A DNA stretch of 64,000 bases from Mobula birostris (taxonomy: Eukaryota). Position 1 is the first letter of the stretch. Each line of letters starts with the position of its first letter. The stretch covers positions 8,281,223 through 8,345,222 of the forward strand of contig NC_092391.1 of NCBI RefSeq assembly GCF_030028105.1, read 5' to 3'. The notes below the pieces were generated by a model. It was given only the letters and a program-made list of their open reading frames with translations. It made no database searches and was not told where the DNA came from. Position numbers and translations under genes: made by a program. Shown in pieces: positions 1 to 64,000 of this stretch.

Positions 1-1877
1 GACAATAAGGCTATAGATATAGGAGCAGAATTAGGCCATTTGGCCCATCAAGGCTGCAATTTGTCAGATATACATCAAAGCATACAGTGAAATGCATTGT
101 TTGCATCAAATCAGCAAGGATTTTTCAGAGACCAACTCTGAACTTCCCCTGAAATAGCCCAGCAAAATACACTGCCATCAAATGACCCAGCGAAAGATCT
201 CAGCTGAAACGTCCACTGTTTATTCCTCTCCACAGATGCTGCCTGAGCTGCTGAGTTTGTGTCAAATGACTGCTCACTGCCATGTACGGTAACTGATTAC
301 CTCACTCAAACCCCAGCAAAGAATGGAAAAATTACAAATGCTTTTTTGGGAAAAAATGAGGACTGTACACTAATTAGAGATTATTTTGTGCCATCAACAA
401 ACCTTGATAATTCTCATTTCCACATTACCAGCAAAGGGGTGATTCTATAAGCAGGATATCTGTACTGAATAGATCTGTTTGAATCTATTGAGTCAGTATT
501 GTCAAGGGCCACTCCCATCTATCCCACAATCTCTTTGATCTCCTATCATCAGGCAGAAAGATTTACTGTATAAGAACAACTTCTTTCCCTGAGGCTACGA
601 GACTTCTGAACATCCAGCTATCACCCCATACACATTATTTATGACAGGGCCAGTAACTGAAATACTGTTGTATATTGAACTACATGTCACAAATGCACTT
701 TATCCCACCTTATACATCTACTGAATACTTTGTGATCTGTTAATATTATTGTGTTAATATTATGTGCTGCGTGTGACATACAGTGCCTATATTCACCCCC
801 CTTGGAAGTTTTCATGTTTTATTGTTTTTCGACATTGAATCACAGTGAATTTAATTTGGCTTTTTTGACACTGATCAGCTGAAAAGACTCTTCATGTCAA
901 TGTGAAAATTAATTTCTACAAATTGGTCTAAATTTATTACAAATATAAAACACAAAATAATTGATTGCATAAATACTTACCCCTTTAAGTCAGTATTTAG
1001 TAGATGCACCTTTGGCAGCAATTACAGCCTTGAGTCTGTGTGGATAGGTCTCTATCTGGACACTGCAATTTTTCCCCTTTCTTCTTTACAAAACTGCTCA
1101 AGCTCTGTCAGATTGCATGGAGATTGTGAGTGAACAGCCCTTTTCAAGTTCAGCCACAAATTCTCAATTGGATTGAGGTCTGGACTGTAACTTGGCCACT
1201 CCAGAACGTTAACTTTGTTGTTTTTTAAGCCATTCTAGTTGGCTTTATGCTTGGGGTCATTGTCTTGCTGGAAAACAATTTTTCCCCAAGTCACAGTTCT
1301 CTTGAAGACTGCATCAGGTTTTCTTCCAGGATTTTCCTGTATTTTGCTGCATTCATTTTACCCTCTTCCTTCACAAGTCTTCCAGGACCTGCTGCAGTGA
1401 AGCATCCCCACAGCATGATGCAGCCATCACCATAGTTCATGGTAGGGATGGTGTGCTTTTGACAATGTGCTGTGTTTGGTTTACACCAAACATAGCATTT
1501 AGTCTGATGGCCTAAAAACTCAATTTTGGTTTCATCAGACCATAGAACCTTCTTCCAGCTGACTTCATTCTCCCACACGCCTTCTGGCAAACTCTAGCTG
1601 AGATTTCATGTGAGTTTTTTTCAACAGAAACTTTCTCCTTGCCACTCTCCCATAAAGCTGTAACTGTATGAAGCACCCAGGCAACAGTTGTATGCACAGT
1701 CTCTCCCAACTCAGCCACTGAAGCTTGTAACTCCTCCAGAATTGTCATAGTTCTCTGGGTAGCCTCCCTCTCTAGCTCTGTTTTTGCATGGTCACTCAGT
1801 TTTCAAGGAAGACCTGCTCTAGGCAGATCTACAGCTGTGTCATATTCTTTCCATTTCCTGATGATTGACTTAACTGT

Positions 1878-2484
1878 GGTTGTGGTGGTTGGCATCCGTC
1901 TGTCTCAAAGGACAATGGGTGATCATTATCATCATCACAAGCCTGGGTGGAAGGTACGGAGATCCTGAGATGCCCAGTCGTCAAGATCCCCCTCTTGGCC
2001 TCACCAGTGTAGTCCAAAGGACAGTTTATGAAGCAATACGTTTGCACCAGCTGGGCTACAGGAGCTGCCAGAAGGATGTTCAATGATGTCTTAGAGGCCC
2101 CACTCCAGAATCGCTGCCTGGGTTCACTCCCATAGCCTTCGTCTCTCCCAAGGCTGCCCACAAGGCAATGGGGCTATTTACCCATAGCTGGGGAACTTGT
2201 CCATGAGCACCAGGGCATGTCCATATGCCAGTGGGCCCACGTGCTACGTGTGCAGGGGCCAGGACTTCTCCCTGTCCTCTGTAGTTCAGTGTGAGCCTGA
2301 AAGTTCGGTTTCCGTGTGTCGTCAATGAGGAGGCCTACATGAGGCTTTCTGTTGGAGAGGCTATGTACTGGCAGGGAGAGACTTACACATTCATCTCTCC
2401 TTTTCGCAGGACTGCAGTGAAAGCTGAAAGTGAAAGTGACAAGCACGACCACACTAGACACGTCACAACAACCATTTTGACATT
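1878..2484 (-). mobile_element. Non-autonomous, probably RTE-derived retroposon inserted in Tc1 copy A
   Basis: Interrupts the Tc1 sequence when compared with copy B. Flanked by CTTAACTGT/CTTAATGT; minus-strand tail ...CCAACCACCACAACC. Confidence 0.55.
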
Positions 2485-2644
2485 CTTAATGTACTCCAGG
2501 GGATATTCAGTAACTTGGAAATTTTCTTGTATTCATTTCCTGTCTAGTCCTTTTCAATAATCCTTTCCTGGAGTTGCTTGGAGTGTTCTTTAGTCTTCAT
2601 GGTGTAGTTTTTGCCAGGATACTGACTCACCAGCAGCTGGACCT

Positions 2645-3608
2645 GAATTTTAATGGCGGTTGACGGTGCAATTTAAAGGTGCATTACCACCACCAACTGG
2701 ACTGGAGTGTGGTGTAGAGTTGGGAAATAAAACCCCTACTGATTCTTTATCAACTGAAAAATAAATTACCCCAAAAAAGCCCTGTAGATTTTAAATAATA
2801 AAAGACAATATTGTGAATTAAATTAAAGTCACTTCCATAACTTTGTGAAGTTTTTAAATGAAAACTGTTAATCCCCAAAGCTGGCAGTGCAGCCTTGCGT
2901 CTGCTTTCTTTCAACCCTGTATGCTTCACATTGTGAAAGAATGTGTTCAACTGTTTCATAATGACGACACCAACACACCCCAGAGTGATGTTTTCCAACA
3001 ATATATAAGGAATAATTAAGCACAGTACGTCCAATTCTAATTCGAGTCTATATGATTCCTTCCCTTGTTGTCTTACCCCCCTTCTCCTATCAATCCAACT
3101 GTTTTATGTATTCTGTAAAGAGATCTCCCCTTATCTCCACTATCCCACAAGACCTGTCATAATCCCCTAATTCTTAGCCCCACCGACCCCTTAGTTTCTG
3201 ACTTGCTAAGTGGAAGATCTATATCCACAGATGAACTTTTAACAGCTTTTTTGGCCAAACAATCAACCTGCTCATTCCCCTCAACACTTCTTTGTGCAGG
3301 AATCCATAAGAAGAGGACATGTAGGCCAATACTTTGAATATGAAATAAAGTTTGAAGAGCTTCCAACGGTAAATCAGACCTACTGCTAGAATGACCTGTC
3401 TTAAGACTAGTCAAGACTGAAAAAGAATCTGAACAAGTTATAACTTTGCAGGGACAGATTTCCTCCACCCACTGTAAGACCAAAATGACGGCAATCAGCT
3501 CTGCGGTATACACTGATAAATAAGTCGTTAGTAAGACGCTTCTTTATGTTACCTGTAATTCAGGCTTAGAACAACCACACCAACATTTCCTGTTAAATTA
3601 TCTTTTGA
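2645..3608 (-). mobile_element. 3' fragment of an I/Nimb-clade LINE with RNase H, inserted in Tc1 copy A
   Basis: ORF 3157-3513 (YTAELIAV...CSDS...WIPA...GNEQVDCLAK) is an RNase H. 3' UTR motif CCAGTTGGTGGTGGTAATGCACC. Degenerate 11-bp TSD CAGCTGGACCT/CAGTTTGACCT. Confidence 0.75.
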
Positions 3609-3967
3609 CAGTTTGACCTTCCAGATGTAGGTTAATTTTTACCTCTGTCAATTGAAACACCTTGACTGCACACAGGTGATCTCCATTTAACTAATTTTGT
3701 GATTTCTAAAACCAATTGGCTGCACCAGTGATGATTTGGTGTGTCATATTAAAGGGGGTGAATAACTTATGCAATCAATATTTTGTATTTTATATTCATT
3801 ATTAATTTAGATCACTTTGTAGAGGATCTGTTTTCACTTGACACGAAAGGGTCTTTTTTCTGTTGAACAGAGTCAAAAAAAGCCAAATTAAATCCACAGT
3901 GATTCAATGTTGTAAAACAATAAAACATGAAAACTTCCAAGGGGGGGATGAATATTTTTATACCCAC

Positions 3968-4635
3968 TGTAGTGTTCTCGTGCAGTGTGTTGAAACTCTG
4001 ACTAAACACCAAGTTAAACCGGAGTCAATGAAGACAGAGTCGTAGTAAGGTTAACCATTTACTGTTCACTCTTCCACATTAACGTCGTATGGTGAAAACT
4101 GTTGATAAAAAATACAAACATATACAGCATCTGTTTCATTCTGGAGACCACCCGCTCTCTCTTCTTTTAGCGAGTGTCGCCAGCCACCAGAGTAGCGGGC
4201 AAGGGGGGGTCGCGTCAAACCACCTTCGGGCTCGAGCCCACCCCGCGTTTGAAATTGAAAAGCCAGCAGCGCGCCGCCCCAACCGCCGCTTCCTTAACAG
4301 AAACCGCGTTAATATTTTTACTTCAAATACATTCTTATGAACTTACGGTGTTGCATCTATAATGTTTCTTCGTGGGTAGACACGGAGCTCTTCACGATCA
4401 TGCTGCACGCATGGCACCCGCCTTCACGCCTTCTCCGAACCGGAAGTTACACATAAGACGCAGCGAAATCGGAGGTGACATCATCACATGCCGCAATATA
4501 CCATAGACAATGAATTTACCTTTGTTATACTGTAATTTAATTATCAACCTTTAACTTTAACTAGAAAATAGTTACAAACAAATCATTTAAAACGTAGACC
4601 CAACAAAGTCAAATAAATGCCTTAAGGACAACACA
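3968..4635 (-). mobile_element. Probable solo LTR (BEL/Pao-like) inserted in the Tc1 terminal repeat
   Basis: TGT...ACA ends, CCCAC/TCCAC 5-bp flanks, CpG-rich and non-coding. The Tc1 terminal TG|TA and the host repeat resume at 4641. Confidence 0.5.
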
Positions 4636-5130
4636 TCCACTGTATGTACCGTATTTTGCATGTTGGTCCCAGAAGGACATTGTTTCATTTAGATGTATAC
4701 ACGTATATGGTTAAATGACCATAAACATGACGTTGAACTTGACCTTGAACCCGCAACACCTCTTCCTAATCCAATCGATGATGATCTGTTCTTTATCTCC
4801 AGTGGAAAAGTTAGACTTTGTCACCAGTTGCCAAGTTTTGCCTTCTGTCTGCAGGAATCTCTGATTACATGATGAGAATAGAAAGCTACAATGAATCTAT
4901 CAAATCCCCATCAGCAGTGCCAATAATTTGCAAAACAAACTCTGAACCCTGAAGAATAGTTCCACAAGCACGCAACTTTAATTTTAAAGTGTAAAATGAC
5001 GTGTTGACATCAAAATTAAAATATAGCTTATACAACTTATTTAAGCTGTAACCCTGAAGGTAGTCATTTTCACTCTCACTCCAGTACTAGTCTCTTATTC
5101 TCCTAAATGGAAAATCAGAATTTCATCAGA

Positions 5131-5190
5131 GTTGCTATGGAGATGAGTAATGAGGAATCTAGAGGAATTCAAATGGTTTCCATGGGCAAC
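5131..5190. promoter_or_regulatory. Pair of RFX X-box motifs, candidate WDR38 ciliary enhancer
   Basis: GTTGCTATGGAGAT (5131-5144) and GTTTCCATGGGCAAC (5176-5190) in apparently unique sequence about 4.1 kb upstream of the WDR38 ATG. Confidence 0.45.
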
Positions 5191-5269
5191 TCTCACATTT
5201 AGAATATGAGGGGGAAAAAAATAACTTGTTCTTGTCATTTGGCCTCAAAACAATTTCTACGATACATTA

Positions 5270-5495
5270 TAAACGCAAGAGATTCTGCAGATGCTGGAAA
5301 TCCAAAGCAACACACACAAAATGCTTCAGGAACTCAGCAGACCAGGCAACATCTATGGAGAGGAATAAACAGTTGACATTTCTGACCGAGACCCGATGAG
5401 TCCCAGTGAAAGGTCTCGGCCCGAAACACCGACTGTTGATCCTCTCCATAGATGCTGCCTGACTTGCTGAGTTCCTCCAGCATTGTGTGTGTGTT
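5270..5495. mobile_element. Palindromic Penelope-derived mini-element with a decayed hammerhead core
   Basis: Inverted arms AGGAACTCAGCAG...CATCTATGGAG / CTCCATAGATGCTGCC...GAGTTCCTCC. Confidence 0.75.
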
Positions 5496-5996
5496 ATTCT
5501 GCAATATATTCTCAGTGTTTAGTGTTTTGAGTTGAAGTTGGTCACAGGCCATTGATGTTGTTACCATTGAGAAGTGCTTCACCTGGAGAGAGCTAAGCGG
5601 GCGACAAAAGGAAGGGGGAAGACCACAGCTTCCATCCGAAGCTAAAAAGGGACCATTGCATCGGAGTAGTCGATCAATCCCCAGACACGAGATACACTCA
5701 CCGGTTCAGCCAAGTTGCAAGCTTGGCATTGAGTGACCCCACCACTAGTCCAGCCCAACATGAGCCTCTCCACACCAATCCATCTGGACATCGGGGGCAG
5801 GGGGGAATTGTTTAGTAGATTTGCACCACCTTCCTAGAACAGCAGCGGGTGGCAAGGGTTGTTTTATTAGCCCCATGGCATTTCCCAGAAGGGAGCTTTA
5901 GGAGAAGGCAGGGGGTGTAGTTCCCACGATGATTTTGTGATGGTGAGTTCCAGCCAGTGACCTTTTCTGCTGACCTGAGCTATCACCGTTATTCCA

Positions 5997-6673
5997 AGCA
6001 GCACACATCAAAGTTGCTGGTGAACGCAGCAGGCCAGGCAGCATCTCTAGGAAGAGGTACAGTCCCAGTGGTCACACATTTTAATTCCACGTTCCATTCC
6101 CATTCTGATATGTCTATCCACGGCCTCCTCTACTGTGAAGATGAAGCCACACTCAGGTTGGAGGAACAACACCTTATATTCCGTCTGGGTAGCCTCCAAC
6201 CTGATGGCATGAACAGTGATTTCTCAAACTTCCGCTAATGCCTCACCTCCCCCTCGTACCCCATCTGTTATTTATTTATATACACACATTCTTTTTCTCT
6301 CTCTCTTTTTTCTCCCTCTGCCCCTCTCACTATACCCCCTGCCCATCCTCTGGGTTTCCCCCCCCCTCCCCCTTTTCTTTCTCCCTGGGCCTCCCGTCCC
6401 ATGATCCTCTCATATCCCTTTTGACAATCACCTGTCCCGCTCTTGGCTCCATCCCTCCCCCTCCTGTCTTCTATCATTTTGGATCTCCCCCTCCCCCTCC
6501 CACTTTCAAATCTCTTACTAGCTCTTCTTTCAGTTAGTCCTGACGAAGGGTCTTGGCCCGAAACGTTGACTGTACCTCTTCCTAGAGATGCTGCCTGTCC
6601 TGCTGCGTTCACCAGCAACTTTGATGTGTGACGCTTGAAATTCCAGCATCTGCAGAATTCCTTGTGTTTGTGA
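5997..6673 (+). mobile_element. 5'-truncated Penelope-like element: GIY-YIG C-terminus, pseudo-LTR and inverted pLTR fragment
   Basis: Peptide PVVTHFNS...LRLEEQHLIFRLGSLQPDGMN is typical of the Penelope endonuclease. Inverted repeat about 6003-6063 vs 6569-6630. TSD-like CCGTTATTCCA/CCATTATTCCA. Confidence 0.85.
6536..6571 (+). ncRNA. Minimal type I hammerhead ribozyme in the Penelope pLTR
   Basis: AGTC-CTGACGA-A-GGG(TCTTGG)CCC-GAAA-CGTT-GACT. Stem I AGTC/GACT, CUGANGA and GAAA boxes, stem II, palindromic ACGT stem III, GUU cleavage triplet. Confidence 0.7.
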
Positions 6674-7043
6674 CCATTATTCCATTACGTCTGGAATTCC
6701 CTCCTCAACAGCACCTTCTTCTTAAAGGCCCTGTGAATTCAGGGGGGAGCCCAACCCCCACCTTCCAAAGGGTGTAGCTACACCTCAGTGACATAAGTGT
6801 TTGATGACATCAGCTCATAGCCATCACTTATGATGTCATAATCAATATTGACCATCTTACGCTCAGTCCTTCCAATATTACAATAAAGGAACAGGTAATT
6901 CAGCTCAAACTATACAAGATTTCTCAGCACGGGAACAATGGTATTAGGTGCAGTGAGAGAGAAAGTTTTTGCAGCTCCAGGACCTAGGCTCCTCAAAGAG
7001 TCATTTAGTACAGAAATAGGCCCTTCAGTCCACAGAATCCACA

Positions 7044-7330
7044 GCGGCAGCACGGTAGCATAGCGGTTAGCATAACGCTTTACAGCATTGGTTATATGGA
7101 TTGGGGGGTTCAGTTCTTACTGCTGTCTGTAATCAGTGTGTATGTTCTCCCCATGACTGTGTAGGTTTCCTCCGGGTGCCCTGGTTGCCTCCCACATTCC
7201 AAAGGCGTATGGTCAGGGTTAGGGTTCGTGCAACGTGGGCACGCTACGTTGGCGACACTTGCGGGCAGCCCCCAGCACATCCTCAGACTGTGTTGGTTGT
7301 AAACACAAATGACAGGTTTCACTCTATATA
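7044..7330 (+). mobile_element. tRNA-derived V-SINE/HE1-like SINE
   Basis: Head GCACGGTAGCATAGCGGTTAG, central TTCTCCCC..GGTTTCCTCCGGGTGC..CCTCCCACA. Other copies at about 7420-7600(-), 9380-9665, 28670-28870, 29770-30190, 30840-31060, 36770-37010(-), 38720-38910(-), 42180-42385, 46230-46460, 48280-48425, 51540-51905 and 62360-62625. Confidence 0.75.
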
Positions 7331-7596
7331 ATCTTTAACCTTCTATTTTGAGTCTGTAGTGAGCAGCTGGCATCCATGTACAGTCACTCAATTAAATTCT
7401 CCTCACATTCCCCCAGATTCTACTATTCACCTACGCACTAGGCGTAACTTACAATTAACATACCAACCTGTGTGCCTCTGGGGCATGGGGGGGAGCCCCA
7501 GCACCAGGCGGAAACCCACGTGGTCACTGGGAGAGCATGCAAACTCCACACTGACAGCACTGGAGGTCAGGAGTGAGCCTGGGTCACCAAAGTTCT

Positions 7597-7752
7597 GAGG
7601 CAGCAGCCCTGTAAGATGTGCAATACTGCGGGAGCAGCTCTACGAGGTGTGCAGTACTGAGGGAGCAGCCCTACTAGATGAGCTGTACTGAGGGAGCAGC
7701 TCTACTAGATGAGCTGTACTGAGGGAGCAGCTCTACCAGATGAGCAGTTCTG
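7597..7752. repeat. 31-bp tandem repeat, about 5 copies
   Basis: Unit GAGGGAGCAGCTCTACTAGATGAGCTGTACT at 7659, 7690 and 7721. Confidence 0.85.
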
Positions 7753-8139
7753 CGATCACTCGAGTCGAGTGTGACATTCTCCTAAGGGGTTGTCATTTCC
7801 TGGGTCCTCAGGTGGCTGTAGATGTGCACTCTGACAAATGTCAGCAGGCTCTCATGCTTCTGGTTATGTGGAGCAAACCCGATCCAACGGGACACTGGAG
7901 TGGCTGAGTCCAGAGGCAACATAAGACTTGCTGAGCCTTTGCACTACAAATGGGCTGAGCTAGAAACTGAAATTCCATAACCAAATTTCATGTAAATTTT
8001 TACATGAGGAAATTAGAATCCACATGCAGAAAATAGTCAGAGATTTTGTTAACAGTAATTAATGTTAAATTCACATTTCACTTGGGCTTCAGATAATATT
8101 ATGAGGCCCTCCACTGGATGGGTTGACCATGGGATGTTG

Positions 8140-8445
8140 CTAGAACTAGGGGACATTGCCTCAAGATTCGGGGGAGTAGATTTAGGACAGAGATGGGGAG
8201 GAACTGCTTTTCCCAGAGAGTGGTGAATCTGTGGAATTCTCTGCCCAACGAAGCAGTGGAGGCTACCACAGTAAATATATTTAAGGCAAGGTTGAATAGA
8301 TGTTTGCAAAGTAGGGGAATTAAAAGTTATGGGGAAAAGGCAGGTAGGTGGAGACGAGTCCATGGCCAGGTCAGCCATGATCTTATTGAATGGTGGAGCA
8401 GGCTCGATGGGCCAGATGGCCGACTCCTGCTCCTATTTCTTATGT
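8140..8445 (+). mobile_element. CR1 LINE 3' fragment
   Basis: RNCFSQRVVNLWNSLP...FKARL motif plus CR1 tail. Confidence 0.85.
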
Positions 8446-9256
8446 TGTGTGCTAGTGCCTACATATACACAAACCAGGATAGTACGATATGGAGAGGAAG
8501 CTGTGCCCATGCAGAGGTCTCCATGCAGCTGATGAATCCAAAGGAATGGCAGAGACCGATACAGTTTGGCACCATTGCAGTCACAGGAGTTCCCAGTCAG
8601 TGTTGAACTCAACACTCCAGCCCTGGATTGTTCCTCCGGGTTTACTCCCAAAGCCTTCCCCATGATAAGTTATAGCCACAAAGTAGCCAAGGTTTGAGAT
8701 CAGAGTTTTGCTTCTCCGAGATGAGCTGGCAACCACGGCTGACGTGTCCCATCTGCCTGAAGCGACTGGTTTTAAAGCTCCAGTAACCTGCCTTTGCTCC
8801 TTCTCCTGTCAGCAGAACCAGTCCTGGCCGGTTTAGTAGCTAAGCCACACGTGAAGGCCAGGAACTGGACACTAAAGCACAATGTTTCTGAGCAAGTCAA
8901 GTTCATAAAAGTTTGAATTCTCATCAGTTCTGTTAACCAGAACAGAGGTGTGACCACCCTTGACAATGATGGAGGCTGTGGTGAGGGTCTGGATCATAGA
9001 GGTAACTTTGTGACAGACAGGTACCCATAGTCAGTGAGGAGCCTGAAATAGCTTCTCTTCAGTGAATAATAGGCTGTCACTACAGTTATGATCCTTACTC
9101 TGAACACATGCAAATTAACGCCACCAAGACCCGATGTCAATCCCCTTCTGAAGAATTGCTGCTTCTTGTAGCTTACAGCAGATACGTGAATTCCACACCA
9201 GCTGCCCATTCTGTCTTGTCGTCTGTAAATATTGATCTCTACCTCGGCAACTGATC

Positions 9257-9325
9257 ATGTGGAGGACAATAGCTTCAGGCTTCAATCAAATATCTGAGAA
9301 ATTCTTCAAAGCTCACAAAGCCCAG
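9257..9325 (+). CDS. WDR38: WDR38 coding exon 1 (MWRTIASGFNQISEKFFKAHKAQ)
   Basis: ATG at 9257, 23 codons, donor CAG|GTAGGG, phase 0 matching exon 2. KFFKAHKAQ|VNHCAFS resembles the human WDR38 N-terminus KFFGQHGGE|VNSSAFS as recalled. Confidence 0.75.
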
Positions 9326-10109
9326 GTAGGGAGCTAAGAAACCAGCAGCTGACCTTAGACTTTGGGATAAACACTGTGTGGGACACCATGGTGGCATAGT
9401 GGTTAACACAACGTTATTACAGTTTGGGACTTTGAAGATCAGAGTTCAATTCCCTGCCTGTAAGAAGTTTGTACATTCTCCCTATGAGCACGTGGGTTTC
9501 CTCCAGGTGCTCCAGTTTCCTCCCACAGTCCAAAGGCATACTGGTTAGCAGGTTAACTGGTCATTGTATATTGTCCTGTAATTAAGCTAGTGTTAAGTAG
9601 TTGGGTTGCTGGGCCATGTGGCTCGTTAGGTTAGAAGGGCCTGTTCCATACTGTATCTCTAAATAGATAAAAATACAGCCCTTATCAGAAATAGGCTATA
9701 ACCAGCAAGAAAATTTGTCAAAGTTTGAGAAGTCATGCCAAATCTTCGCAAACTCATAAGGAAGTAAAAGTGCTGCTGTGCTTTCTTCGTAATTGCACGT
9801 TTATGCTGGGCCCGGGACAGGTCCCCTGAAATGATAACACCGAGGAATTTAAAGGTGCTGACCCTCTCCACCTCTGATCCTCTGATGAGGACCGGCTCGT
9901 GGGCCTCCGGTTTCCTTCTCCTAAAGTCAACTATCAGCTCTTAGTCTTGTTGATATTGAGTAGGAGGTTGCTGTTATGTAATAGAATTATGCCTACCACT
10001 ACGTTACCATGGTCACCCTGATTATATTCAATTTATCCTCTTTGGTTATTAACTGGCATCCCAGAGCAAACAGACGTCCCAAAAGAGCTACTGAAAGCCC
10101 CCGTAACTT

Positions 10110-10705
10110 TGAATATAAAGAGAGCTTTTGGCACATTGGCCTTCATAAATCAAAGGGGTCAGGATGTTACGTATAAAGTGCTGGTGCAGTTCTGCTCACC
10201 TACCTATAGGAAAGATAGCGATGAGATTGAAAGAGTGCAGAGAAAATTTACAAGGTTGTTCCCAGGACTTGAGGACCTCAGGCGTGTATAGGGACAGGTT
10301 GAATAGGTTGGGATTTTATTTCCTAGAGCATAGGAGAAAGAGGGGAGATTTTAATAGAGGGATACAATTATGAGGGGTATAGATAGGGTAAATGCAAGTC
10401 TGCTTTTTCTGCAGAAATTGGATGAGACTAGAACCAAAGGTCATGGTTTAAGGATGAAAGGTGAAATGTTTAAGGGGGAAATTAAGGGGGAATTCTGTCT
10501 CTCAGAGGGTGGTGAGAGTGCGGAATGAGCTGCCAGCGGAAGTGATGGAGGTGGGTTCAATTTCAACATCTAAGAGAAATTTGGATAGGTACGTGGATAG
10601 GAGGGGTACGGAGAGCTATGGTCCGGGAGCTGGTTGATGCGACAAGGCAGAATAATTATTCAGCACAGACTAGATGGGCTAAAGGGCGTGTTTCTGTGCA
10701 TGTGA
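10110..10705 (+). mobile_element. CR1 LINE 3' fragment
   Basis: RAFGTLAFI..VQFCSPTYRKD..IERVQRKFTR, frameshifted. Confidence 0.85.
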
Positions 10706-12076
10706 CTCTTTGTCCAAAAACGCTTCTCTTGGCCTTCCTGGTAAAAACAGTCAAAGTTTCTTCAGACAGCCCCGCTTCACAATAGCACCTCCTCCAGGGC
10801 TGTTAACAATTTCTGGCAACTGGGTGCTACCAAGACCAATTTTAAAGTTCAAAGTAAATTTATTATCAAATACATCTATCTCACCATATATAACCCTGAG
10901 GTTTATTGTTGTGGCTGTGCACAACTATGTATCGATTAAATAAAAACCCTGGACACTAGAGATGGCTTTAACTGGTGTATTCACAGTGTAACGAGAGAGA
11001 GCAATCAATCCACATGCATAGACAACAGATCAATATGTAGTGCTGGGGAGGTGGGGGGAGGTCATTGCTATAAAAGAAATAGATCCATATAAAAGAAATA
11101 GATCCGTATAAAAGAAATAGATCTGTATATTGCATTTATTCTCTTGAAGAAAATTTAACTTAATTCAATTTATGATGGGTGGTTAGTGAACATTGGAGGG
11201 CCATTCCTAAATCCATTGAGGTGTATTCACTTCATCAACGCTGGTGGAAGGTGAATATGGTGATAAATTTCTGTCGGTCGGATGAGCCATTACACTGGGG
11301 ATACAATCTGGAGCAGCATATAGTCTGCTGGTGGATCTCAGCAGGTCGAGCAGCATCTGTGGGGGAGAATTGTTGTCCTTTAGGGTCGAAAGTCTGCATA
11401 TCTGCAGAGTTTTGAACCAAAGTGTTGACAATAGAACATAGAACATTACAGCACAGTACAGGCTCTGGGCCTATGATGTGCCGGCCTTTTAACCTACTCC
11501 AAGATCAATCTAACCTTCCCTCCTACATATCCCTCCATTTTTCTATCATCCATGTGCCTATCTAAGAGGTTCTTAAATGGCCCTCATGTATCTGCCTGAC
11601 CTGCCATGCTTGGCAGGGTTTTCCACGCATCCACCACACTCTGTGTAAAAAAACCTACCTCTGACATCACATCCCCCTACATTTTCCTCCAGTCACCATA
11701 AAGCTATGACCCCTTGCATTAGCCATTTCCACCCTGGGAGAAAGTCTCTGGCTGTCCATTCAATCTACGCCTCAGGTCCTGATGAAGGGTCTTGGCCCAA
11801 AACGTCAAATATTTACTCCTCTCTACAGCTGTTGCAGATCAGTTCCTCCACCATCTTGTGTGTGTTGCTCAAGATTTCCAGCATCAGCAGAATCTCTTGT
11901 CTTTATGACTGTTGTTTCCATGCACTCGTTATGTGGTATCTCCTGTGGCCATTGACTGTATAAAGTCTGTTCAGAGATGCTCTGCCATCTGATTTCTGAA
12001 TAAACATTGAACCAATGAATCCTCACTACTTTTTTATTTCTATTTTTGCACTACTTATTTAATTATTTAATATATT

Positions 12077-13679
12077 CAGTGCCTATAAAAAATATCGGAA
12101 GTTTTCATTTTTTATTGTTTTACAACATTGAATCACAGTGGATTTAATTTAGCTTTTTTGACAATGATCAACAGAAAAAGACTCTTTCGTGTCAAGATGA
12201 AAGCCAATATGTATAAAGTAATCTAAATTAATTACAACTATAAAACGCAAAATAATTGATTGTATTAGTATTCACCCCTTTTAATATGACACACCAAATC
12301 ATCACTGGCGCACCCAGTTTGTTTTAGAAGTCTCATAATTAGTTAAATGGAGATCACCTGTGTGCAGTCAAGGTGTTTCAATTGACTGTAGTAAAAATAC
12401 ACCTGTATCTGGAAGGGCTAACTACTGATGAGCCAGTACTCTGGCAAAAACTACACCATGAAGACAAAATAACACTCCAAGCAATTCCACAAAAAAGATT
12501 ATTGAAAAGCACAAGTCAGGAGATGGATACAAGAAAATTTCCATCACTAAATATTACTTGGAGTACAGTTAAGTCAATTATCAAGAAATGGAAAGAATAT
12601 GGTACAGCTGTAAATCTGCCTGGAGCATGCCATCCTCAAAAACTGAGTGACCGTGCAAGAAGGGAACTAGTGAGGGAAGCCACCAAGAGACTTGCGACAA
12701 TTCTGGAGAAGTTACAAGTTTTGGTGGCTGAGATTGGGGAGACTGTGCATACAACAACTGTTGCCCAGGTGTTTCACCAGTCACAGCTTATGGGAGAGTA
12801 GCAAAGAGAAAGCTACTGTTGAAAAAAGCTCACATGAACCCTCGGGTAGAGATCGCCAGAAGGCATGTGGGAGACTCTGAAGTCAGCTGGAAGAAGGTTC
12901 TATGGTCTGATGAAACCAAAATTGAGTTTTTTGGCCATGAGACTAAACGCTACGTTTGGTGTAAGCCAAACACTGCACATCATCAGAAACACACCATCCC
13001 TACCATGAAGCATGGTGCTGGCTGCATCATGCTGTGGGGTTGCTTCCCTGCAGCAGGCCCTGGAAGACTGTGAAGGTAGAGGGTAAAATAAATGCAGCAA
13101 AATACAGGGAAATCCTGGAGGAAAACCTGATGCACTCTGTAGAGAACTGCGACTTGGGAGAGGATTTGTTTTCCAGTAAGACAATGAACCCAAGCATAAA
13201 GCCAAAGCTACACAGGAATGGCTTAAAAATAACAAAGTTAATGTCCTGGAGTGGCCAAATCAGAGTCCAGACCCCAATCCAATTGAGAATTTGTGGCTGG
13301 AGCTGAAAAGGGCTGTTCACTCACGATCCCCATGCAATCTGACAGAGCTTGAGCAGCTTTGTAAAGAAGAATGGGGGAAATTGCAGTGTCCAGATGTGCA
13401 AAGCTGATAGAGACCTATCCACACAGACTCAAGGCTGTAATTGCTGCCAAAGCTGCATCTACTAAATACTAACTTGAAGGGGGTGAGTAATTATACAATC
13501 AATTATTTTGTGTTTAATAATTGTAATAAATTTAGACCAATTTGTTTTCACGTTCACATGAAGAGTCTTTTCTGTTGATCAGTGTCAAAAAAGCCACATT
13601 AAATCCAGTGTGATTCAATATTGTAAAACAATGAAACATAAAAACTTCCAAGGGTAATGAATACTTTTTATATACACTG
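12077..13679 (+). mobile_element. Full-length decayed Tc1/mariner transposon, copy B (DDE transposase pseudogene from about 12458)
   Basis: CAGTG...CACTG|TA ends with the same inverted repeats as copy [15 protein letters not shown] and [11 protein letters not shown] motifs, interrupted by stops and frameshifts. Confidence 0.92.
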
Positions 13680-13809
13680 TATATATACATACTGTAATTC
13701 ACAATTTTTTTCTGTTATTATGTATTGTATTGAACTGCTGCTGTAAAAACAACAAATTTCACAACATATGCCGGTGATATTAAACCTGATTCTGATTCTT
13801 CTGCACATC

Positions 13810-14190
13810 ACTGTTGTAACGTGTGGTTATTTGAGTTACTGTCACCTTCCTGTCAGTTTGAACCAGTCTGGCCAATCTCCTTTGACCTCTCTCATTTACA
13901 AAGTGTTTTCGCCCACAGAACCTAGAGACTGTTGTGTGTGAAAACCCTAGGAGATCAGCAGTTTCTGAGATACTCTAACCACCCCATCTGGCACCAGAAA
14001 TCACTCCATGGTCAAAGTCACTCGGATCCCGTCTTCCCCATTCTGATGTTTGGTCTGAACAACAACTGAACCTCTTGACCATGCCTGCGTGCTTTTGTGC
14101 ATTGAGTTGCTGCCACACGGTTGGCTGATTAGAGATTTGCATTAAAGAGCTGATGTACAGGTGTTCCTAATAAAGTGGCCACTGAGTGAA
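13810..14190. mobile_element. Fragment of a second Tc1-family element
   Basis: Ends in CCTAATAAAGTGGCCACTGAGTG, a Tc1-type terminal repeat. Confidence 0.55.
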
Positions 14191-14240
14191 TGTTCCCTCC
14201 ACAATGTACTTTCCTTCCAACCAACACTTTATCAACATAT

Positions 14241-14738
14241 GTGGTGGTTGTCCATCAAGCCTGATGATGACGGGAAACCTGTGCAGGAAAGTCTTTAATG
14301 TGGAAAAGCCGTCGCACTGGGCTGTTCCGCTCTCTGCACCTCAGAAGTCCGAGTCCAGCGGTATGAACAAGCATCACAAACTGGAGTCTTCCTCGGTCAC
14401 AGTGGATGACCGTGACTTTCTGTCCTGCGTCATGCCTTTCACTCTCCACGGAGCGTTGCAGAACCATCTTCCTAGCCCGTTGGATCCAACTGTAGATCTC
14501 ATCCGCCCAGTCTGCAAGAGCTGACTTCACATGCTGGGACAGCCATGTCCCTGTCTCTCTGGGGAATGAGGCCATGAGCTACCCTTGCCTGGTTTAGCCC
14601 ACCTGTCAAAGTGGAGTTCCAGGGTTTGGCTGCTGTCATATGCAAACAGCTACAGGTGAGAGCTGAATGTCTGTTCAGGAGGACCAAAGGTGAGTGAGTT
14701 GCCCTGGAACGGAGGTGCCCCCCTCCCTGGACACCCCT
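14241..14738 (-). mobile_element. Non-autonomous RTE-like retroposon, same family as 39783-40334
   Basis: 7-bp TSD AACATAT. Colinear similarity with 39783-40334 (CAGCTCTCACCT, GCTAAACCAGG, GGTCATCCACTG). Confidence 0.65.
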
Positions 14739-14950
14739 AACATATAGTGAACAAATAAGATCTATAAACTAGAACAAAAATGTTGGCAAGTTGTGCTAAT
14801 AAATCAGTTGAAATCAGAAATAACCCACAGTCTGTCTTGTCCCTGGGACAAAATGCAATACAATAACTAATGCTTGGCAATTACAATGATGAATGTAGAC
14901 CTTGGTTAACTGATTGGAAAGTTTGTGATAACTTGTTTTTTTTTGTACAG

Positions 14951-15071
14951 GTGAATCACTGCGCCTTCTCTTGTGATGGTCACCTGCTTATCACAGGCTC
15001 CAATGACTGTAAAATCTGCGTCTGGGATACTAGAAGTGAAAATTGTCTAGTTAAAGCAAAAGGACATGAAG
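14951..15071 (+). CDS. WDR38: WDR38 exon 2 (VNHCAFSCDGHLLITGSNDCKICVWDTRSENCLVKAKGHE-G)
   Basis: Acceptor TTTTGTACAG|, donor G|GTACAG, WD40 repeat, 121 nt ending in phase 1. Confidence 0.92.
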
Positions 15072-15204
15072 GTACAGTGACACCCTTCACCTGCTTGTTG
15101 ATATTCCTGGCTTCATTACCACTTGACCGTAGAGTTGGTTGCATTACTTTTGACAAGTCGTTTAGTGGATATATTTTGTGCATTATTTTTGTGGGTGGCA
15201 GTGT

Positions 15205-15555
15205 GTAGATATGCCTCTACCAAAGGAGGTGTGAGGCACTCCTTCCCTCCGCTAGCCTGCAGGTCACTCTTGGGCACCTGCTTAGCTCCCCCCTCCCCCC
15301 CAACTGGGGTCACGTGAAGCCATGGGAGCAGGTGGTGGGTGGACATATGAGCAGTTGGTACATATCACAAGTCCTGGTTACGTGACCAGTGACACCAGGC
15401 AGACAATCTCTGAAGAGTATTGATGGTTGGGATCACCCATCTGGTGAAGACACTGCCCAGAAAGTGGCAATGGCAAACCACTTGTCAAGACAATCATGGT
15501 CATGGAGACCATGATCACTCACGACATACAACATGGCACATAATGACGGTGATGA
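15205..15555 (+). mobile_element. RTE-related SINE
   Basis: Contains GGCAATGGCAAACCAC, resembling the RTE/BovA/Sauria-SINE motif. Confidence 0.5.
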
Positions 15556-15769
15556 TATTATGCATTGGGATTATTTTCTGTCTGCGTGTACTTGTCTTGT
15601 TTGTTCAATGGTTTAATACTCAGTTATAATTTCAATTCTAAAAGCCAATTTGCCGTCAGCGTTGTGCTGGCCTGTTTCCAGTGTCGTTGGTTCACCTGGT
15701 TTTGCTGCCTCTCGTTCAGTCGTACCATTCTGTGGGCTTCCAATCCTGCTAAAGCAGAAACCAGTTGAG

Positions 15770-16440
15770 AATGCTAGTGAGCTTGGTGATGTGTTGTCAT
15801 GACAACTTTCCCCTCTACGTCAGCAAGACAAAAGATCTGACCTTTGACAGGCCTGGGGGGGGTGTTGGTGGGGTTCATTGAGGGGGTAGTTCCTATGTGC
15901 GGGCATCACCAGAGCCAGTCCTGATCCAAGAAAGGTCACCAACAGTAAGGGTTGATGGGGATGTGCCAAATCTCTTCAACCTCCTGAAGACATCTGGAAT
16001 GTCCCTGTCGATCCTTACCAATTTTTATCGAAGCACCATAGAAAGGATTCTATCTGGATGCATAACTGCTTGGAATGGCAACCACTCTACCCATGACTGC
16101 AAGAAACTGCAGAGTTGTGGACACAGCTCAGCACATCACAGAAACCAGCCTCCCCTCCGTAGTCTCTGTCTAAACTCCTCACTGCCTCAGTAAAACAGCC
16201 AGTATAATCAATGATCCCATCCCACCCCCCCGGACATTCCCTCTTCTCCCCTCTGCCATGGGGTAGAAGATACAAAAGCCTGAAAACAGCTCCCACCGGT
16301 CTCAGGGCAGCTTCTGTCCCATTGTTATCAGACTCTTGAATTGACCTTTTGGACAATAAGATGGACTGTGACGTCACAGTCTTCCTTGTTATGATCTTGC
16401 ACCTTATTCCTGATCTGCGTTGCACATCCTCTGTAGCTAT
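15770..16440 (+). mobile_element. Rex1/Babar-type LINE 3' fragment
   Basis: LTNFYRSTIERILSGCITAWNGN and HSLFSPLP.GRRY motifs. Similar fragments at about 9700-9975(-), 17660-18200(-), 26950-28060(-), 44900-45480(+) and 52960-53545(-). Confidence 0.8.
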
Positions 16441-17014
16441 TAAATCACTACAGGCCTTAAGACCACAAGACACAAGAGGAAAATTATGCCAATTGACCCA
16501 CTGAGTCTGCTTTGCCATTCAATCATGGCTAATTTATGTTCCCTCTCATCCCAATCCTCCTGCCTTCTCCCAGTAACCTTTAATGCTCTTAATACTCCAC
16601 CTCAGCCTGGGCTGTGCTGGCTCTGGACTGTGCTATGTCATTGGGGCCGGTCAGACCCTGTCACAGGTTTCCCAGGACAGTAGGCCGACATTGCACAGCA
16701 CACCTCAATCCCCAGAGACTGTCAGGAAGGAAAGCTCGTAGAGAGGAGCAGGATGGCTGGTGGGCTAATACTGTGAATTATTTCAGATGCTTGGAGTTCA
16801 AAGTTCAAGGTAAATTTTATTATCAAAGTACATATATAACCCTGAGATTCATCTCCCTGTGGGCATACTCAGCAAATCTATAAAATAGTAAATATAACAG
16901 AATCAGTGAAAGATCAACCAGAGTGTGGAAGACAACAAACTGTGCAAATGGAAATATAAATAAATAGTAATAAATAATGAGAACATGAGATAACATGTTC
17001 CATTGGATGGAGAA

Positions 17015-17645
17015 GGAGAAGATGGTGTTGCGACGCAGCGCGTGCGGCTGTTCCGAATGAATATCGATTATGTGTAACTAGGGGGGCCGTGCACAATCCT
17101 GATTTGATGGAGACGGACGTGAGAAGCACAGAGGAACATCTGGAGTAACTTCTGAAATGCCTGCTTCGCTGCCACTGCTGCTGTGCGATCGAGAATCTCC
17201 GGAGGGGAAGGCCCCAAATCCTCGGCTTTGCCTATTGCCGGGGCTGGGGTCGAAGCGCTCGGCAGAGATGGTGCTCGGTGCTCAGTATCGAAGAGGTGGC
17301 CGGAGGCTCAGAGTTTTCGGACCGACTCGGAGTCGGACTGTGGTCGGATACTTCCAGAATGCTGCATCGGCAAGTTGGCGGCGCTGGAGGTTTACCGTCT
17401 GCGTGAGATGATGGGACTTTCGAGAGACTTTGAGACTTTTACCGTGCCCATGGTCTGTTCTTATCAAATTACGGTATTGCTTTGCACTGTTGTAACTATA
17501 TGTTATAATTAGGTGGTTTTTGTTGGTTTTTAAGTTGGTTTGTCGTGTGTTTTCCGTGATATCATTCTGGAAAAACATTTTATCATTTCTTAATGCATAC
17601 ATTACTAAATGACAATAAAAGGGGACTGCGTGTCCTCATAATCAT
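17015..17645 (+). mobile_element. Unclassified non-autonomous retroposon; a related copy lies at about 25750-26255
   Basis: Both copies share GAAGGCCCCAAA..CCTCGGCTTTG, CGCTCGGCAGAG and the tail AAATGACAATAAAAG..CTCATAATC. Both are inserted in Rex1 fragments. Confidence 0.6.
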
Positions 17646-18569
17646 AGTGACAAAAAAATCCTTAAAGTGAGATCGATGGTTGTAGGAACGTTTCAATGTG
17701 TGTAGTTTTGTCCACGAGCCTGATGGCTGAGGGGTAGTAACTGTTCCTGAACGTGGTGGCGTGAATCCTGAGACACCTGCACCTTCTGCCTGATGGCAGC
17801 AGTGAGGAAAGAGCAGGAACTCTGATGATGGACGCTGCTTTCCTACAACAATGCTTCATGTCCATGCGCTCAATCATTGGGAGGGCTTTACCCGTGATAT
17901 ACTGGGCCAAATCCACTACATTTTGTAGGATTTTCTGTTCAAAGGCATTGGTGTTTCCATACCAGGCTGTGATGCAGCCAGTCAATATACTCTCCACCAC
18001 ACATCTATAGAAGTTTGTCATAGTTTTAGATGTCATGCTAAATCTCCGCGAACTCTAAAGGAAGTAGAGACACTACCCTGCTTTCTTCACAATTGTACTT
18101 GCATGCTGGGGCAGGACTGTTCCTCTGAAATGGTAACACTCAGGAATTTAAAGTTGCTGACTATCTCCACTTCTGACCCTCCAGTGAGCACTGGCTCACG
18201 GACCACTGTGCAGTTTTCAGATGTTAAGAAGAGAGCAAATTGTTTTAAAGACACGTTATAAATATTATGCTGTCTAAAACAGCTCACTGTATCTGGCTGG
18301 TGGGAGCCATCAGCAGCAAATTGAAGCCCCCGGGATTGGGAAGAGCTGATTATTTGATTTGCCAGTGGTTGTGTTGCTGTGGGTCTGGGGTCCTGATTCT
18401 GTCACTGTGGTTGTTTAAACCCCTGCCATTGGTTGGCAGCACGCAGTTTCAGAGAACAAGACTGCGGAAGACAAGGCCTGAGTCTGTGAGTCTGCTGGGG
18501 AAGTCAAAGGCCCAGTGTTTGTGAATGTATGAATCCGCTGGAAGCTGAAGACAGCCTCTTCTGGGGTTA

Positions 18570-21500
18570 GAGGACTGTGTGTGTATAGGGAGGACTGTGT
18601 GTGCGTAGTGAGGTCTGTGTGTGCGTAGGGAGGACTGTGTGTGCGTAGGGAGGACTGTGTGCATAGGGAGGTCTGTGTGCGTAGGGAGGTCTGTGCGTGC
18701 GTAGGGAGGACTGCATGTGTGCGTAGGGAGGACTGTGTGTGTAGAGAGGACCGTGTGTGTGTAGGGAGGTCTGCATGTGCGTAGGGAGGTACGCGTGTGC
18801 GTAGGGAGGACTGTGTGTGCATAGGGAGGTCTGTGTGCGCGTAGGGAGGTCTGTGTGCGCGTAGGGAGGACTGTGTGCGCGTAGGGAGGACTGTGTGTGT
18901 GTGTGTGTGTGTAGGGAGGACTGTGCGTGTGTGTAGGGAGGACTGCGTGTGCGTAGGGAGGTCCGCATGCGCGTAGGGAGGACTGTGTGTGCGTAGGGAG
19001 GTCTGTGTGCGTGTAGGGAGGACTGTGTGCGCGTAGAGAGGACTGTGTGTGTGTGTGTATAGGGAGGACTGTATGTGTGTAGGGAGGACTGTGTGTGTGT
19101 AGGGAGGACTGTGTGTGCGTAGGGAGGTCCGTGTGTGCATAGGGAGGACTGTGTGTGCGTAGGGAGGTCTGTGTGCGCGTAGGGAGGTCTGTGTGTGCGT
19201 AGGGAGGACTGTGTGCGCGTAGGGAGGTCTGCGTGTGTGTAGGGAGGACTGCGTGCGTGTCGGGCTGCATGCACGTAGGGAGGACTGTGTGTGTGTAGGG
19301 AGGTCTGCATGTGCATAGGGAGGACAGTGTGTGTGTAGGGAGCACTGAGTGTGTGTAGGGAGGTCCGTGTGTGCGTAGGGAGGACTGTGTGTGTGTAGGG
19401 AGGTCTGTGTGCACGTAGGGAGGACTGTGTGCGCGTAGGGAGGTCTGCGTGTGTGTAGGGAGGTCTGCGTGTGTGTAGGGAGGACTGCGTGCATGTAGGG
19501 AGGACTGCGTGCACGTACGGAGGACTGTGTGCACGTAGGGAGGACTGTGTGTGCGTAGGGAGGTCTGCGTGTGCATAGGGAGGGCTGTGTGTGCGTAGGG
19601 AGGTCTGTGTGTGCGTAGGGAGGTCTGTGTGTGCATATCGAGGTCAGTGTGTGCGTAGGGAGGTCTGTGTGCGCGTAGGGAGGTCTGTGTGTGCGTAGGG
19701 AGGACTGTGTGCCTGTAGGGAGGATTGTGTGTGTGTAGAGAGGACTCTGTGTGTGTAGGGAGGTCTGTGTGCGCGTAGGGAGGACTGTGTGTGTGTAGGG
19801 AGGTCTGTGTGCACGTAGGGAGGTCTGTGTGCGCGTAGGGAGGTCTGTGTGTGCGTCGGGAGGTCTGTGTGTGCGTATCGAGGTCAGTGTGTGCGTAGGG
19901 AGGACTGTGCGTGCGTAGGGAGGTCTGTGTGTGTGTATCGAGGTCAGTGTGTGTGTAGGGAGGACTGTGTGCACGTAGGGAGGACTGCGTGTGTGTAGGG
20001 AGGTCCGCGTGTGAATAGGGAGGACTGTGTGCCTGTAGGGAGGACTGTGTGTGTGTAGAGAGGACTCTGTGTGTGTAGGGCGGTCTGTGTGCGCGTAGGG
20101 AGGACTGTGTGTGTGTAGGGAGGTCTGTGTGCACGTAGGGAGGTCTGTGTGCACGTAGGGAGGTCTGTGTGTGCGTCGGGAGGTCTGTGTGTGCGTATCG
20201 AGGTCAGTGTGTGCGTAGGGAGGACTGTGTGCGCGTAGGGAGGACTGCGTGTGCGTCGGGAGGTCTGTGTGTGCGTATCGAGGTCAGTGTGTGCGTAGGG
20301 AGGACTGTGTGCGCGTAGGGAGGACTGCGTGCACGTAGGGAGGACTGCGTGCACGTAGGGAGGACTGTGTGCGCGTAGGGAGGACTGTGTGTGCGTAGGG
20401 AGGTCTGCGTGTGCATAGTGAGGGCTGTGTGTGCGTAGGGAGGTCTGTGTGTGCATATCGAGGTCAGTGTGTGCGTAGGGAGGTCCGCGTGTGAATAGGG
20501 AGGACTGTGTGCCTGTAGGGAGGACTGTGTGTGTGTAGAGAGGACTCTGTGTGTGTAGGGAGGTCTGTGTGCGCGTAGGGAGGACTGTGTGTGTGTAGGG
20601 AGGTCTGTGTGCACAGTCTGTGTGCGCGTACGGAGGTCTGTGTGTGTGTATCGAGGTCAGTGTGTGTGTAGGGAGGACTGTGTGCGCGTAGGGAGGACTG
20701 CGTGTGTGTAGGGAGGTCCGCGTGTGAATAGGGAGGACTGTGTGCCTGTAGGGAGGACTGTGTGTGTGTAGAGAGGACTCTGTGTGTGTAGGGAGGTCTG
20801 TGTGCGCGTAGGGAGGACTGTGTGTGTGTAGGGAGGTCTGTGTGCACGTAGGGAGGTCTGTGTGCGCGTAGGGAGGACTGTGCACGTAGGGAGGTCTGTG
20901 CACGTAGGGAGGTCTGCGTGTGAATAGGGAGGTCTGTGTGCCTGTAGGGAGGACTGTGTGCGCGTAGGGAGGACTGTGTGTGCGTAGGGAGGTCTGCGTG
21001 TGCATAGTGAGGGCTGTGTGTGCGTAGGGAGGTCTGTGTGTGCATATCGAGGTCAGTGTGTGCGTAGGGAGGTCCGCGTGTGAATAGGGAGGACTGTGTG
21101 CCTGTAGGGAGGACTGTGTGTGTGTAGAGAGGACTCTGTGTGTGTAGGGCGGTCTGTGTGCGCGTAGGGAGGACTGTGTGTGTGTAGGGAGGTCTGTGTG
21201 CACGTAGGGAGGTCTGTGTGCACGTAGGGAGGTCTGTGTGTGCGTCGGGAGGTCTGTGTGTGCGTATCGAGGTCAGTGTGTGCGTAGGGAGGACTGTGTG
21301 CGCGTAGGGAGGACTGCGGGTGCGTCGGGAGGTCTGTGTGTGCGTATCGAGGTCAGTGTGTGCGTAGGGAGGACTGTGTGCGCGTAGGGAGGACTGCGTG
21401 CACGTAGGGAGGACTGTGTGCGCGTAGGGAGGACTGTGTGTGCGTAGGGAGGTCTGCGTGTGCATAGTGAGGGCTGTGTGTGCGTAGGGAGGTCTGTGTG

Positions 21501-23058
21501 TGCATATCGAGGTCAGTGTGTGTGTAGGGAGGTCCGCGTGTGAATAGGGAGGACTGTGTGCCTGTAGGGAGGACTGTGTGTGTGTAGAGAGGACTCTGTG
21601 TGTGTAGGGAGGTCTGTGTGCGCGTAGGGAGGACTGTGTGTGTGTAGGGAGGTCTGTGTGCACAGTCTGTGTGCGCGTACGGAGGTCTGTGTGTGTGTAT
21701 CGAGGTCAGTGTGTGTGTAGGGAGGACTGTGTGCGCGTAGGGAGGACGGCGTGTGTGTAGGGAGGTCCGCGTGTGAATAGGGAGGACTGTGTGCCTGTAG
21801 GGAGGACTGTGTGCGTGTAGTGAGGACTCTGTGTGTGTAGGGAGGTCTGTGTGCGCGTAGGGAGGACTGTGTGTGTGTAGGGAGGTCTGTGTGCACGTAG
21901 GGAGGTCTGTGTGCGCGTAGGGAGGACTGTGCACATAGGGAGGTCTGTGCACGTAGGGAGGTCTGCGTGTGAATAGGGAGGTCTGTGTGCCTGTAGGGAG
22001 GACTGTGTGCGCGTAGGGAGGACTGTGTGTGCGTAGGGAGGTCTGCGTGTGCATAGTGAGGGCTGTGTGTGCGTAGGGAGGTCTGTGTGTGCATATCGAG
22101 GTCAGTGTGTGCGTAGGGAGGTCCGCGTGTGAATAGGGAGGACTGTGTGCCTGTAGGGAGGACTGTGTGTGTGTAGAGAGGACTTTGTGTGTGTAGGGAG
22201 GTCTGTGTGCGCGTAGGGAGGACTGTGTGTGTGTAGGGAGGTCTGTGTGCACGTAGGGAGGTCTGTGTGCGCGTAGGGAGGTCTGTGTGTGCGTAGGGAG
22301 GTCTGTGTGTGTGTATCGAGGTCAGTGTGTGTGTAGGGAGGACTGTGTGCGCGTAGGGAGGACTGCGTGTGTGTAGGGAGGTCCGCGTGTGAATAGGGAG
22401 GACTGTGTGCCTGTAGGGAGGACTGTGTGTGTGTAGAGAGGACTCTGTGTGTGTAGGGAGGTCTGTGTGCGCGTAGGGAGGACTGTGTGCACGTAGGGAG
22501 GTCTGTGTGCACGTAGGGAGGACTGCGTGCATGTAGGGAGGTTTGTGTGTGCGTAGGGAGGACTGTGTGCACGTAGGGAGGTCTGCGTGTGCGTAGGGAG
22601 GACTGCGTGCATGTAGGGAGGTCTGTGTGCGTAGGGAGGTTTGTGTGTGCGTAGGGAGGACTGTGTGCACGTAGGGAGGTCTGTGTGCGTAGGGAGGTCT
22701 GCGTGTGAATAGGGAGGACTGTGTGCCTGTAGGGAGGACTGTGTGCGCGTAGGGAGGACTGTGAGTGTGTAGAGAGGACTCTGTGTGTGTAGGGAGGTCT
22801 GTGTGCACGTAGGGAGGTCTGTGTGCACGTAGGGAGGTCTGTGTGCGAATAGGGAGGACTGTGTGTGTGTAGGGAGGACTGTGTGTGTGTAGGGAGGACT
22901 GTGTGCGCGTAGGGAGGTCTGTGTGCGCGTAGGGAGGACTGTGTGTGTGTAGGGAGGACTGTGTGTGTGTAGGGAGGTCTGTGTGCGCGTAGGGAGGTCT
23001 GTGTGCGCGTAGGGAGGACTGTGTGTGTGTAGGGAGGACTGTGTGTGTGTAGGGAGGA
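18570..23058. repeat. 20-bp minisatellite (GTAGGGAGG[A/T]CTGTGTGTGC), about 225 units, with a higher-order repeat
   Basis: Directly visible tandem array in WDR38 intron 2. Confidence 0.98.
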
Positions 23059-23298
23059 ATAGGGTTTGTTTTGCTGCTGTTACTTTGTGGCTTGTTGTGT
23101 TCTGTGTTGTTCTGCTCTCAGCGTTGTGGACATGCTATGCTGCCGGTGGGGATGTGCGGCAACACTTGCAGGCTGCCCCAGCACAACCTGAGGTGTGTTG
23201 GTTGTTAACGTAAATCACGCATGTCACTGTGTGTTTCAATGTGCAGGTGATAAGTAAATCTGAATCTGACACTCTGAGTATTGTTTCTGCTCCAACAG

Positions 23299-23415
23299 GC
23301 CCAGTGAGAGCTTGTGCCTTCTCTGCTGACTCCATTCTCTTCGCCAGTGGGTCCGCTGATTGTATGGTCAGGGTGTGGGACACGGCAAGAGGCAACTGTC
23401 TGCACATTCTCAAAG
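23299..23415 (+). CDS. WDR38: WDR38 exon 3 (PVRACAFSADSILFASGSADCMVRVWDTARGNCLHILK-G)
   Basis: Acceptor CCAACAG|, donor AAG|GTAGGC, WD40 repeat, phases consistent with exons 2 and 4. Confidence 0.93.
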
Positions 23416-24149
23416 GTAGGCGAGCACGACAAACCTCATCCTCTCCCACGGTGAACCTATCAGCGCTCACTTTCAGTCAGGACAGGGATTCTTGAGGGAG
23501 AGGGTATGGGATACAAAGGGCTGGGCGTGGGGATTGGATTTTGCTGCATTACCAATGGTACAATTACAGTACCTCCAGGCCGCGGACCGATAACGGGTCG
23601 TGAAGCACACAGGGTTGCGGTGGTAGCCGGAACACACCCAGCACATCTTCAAGAAAAAAGCCAAAATAAACCAGCCAGTTAATTAGGTGCCGCCCGGCAC
23701 GTAAGCCGACATTTATGCGGATATGCTTGCCAAGGTGGAGGCAGATATGTCAGGGACATTTAAGAGATTCTTGGATGGGCACATGGAGGGTAGATACATG
23801 GAGGGCTATGTGGGAGGGAAGGGGTAAATTGATTTTAGAGTAGATTAAAGGCCGGCACAACATTGTGGGCTGAAGGGCCTGTACTGTGCTTTAGTGTTCT
23901 ATGTTCTATGTACTGCGATCTCTTGTACAGGGTGAGGTCACTTATTCGAACCTGTCTGCTTTCAGACACGTTACACGTGGAACATAAAAGTGTTGTTCTG
24001 ATGCGAACTCATACCCTGGATGTAGACACTGGGTGGCTCCAGGAACATTTGACATGAATATGTGCGGCAATTTCAAAACGCCAAAACGAAGAACAGGAAA
24101 CACTACAGCACAGTACAAGCCCACAATGTTGTGTCAAACTTATTTCCAT

Positions 24150-24790
24150 AGGACGGAACAATACACCAGAGTACAGGCCCTTCGGCCCACAATATTGTGC
24201 TGACCCTTTAACCCACTCTCAAACCAAACTAAACCTTCCCTCCCGCATAGCCCTCCATTTTTCTATCATCCATGCGCCTCACTAAGAGTCTCTTAAGTGC
24301 CCCAAATGTTCCACTCACCCACCTCTCTCTGTGTATAAAAACCTACCTCTGACATCCCCTATACTTTCTTCCAATAACCTTAAAATTATGCCCCTCATGT
24401 TATCCATCGTGGCCCTGGGAAAAAGTCTCCGGCTGTCCACCCTATCTATGCCTCTTATCCTGTACACCTTAATCAAGCCACCTCTCATTCTCTTCCACTC
24501 CAAAGAGACAAGCTCAACCTACCCTCACAAGACATGTCCCCTAATCCAGGCAGCATCCTATTAAATCTCCTCTGCACCCTTTCTAAAGCTTCCGCATCCT
24601 TCCGAAATGAAGCGAGCCCAGCGGGACACGATGTTCCGAGCGAGGGCTAACCAGGGTTTTATAGATCTGCAATATTGCCTGTGGTTCTTGAACTCAAGTC
24701 CCTGACCAACGAGCATATGCCTTCTGAACAACCCTATCAATGTCTGCAGCGACTTTGAGGGATCTTTTGATGGGAAACCCAAGATCCACC
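24150..24790 (-). mobile_element. CR1 LINE 3' fragment
   Basis: Minus-strand RMRGGLIKVYRIRGIDRVD and the CR1 tail. Confidence 0.8.
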
Positions 24791-25004
24791 TTATAACCTT
24801 CTCTAAGATCGATCTAGCCCTTCCCTCTCTCATACTGTAGTTCTCCAGTTCTCTATCATCCCTGCGCCACTGATCAAAGAAAATTACAGGTAACAGAGAA
24901 TAAGCTTAAATCTGACAGATGAAACTCTGTTGTTGTATGTAAAACACAGTCTCAATAAAAATACTGTTTGATTCTTCAATAAGTGATGTTGTTCTGAATC
25001 TCAG

Positions 25005-25102
25005 GGCACAGCAAGAGTGTGGAGACTGTGGCCTTTAGCAACGACTCACAGGTGCTTGCGTCTGCAGGCTGGGACTACACGGTCATCCTGTGGGAGCCGA
25101 AG
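25005..25102 (+). CDS. WDR38: WDR38 exon 4 (HSKSVETVAFSNDSQVLASAGWDYTVILWEPK)
   Basis: Acceptor CTCAG|, donor AAG|GTTAGT. GH..SVETV.FS.DS..LAS.GWD is typical of WDR38. Confidence 0.93.
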
Positions 25103-27654
25103 GTTAGTGGGGCCTCCCATCATTCTGTACCCAATCTCGCAAGTTCAAGTTTACTGTCATCTGACCGTACGTATACACAACGTACATCACAATTGGGTTT
25201 CTGAATGTCAGCCAATCAGCTGATTGATAAGCATATACAGGCCAAGCATTCGGAGGACACAGCACGACCAGCAGCGCACTGATGATGTCTCCTCATCGGG
25301 TGACAGAACATTTGCAAGTAAATTACCAAGACTGGGGAATAACTCAACTCAACCATATATATATATATAGCCAAACAAAACAGTGTCCCTCTAAACCACA
25401 GTGCAGCCATAATACATATATCACATAACACATATATCAAACACAACACATAAAACAAAATATCACCACAAATAAGTTAATAAAATGTAATTCAAAATGC
25501 ATGCAGTGTGCAGCACAGATAGACAGTAAACAGCTCACCGTCCTAGTGATGAGACCTCGGTGGTGACAGGGTACTCGTTAGTCTCACAGCCTGAGGGAAG
25601 AAGTTGTTACCCAGTCTGGCAGACCTAGTCCTGATGCTCCTGTACCTCCTTCTTGAGGGTAGTGGGTCAGAGAGATTGGGGATGGGTGGTAGGGATCCTC
25701 AACATTGCTACGGGCCCTTCATCTGCAACATTCCTGGTAAATGCCATTGCTACTGTGTGGAAACCGGAATCTCCGGAGCTGAAGGCCCCAAAATCCTCGG
25801 CTTTGCATGTTTCAGCGGCCGGGGAGAGGTCGAAGGCGCTCGGCAGAGGATGGCACTCGGGAGGCTGTATCGGAGAGGCTGGTCGGAAGCTCAAAGTTTT
25901 CGGACGGACGGACTCAGTGTCGGCTGCTTCCAAGGTATCGGCAAGTTGACGGTGCCTGGAGGTTTATAGCAGGGAGTTTCTCCCTTTTTGCCGCCTGCTA
26001 TCGGGGACTCGGGAGTCGATCGACTCGGGGACTTTTGAGACTTTATTTACCGTGCCCATGGTTTGTTCTTCATCAAATTATGGTATTGCTTTGCACTGCT
26101 GTAACTAGATGTTATAATGATGTGGTTTTGTCAGTGTTAGTCTTTGGTTTGTCCCGTTTTCTGTGATATCACTCCAGAGAAACATTGTATCATTTCTTAA
26201 TGCATGTATGCATTTCTAAATGACAATAAAAGAGGACTGAGTGTTCTCATAATCTAAAAAAAAAGCCACAAACAGGGAGGAAGGGAGACCCTGGAGATCC
26301 CCTCAGCAGCTTTTACTATCATCTGTAGAGTCTTGCAGTGTGATACCCCCATACCACATCTATAAATTGCCCCTTATCCCACCCTGTCGTTTTATCACTG
26401 ATTTGGGCAGCTGGAAGGGATGCTTCAGGCCCTTTGTTTACAACACTTCCGGTAAATGTGAAGGCCAAGTCACTGGGCATGTTTCCAGTGAAAGGTGATA
26501 GTTTCTTAATTAGTAAGGATGTGTCAGGTTACGAAGAGAAGGCAGAAGAATGGGGTTGAAAGAGAAAATAAATCAGCCATGATCAAATGGCAGAGCAGGC
26601 TTGATGGGCTGAATGGCTTCATTCTGCTCCTGTGTTGAATGGTCTAAAAAGGGAATGAGGGGCAACGCCTTCACAGAGAGGGTGGCCTCTGTTTGGAATG
26701 TGTTGCCAGAAGTGGTTGAGTTAGCATGGAGCAGTTGGACCGAAGGGTCTGTTTTCTGTGCTGTAATTGAGCATTGTTAATGCAGTAAAGTCTAATCCCC
26801 ACATCTATAAATCTGCCCCACCCCACCCCGTCGCTTTATCACTCAGTGGATGTTTATAGTCTGTACTCTTCAACTGTTACACCCAGCAGCTTCCAAAGGG
26901 AATGAAGGAGTAATAATCTCCTTGGACCTTCTGAGCTGCAGGCAGAACCAGAATCAGGCTAACTATCACTGACGTGACATGAAGTGTGTTGTTTCGCAGT
27001 GGCAGTACAGTGCAAAGACATAAAATTGTTCTAAGTTACAGAAATAAATACATAGTGTCGAGGTAGTGTTCACAGATTCATGGACCGTCCAGAGATTCAA
27101 TGGTGGAAATCTGATGGGAAGAAGCAGATCCACACATTGAGTGTGGGTCTTCAGGCTCCTGTACCTCCTCCTTGATGGTAGTAATGAAAAAAGAGTATGT
27201 CCGGGATTCTCACTGTCCTTAATGTTGAATGCCATCTTCTTGAGGCATCGCCTGTTGAAGATGTCCTTGATGATGGAGAGGTCTGTGCCCGTGATGAAGC
27301 TGGCCTAGTCTACAAACCGTCTGCAGTCTCTTGTGATCCTGTGCACTGGAGCCTCCTTACCAGAAAGTGATGCATCTCTATTGTACACCTATTGAAAGTC
27401 ATAAATACTCTCTAATGACATACCAAACCTCCTCATGAAACGCAAAACCTGTTGCGCCTTCTTCCTGATTGTATCAATGTGTTGGGCCCAGGATAGATCT
27501 CCTGAGATGTGGACACCCAGGAACTTGAAGCTGTTCACCCTTTCCATGGCTGACCTCTCAACGAGGACAGTTCTCATGACTTTCCCTTCCTGAAGTCCCC
27601 AGTCAATTCGTTGGTCTTGCTGACATTGGGGGCAAGGTTGTTACAACACCACTC

Positions 27655-27910
27655 AACCAATCTGCTTACCTTGCTCCTGTATGATCAACCTACCTTGCTC
27701 CTGTATGATCAACCTAACTTGCTCCTGTATGATCAACCTACCTTGATGTATGATCAACCTACCTTGCTCCTGTATGATCAACCTACTTTGATGTATGATC
27801 AACCTACCTTGCTCCTGTATGATCAACCTACTTTGATGTATGATCAACCTACCTTGCTCCTGTATGATCAACCTACCTTGATGTATGATCAACCTACCTT
27901 GCTCCTGTAC
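27655..27910. repeat. Tandem repeat of alternating 24- and 21-bp units within a Rex1 fragment
   Basis: CAACCTACCTTGCTCCTGTATGAT / CAACCTACCTTGATGTATGAT. Confidence 0.9.
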
Positions 27911-28065
27911 ACCTTCTCATTGATATGTGAGATTTCACCGATGTCACTGATAAATTTATAGATGCCTTTTGAGATGTGCCTAGCCAAACAGTCACGAGTG
28001 TGGAAGGAGTAGAGCAGTGGGCTAAGCACACATCCTTGAGGTGCGCCAGTGTTGATAATCAGGGA

Positions 28066-28388
28066 CAATGTTCCCTCCACACTTTTTAACAGCTGCAAGG
28101 TCCAACCATTCCACTGAGTAGGAAATTTTTACATGGCCTGAAAACTGTGCAGCACTTTAAATGTTTTTTTTAATATAGTAGGCCAACAATGAATATCTAG
28201 AATGAGAATTGAAAAGTCACATACATTTAATTTTATTAATTGAAGGGTAAAATGAAATACAGTACAACAAAGGAAATCTTTCACATTTTGTAAACTTTTC
28301 TCGCCTATCCAATTACAGCTGTGCAGCAACAAAGGCTATGTACGCGGGCGCAATTACTGTGCGGCCACGCAGCTTCGAGGGAACAGTG
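28066..28388. mobile_element. hAT MITE
   Basis: TIR CAATGTTCCCTC / GAGGGAACAGTG, 8-bp TSD ATCAGGGA/ATCGGGGG. Interrupts a Rex1 RT fragment. Confidence 0.75.
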
Positions 28389-29215
28389 ATCGGGGGTGGA
28401 GGAGATGTTTGTTACTCCTCTGCACTGACTGTGGTCTCCCATACACCGGACAGAGTGCTCACTGTTTCCTGCAGGATTACTCCACTCGAAGATCCCGCCA
28501 CTCCATAAAAGCTTTTCCAGAGGGAGGTGATGGGGTTTGAATTCGATCAAGTACTCCACAATGAAAGACAATAGTTGATCAGCGACCGTGTGGACACTTT
28601 ACTTACAGTTGTCGTTGGTTTACAAAACATCCCTAGCTTTTGACAGGGTTCAATTCTAGCATGCCGATACAACGGCAGTGACTGGGTTCAGTCCCACTGC
28701 TGTCTCTAAGGGGTTTCTACATTCTCCCCGTGACCGGGTGGGTTTGCTCCAGGGGCTCTGGTTTCCTCCCACATTCTAAAGACACGCAGGTTAGTAGGTT
28801 AATTGGTCACATGGGTATAATTAGGCAGTGCGGAAACATTTTCCTAGAAGGGCTTGTTACTTTAAATACTAAATAATGCATGAAGTCAGAAATGAACAGC
28901 AGTGTGTAGGAAGGGGTTATGTTTTGTAACTTTAAGGCATTAAACTAATTGTAAGGAAGGCACAGCAGGCCATAAAGTCTAACTTTGCTTGAAGCGAGGC
29001 GTGTATGTTTCACGTGGTAACATCATGGTACATGCAATTCACATATTTATACATATAACCCATAATAAATTATTTAAACAAACAAGAATGCTTGATCAAC
29101 CAATATATTACTCAAATATTACTGAAATATTAAATCACAGCTGAAAGGGACACAGAAATGGTGGTGATGGGGGAGTGTGCTGGCGCCCGGGACAAATTTC
29201 CTCAGTAATCCCAGC

Positions 29216-29556
29216 CAGTGTTCTCTTGAATTTGTAATGACTGGTGTGCACAGTGTTATGCTGTACAATTGTTTCGCCCAGTGGCAACAACATGTGCGCA
29301 CTGAATAATTTCTTCAAAACTATATAAATAAGCCAATTCTAAAATCTGCAGACAAATCATCACAAGCTCCACGTTGTCAACACTGTCTGCATCGGAAATC
29401 GGAAAAAGAAATGTGATTGTGTCCGATCGTGAAATATACTTAACATGCCAACGGGGTGGAGGGTGACAAGCTTTTGTGCGCGGTTTAAATTCCTTTGTAC
29501 GCTAGTATCAAAGGATGTGTGCATACACACATGCGGACACCTCAGAGAGAGCATTC
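29216..29556. mobile_element. hAT MITE
   Basis: TIR CAGTGTTCTCT / AGAGAGCATTC, 8-bp TSD ATCCCAGC/GTCCCAGC. Confidence 0.7.
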
Positions 29557-29811
29557 GTCCCAGCTGACTGTTTTGGCTCAGGTAGGATGGGAGGGAGAGG
29601 GCACTCGGAAATGCCAGGGAAAGATGCCCGCAGCCCCAGAGCAACAGGGGTAGGTGCCATCCCCATCCACCACCCCCCCCAAAAAAAAGTTCGTATTTAC
29701 AAAGTGTCCATAAGTTGGTTGTTTGTAACCCAGGGACGACTGGTTTTTATTTAGTCTCACATTGTGACTATGGGCGGCACGGTAGTGTAGTGGTTGGCGC
29801 AACACTATTAC

Positions 29812-30116
29812 AGAGCCCTCTGCCTGTTTCACACTCTCCCTGTGACCGTGTCGGTTGTCTCTGGGTGCTCCAGTTCCCTCCCACAGTCACAGTGACAGTG
29901 ACGCTGTGACGGTGACACTGTGACAGAGCCACTCTGCCTGTTTCACACTCTCCCTGTGACCGTGTCGGTTGTCTCCAGGTGCTCCAGTTCCCTCCCACAG
30001 TCAGAGTGACAGTGACGCTGTGACGGTGACACTGTGACAGAGCCACTCTGCCTGTTTCACACTCTCCCTGTGACCGTGTCGGTTGTCTCCAGGTGCTCCA
30101 GTTCCCTCCCACAGTC
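29812..30116. repeat. 114-bp tandem duplication (about 2.6 copies) inside a V-SINE
   Basis: CTCTGCCTGTTTCACACTCTCCCTGTGACC starts at 29818, 29932 and 30046. Confidence 0.9.
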
Positions 30117-30580
30117 CGAAGTTGGAACTGGGCGGCGCGGGCTGGCTGGGCTGGAAGGGCTTGTTGCCGTGCTGCCTCTCAAAATAATAAAAGCAGCACA
30201 AATTCCTTCAACACCTTTACAGAGACCAATTCGGAGAATATTTTATTTGCATTACATGGGACCTTGGGATCTTTCCCTGGGACATTTTGGAATCTGAATT
30301 AAGCAATTTGGTTTTCATTCTAAACCCAGGAGGGTACGATTTCGCATGTTGTATCAACTCAGGCAGCACAGTGATGTTAAAGCAATAGATACTATGAATT
30401 GGCTCTCCTGATAAAGGAACGAGATTGTGTAATAAACAGCAATGAGGTTAATGCTTTACTGACTCTGCCCCAGTCAAAGTTCAAAGCAAATTTTATTCTC
30501 AAAGTACATATATGTCACCATATACAACACCGAGGTTCATTGCATAACTCTAAAGTAATTAAAGTTTTCTCGTCAAGCAG

Positions 30581-30661
30581 CTAGGTCAACCCTTGAAGAA
30601 ACTCTTGGGGCATCACAACGTCATCAAAACCTGTGCGTTTTCATACCATGGAGAATACTTG
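30581..30661 (+). CDS. WDR38: WDR38 exon 5 (LGQPLKKLLGHHNVIKTCAFSYHGEYL)
   Basis: Acceptor AAGCAG|, donor TTG|GTAAGC, 81 nt phase 0/0, contains the GH dipeptide of a WD repeat. Confidence 0.9.
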
Positions 30662-31404
30662 GTAAGCTGACTTCCTCCAGCCCATTTCCCATTATACCCA
30701 CTGCACTAGGCTTAGATCTACAGCATCTTTTAACCAAGTGAAAGCTGGAAGGCTTTAAGTATTGGTGAACGTGTGCAAAGGTTGAAGTTGTAACAATATA
30801 AAATTTTTTTAAAGGAAAATGGGTAACAAAAAATCGCTAATGCACGGTGACACAGTAGTTAGCGCAATCGCCACACATCGTCAGGAACCCCCAACCAGGG
30901 TTGGGTTCACACCACCGTCTGTAGGGAGCTTGTACATTCTGCCCGTGGCTACACGAATTTCCTCTGGGTGTCGATTTCCTCTCACCTTCTAAAGATATAC
31001 AGGTTAGGAGTAGATTTGATGCAAATGACGCATTGCACTGTGTGTTTCGGTGTATACAGGACAAGCAAAGCTAATCTTACTTATACAGGATCGGGGTAGG
31101 GAGTGGGATGGATTAAAAAATTGGGAATTAAAACACAGCTGGAATAAGGGGTGCAGTTCTGTCCACAAATCGGGGTCCAAGTCCACGTGTACACTGCAGT
31201 TCTGTCCAGCAATCCAGGGGCTGAGTCCACATGTATACAGCAATTCTGTCCACCAGTCCAAGGGCCAATCACTCATGAAGAGCCTGCCCACACCTCAGAA
31301 ACAACACCCACGGCCCAGAATTAATCAGGACAAAAAAATACATGAAAAACTAAAAACCCCGCAATTAAAATGCCCTATGCACATCTGAAAGACTAAGCCA
31401 CATC

Positions 31405-32115
31405 TCCATAAGACCATAAGATATAGGAACAGCATTAGGCCATTTGGCCAATTGAGTCTGCTCTGCCATTTCATCACGGCTCAATCTCCTGCCTTCTCTC
31501 CAAATCCCTTCATGCTCTGACCAATCAACCTCTGCCTTAAGAATTTACCCAATGACTTGGCCACCACAGCCACCTGAGGAGGTTCACCACTCTCTGACTC
31601 AAGAAATCCTTCCTCATTTCGGTTCTGAACGATGTCCTTCTATTCTAAGGCTGTGTCCTCTGGTCTTAGACTCCCTCACCATAGGAAACATCTTCTCCAC
31701 ATCCACTCGACTGAGGCCTTTCATCATTTGATAGGTTTCAATGAGTTCACCCCTCGTCCAGTGAGTAGTGGCCCAGAGCCGTCAAATGCTTCTCATATGA
31801 CAAGCCTTTCAATCCCAGAATCATTTTTGTGAACCTCCTTTGAACCCTCTCCAATGTCAGCACATCTTTTCTTAGATAAAGGGCCCTAAACTGCTCACAA
31901 TACTCCAAGTGAGGCCTCACCAGTGCTTCATAAAGTCTCAGCATTCCATCCTTGCTTTTATATTCCAATCCTCTTGAAATGAATGCCAACATTGCATTTG
32001 CCTTCCTCACCACAGACTCAACCTGCAAATTACCCTTTAGTGAGTCCTGCACAAGGACTCCCAAAACCTTTAAAACCTCAGGTTTTTGAATTTTCTCTCC
32101 ATTTAGAAAATAATC
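31405..32115 (-). mobile_element. CR1 LINE 3' fragment
   Basis: ORF 31747-32118 [30 protein letters not shown]. Confidence 0.9.
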
Positions 32116-32609
32116 CAATGAAATTGTTCAATGTTTGCTAGTAAATGTTTTCACCAGCAACTTCTCACTCAGAGGAAGGTGCGAGTGTGAGATAAGCTGC
32201 CAGCAGAAGGGGTCGATGCGGGTTCAGTTGAGAATCAGGGTCAGAGTTGGGTTTAATGTCACTGGCATATGTCATGAAATATGCTATTTTACGGCAGCAG
32301 TACACTGCAATACATAATAAAAAATAAATTACAATAAAAATATGCATATAAAAATTAAATTAATTAAATAGTGCAAAAAAAAAGAGGAGATAGTGAGGTA
32401 GAGTACATGGTTCATTGTCTGTTCAGAAATCTAATAGCGACGGGGAACATGCTGCTCTTAAAACGTTGGGTGTGTGTCTTCAGGCTCCTGTACCTCCCCC
32501 TTGATGAGAAAAGGGCATTTCTGGGTGATAGGAGTCCTTAATGATAGATGCTGCATTTTTGAGGCATCGCCTTTTGAAGATTGCAACATTTACAACACCT
32601 TTTTACAAT

Positions 32610-35600
32610 ACTGAAATTCTTACTTGCCAGGTAGCCATGAAACCAAGAAAGAAAAGAATGGCAGCACGATTGTCAACCCCCAAATCCCTCCTCCCCGCAC
32701 AAAAAAAAACAAAAAATGGAACAGGCACATCGACCCCCAAATCCCCCCCTCCTGACCGGAAGATTTGTGACCTCTTCCGGTCAAGATGGCGCCTGTGAAC
32801 AAAGCTCGTTCAGTCGACATCTTCTAAATCAATGATTCCCGACAGCGGTGGTATCACCCCCCCCCCCCCAGGGTGCGGTTATGTGTCCAAAGGGGGCGTT
32901 AGGGGAAATAGAAGTTTCGGGGGGAGGCATTAAGGATTCTTGGGGGGGGGGGGTGATGACAAGCAGCACACTAACTTGAAGCACGAGACCTGAATGACTG
33001 TGTCAACTCGCTGCTGACGTCAACATCCGATAGGCATTCCCTGTTAGTGTTAATTTTTTTATTTTAATTTAGCCCCATAAATAATGGATAAATATGTACG
33101 GCGTGATTTCTATGAGTCTGAGGGTGGTGACGCCTTGAACTCTAATCTGGCTAAGAAACAAAAACCACAGAAAGTGTGTCAGTACAATATTGGATACCTA
33201 GAGTATGATTTTATTCTACTCCCATCAGATCAGCAACACCCCATGTGTCTTATTTGTAATACTGTACTGTCTAATGAAGCCATGAAACCAGCAAGATTGC
33301 AGGGACACTTCCATAAAAGACACCCTGAAAGGTTACTAATGGTATTACTCAGTTCTAGAGGATGGAAGAATTATTCGAAAAGCATTGCACACTCAAATCA
33401 TTTGCCAAGAAAGCTAAAAGTGACCTCGATAGTGGTCTCATTGCTTCTTAGGACATTTCTAAAATGATAGAAAAGTGTGGAGAATCTCATATAATTGGTG
33501 AAAGATTAAAATTACCTGTTGTATCAGATGTATTCACCACTGTTCTCAAAATGGATACCAGTATTTTAAAGTCAATTCCTCTGAGTAATAACTCGGTAGC
33601 TTGTCATATTGATGAAATGAGTGAAGACATTGAGCATCAACTATGCACAGAGCTACAAAAAACAGAATTTGGGATACAACTGGATGAGTCATCTGTGCGA
33701 GGCATATGTACGGTTTATCAAAAATGGAAAAATTTATGAAGAGATTCTCTTTTGTAAAAAGTTAAAAACAAATATCAACAGAGAACCAATCTACGACAAG
33801 CTCAAAATGTATATTGAGGATAAAAGTGGAACATGATTTCTTGCGCCACAGATGGACCACCATATAATGACAATATATAAATATATAAACCACCAGCCAT
33901 GCTGGTTTAGTGGCATTTATGAAAAAAGAAATTCCAAGTGTTTGCAATCCATTGTGTAATTCATTGTCAACATCTCACAGCTAAAAACGGCAGCCAACGA
34001 CTTCTATCAAACATGACTTGTAATACCTGCTATCAACAAAATTAAAGCAAATCCATTAACTAGCAGAATATTTCACCAGTTTTGCCAAGATAACAATGAA
34101 TTTTGAATGCTTGCTTTTTCACACTGCCATGTGTTGGCTGTCAAAAGGCTGCAGCTTAAAACGTTTCTTTGATCTTTTTGACACTGTCGTTGAATTTTTG
34201 CTCAAATTCAACAAGAGCTTGGGAAACAACATTGAACTTCTATGTGGAGATGTGGCATACCTTAGCGAATCTGTATGACAAAATGAACATTCTAAATATG
34301 AAACTGCAGGGTGAGAATCTCAATTTAATCCGGGGGAAAGTGCAGTGTCCACTTTTATCAGAAAATTGGAAAGAAATAAGCAAAACATTGGGAGAGGAAT
34401 GTTCTCACAATATCCCAGCATGGAAACTATGGCACTCTCTTTCACAGACAGTGATTTGCAAGAGTGCTGCTTACACCTGGAGTCACAGAAGAGGGATTTT
34501 CAAAATCGATTCAAGGATTTGAACAATCTAGAAATTCTGGACTGAGTAATTAACCCATTTCTTCACAAAGGTGGTGGAAGACAGGAAGAGAGCTTGCAAG
34601 AAGAAATTATCAAAATTCAGAATGATGAAGAAGCAAAAATGCTTTTGTGGTATGTGGGTACACTGTCATATGAAGTTTCCTGGTCTTTGGAGAAGAGCCA
34701 ACTGCTCTTCATTGCATTTTACATTCTCCTACCTTGTTGAAAGAGGCTGTGAACCACATACTCACAAAAAACAAAAAAAACGATTGGACATTGCTACACG
34801 TGGAGACTTAACACTTTTGCTGCCACAACCTGAACCAGATAGTTCAACTCTTGCTAAAATCCATCAAGCTCAAGGATCACATTGATATTGAAGCTGCTGT
34901 ACAGCACACAGGCACTGTGTAAGCGAGGTTTAAAGACAAATAAACATTTTAAGCAGAATTATTTTTCTCATGTTATCATATGGTAGACATGTTTTTACAC
35001 TATGAAAGTATATTGTGCCTGAGAGGGGCATTGGCAAGTACGAAGGTGCTGGGCTAAAAAAAGTTGGAAAAACACTGTTCTAGATAGATCATGAAACCAT
35101 ATCCAGGAGGCAGAGGCAGTGTGCGAGAACCTTGCGGCGAGAAGGCTACAAGCTGATGTTTGACTCCATTTTGCCAAATAAGGAGATGAGGGAGATTGAA
35201 ACACCGGCTGCCTGCCTTCTTATTGCTGGGGAACCACTCTGCTGCTGGAAAGGGGAGACTACATCTTTATTACTGGTGAGATCACTCTGCTAAGGAGAGG
35301 GAGATTCCCTTTTTTATTACTGGTAAGATCACTCTGCTATGGAGAGGGGAGACTGTCTTTTTATCGCTGGTGAGATTGCTCTGCTACAGACCGGGAGAAT
35401 GTGAGAATGTTGCCCAGGTTTTCTGCATTTTGGATGTGGGTTTTTTTTGTATTCTGTGTTTTTCGCCCTATCTTTCTCTTTTATTTTTGTTTGCGGGCGA
35501 AGGGGGATTTGGGGGTCGATGTGCCTGTTCAGTTTTTGTTCATTTTTGTTGTTTGGGGGGAGGGATTTGGGGGTTGATGATTGTGCTGCCATTCCTTTCT

Positions 35601-35675
35601 TTCTTGGTTTCGTGGCTATCTGGAGAAGAAGAGTTTCAGAGTTGTATACTTTTATAATAAATGAACCTTTGATTT
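32610..35675. mobile_element. Non-autonomous host element with about 150-bp inverted terminal copies (Penelope-like architecture), interrupted by the hAT
   Basis: 32610-32752 is the reverse complement of about 35500-35642. CAAGATGGCGCC head; internal roughly 45-bp repeats at 35215-35390. Confidence 0.55.
32830..35077 (+). mobile_element. Full-length hAT Buster/Charlie transposon fossil (ZBED8/ZBED5-like transposase pseudogene, 33084-34885)
   Basis: TIR CAATGATTCCC / GGAAAAACACTG, 8-bp TSD TTCTAAAT/TTCTAGAT with central TA. Zinc finger CLICNTVLSNEAMKP..HFHKRH, plus IQLDES, ATDG, YLVERG and QAQGSH* motifs. Multiple frameshifts. Confidence 0.92.
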
Positions 35676-36245
35676 AAGAGAAGTTTGGGTAAGTATATGG
35701 TTGGGAGGGGTATGGAGGGTTATGGTTCAAGTGTGGGGTCAATGAGATTATTCAGAATAACAGCTCAGTACAGACTAGTTCAAAGTACATATATGTCACC
35801 GTATACAGCCCTGAGATTCATTTTCCTGTGGGCATACTCAGCAAGTCTATAGAATAGTAACTATAACAGGATCAATGAAAGAAGACAACACTGTTCAAAT
35901 GCAAATATAAATAAATAGTAATAAATAACAAGAACATGAGATTTTGAGATAAAAAGTCCTTGAAAGTGAGATCACTGGTTGTGTGAACATGGATGGGCAA
36001 GTGAGTGTAGTTATCACCTTTTGGTTGTGGGGTAGTAACTGTTCTTGAACTTGGTGTTGCGAGTCCTGAGGCTTTTGTACCTTCCATCTGATGGCAGCAG
36101 TGAGGAAAGAGCACGGCCTGGGTGGTGAGGATCTCAGATGAGGGAGAATTGGGAAGTAGGGCCTGTTTCTGTGCTGTAGTTCTCTGTGACTCAGTTTTCC
36201 GGGCCAGAGAGTGTGTTTGAGTAAACAATTGTTCTACTTGTACAG

Positions 36246-36365
36246 GCCACTGGATCCTGGGATTTTAAAGTGATCCTCTGGAGTTTACAAAGCACGTGTC
36301 AAGTGATTCTGCACGGTCACACGGGCAACATCAGTTGCGTTGCCTTCTCTAACATTGGGATGCTG
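36246..36365 (+). CDS. WDR38: WDR38 exon 6 (ATGSWDFKVILWSLQSTCQVILHGHTGNISCVAFSNIGML)
   Basis: Acceptor TGTACAG|, donor CTG|GTAAGA, 120 nt, ATGSWD and GH..NISC motifs. Confidence 0.93.
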
Positions 36366-37291
36366 GTAAGATGAACTGTACAATTCAGTAGAAACAACAG
36401 GTATTAGGGCAAGCAGACACACTCTCACCTGCACAACGGCCGTGGGCCCAATACAAGCCAGGCTGCTTGAGACTAGGTTATGCAGGGAAAAGTTGTCTAG
36501 CAACATCCCTCCTCCATCACTCCACTGAAACAAGCTGCTTTCACTCGGTATAAGAACAAGGATCTTAGCCAGAAACGTGGACTGTTTAGTCTTTTCCGTG
36601 GGTGCTGAATAGGCCTGCTGAGTTCCTCCAGCATTTTGTGTGTACTACTAAGAACAAGGACTGTCAGGCTGGGTAACAGCTTCTTTCCCCAGGCTGTGAG
36701 ACTTCTGAACACCCTGCTACCACCCAGTCCACACCAGTAGTGTTTTATTATTTATTTATTTAGAGATACAATGCGGAGCGGGCCCTTCAGGACCGACAAG
36801 CCACGCCGTCCAGCAACCCAGCAGGTTAACCCTAACCACAGGACAATTTGCAATGACCAGTTATACCAACCAGTACAACACTGGACTGTCAGAGGAAACC
36901 AGAGCACCTGGAGGAAACCCACACAATCACCAGGGGAACATACAAACTCCTCACAGACTGCACTGGAATTGAGCTCCTACCCCTGAAGCCTCAAGCTGTA
37001 ACAGCGTTGCACTACTGTTGTAAATTTAACTGTGTCATAAATGTACATCTACTGATTTTTTAAAAAATTATCTGTTAATATTATTTTATGTGCTGTATGT
37101 GATATATGTACTGTGTTTTGCAGCTTGGTGCCTGAGGAACATTGTTTCATTTAGCCGTATACAAGTGTACAGCTAATAAACTTAAAGTTGAACTTTTAAT
37201 ATGATCAAGAAGGCAAATTAGGAAAAAATATACGTGATAGTTTAAAAGAACTGCATCAAAACTGTATTCCATCTGATGTATCCTTTCATAG

Positions 37292-37441
37292 GCTTCAGGT
37301 TCCTGGGATAAGACTGTGCGTGTATGGGATCCAAGGAATGGGATCCTGATCTTTCTCCTGGAAAACCATAGCCACCATCTTCTGGCCCTCTCCTTCTCTC
37401 TGGATGCAATTCTCCTGATGACAGCAGCAGAAGATGGAACG
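37292..37441 (+). CDS. WDR38: WDR38 exon 7 (ASGSWDKTVRVWDPRNGILIFLLENHSHHLLALSFSLDAILLMTAAEDGT)
   Basis: Acceptor TTTCATAG|, donor ACG|GTACGG, 150 nt, ASGSWDKT motif. Confidence 0.93.
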
Positions 37442-37516
37442 GTACGGTTGAAATGAAACTGAAATTCTTGTGGTGTGTAATCATCCAGGCTGACTAATTG
37501 TGACCTATTCAACCAG

Positions 37517-37564
37517 GTTCGTGTGTGGGATTGTGAAGATGGAAAATGTAAGCGGGTCTTAGAG
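37517..37564 (+). CDS. WDR38: WDR38 exon 8 (VRVWDCEDGKCKRVLE)
   Basis: Acceptor AACCAG|, donor GAG|GTAATG, preceded by a 75-nt intron. Confidence 0.92.
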
Positions 37565-39108
37565 GTAATGCATTCTTGCCTCTGTTTTGGCTGGATTACA
37601 AACAGGAATAACACTGGATGTCTAGAGTATTGTACACAGTACTTTGCAATGTTGTGCACATTTGTGGTCACCCTGTTAAAGGTAAGATATCTTCAGTCAG
37701 GAGAGGGCACAGAAGAGGTTTATGAGGGTGCTGATGAAGGGTCTCAGCCTGGAATACAACTGTTTAATCCTCTCCAGAAAGGTTGCCTGACCCACTGAGT
37801 TCGACAGCAGTAAGTGTGTGAACACTGGACTTCCAGCACCTGCAGAATCTCTTGTGTTTAGGAGGATGATATCTGGACTAGAGGCCCTGAGTGAGAGGGA
37901 GAGGTTGCCTCACTAGTTCTTTATTCCCTGCAGTACAGAAGAATGAAGGGTGACCTCGTACAATCATAGGGGCTGTGGGTAAGGTGGATGGTCAGTACCT
38001 TCTCCTCAAAGAGGCTGCAGGTACGAGAGGGAAGAGATTTAAAAGAAACCTGAGCGGTTTCGTTACACAGAGACTATTGAGTACAAAAGGAACAGCCTGC
38101 CAGAGGAAGTGGGTAAGAGGGTACAACTGTAACATTTAAGAGACATCTGGATAAGTACATAGAGCGGAAGGGTTTGGAGCTTTATAAGCTGAACATGGGC
38201 AACTGGGACCAGCAGGGAGGATGCTGTGGTCTGCATGGACCATTTAGGACAAAAGGTCTGTTTTGTGCCAAATAATGCAAGTTGAGGCTGGTTTAATGGG
38301 ACAACATAGCCATTGGCTGCTCGCCTGGAACAGATCTTCACTCATCTTTCACGATGAGAGTCAGCGAATTAAGTTAAGATTGGGGAAGGCAAATGTTTTG
38401 ATTTACTGAGATCTGTCCAAGGAGAACATTTGCCATCTTCAACATTTGCCTGTATGCATGTACGCACAATGGTCAGCTCTAAACTGCCCTGGGAAATGGC
38501 AAGTAGGCCACTCAGCTGCAGTGGTTCTGGATGGAAGATCAATACGGTGGTCAGTCACATTGTTAAGGGGACCACGTCGGCCACACCCAAATTCCAGAAA
38601 TCTATCTCCAGTACCCTGACTGATGAAGGCCAGCATGTCAAACCCTGCCTTCACCACTCTTTCAGAATCAGGTTTAATATCACTAGTGTATCTCACAGGA
38701 GATACATTTCTAAACATATTTATTTATTGATTGAGATACAGCAAGGAATAGGCCTTTCCAGCACTTTGAGACACACCACCCTGCAATCCCCCAATTTAAT
38801 CACAGAACAATTTATAATGATCAGTTAATCTACCAACCAGTACATCTTTGGACTGTGGGAGGAAACCCACGTGATCACAGGGAGAGCGTACAAACTCCTT
38901 AAAGGCAGCGGCAGCTGCCAGTGATATTTCAGTGAGAAAACAAATCTCACAAAATATAGAAAATGAATGCTTCTTACATTAACTTTTTAAATGAAAACTG
39001 ATTATAAGTTGCAATGTATCACTGATACTTGATAATTCTGGCATTCCTCACTGGCAGTGTGTTTTGAATACAGAGATACATTTTTAATGATTACTTTTCT
39101 TTCTCTAG

Positions 39109-39189
39109 GTGAGACGGTACAATATCTCCAGTTGTCAATTTTCCTCTGTGGAGGCTATTCTGATTGCTGGAACCTATGAAGAACCATAG
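39109..39189 (+). CDS. WDR38: WDR38 exon 9, last coding exon (VRRYNISSCQFSSVEAILIAGTYEEP*)
   Basis: Strong pyrimidine tract TTTTCTTTCTCTAG|, TAG stop at 39187-39189. SCQFS..ILIAG is a partial WD repeat. AATAAA follows at 39313. Confidence 0.82.
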   Translation: MRRYNISSCQFSSVEAILIAGTYEEP

Positions 39190-39312
39190 CAAAGACAACA
39201 AATCTATCAAGAGTATCTATTACCAAGATTTTAAAGTCAAAGCCTAAATAGTATTTTAAGATTTACCCAAGCCACACCACTTTAACATTGGACTAAGTTA
39301 GCATCAAGAATT

Positions 39313-39318
39313 AATAAA
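39313..39318 (+). terminator. Probable WDR38 polyadenylation signal AATAAA
   Basis: First AATAAA seen after the stop, 124 nt downstream. Confidence 0.55.
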
Positions 39319-39782
39319 GTATATAATGACTCAGTTTTAAATTGAGCCAAGAATTAATGGCTGAGGTAAAACCCTACTATTTCTGGGAGGCAGTGTTTCC
39401 AATTGGGGATTTGGAATTTTATCAGCACTGCTATGAAACAGCACAAATGAAACCCAGAAAGATTCCCATGACATATTCCCTATAGACTAACTTTTGCTCA
39501 TTGTTTCATCCCCTCTTATGAAATGCCTTTTTGTTTTGCCATGACAAGTACATGCTCTGAGCTTGAGATTCTGCAGATGCTGAAAATCTTGAGCGTCACA
39601 CACGCAAAAGGCTGGAGGAACTCCACAGGTCAGGCAGCATCTATGGAGGGGAATAAACAGCCAACTTTTCGGGCCAAGACCCTTCATCTGGACTGAAAAG
39701 GTTCTAAGCTGACGTCTCAGTGTAGGACTGAGGTCCCATTACACTCATGATTGGCAGTGTTTTTCAGAGTGATGTTAAAGCA

Positions 39783-40334
39783 TGGGGCGTCAGGGAGGGG
39801 TAGCACCTCTGGTGGGGGAACATTTCGCGTCGTTTTCAAGGCGGTTAGTCCACCTTTGGTCCCCACCTGGCACTCAGCTCTCACCTCTGTCTCCCCATAG
39901 CTGTTTGCATGCGACAGCGGCCACACCCCGGGCAACAGCTTCGACAAGCCGGCTAAACCAGGTGAGGGTAGCCGACGGGTCTCAAACCCTCGGTGAGATA
40001 GGGAGTTGTCTATCCCAGCCTGCGAAGACAGACTCCGGCGGATTAAGCGGACGAGACCAATGGAAGGTCCAACGGTCAAGGCGGTCTCTGCAAGCGTCGT
40101 GGAACGTGTAGAGCAGGACAAGACACAGAAGACGTCCTGGTCATCCACTGCGCCTAGTCTCATCTCCAGCCGTCTAGACTCTGTCTTGCCACTGGATCCA
40201 GATGGGAATTGGGACGAGAGAGTGAGGCTGACGCTCCGCAACTCTCCCCCACTTAAATCCAAATCACCCGCGAGTCTCGACACCATCACAATGGTGTCGA
40301 GGTCCTCATCGACGTCGACGATGGACGAACAACA
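39783..40334 (+). mobile_element. Young non-autonomous RTE-like retroposon
   Basis: 7-bp TSD TAAAGCA, CpG-rich, 3' stem-loop at 40276-40301, AAC-type tail. Confidence 0.65.
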
Positions 40335-40539
40335 TAAAGCAACTCACCACTAGGCTAAATGAGCTTAAAGAAATTAACATTGGAATATAAACTAGTAGGG
40401 AATTTAAAGCGCCTGAAAAATAATAAACTACCAGAACTGAGCTGCAGGTGGAAATCGTATTCGTGTGTTCAATTATAACACCTGAGATGTTTGGATAGGT
40501 ACATGGATGAGAGGGATTTGGAGGGCTCTGGTCTGGGTG

Positions 40540-41380
40540 ACAGAATGGTGTTGTCATAATAACCTGGACTTGAACATCACAAAAACCAAGGAGCTGATAG
40601 TAAACTTCAGGAAATCAAAGCGCGTCGAGCACTCCGCTCTGCACATATACGGGAAAGAGGTGGAGAGAGTAGAGAGTTTCAAGTTCCTCGGCGTCCACAT
40701 CTCGGCTGATCTCACCTGGACTGCCCATATCTCTTATCAGGTGGGGAAGGCCCAACCGAGGCTCTACTTCCTAAGGAAGCTAAAGCACGCTCTCCTCCCT
40801 CATCACCTGCTGATCAACTTCTATCGGACAACTATAGAGAGCCTCCAGACGTATTGCTGTGCAGTGTGGTTTGCCAGCTGCACAGAACAGAACAGGAAGG
40901 ACTTGCAGCGGGTGGTGAGGGTAGCAGAGCGGGTTATTGGCACATTACCCTCCCTCAGAGACATTTATACTGGCAGACTTCAAAAGAAGGCTACTTGTCT
41001 TTCAAAGGATCCTACTCATCCTGGACATCACCTGTTTTCCCCTCTACCTTCTGGGAAGAGATACAGAGCATTAAGGACGAAAACAAAGAGACTCCCTAAC
41101 AGCTTCTACCCACAAGCAGTGGAATGTATAACACCCCCTTCCCTTCTCCTGCCCCCCTCCTAAGACGGCGGCAGCTAAATGCATCACACTTCCAGGAATG
41201 GCAGGTGTGCAATAGTCCTACCCCCCCCCCATCCATATATTATTAATTTTGGACTGCACTCCTGAGGTTTTAGAGTTTATTTTATGTGCATATTCTTTGT
41301 CATGCTGCAAAACGTTGAGCTGCTAAACTGTGTTTCATTGCTCCACAACAATGACAATAAAGATATTCTATTCTATTCTA
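40540..41380 (+). mobile_element. 5'-truncated Rex1/Babar LINE with an uninterrupted ORF2 C-terminus
   Basis: EWCCHNNLDLNITKTKELIVNFRK...HPGHHLFSPLPSGKRYR, followed by AATAAA and an (ATTCT)n tail. Confidence 0.88.
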
Positions 41381-41407
41381 GATGGAACTAGGCAGAAAAT
41401 CAGACCA

Positions 41408-41615
41408 AACAACAGGAATACTGCAGATGCTGGAAATTCAAGCAACACACATCAAAGTTGCTGGTGAACGCAGCAGGCCAGGCAGCATCTCTAGGAAGAC
41501 GTACAGTCGACGTTTCAGGTCAAGACCCTTCGTCAGGACGAAACGTCGACTGTACCTCTTCCTAGAGATGCTGCCTGGCCTGTTGCGTTCACCAGCAACT
41601 TTGATGTGTGTTGCT
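41408..41615 (-). mobile_element. Young palindromic Penelope-derived mini-element with a hammerhead core
   Basis: Perfect 14-bp TSD AGAAAATCAGACCA and about 77-bp inverted arms. Minus strand reads GTC-CTGACGA-AGGGTCTTGACCT-GAAA-CGTC-GAC. Confidence 0.85.
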
Positions 41616-43169
41616 AGAAAATCAGACCAGCATGGACTCGATGAGCCTGTTTCTGCATTGCAGCACTCCATGTTAAGGTTTAGAAATAGGTGGCTAAATT
41701 GGTTGTCATCTCAAATTATTTTACAACAGTTCGCTAAAATGGCAGCAGATGTAACCCCATGATTTGCAGAAAATATCAGTTAGCTCAACATCAATAATTA
41801 GAAATTGCTCTGAGTTTTCAGTAAATGGTGACATGACACAAATAAAGAGATTGGTTCGATTTGATGTTGGTTTACAAAAGAGAAATCAGGATTGACAAAT
41901 AAAGAGGAAACCAGCGGATCTGGTATATCGAGACTTTCAGTAACAAGCCCCACTAGAGGTTATAAAGGAAAATTAGAGAACAGATTTGGGTTAATGTACT
42001 GCTAGAGATTGTGAATGCAAAGCAGCAGGAGGCTGTCACAGATGGGATGCTGCCAGAATCAGTGTAGGGCTTGCATTTGTGCACATTTTTCAATGCTACA
42101 AATTTCCCAATTAATGGATACAGATCAATTTCTACAAAAGTTTATTACATTAAAACTCATACCTGGAGAAATGTAAACGTGTGTAACACTATCACAGTGT
42201 AAGCAACCCAGGTCCAATTCTACCACTGTCTGTGGGAGTTCGTATGCTTTCCCCGTGACTGCGTGGGGTTGTGCCCACATTCTAAAAACGTACAGGTTAA
42301 TAGGTTTATTGGTCACATTAATGTAATTGGGCAATGTAGGCTTGTTAGGCCAGAAGGGCTTGTTATCATGTATCTCTAAATAAAGCCTCATCTTCTATGG
42401 GGAATATCAGCAGCCTCAAACAGTTAAGAACTACTCAATCACCATTGAGCACACCAACATCATTTATGCTTACAGGAGCCTCTGGACCCACACCACCAGG
42501 TTCAAGAGCAGTTATTACCCCTCAACCATCAGGTTCTTGAACCGGAGTGGACAGCTTAACTCAACTTCACTCACCCCCACACTGAACTGTCCCCACAACC
42601 TACAGACTCACGTTCAAGGACTCATCTCATGTTCTCCATATTGCTTATTTATTATTATTTTAACTTTGTATTTGCCTTTTGTTGTCTTTTGCACATTGGT
42701 TGTTTGCCTGTCTTGTCGTGTGCAGTCTTTCATTGATTCTATTGCAATTCTTTGTATTTACTGTGAATGCCCACAAGAAAATGAATCTCAGGGTTGCATA
42801 TGGTGACATATTCAGAATGCACTTTGAAGTTTTCTTTGAAACTGTGATTTTACTCCCAAGGATGCAGTAAATGGACTGTACTAAACTGAAGCACACAGGC
42901 AATGGCCACCGCTGGCATTTGGGTGCTCGAGCTCCCCAACCACCCCATCACCATCTTGAATAGCTTGTTTGTTCTAATAGGCTCCTTTCCATGAACATGA
43001 TCTAAAAGGACCCTTCTATGTTACTGGGCTTTACATGTGCATTTGGAAGTCTCCCTATGCATTCAGTACCCTTACTGTAAGGAGTGGACTAGTCAAGCGA
43101 CTAACTAAATATCTGAGGGACCACCATCAACAGGTCATTCAGCTGACCTGACCTGCAGAAGGTCCCACA

Positions 43170-44000
43170 AGCCAGACTCAGATTCCTCATCAGGGCAACC
43201 TGTACCTTACCCTGTCCCCAGTATCTTCACCAGTTGGTTTGGCAGTGAGGACAGCTGCCCCCTGTGTGATACCACCAATGCCAACTTCCAACACATTCTG
43301 GCATGATGCAAGACTGCGCTGTCCCAAGGGCGCTAGAGATGGCAGCATGAGCAGGTCGTAAAGAAGCTGGCTGAGATCCTAGAGACCTGCAGGTGGGATG
43401 ACAACACATCCCATTTAATAAGGCTCATAAGAGGCTGACTGCACCCGCCCAGGAGCTCCCCTTCACAAGCAAGGAGTGGAACACGAGGGCAGATCTCAGC
43501 AGACAGCTACAGTTCCCCATGGAAATCACCACATCTCGCTGCCCTTATCTAGTACTGTGGTCCATGGCCACCAAGACAGTTGTCCTCATTGAGTTAACCA
43601 TGCCATGGGAGCATGGGAGGAATAGAGGCAGCCCACAAGCAGAAGAGCTTAAGTACTCAGACCTGGCAACTGAGTGTAAGGAGGACCATCATCAACCCCG
43701 TGGAGGTAGGACGCCAGGGCTTTATCAGTACATCAATAACAAGGTTACTTCAGAATGCGCCAGTGACTGGAGAGGGGCTCAGGAAGGCCACTAGAGAGCA
43801 GGCTGAAGAGGCAGAAAAAAGCATTTGGCTGTGGCTGAGGAGAAAGGGCAGACCCCACTGAAAGCTGCAGGATGTGGCAGAGACCCCTGTTCCACCACCA
43901 GATGTAGCAGGGCTAAGGGAGCAAAGCATCAATGTACACAGGCCTCCAGCTGACCTAAGGGCACTGCTGGATGTGCAGCAGGCAACTCGCATTGTATATG
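43170..44000 (+). mobile_element. Hero/R2-superfamily non-LTR element 3' fragment (restriction-like endonuclease)
   Basis: CPLC..HILA.C zinc knuckle, RWQHEQV, LVLWSMATKTVVLIELTMPWE, KY..LA and PVEVGRQGF, interrupted by stops and frameshifts. Confidence 0.75.
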
Positions 44001-47000
44001 AAAGCCCACCAGTTTCCTTGGCTGCTTAAGTCTAGGAAATACACACTCCAGTCCTGCCAAACCCGAGGTTGAGACAGCTCTCCCAGCCCTTACCCTGGTT
44101 TGTGTGGATGCTGTGTAATTTGCTACCCTGTTACAACTCAATGCCAAGAAATAAGACAGCATAGTGCATACAATTAAAGGAATTATATTTATGAATCTTA
44201 ACTAAAGGGTTAGCAAAGAAAAAAACAGAAAGGGTCCATTATAATTAAAGTCAAATGTGCACAAGTTGGAGACCCTCTTCTCAAAATTCACATTCACCGA
44301 TCCTCAGTCAATCTCTGCACCTTGCTCCATCGAATCATGGTCCCTCAGCAGGTCGAATCCTATGACCAGTTCTCCGGTCTTTTCTCTTCATCTCCCGCTG
44401 AACAAAGGACTCAACTCACATTCTAAAGCACCTGTTAGCTCTGACCACAACCCAAACACTACTTCAACATAAAGACCAATACATTAGCAGTGAAACCTTT
44501 CCCAGGATGTTACATTATATATACATATATGTGTTTGCAAACCAGGAAACTGTATATTGGGGTTTATCTGATGACACAAAGTTGGGTGCCAGTTTGTTGA
44601 TAAGTGGCCTCGAGAGGTACAAGACCAAGTGAATGTGTGAAGATATGGGCAACGAAATTATAAAAATAAAGGGCATCTAATTTGGTGGAAAGCATAGCAA
44701 GTTTTTATAAAGTGCCAGAAACTGAAAGGTCTCTTACCTTACTCAAAAGATCCTGTCCTTAGGCATGAGTTGCAACATTAATGTGTAAGTAGAAAGCAAT
44801 TTAAAGGGCAAACTTTCAGTTAGTTGGCTTTGAGCAGGTGTGTTTAAGTACAAGAATGATGCATCTTATTGGGCCTGGTGTCCCAACAACCAACCTTACA
44901 GCCAATACAAGACGAAGGAATGGACTGTGGACTTTAGGAAGGGGAAGTGAACACACCAGTCCTCATCACGGGCTAGGGAGTAGAAAGGGCAAGTAGTTAC
45001 AAGTTCCTGGGGTGCCAACATCAGTGAGAACTTATCCTGGGCCCAACATATTGATGCAATTACAAAGGTGGCAAAACAGTGGCTATATTTCATCAAGAGT
45101 TTGAGATCTGGTATGTCACCAAGACACTCGCAAATTTCTACAGACATACTGTTGAGGGCATTTTAACTGGTTGCAGCACCAGAGTAGGAAAAGTCACAAA
45201 CTCAGCCAGCTTCATCATGGGCACTAGGATCCTCAGCATCAAGGACACCTTTAAAAGGCGACATCCATCATTAATAACCCCCATCACCCAAGACATCGCT
45301 ACCTTCAAGGTACAGGAACCTTAAGACACACTCAATGTTCAGCTTCTTCCCCACTGCCAGATTCCCGAAAGGACAATGAACCAATATACACTACCTCACC
45401 ACTTTTTTTCTTTTCTGCTCTTATTGTAAGTAATAGTTTGTAATGTACTGCTGACATACGCCAGTGATATTAAACTTGATTCTGTCTGGAGTTGGGAGTA
45501 CTGCATACAGACAGGTCTGGTCACTCAACCCAACATATATTTATGAAAGAATGCAGCACTGATTGCTGAGATGGAGAAATTGTGTCAATAAGATAGATGG
45601 AGCAGATAGCTGTTCCAGTATACAAGCAGCTGCAATTGCATCAAGATACAAAAATCAGTGCTTGACAGATAGCTATAGTCATTGTTTCTCTGTATAAAGC
45701 ATTTGGAACCAGGGGTCAGACTCAAAATAAGGTAGTGGCCATTCAGTACATCCAGAAGGAAATTTTCTCACCCACTGTTTAGGGAACTTTTATGACTAAG
45801 TTTAATTCTTAAGTGAATTAATTAAATATAGAATTACCACTCAATGGGATTATTGATGCTCAGTTGCCAAGTATATTCAAGTCTGACTGATTTTTTATGA
45901 TAAAGGAATCAAGAGATTTGGTACTGATAAACAGAATGTCCTTACTAACTGGCTGAGCAGTCACAGGGGTCTGGATGACCTATTCCTGATTCTATTTACA
46001 CTTCCACCAACATTCCTAGGGGATCACAGGAACAGAGGCAGGATGAATTATATGGTACAATTCTTTGGAACATGACGGACCAAGGTCAGAAAGCAGCAAA
46101 TACAGAAGACTCATGCATCAAGCATAAACAACAATGTGGGGCACACTGTGTGAAAAATCAATAAAACAGGTTTATATCCGAGAGAACTGGGTAATGACTT
46201 GGGGTGGGGGATGAGAAGGAAAAGGACAGCCCAGGGGTGATAGCTTATTCATTAGCACACTGCTTTACAGTTTAATTCCTGTTGCTAAGTTCTCCCTGTA
46301 ACCACATGGGTTTCTCCCCACATTCCACAGATGTACAGGTTAGGGTTAGTGAGTTGTAGGCATGCTATGATGGTGCTGGAAGTGTGGCAAGACATGTTGA
46401 CTGCCCAGCACAATCCTCACTGATTTGATGCATTTCACTGCATTTCTCAATATACATGACAAGCCAATCTTTCTTTTTTTAAAAATGAGTGGGATGGAAG
46501 CGAGCAAGATGCTTCCTCCTGTTTATCAGATTTTCAAATATGATTGGACTCTTCCCAAGCACAACATAGGTTATAGTCAAAAGTTTTTGCTCATATTTGT
46601 ACTTGTGTTGTCTTAATAACTGGGCAGATAGCTGTGAAAGGAGGGGAGATTTTTAAGTAAAAGGCTAGCTCCATTGAAACACACACAAAATGCTTGAGGA
46701 ACCCAGATCAGGCAATATCTATGGAAATGAATAAACAGTCAACACTTCAGGTCAAGAACCATCTTCAGGACTGGAAAGGAAGGGGGAAAACGCCAGAATA
46801 AAAGGTGAGGGAGGGGAAGGAGATGGCCAGGTGGGCAGGATAGGTACAGCAAAGGGACATGTATCAAAGGTCAACAGACCACTGTGATACTAACGGACAA
46901 CTCGGGATAAACTGCTACACAAAGAATATTATCAATAGCAACACACACAAAATGCTGGAGGAACTCAGATCAGACAGTAACCATGCTGCCTGACCTGTTA

Positions 47001-48494
47001 AATTCCTCCAGTATTTTGTGTAATGCTGAATTTCCAACATTTGTAGATTCTCTTGTGTGCAGAGAAATAGCTGCTCAGATGTCCATAATCTGCCTTTGTA
47101 CTGAATACATTTTAAAATATTTTCCATGAAGGTCAATAACCAATAATTTGTGAACACAAAGAGTTAATCAGTAGGAAACAAATAACTTCCAACCACCCAT
47201 CCAAGACAACTGAGTTCAAAGCCTCAGTTTCAGCTGCAGTCAACTACACTGTAACTTGCCAATGTAACCTTTCACTATTGCCCCATTTCCATTTTAGAAA
47301 TCAGAGAACTTAAATGTCCTTCTGTCCTTAATGCATAAATTTACTATTTATAGGCATTTTAAAATTTCTGAAATACAAACATCTGTTGAATGAAACAGTT
47401 TAATCCTTTTTCTCTGGCAGTAGTTCAGGTATGTTAATGTTACCCATTAATGAGAATCCAGATAGCTATTTTAACACGTTCATTCTCACCCCCTGCACCA
47501 CAATAACCTATGTTTAATTACGCATTAAACCTAAATATATCGCATCTCAATTAAAATCTTTCTCCCCCACCCAATCTCATGCATATCCTTTCGTAAAAGA
47601 AAAACTCAGCAAATTTCCAGTCAAGTCTCTCCAATACCATTCCCACAGTGCTGGTGGCACACAAATGCAATATAAATGTACCACATTAGAAGGCAGGTCC
47701 ACCCAAAATATCGCCAGAAGCAAACCTTATAAATGGCTGCCCTTGCTTGCCCAGTCAATTTCGTTCCAGTGGAGGGTGATTTGAGTTCTCAATACATACA
47801 CTGATCATAAACAGAAGAGGTTCAGCAGATGCGAGAAATATTGCACAACACACACAAATGCCAAAGGAACTCAGCAAGTCAGACAGCATCTGACTTGTAG
47901 AGACGAGCAGTCAGCGTTTTGGGCCAAGACCCTTCACTAGGAAGTGTTTCAGGACCCAAACCGTTGACTGCTTATTCCAAGACGAGCAGTCAGCGTTTTG
48001 GGCCAAGACCCTTCACCAAGTGTTTCAAGACCCAAACCGTTGACCCCACCACAGAGGCTCTACCTTGAATTCCCACACAGATCAATGCCCTTCTGTCAAA
48101 CAGCAAAATGTCAAGTTCATAAACTGATAAAGTAGAAGCAACTGTGATGGCTAGAATCTGCAGGGAAGGGTGATCTGCCTGGTTACCGGACAATTTCACA
48201 CCGCTACGGTAGTTACTGGATTTCTGGTCCAATGCCAGTTTCAGCATACATGACAGTAGTTACTGTGCTCAAATCAAAGAGAGTTTGTACGTTCTCCCTG
48301 TGACCACATGGGTTTCCTCCCACAGTCCGAAGATGCTGGTAGGTTAAGTCATTGTAGGCTAGGATTAAACTGGGGGATTGCTGGGCATTGTGACTTGAAG
48401 GGCCTATCCACTCTGTTTCTCAACAAACAAACCATGCACTCTGAAGCCAGACCCAATCACCCCAACAATATCACAGGATATTTCCCAAGGATTT

Positions 48495-49242
48495 AGAAAC
48501 AGAAAATCTACAGTACAATACAGGCCCTTCAGCCCACAAAGTTGTGCCGAACATGTCCCTACCTTAGAAATTACTAGGCTTACCCATAACCCTCTATTTT
48601 TCTAAGCTCCATGTACCTATCCAAAAGTCTCTTAAAAGACCCTATCGTATCCACCTCCACCACCGGCAGCCCATTCCACGCACTCACCGCTCTCTGCATA
48701 AAAAGCTTGCCCAACATCTCATCTGTCCCTCCTCCCCAGCACCTTAAACCTGTGACGTCTCATGGCAACCTGGGAAAAAGCCTCTGACTATCCACTCAAT
48801 CAATGCCTCTCGTCATCTTACGCACCTCTATCAGGTCACCTCTCAGCCTTCGTTGCTCCAAGGAGAAAAGGTTAAGTTCACTCAACCTATTCTCATAAGG
48901 CATGCTCTCCAATCCAGGCAACATCCTTCTAAATCTCCTCTGCACCCTTTCTATGGTTTCCACATCCTTCCTGTAGTGAGGCGACCAGAACTGAGCACAG
49001 TACTCCAAGTGGGGTCTGACCAGGGTCCTATATAGCTGCAACATTACCTCTCGGCTCTTAAATTCAATCCCACGATTGATGAAGGCCAATACACCATATG
49101 CCTTCTTAACCACAGGGTCAACTTGCCCAGCTGCTTTGAGCATCCTATGGACTCGGACCCCAAGATCCCTCTGATCCTCCACACTGCCAGGAGTTTTACC
49201 ATTAAAACTATGAACTGCCATCATATTTGACCTACCAAAATG
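48495..49242 (-). mobile_element. Young CR1 LINE 3' fragment
   Basis: ORF 48796-49224 [38 protein letters not shown]. Confidence 0.92.
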
Positions 49243-49504
49243 AATTAATCAGATGTTCAATTAAAATTGTGATCTGTTGAAGGTTCTTCAGAGAATTTAT
49301 TTGTTGTGCAATTAGGCAATGAGATCTCTCCTCAAACCCTCCCTTAAGTTACAGGAGTACATACATCAACAGGCGGACAAGGGGATAGGATGTGTGCAGT
49401 ATTCCTCAACACTCACAATTCACACAAACTCCCTTTAATTAGAAAAATGCAACAAAATCATTCAACTTGAAGACATGAGCACGTTTTTATGCTTTTATGA
49501 ACAT

Positions 49505-49654
<150 letters not shown>

Positions 49655-52566
49655 CTAAGAGTGAAAAGATAACCTTAGTCAGCAGACTCAGCTCAGTACT
49701 ACCAGCACATCAGACTTTTGACTACCCATCACCAAAAAACCAAACACATACACCAATTCCACCATTCTGGCAGCACAGAAAGGTAATTCACATTTTAATT
49801 TAACAACACATTCATCTTTTGGGTTCTTCATTTACTCAACCAGTTTTATAGCTTGCCTCTTTGGAACTTACGAACAAGGCAGGTAAATAATCACAGACTT
49901 TTAACTAATCAGTTAGAAAAGCTGAATATAATCAAATCCTCGACATGGTTTTATGAAGGGCAACTCAACTTTGACAGAGGACTGATAGGGAGGAACATGT
50001 AGATATAGTGTATTTAGATTTCCAAAAGGCATAGGACCAGATGCCAGATAAGACTAAAAATCCTGTACTAAAAGCCTAACTGAAGCCACGAAGACAGGTG
50101 GACAGTGAAGATTGTACATCCAAACTCAGAACCTCTCCAGGTTATGAATGCCTTTATACAAAACTTCCAATGCATCATTAAGAATATTTTACAAGGCAAC
50201 AATGAAAACATTGTTTCATGATATTCATTTATGACTGGATATGGTATATATTGTTAGGTTAATTATAGGTAACACTAAGGAAATCAGTGCACAAAATGAA
50301 ATAACTACATGGGCACCTATAGAAAACTTAAGAAACTGGCACACAGATAATTAGAAGGGACAGAACTCTTATAAAAATCCAGGGATGCCTATAAACTCCA
50401 CAGCTCTGGATGGCATTGAGCACGGCCGAGTTTAGCATGGGTCAGCTAACCAGGAGGAAGGGAAAGTTTCCTTCTGGATTGGAATTTGTGATCCACACAC
50501 TAAGTTCCTGATTTTCAATTATACCAATTTCCAGAAGATACCCATTTAAAATTAGTGTTCTAAAGAATCTGCCTTGGCACTTGAATGAGAAAATGGGAAG
50601 AAACAATGGAAAGTATAAATATATTTTAAAACAGGCCTCTTCTTAAGAAACCCTTTGAGACAGGGGAATGATGAGTAAGATAAGGATTAAGTTGGGGGGG
50701 GAAAAAATCAAAGCATCTCTGTTCCTACATATAAAGAATGACCTAGTAACAGAAGCTTGCAACTATCACCGTGGACAATATCACTTTCTAAAGTCCAGAA
50801 ACCTTATTGAAGGATCGACTACTACATTAAAAAAATTAGGTTCATTCAGAAAACAACCAATATTTCCAATCTTGCTATCCGAAGAACCATGTCCAAGTTA
50901 TTTTTAAAATAGTAACATTGGATAATTTCACCCAATTACAACATAGTACAACCAAGGGAAGCATAAATCTACCCTTTCAGAACTAAATCTACATTCCAAG
51001 GAAATCTGTGAGAGTTTGTAGAGATAGGATTAGTAAAGAGGCCCGAATAAACTCTCGCATTTGTACAATTAAAATTTTGTTAAGTTGGAACATCCTTAAC
51101 TGGAGCACCACTTTCACACAATGGGGGTTCCATTAGGAAACAGCAAATCAATAATTCTAAGACTTTCCTGCCCGACCCCATCCGCAACCCGGGAGCCAGA
51201 GGATGCTGTACAAATAAATGGTTGACTTCACACTTCAACACAGTACTTTGACATGGATTGGAAAAGGAACAGCAACAGAAGAACCTGACAGCACATCAAC
51301 TTCCCCACTGCTTGTATAGATTTGGAGCAATGGGAAAACACGTAGGGTACTCTTGCAAGGTCATTTTTGCCTTGCTTTGGTAAGCAGACACTTCACCCAG
51401 GCCACATGAAAACCCAGCAGCAGCCAAAGCAACGTACCAAACTGTACTCGTCTATGGCCATTAGTGCATCCTTACTCTGTCTTTCCTTGTAGACAAACAA
51501 TTATATGGAGATTTTAAAATCTAAATGATGATCTTCATTTGTTACATGTACATTGAACATACACCGCTCGAGTCAGATCCAATCAGCAAGGATCGTGCTG
51601 AGGATTGTCCTAACCCTAGCCCACACATCGTTGGAATGTAGAAAAGTGAAACACCCACGGGGAGAACATACAAAAACCCTCAGAAGCAGCAGTGGGATTT
51701 GAACCACTAATTTCCAACCACTGCCTGTAAGGAGTTTATCTTCCCATAACCACATGGGTTTCCTCCCACAGATTAAAGACATGCTGATTGGTAGCCTAAT
51801 TGGTCATTCTAAGTTGTCTCATAAGGCTACGGTTAAATCGGGGTATTGCTGGGCAGTGTGGCTCGAAGGACCAGAAGGGCCTATTCCACACTGTATCCAA
51901 ATAAAAAAAAATAAAACCAGTACCATAAAGGTTTGTGCTAACCTCTGTGCTACCATGCCATCCTTATGTACCTCTGGCCCCCCAGCTTTATTCTAATCAA
52001 AGTACAGTGTCGCTTTAATTTGAATGGCACTGCACACCTTTATAACGCAAGCGAAGATTTAATTTTGTGCAAAACATACATTTGACAGCATACACCACCT
52101 CAAACCTAGTTACTACTGGTGGAGGTCACTGGAAACTGCAAATATTTGCGTCCCGGATGGATCACGGGGTGTGGGTTCACATAATTCAGGTAGGGAAAAT
52201 CTAGAAACGCATGGACAGGACTCTGAATGCAGTAAGTATCTGAAAATACTTCATGGAAGCAACACCGCATAAAATACAAGGAATACCGGGAAGCAGTGAC
52301 ATCTCGCTACAGAGATAATTCCAGTGCCACACACCCAATACTGGAGGAGCTCAGCAGGTCAGGCAACATGTATGAACAGGAACAAACAAGTTAATGTTTC
52401 AGGCCAAGGCTCTTCATTAGGACCGGAAAGGCAGGTGACAAAAGCCACAAGGTGGAGAGATTTTAAAACTTGTATGGTTACAGAGGGCAAAATAGTAAAA
52501 GTCCATTATTAATGCCCCAAACTGCTAGGATACATCATTTTCTCCCCCATTTTACACGCAACATTA

Positions 52567-52722
<156 letters not shown>

Positions 52723-53548
52723 TTATTGTAGCCATTCACACATCTCACTAAGTATCAGGGTTGTGGAAGCCTGATTCGCTGGTTCAGCTCCATCACCAAC
52801 AAATACTAATATAGGTAATGTGCACCAATCCAAAGATTTAAAAGTATTAAACTCTTGAGAAAACCTTGGTGTTACAGGCAGAACTTCAAGTCCACTAAGC
52901 ACAGCAACAACTTTTTTCAAACCCTATCTTTTCAAAGTATTTTTGTCACAGTAAGTACGTCAGCATACACCAGAGATTCATTTTCTTGCATTTATAGCAA
53001 TATAAATAAAATAGAATTTAAAAGATACTTAAACGAAGACTGGCAACCGATGTTCGAAACTTGGCAAACTTGGTAAAAAAGAACTGAAAGTACAAGTTGA
53101 AACTCATGGGTTGTAGAGTCCTTGAAAGTGAGCCTGTTGTTGTGGAGTCAGTTCAGAGTTGAGGTAAATGAAGCTGCCCATGCTAGTTCAGGAGCCTGAT
53201 GGTTTTAGAGTAATAACTATTCTCCAACCTAGTGGTGTGGGTCCTAAGGCTCCTCTACCTCCTGCCTGACAGTAGTAATGAAGGGAGCATGGTGGTTGGG
53301 AGGGGGTACTTGATGATGGACGTTGTTTACTTGTCCCACTCTGTGTAAGTGTGCTCAATCATGCAGAGGGCTTTGTCTGTGATAGATAGATTGGGCTGTA
53401 TCCACCATTTCTCTGTACACTTTTACGTTACTGAGCATTGAGGTTTCCATACCAAATTGTGATACAACTAGTTTGGATACTCTCCATTGTGCATCTATAG
53501 AAGTTTGTCTAATTTTTAGATGTATGCCAAATCTACACAAACTTCTAA

Positions 53549-54033
53549 AGCCTGGTTTATACTTCTGCGTTAACTCAACGCCATAACCTACGCAAGTGGC
53601 CTACGCGCGTTGTGAGCATTTATACTTGTGCGTTGGTGTGTGTGCGTCGCTTGGCAATTTGCGCACACCACACATGCACACTCAACTGCCCGCGCAAGGC
53701 TTCATGGCCACGGTAGTCTCGGGGTAAATAAGACGCGAGCGTCTTTTTTCGTGCGAAATGTGTCCTCCATAATTTCGGAGGTCTGTAAAGCTTTATGGAA
53801 AGCACTGCAGCCAGAGTTCCTTCCCTGCCCTTCAGTTGCCGAGTGGGAAGCTATTGCAGCGTAGGATGAAATGCGATGTGACCAAACGGACTAATCACAG
53901 CTGTTGTGTTCTGCGTTGCCGCAACGCCCAGTTACATTTTGGGAGAGGTGCGCGTCGCAGCAACGCAAGCTCTCGTGTGGGGTTCCACGCCGGCTTTACA
54001 GCAATGCGTTGACGCAGAAGTATAAACCAGGCT
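53549..54033 (+). mobile_element. PIF/Harbinger internally deleted element (MITE) in RPL35 intron 2
   Basis: Perfect 22-bp TIR AGCCTGGTTTATACTTCTGCGT, TAA TSD on both sides. Internal transposase remnant [24 protein letters not shown]. Confidence 0.85.
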
Positions 54034-54160
54034 TAAGAAAGCTGAGGTACTGTTGTGCCTTCTTTCCAATGGGCACTTATGACCTGACAGACTTTGAACA
54101 CAGCTCGATTCGCTCTATCTTAAAAACTGGCTTGTCCAAAAACCCACATGCTTTTACTTA

Positions 54161-54301
<141 letters not shown>

Positions 54302-56053
54302 TTATAGAACAGAGATGTGTTACTGTCACCGACCAAGGCTCTAACAGAGGCCACATGCAACAAAAACCTCCAAGGCAACACAAGATGCTGCTTCAGGAAC
54401 AAGAATATCAAGAAGCTTCACTCATGGCTGATCAGGAATCCTACCCCCATTTACCCATTATTGACCCTTATTCAACAAAGCTACAAGTCACAGAACACTG
54501 CAGCACAGAAACAGGCCCTTCAACCCATCTAGTTTGTGCTGCACTGTTATCTGCCTAATCCCATTGACCTGCAAACCATACTCCAAATTAGGCCTTATCA
54601 TCCTTATTCAACTTCAACACAACTTAACTCCTGTATTCAGTACTTTGACCTCCAAAGGTCAATGGGCCAAAAGCCTTCTTTATGACCGCATCTACCTTTG
54701 ATGCAGGTAGATAAGGTCATACGGAGACCTGTGACCTATACAAGTTCCAAAATTTTATTTGATCCAGCCACCAATCTGGGTAATAAACTCCAGGTTTACT
54801 CTGCCTCAGGCACAGTGGATTCAAGAACATCACTCCTTATTCTATCATTTTGTAATTTCCACTGCTTCTGACCAGTTCCACTGTAACTTTAAGAGCCATG
54901 CATCCACTCTACTACATCTACCATTTAGATCAAGGCACAGCAACACAACTGGACTGCTGCTTAATCATCAGAAGGTCAAAACCTTGGTACTCCTCACCCA
55001 CCAATCTTCCAGAGATCAAATGTGCTCTGCAGTCTAATGAAAGCGGTTAAAGGCATATGGAGCGAGCAATCCCGGCCAGAGATGCACACTCCCTATTAAT
55101 GAAAAATCTTATCTTCTGGTCTCTGCCATTGCACCAACCAAAGCTGGAGTACTCAACACTTAGACACAGCAGATCCACAGCCAGTGACACAAGCAGTACT
55201 CAGTCAGATATTGATGTCAGAAAGGACCACCCCAACACTGAAAATTGCACCCTGGCCTACTGCTGTACACCAGCTCTGGAACATTAAAACCATATAGACC
55301 TCAAGGCCTCTTAACTGCAGGAGCAACATCATTGTAAATTTTAGTTCCTCGATATCTCACCCCACACAGACACACGTAGATTATACCTTTTAACTGTTAC
55401 CTCCACCCATCAAAGCACCTAATCCCCTTTCAACACCTCTGCATCTTGACTAAGAAAGTCAAACTAGATGTTGCTCCACCTAGTTTCCAGCCACTCACTC
55501 CACTACTGGTTAAGGACTACCTCCAGACACAGTAAACATAAGACGGACCTACAGGCCCAAAGCCGGATTTGGACTCTTTAACAGCAGACCCGGCACGGGG
55601 ACTGGATCCAGCGGCAACCCCCTCCCTCGTTCGGGAGACGAGTCTAACGGAAGTTCTTGCTCCGAGGCCGAATCCTAGCGAGAACCCCCACACCGCCCCC
55701 CGGTTCTAGGCCGGACCCCAAACAAGAACCCCACTCCCCCTGCTCCGAGGCCGACCCAGACCTAGACTCGTAACAGAAGTTCCCGGTCCGGAACACCGCG
55801 GGAGCCCTTTGTCCGGGGTGGGCCGCCAGGCCGCCCATCTCTCCCCCACCTCCGCCGCCATTTGCAAATCCCCGAGCCCCGGGGAACCTGCTAGCCTCTC
55901 CACACAGAAATCGCCCACAATAGCAGCGGCAGCCGGCGGGTCGGTGGCCAGGGCACTGATGGGAGTGAACGGCCAGGCTCGGCGGCCACCAGAGGCCGAG
56001 GATGGAGTCAGATGACGGTTCCCTCCCTCACACCGGCCGCTCGAGTCACCCAC

Positions 56054-56056
56054 CAT
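56054..56056 (-). CDS. RPL35: RPL35 coding exon 1 (ATG only)
   Basis: Minus strand reads ...CTCCCTTTCCTGCGCCTGCTCCGACAACATG|GTGGGT. An ATG-only first coding exon is typical of RPL35. Confidence 0.9.
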
Positions 56057-56074
56057 GTTGTCGGAGCAGGCGCA

Positions 56075-56085
56075 GGAAAGGGAGC
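56075..56085 (-). promoter_or_regulatory. RPL35 TCT/5'TOP initiator
   Basis: Minus-strand CTCCCTTTCC pyrimidine tract about 20-30 nt upstream of the ATG. GC box at about 56091-56101; YY1-like GCCATTT in intron 1 at about 55857. Confidence 0.75.
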
Positions 56086-56503
56086 GCGACGGGGGCGGGG
56101 CCAGTCATACTATGTGACCGGCGCTACCACCTCCTGCTGCAGCGGGGAGGGAGAGCACCAATCCAAGTATATAATACAGCTTTTAAGCTTCTAGTTTAAA
56201 TCCGACACAAAAAATATTATGAATAAATAATTAACTGTATTTTCAGATAATTAATGGAAATTAAAAATCCTGGTAATTTTCCTTTTTTAAATTAGGTTAT
56301 TTTAGATTCTCCCCTTCACAGAGGGTGCTGAGGCAGTTTCCGGTTCCAGGGCGAAGTTGGTGAGGCCCGGCGCTGGAACGGGGCAGTCGGCAGCCGCCGC
56401 TGATTTGGATGCGGCCGCCGGCGGAGTAGGAGGCAGGACGGCGGCTGGTGGAGGCGAGGCGACGTCCCGGTTCACGCTCGGGCTCTGAGCCGGCGGGAAG
56501 GAG

Positions 56504-56643
56504 ATGGCGAGGAACACGCTGTCCAACCGGTTCCGCAAAGTCGACATCGACGAGTACGACGAGAACAAGTTCGTGGACGAGCAGGAGGAGGCGGCCGAGC
56601 AGCAGGGCCCCGACTCCGGGGAGGTGGATGGCTTCATCAGGCA
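56504..56643 (+). CDS. ARPC5L: ARPC5L exon 1 ([47 protein letters not shown])
   Basis: [23 protein letters not shown] is the ARPC5L N-terminus. The exon ends at a U12 donor |ATATCCTTT. Confidence 0.96.
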
Positions 56644-57804
56644 ATATCCTTTGCGGGGTGGTTCCGAGTCCGCGGCCTGAGGAGGGAGGGAGGGCGGGCG
56701 GGTGTTGGGCCGCTGAACCCCCGATGATGGGTGTTCGAGTCCCCGCCTCCCGGTAGGTGAGATGTTCGGGCCAGAGGTGATCCTGCCCGCCTCCCCTGCG
56801 GTCCCACCGCACCTGGGTCCCGGGGCGACATTCTCCCTCCCGGGCCGCTACCCAGCTGCCGGGTCGGCGACACCCACATCCTGTGAGTGGCCCGAGGTGG
56901 TGACAGCGCCTCCCGGGAGCAGGGCGTCCCCACGCCCTCGCATACCTCAGGATGTCTCATTTTCTTCTTGGCTCGCAGGCGTGTTGCCCAACACCGAGGA
57001 GCCTCGGCTTCTTGTGTCGGAAAGCAGTCACTGGAGAGACGAAATAATAGTCGGAGATAACCCAGCAGCATTGGTGAAAGGGGGTTCACTCAGGGCTGGA
57101 AGTATTCGGAAAGCGGAGATATCTTAACCAAACTGCAGCATTTCTTTTGTTGTAAAAGTTACTGTAAAACAGGGGGAAAAAATGAATGCTCAACTGGACC
57201 AGGCAGAAAGTTTCAGATTTCTGGTGATTCAGAACAACAGCCTGATTCCCCTGTGCTGCTTGACATTTGTTCAAATGCTTCACCTTCAGCTTTAAGATGT
57301 AAAATGTTTTAAAATCGTGCTCTTTGTTCTGCATGCACAGCTGGGCGATTAGATCCAGCTAAAGTTGGAATGGTTGCGGACCATCTTGTTGTGGGCCTCT
57401 TTATTAAAGTTCGTGGTGAAATTGCCGGATTTATACAATTAATGTAAAGGGCATCGGTGAGGCGTGGTTCAGTCGGAAACTGGTGTCTTAAGATCAGGTT
57501 TTACTAGCTTTACGTGTTATTTAGCTCAGGGAAGGAGCCGTGATAAATCTCTCTCCTAATCAATTGTTTCAAGAAGTATAAAATGCACGCATCTCCCCCT
57601 CTCCCACATTGCATCTTAAATTTATCCTATTGCTATTTCTTATACATTTAAGTGTCCAAAGTTATGACTATTATGCTCAATGTTAATACACTTGTGACCG
57701 TGACATTGTCCATAAGTATTGTGTGATCTAAGTTAAGGAGGAAAGTCTTTCACGTTACTTGTCACAACTTGCACTTTTCTTACCATTGTTAAGGCCAACA
57801 TCGT

Positions 57805-58230
57805 TAAGGTGTTTGATGGCTCTGGGCCTGTACTCGCTGGAGTTTAGAAGAATAAGGGGGGGTTGTCTCATTGAAACCTATTGAATATTAGAAGGCCTAG
57901 GTAGGGTGGACATGGAGAGAAGGTGTTTCCTATTGTGGGGGAGTCGAGGACCAGAGGGCACAGCCTCAGCCTAGAAAGATATTTCGTTAGAACAGAGATG
58001 AGGAATTTCTTTAGCCAGCGGGGTGGTGAATCAGTGGAATTTATTGCCATAGACAGCTGTGCAGGGTAAGTCATTGGGTATATTTAAACAGAGGTTCTTG
58101 ATTAATCAGGGTGTCAAAAGTTAGAGAGAGAAGGCAGGGAATGGGGTTGAGGGGGATGATAAATGTAGAATAGTGGCGCAGACTCTGGGCTGAATGGCCT
58201 AATTCTGCTCCCGTGTCTTGTTGTCTAATA
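57805..58230 (+). mobile_element. CR1 3' fragment in the ARPC5L U12 intron; same subfamily as 59180-59960
   Basis: Shared AAGGTGTTTGATGGCTCTGGGCCTGTACTC..TCTCATTGAAACC. Confidence 0.8.
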
Positions 58231-58504
58231 CTGATGATATTTTGTGCAGTGCTTCAATAACTGAACAGATACTTTTCTATATGGAGAATAGTATTACGCT
58301 GAAGGACTAATCGTTAATTTTTGAGATCCTGAAAAAATCTGTGACTAGCATAGTTTTGCATTGAATCACTTGATAGTGGTTGGTGAAAACATGAAATCAA
58401 GGACTGTGTATTGGGAAATTGCTGCTTGTGTAATTACTAAAACTGTTATGCATCGTGTCTGGTGATTGACATTGCTTGTTATTCAAAGGGATTTAATTTA
58501 AATG

Positions 58505-58702
58505 CCAAACACAAGATTCTGCAGATGCTGGAAATCTCAAGTAACACAAATGTAAGAGGAACTCAACAGGTCAATGGAAGGGAATAAACGGTTGACATTT
58601 TGAGGCGAGATCAGGTCCGTATGAAGCGTCTCAAGCTGAAACGTTCCTCGCCATAGATGCTGCCTGACATGCTGAGTTCCTCCAGCATTTTGCATGTGTT
58701 AC
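58505..58702. mobile_element. Palindromic Penelope-derived mini-element (decayed)
   Basis: AGATTCTGCAGATGCTGGAAATC head and inverted GAGGAACTCA / TGAGTTCCTC arms. Confidence 0.7.
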
Positions 58703-58910
58703 TCATAATGTAAATACAGAGAAGTTACATAGTAGAATATATCACTGATGTATGTGCCTCATTCCACAGTCTTTACTCACATGTAAATTTGTACCTACAG
58801 AACAACTTGGTTTTCTGCTGCTGATTCAGTGTTAGACAGCACAAAGGGGCCATTTGGCCCATCCTGTCCATGAGCTATCAATTGATCTTCCTTGACCTGT
58901 AGAAATGAAC

Positions 58911-58983
58911 AGGTGACATGCTTAGTGCGTTACATGCAGCTTTAAGGAACCCTCCCGTTAACATGAAGAATCAGGCAGTCAAG
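58911..58983 (+). CDS. ARPC5L: ARPC5L exon 2 (GDMLSALHAALRNPPVNMKNQAVK)
   Basis: AC acceptor, AAG|GTATTT donor, 73 nt. Confidence 0.95.
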
Positions 58984-60467
58984 GTATTTAAAGCTCCTTT
59001 TTATTTCCCTAAAGTGTTGAAGTGCTGGAGCTATGTGATGCATATAAATGTAGCCAAAAATGCATTGGCGTGTCTTCAAAAATGTCTCTATCTGAACAAG
59101 TCTGTTGGGATTCTTTGAGGTAATAACAGGCAAGATAGACAAAGGAGAGTTGTTTGCTTGGAATTTTAGAAGCATTGTACAAGGTGCTGCGCATGAGGCT
59201 GCTGAACAAGGTGAAAGCCCGTGGCACTACAGGGAAGGTACTAGTATGGATAGAAGATTGGCTAAACGGGTTGAAAGTGAAGAGTGGGAATAAAGGGAGC
59301 CTTCTCTGATTGGCTGCTGGTGACTTGTGGTGTTCAACAACGTGTGTGGTCTGCTATTTTTCACACTGTTAATAATCTGGTTGACGGCTTTGTGGCAGGC
59401 TTGAAGATAATACAAAGGTAGGTGGAGGGGTAGGTAGCGTTGAGGCAGAGAGTCTGCAGAAGTTGTTGCAGATGGAATACAGTGTAGGAAAGTGTATGGC
59501 CGTGTACTTTGGTAGAAGGAATAAAGGCATAGAATATTTTTTTAAATGGAGAACAATTCAGAAATTGGAAGAGCAAAAGTACTTGTAAGTCTTAATACAG
59601 GATTCCTAAGGGTTAACTTACAGCTTGAGTTGGTAGTAAGGCAGGCAGATACAATATTAATTCATTTTCAGAGGACCAGATGTAATGCTGGAGCAATTAT
59701 AAGGAATTGGTCAGACCACATTTGGAATATTGTGAACAGTTTTGGGCCCCTGATCTGAGGAAAGGTGTTCTGGCATTAGCAAGGGTCCAGGGGAGGTAAG
59801 CGAGAATGATTCTGGGAAGGTGTTTGATGGCTCTGGGCCTGTACTCACTGTAGTTTAGAAGAATAGGGGGGGGGGGGGGGGAATCTCATTGAAACCTCCC
59901 GAATATAGGAAGGCCTTGATAGAGTGGACATGGAGGGGATGTTTCCAATAGTGGGAAGAAGGGACCCGAGAGAATTTGTGATCTTAAAACATCTACCTCA
60001 TTGCTTATTTTACAAAGGTAAGTTTACTGTCACTGCATTTGCATTAATGCAATTAACATCTCTTGTTTTGCCACTTGTTTGAGAACTTTGCCACTAGGAT
60101 GTGTAGATTAATTGATCATGCCTTTTTGCTCTAGTTGGTACAAGCCCTGTAATATTTATCCTCAGAATCGCATAACACTTTTTAGCTCTGCCCTCCTGTA
60201 CTCTCTCTCCTCATTCTAAGGAGTTCAGTTTATGAAATTGGGAGGAATTCGAAAATCCAAAATGAACTTGCTTTTTGGGTGAGACTAGAACTTGAGGTTA
60301 TGGGTGAAGGGTGAAACGGGAACCTGACGGACAACTGCGCTGAGTGGATGGTGACAGTGGAATGAACTGCTGGTGGAAGTGGAGGATTTGAGCTGGATTT
60401 CAACATTTGGATAGATACATGGATGGCAATGGTCTGGATGCAGGTCAATGGGACTAGGCAGATTAAT

Positions 60468-61495
60468 AGAAACATAGAAAACCTACAGCACAATACAGGC
60501 CCTTCGGCCCACAAAGCTGTGCTGAACATGTCCCTACCTTAGAACTACCTAGGTTTACCCATAGCCCTCTATTTTCCTAAGCTCCATGTACCCATCCAGG
60601 AATCTTTTAAAAGACCCTATTGTTTCTGCCTCCACCAGTGCCCTCAGCAGCCNNNNNNNNNNNNNNNNNNNNNNNNNNNNNNNNNNNNNNNNNNNNNNNN
60701 NNNNNNNNNNNNNNNNNNNNNNNNNNNNNNNNNNNNNNNNNNNNNNNNNNNNNNNNNNNNNNNNNNNNNNNNNNNNNNNNNNNNNNNNNNNNNNNNNNNN
60801 NNNNNNNNNNNNNNNNNNNNNNNNNNNNNNNNNNNNNNNCAAGCACCTTAAAACTATGCCCTCTCGTGTGAGCCATTTCAGCCCTGGGAAAAGCCTCTGA
60901 CTATCCACACGATCAATGCCTCTATTAGGTCAACTCTCATCCTCTACCGCTCCATGGAGAAAAGGCCAAGTTCACTCAACCTATTCTCATAAGGCATGCT
61001 CCCCAATCCAAGCAACATTCTTGTAAGTCTCCTCTGCACCCTTTCTATGGTTTCCATGTCCTTCCTCCAGTGAGGCAACCAGAACTGAGCACAGTACTCC
61101 TAGTGGTGTCTGACCAGGGACCTATATAGCTGCAACGTTACCTCTCGGCTCTTAAACTCAATCCCACAATTGATGAAGGCCAATACACCGTATGCCTTCT
61201 TAACCACAGAGTCAACCTGGACTCGGACCCTAAAATCCCTCTGATCCTCCTCACTGCCAAGAGTCTTACCATTATTGCTATATTCCACCATCATATTTGT
61301 CCTACCAAAATGAACCACCTCACACTTATCTGGGTTGAACTCCAACTGCCACTTCTCAGCCTGGTTTTGCATCCTATCAATGTCCCGCTGTAACTTCTGA
61401 CAGCCCTCCACTCTATCCACACCCCCCCCAACCTTTGTGTCATCAGCAAATTTACTACCCATCCCTCCATTTCCTCATCCGGGTCATTTATAAAA
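60468..61495 (-). mobile_element. Young CR1 LINE fragment, same subfamily as 48495-49242
   Basis: KFADDTKVGG RT motif and KKAYGVLAFI. Contains an assembly gap. Confidence 0.9.
60653..60839. other. Assembly gap (187 N)
   Basis: Run of n characters. Confidence 1.
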
Positions 61496-61864
61496 AGTTT
61501 GGCATGGTTTAGATGGGCTGAAGGGCCTGTTTTACGGTGTGGTGCTTTATTGTACCATGACATAAATGTCTTGCGACATTATCAGACACTGTATGATAAA
61601 ACTTCCTGGGGAATTGGGGGGAAAATATGATTTCAAGTTTGTCAACTGAATAAGGAAAATCTGAGTAAAAAGTAAATTGCTACAGTATATTCCAAAAAAG
61701 TCCCAAAGTTTCATATGAATTTCCATTTTTGTATGATTATCACAATTGATATGAGTCATTGATATTGTTGTGAAATATTAGGACTGGAATTGTTTGATTA
61801 ATGTAGATATACAGCATATTTCACATTTTAATAATCAATATGTGTAATTTTGTTTCATTCACAG

Positions 61865-62041
61865 GAACGGGCACAGGGAATAGTTCTCAAAGTCCTTACG
61901 TCCTTTAAAAGTAGTGAAATAGAACCGGCAGTAAAGTCGTTAGATAGAAATGATGTTGATCTTCTAATGAAATACATTTATAAAGGCTTTGAAAAACCCA
62001 CAGAAAACAGCAGTGCGATATTATTGCAGTGGCATGAAAAG
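61865..62041 (+). CDS. ARPC5L: ARPC5L exon 3 ([59 protein letters not shown])
   Basis: Acceptor CACAG|, donor AAG|GTAAAT, p16-Arc motif [12 protein letters not shown]. Confidence 0.98.
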
Positions 62042-62798
62042 GTAAATCAATTCCTTTGTCTTTAATTGTATTTTTCTTCAAAAAATTTTCTCCAAAATAT
62101 GCTACATCTAGAAAATTGACGGGAGAAAGATGTGGGCACTTTCACTATGCTGCCATTTTGATAATTTTTTTCTAGATAAAATGTACATGGGGAAAGTAGG
62201 CCAAGAGAGAGGCAAGACTTGTTTCAAAATTTGTAAAAAAAAAGATATTGTAAATCTAATGATTCTTGTGCTAGGAGCTTGAACTTCTTGGACAACATTC
62301 TTAGACAAGCACCAACAAGCATTCTATGATCATTCATTCATTCCTAACATAGAAGCTCACTGTGCACAGTGACTAATGGTTAGCTTTACAGTATTAGCAA
62401 CCCAGTTGAATTCCTGCCACTACCTGTAAGGAATTCAAATGTTCTTCCCGTGGCTGAATGGGTTTCCTCTGGATGCTCTGGTTTCCTCCCACGGTCTAAA
62501 GACGTACTGGTTTGTGGGATAATTGGTCATTGTAAATTGTCCTGTGATTAGGCAGGGGTTAAATCGGGGGGTTGCTGGGCAGCACGGCTGGAAAAGCCTA
62601 TTGTGCACTGTATCTCAATAAATAAAAATTGAGTATTGAACCCTTTGCAAGTCACTTTGGGGATCTGGGTGTGTAATTTGCTGGGATGCTGGTTTCTGAG
62701 TGGAGAGGTATCACATTAAACTAAATGTGTGAACTTGCCATATGTAGTCATACTGCTTTTAGTGTGAAACTTGAACATTTCCTTTCTCCTCTTCATAG

Positions 62799-62861
62799 GC
62801 GTTAGCAGTGGGTGGAGTAGGCTGCATAGTACGAGTTCTCACTGCGAGAAAAACTGTTTGA
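62799..62861 (+). CDS. ARPC5L: ARPC5L exon 4 (ALAVGGVGCIVRVLTARKTV*)
   Basis: Pyrimidine tract plus CATAG|, TGA stop. Candidate AATAAA signals at about 63413 and 63704. Confidence 0.97.
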   Translation, partial: ALAVGGVGCIVRVLTARKTV

Positions 62862-64000
62862 AAAGTAATACATTCACATGGATGGAAAGCTGCTGAAAAG
62901 TAGGAGGAATGAACAGCGAAAGAGAAATATCTGAACCCATCTTTAAAGATTAATTCATATTAAATGAAATTATTTTGAAAAAAAAACTGTTGGAATGCTC
63001 TTTTTATCTTAATAGGTTGTGGTGGAAAATTTGTTATGTTTTGGCCAAGTATGACATGCAAGGTCTTGCACATCCTAAGTTTTTTTTGACCATTTTTGCT
63101 TTTATCTTTTGAAAATGTTTTGAAACCAAATGGTGACTAATAAAGACACATTCACACAATGGGAAAACAGTGATAAGACATTGTAGTGTTTGTGTTGTGG
63201 AGTTTTAGGGATTTTTATCCAGAATTGTTTGTGCCACGAGTACTGGTGGACTAAGACTTCAGTGTTGGTACATGCAGTATTATGTTCTATTTCTTTGGGT
63301 CACTTCCACTTTTGTTTTTGTTTGTACAGTTAGGTAGACTTAGTCTGAGATGTATGGCAATATTATTAGCTGAAATGCCAGCAATGGATTCATTGTAAAG
63401 TGCCTGCTGCAAAATAAAATTGGATCTTTTTATTGGATAGCTTTTGTATCATAATGCGACAAAAAATTGTTTGATTTGAAGGAAGCAGTGGAAAAAATGC
63501 CTACTGGATGTATTAAATAATTCTATGCTGGAGTAAATGCACCCTTGGGAGTATCATGAATAACTTTCTTGGCTTAAATTTAATAATTTTAATTTGAAAC
63601 AAAAAATAAGAATTTTAAACTAAGTTGGTGGTGGCCATTTCGTACTGATAATGCATTGAACTGGCACTGAAGTGCATTGCTCAGAATACTGGCTGAGACG
63701 AGAAATAAAAACGTTACTCTGCTGTAGTGTGGTGGCTTTGGTCACCCTTATATAGAGGTGATTTTTATGACAAGTACCTCTTCTCTATATCTGAGTGGGA
63801 AAAAAATATGTTTACTAAAAGTTTTTCCAACAGATTCAGTGGGGAATTCTAGGAAACATTTTGCTTCAGCTGTATGTGTATTGCATTTGTAGGCATAACT
63901 TTGCTGTTCCAAAAATGTATTAAAACTATAAATTGGTTGAATTGTGTATCGTGAAAAAGGAGGACAGTGGCCTTTACATGTTTATTCCATTGAGATGATA

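Follow-up and report, generated by a model that had tools for sequence, protein, structure and literature searches.

A 208-bp hairpin insertion of Mobula birostris composed of the 3' end of a Penelope-like element and an inverted piece of that end

The insertion at 41408-41615 of the window (the whole stretch of 64,000 nt that was analyzed, to which all coordinates without a prefix refer) consists of the 3' end (the pLTR and the tail) of a Penelope-like element (PLE) of apparently Neptune type, together with an inverted piece of that end. It was almost certainly formed independently as a truncated PLE insertion, and the locus belongs with tens of thousands of other dead Penelope-type insertions, whose anatomy has been described before. 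The 5'-truncated copy was probably built at landing, each target nick priming its own cDNA and the ends then being joined (twin priming). By this route, two short copies of the element 3' end would be placed head to head within one target-site duplication (TSD). Propagation of the hairpin as a retrozyme-like unit was largely refuted by a census of junctions.

Structure of the insertion

The features of the insertion and of its main relatives in the window are collected in Table 1. An earlier note on this DNA, made from the sequence alone, had described a 208-bp insertion with a perfect 14-bp TSD and two inverted arms of about 77 bp with two mismatches; the insertion and its repeats were confirmed, and the paired arms (41441-41516 and 41540-41615) were found to be 76 bp each, with two mismatches. 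The arms meet at 41539|41540. On the minus strand, the 76-nt inverted piece comes first and is followed by the element end, from helix I of the hammerhead to the 33-nt tail. In the intact parent copies (L171 and L170, see below) the tail is continued by the 5' end of the ORF region. The minus-strand fold of the insertion was predicted at -159.6 kcal/mol (z = -23.5), and none of 200 shuffled sequences was as stable. No host exon was found in a Pfam scan of 35 frames (33 of the 70 window ORFs and two parent frames), and the intronic setting named in the earlier note is only putative.

Table 1. Coordinates of the insertion, its parts and its relatives in the window
Feature	Position	Strand	Evidence or remark
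Left TSD copy, 14 bp	41394..41407		identical to 41616-41629
One-sided Penelope tail, 33 nt	41408..41440	-	maps to parent positions up to ~+55
Direct, tail-bearing arm (element 3' end, hammerhead helix I at parent -78 to tail)	41408..41539	-	95.7% to L171
Minimal type I hammerhead motif	41505..41540	-	core scan; CUGACGA...GAAAC-GUC
23-nt spacer at hairpin centre	41517..41539		fold and arm alignment
Inverted arm, 76 bp, tail-less, parent -55 to ~+20	41540..41615	+	97.5% to parent
Right TSD copy	41616..41629		identical to 41394-41407
Longer insertion of the same young family, same plan	5995..6670	+	GIY-YIG C-terminal frame; BLAST match to arms
Old palindromic insertion of a related subfamily, decayed hammerhead, different junction	5270..5495		~77% to parent; arms 77% alike

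The intact minus-strand hammerhead core named in the earlier note is present, though helix I is only 3 bp. The CUGACGA half lies at 41536-41530 and the GAAAC-GUC half at 41516-41509, with predicted cleavage between 41509 and 41508; the inverted arm lacks the CUGANGA half. The hammerhead fold would cost 26.5 kcal/mol over the minimum free energy (MFE) in the full element, 5.8 kcal/mol in the direct arm alone and 4.3-8.9 kcal/mol in parent or unpaired contexts. GAAAC-GUC was paired with a probability of at least 0.99 in the predicted fold of the insertion. The ribozyme is thus predicted to be sequestered in the 76-bp stem, and the motif would be a passenger. An Rfam scan of the window returned no hammerhead family at E <= 1. 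According to the available part of PMC4209133, minimal PLE hammerheads gave no detectable cleavage as monomers.

The Rfam family mir-4529 matched the hairpin at 41465-41591 with 49 bits, with some letter-level similarity. This score is below the gathering threshold of 88, and the match was taken as a look-alike.

The parent element

In the 4.0-Gb genome, a 41-nt motif that runs across the end of the pLTR and the tail had 23,951 exact matches, and a control had none. Positions in the element were numbered relative to the first base of this motif. On this scale helix I of the hammerhead begins at -78/-79, cleavage would fall at -48|-47, and the end of the tail lies at +47 to +56.

Near-intact copies in partial tandem were found by walking upstream, namely L170 (C8:14996500-15006400) and L171 (C16:86570700-86580600), in each of which the pLTR is present twice; the unit of L171 is 3,722 nt. 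A single ORF was seen in L170, L171 and a further copy, L172. It has about 1,100 codons in L170 and L171, with a duplicated proline/serine-rich segment in its N-terminal part, and in L172 it matches RVT_1 (E 1e-5) and GIY-YIG (E 2e-4), both slightly under the Pfam cut-offs. By its sequence, with an RT, a C-terminal GIY-YIG and a partial tandem forming pLTRs, the parent family is an EN+ PLE. The linker upstream of GIY-YIG reads C-x4-C-x2-C. A CX2-5CxxC linker is described as present in Neptune and Nematis and absent from Penelope and Poseidon in the available part of PMC8557442. A Poseidon-type label was rejected because this motif is present, and the parent is best described as putatively Neptune-type, Neptune being preferred over Nematis from the vertebrate host range given in the accessible part of bioRxiv 10.64898/2026.07.22.740005.

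Relatives in the window

The earlier note had described a dense family of palindromic, ribozyme-bearing elements in the window. Relatedness held for 10 of the 11 relatives named there, which matched the element or its parent by BLAST (11305-11395 had no match). The palindromic and ribozyme-bearing character was overstated: a self-inverted match was found in only 4 of the 11, and a strict core scan of both window strands returned only two hammerhead cores, that of the insertion and one at 6536-6571 (GUU). Most of the relatives are old fragments from related subfamilies, with an identity of 69-86% to either the parent or the element.

The one relative from the same young family is the copy at 5995-6670. 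It is the GIY-YIG Penelope copy to which the arms had been called nearly identical, and they do match it at 91-97%. Its inverted arm (5995-6064) is followed by a direct arm (6063-6670) that carries the GIY-YIG C-terminus, the 3' UTR, the GUU hammerhead and the tail, and the copy is flanked by a TSD of about 13 bp with one mismatch.

Other features were also seen in the window. Several overlapping stop-free frames of 270-620 codons on the minus strand at 18415-23476 had no credible Pfam match and are probably a tandem repeat. Fragments of other mobile elements were found at 3160-3543, 12343-12798, 40486-41160 and 61103-61474 (RNase H, Tc1-type transposase HTH, an ALKBH8_N match and an RT piece). 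The ALKBH8_N match is presumably a LINE-derived frame.

Census of junctions

For the survey, the first 10 Mb of C1 supplied 97 copies with an exact anchor, picked regardless of junction; 10 of 107 anchored copies were left out for inexact anchors, and 3 of 100 listed places were not recovered. The direct arms ended anywhere from 0 to -2250. An adjacent inverted arm of the 3' end was present in 53 of the 97 copies, with 49 distinct junction coordinates among these 53, and 30 copies had no neighbouring piece at all. Same-strand neighbouring cores within 600 nt were rare (2 among 159 cores at 90 survey loci). Lengths thus grade into one another, junctions are nearly unique and tandem cores are rare, which places the short hairpin at one extreme of a graded series of truncated insertions. 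One of the two readings in the earlier note, that Penelope 5' truncation and inversion yield such copies repeatedly, is supported by the lengths and the junctions.

Genome-wide, the three spacer classes of short hairpins gave at least 856, at least 4,693 and at least 1,095 copies (at least 6,644 in total); these are lower bounds, since exact patterns were counted. Among the 50 hairpins listed for each class, many junctions were seen, and the recurrent ones lay mostly at short microhomologies. The pattern of the junction at 41539|41540 gave 19 genome matches at no more than one mismatch, four of which proved to be a different junction. The remaining 15 loci, the insertion included, share the junction; their flanks are unrelated, they carry at least five subfamily haplotypes, and the tail is on the long arm in nine and on the short arm in six. 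This mirror-image placement of the tail shows that they are not one unit copied whole, which would have kept one arrangement.

These counts bear on the other reading of the earlier note, a non-autonomous, ribozyme-defined hairpin RNA of retrozyme type spread as a unit by Penelope RT/EN. The junction common to 15 loci, the thousands of short hairpins and three further junctions each common to two TSD-flanked copies would fit such a unit, and animal retrozymes are derived from PLE pLTRs in the available part of bioRxiv 10.64898/2026.07.22.740005. Against it, the same-junction loci are few beside the at least 23,951 family ends and take two mirror-image structures in several subfamilies; their junction accounts for only 1 of the 50 hairpins listed in its size class; tandem arrays are lacking in the survey; the ribozyme is predicted to be sequestered; and each of the three further junctions, which are complex, is limited to two or three copies. 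We regard this reading as very improbable. The note had taken a unique junction in every copy as the mark of simple truncation. This was nearly what was found, except that junctions recur at microhomologies and three pairs share theirs locally.

Short head-to-tail repeats of a hammerhead segment, with a period of about 32 nt, were observed at the junction in L194/L195 (C1:9528232-9528293) and L180. They are likely the result of template slippage, and might be a seed for retrozyme-like arrays.

Origin of the two arms

The starts of the arms in the survey were fixed, at about +47 to +56 for the tail arm and mostly at +9 to +28 for the other. Both arms were enclosed by a single TSD of 8-19 bp in 39 of 48 two-arm copies, a count that omits 5 of the 53 inverted copies with an outer end below +5. 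Solo direct copies without a tail ended at about +12 to +23 and had a TSD of their own. In 21 of the 53 copies the inverted arm was the one that extended further 5'. Unequal arms could also stem from asymmetric deletion at the palindrome centre, as is known from mammalian palindromes.

At subfamily-diagnostic sites, the two arms were discordant in 10 and concordant in 23 of 33 informative copies. A C/G difference between arms at -30 was found in 5 of 33 copies (15%), against a background of 3 in 1,403 (0.2%, p 4e-8), and a C/T difference at -42 in 6 of 31 (19%), against 23 in 1,697 (1.4%, p 4e-6). Two elements counted from both ends were omitted from the haplotype counts and from the arm-pairing counts given below. 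At the 15 loci with the junction of 41408-41615, the arms agreed in 13. Later gene conversion could also make arms discordant, and the local sharing of junctions shows some exchange between copies. The C>G change at -40, at which the arms of the insertion itself differ, was rejected as a subfamily mark because it matches background mutation: among 195 arms either G or A was seen at this site, and A was the commoner among the 100 listed, as background mutation would give.

The purified PAc protein of the anole nicks and extends both strands in vitro, from two start sites that bound the tail (PMC11167929). When the two arm starts are matched to these sites, the simplest reading by analogy is that each nick primes one cDNA; this biochemistry is taken from PAc, which belongs to the Poseidon clade and not to that of the parent. 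Of the two cDNAs, one would begin where the tail ends (+47 to +56), and the start of the other (+9 to +28) would lie some 35 nt inward. The arms would be copied, at least sometimes, from different RNA molecules, and the cDNA ends would be joined at a microhomology or through a short insert. The product would be a dead end, without the ORF-side sequence that PAc needs for priming.

An inverted arm might instead arise by fold-back, or self-priming, of a single cDNA, the centre being trimmed asymmetrically afterwards; the insertion would still be an independent, truncated PLE. Self-priming was proposed for rotifer Penelope palindromes in the available part of PMC3846280. It would suit the arms that agree at diagnostic sites, which are the majority, the 13 of 53 copies in which the arm ends lie no more than 5 nt apart and those hairpin centres that are perfect palindromes, and it would also lead one to expect short arms coupled with short and long with long. 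The insertion at 41408-41615, with its shorter inverted arm and two mismatches, is compatible with fold-back and fits twin priming as well. What favours twin priming is the inverted arm being the longer in 21 of 53 copies, in some by up to about 1.6 kb, and the mixed haplotypes in 10 of 33, far above background. The +9 to +28 end, moreover, is also seen as the 3' end of solo direct copies, and the two-site extension by PAc likewise speaks against fold-back, which we consider unlikely. A literature search that covered few subscription papers turned up no publication in which PLE palindromes are linked to twin priming or shown to have mixed arms.

Stop peak 5' of the hammerhead

Many arms stop just upstream of the hammerhead. 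Stops at -75 to -86 were found in 26 of 72 direct arms, compared with 9 of 46 in the next 114 nt (p about 2e-24), and in 15 of 34 inverted arms. Short arms were paired with short and long with long (28, 4, 1 and 13 copies; p 3e-7). The peak, which corresponds to about 2932-2943 of L171 in the parent pLTR, has a pyrimidine tract and YAG that are kept in old subfamilies too. The sequence after the tract at the -79 edge is one that we take to be Inr-like, and the edge resembles both an initiator and a 3' splice site.

The stop counts and the pairing of the arms suggest that the template has a boundary immediately 5' of the ribozyme, probably the RNA 5' end in cases of priming at the upstream pLTR. 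Short hairpins would then be abundant because the template ends, or RT is blocked, at -75 to -86. As far as PMC4209133 and PMC2377424 are available, D. virilis has an intron whose end is at helix I, with the start site some 120 nt upstream, so that a splice acceptor or an RT block is also a candidate reading of the edge. Of 115 edges at two candidate acceptors, none matched upstream element sequence followed by GT/GC, as spliced copies would; a very short first exon would escape this search. At 100 listed -79 edges read by eye, the preceding base was G 26 times, A 11 times and C 63 times. When old subfamilies and microhomology were removed, solo copies had extra bases with a final G in four cases and a final C in four, with no clear cap-G signal.

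Short copies might also come from hammerhead-cut RNA, the template then having its 5' end at the cleavage site. Perfect palindromes centred on GTC^GAC are what such a template would leave, and they were seen in 5 of 50 listed hairpins of the shortest class (by eye) and in 2-3 of the 97 survey copies; GTCGAC is self-complementary, so microhomology accounts for them. Only 3 of 81 stops fell around the cleavage site (-52 to -47), one fifth of the rate at -75 to -86, and the insertion at 41408-41615 keeps the whole core upstream of the cut. In PAc, whose ribozyme needed protein, hammerhead cleavage was dispensable for insertion in vitro (PMC11167929). A hammerhead-cut template is the least credible of the explanations considered here.

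Junctions shared locally

Three pairs of copies share junctions that would be hard to make twice: L123/L129 (at L206/L207; C1:7803673 and 8444264, 0.64 Mb apart), L124/L130 (at L203/L204; C1:7858847 and 8463060, 0.60 Mb apart) and L182/L190 (at L248/L249; C1:5630652 and 7777881, 2.1 Mb apart). The copies are TSD-flanked with unrelated flanks. All lie within 5.6-8.5 Mb of C1, and elsewhere in the genome only one match, with a mismatch, was found, on C5. The partners carry different subfamily bases in their arms, which indicates that it is mainly the hairpin centre that is shared. The three junctions were rejected as propagating lineages, there being two exact copies and one mismatched copy of one of them and two copies of each of the others genome-wide. 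Local sharing as a general rule was also rejected: among 50 hairpins listed along C1 (4-193 Mb), three pairs besides the seed pair were found by eye, their members 77-126 Mb apart, and none with members less than 5 Mb apart, with an exact pattern that misses partners (L129 was missed). The sharing may be regional in C1. Candidate causes are a nearby copy on which the cDNA ends were bridged, gene conversion following a break at the palindrome centre, or a local problem of the assembly.

A joint account is possible, though we hold it to be doubtful as a whole. Penelope palindromes would arise by twin priming through a dimeric RT/EN with two RNAs, the 5' end of which is at hammerhead helix I, and a palindromic copy within about 2 Mb could pass its hairpin centre on to another insertion, either new or already in place. 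The donation would proceed by bridging of cDNA ends or by conversion after breakage of a cruciform, and junctions would spread locally without a lineage of hairpin RNA.

The origin of PLE inverted repeats is called undefined in the available part of PMC8557442. The many young copies studied here, with mixed-haplotype arms, two fixed start sites and a stop peak, lead to testable predictions on it. Thousands of near-perfect hairpins of 70-110 bp could be a sizeable source of dsRNA, if transcribed.

Comparison with known systems

In twin priming of L1, both target nicks prime cDNA, the cDNAs are joined at microhomology and the TSD stays intact; the route proposed for PLEs shares all three. The two L1 cDNAs copy different parts of one RNA, whereas here both arms copy the same 3' end, which gives an inverted repeat. 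The Poseidon element PAc of Anolis has the same two insertion ends, about 35 nt apart and bounding the tail, with the hammerhead upstream; it is of a different clade, and the main text of PMC11167929 contains no analysis of inverted arms or junctions.

Metazoan non-LTR retrozymes, as far as described in the available parts of PMC7229834 and bioRxiv 10.64898/2026.07.22.740005, are likewise short and non-coding, with a type I hammerhead and a PLE pLTR ancestry. They consist of head-to-tail repeats with a hammerhead per unit and give linear and circular RNAs, whereas 41408-41615 has one core in a head-to-head hairpin and no fixed unit. It thus lacks two features that define retrozymes, namely hammerhead units arranged head to tail and a unit that multiplies as a family.

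The hammerhead itself has the type I core of the metazoan PLE minimal hammerheads in the available part of PMC4209133, with the extra nucleotide after A9, no helix III loop and palindromic 15.2-16.2; it differs in its helix I, which the junction has shortened to 3 bp, and in the pairing of its 3' half with the inverted arm. Dual minimal hammerheads on opposite strands, 100-700 bp apart, were noted there in 2014, and single ones were called "probably related to truncated PLEs".

The closest counterparts are the canonical EN+ PLE insertions (Neptune, Penelope/Poseidon and Nematis), to which the census adds the stop peak 5' of the hammerhead and the mixed-haplotype arms, neither being described in the available parts of PMC8557442, PMC3846280 and PMC2377424. 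As those parts describe them, the parents share one plan, with an RT, the CX2-5CxxC linker, a C-terminal GIY-YIG and a partial tandem of active type. The insertions have the same pLTR with a minimal hammerhead, an adjacent inverted truncated copy, a one-sided tail of 30-40 bp (33 nt here) and a TSD of 8-19 bp (14 bp here). Compared with these, 41408-41615 does not differ in kind and lies at the short end of their range.
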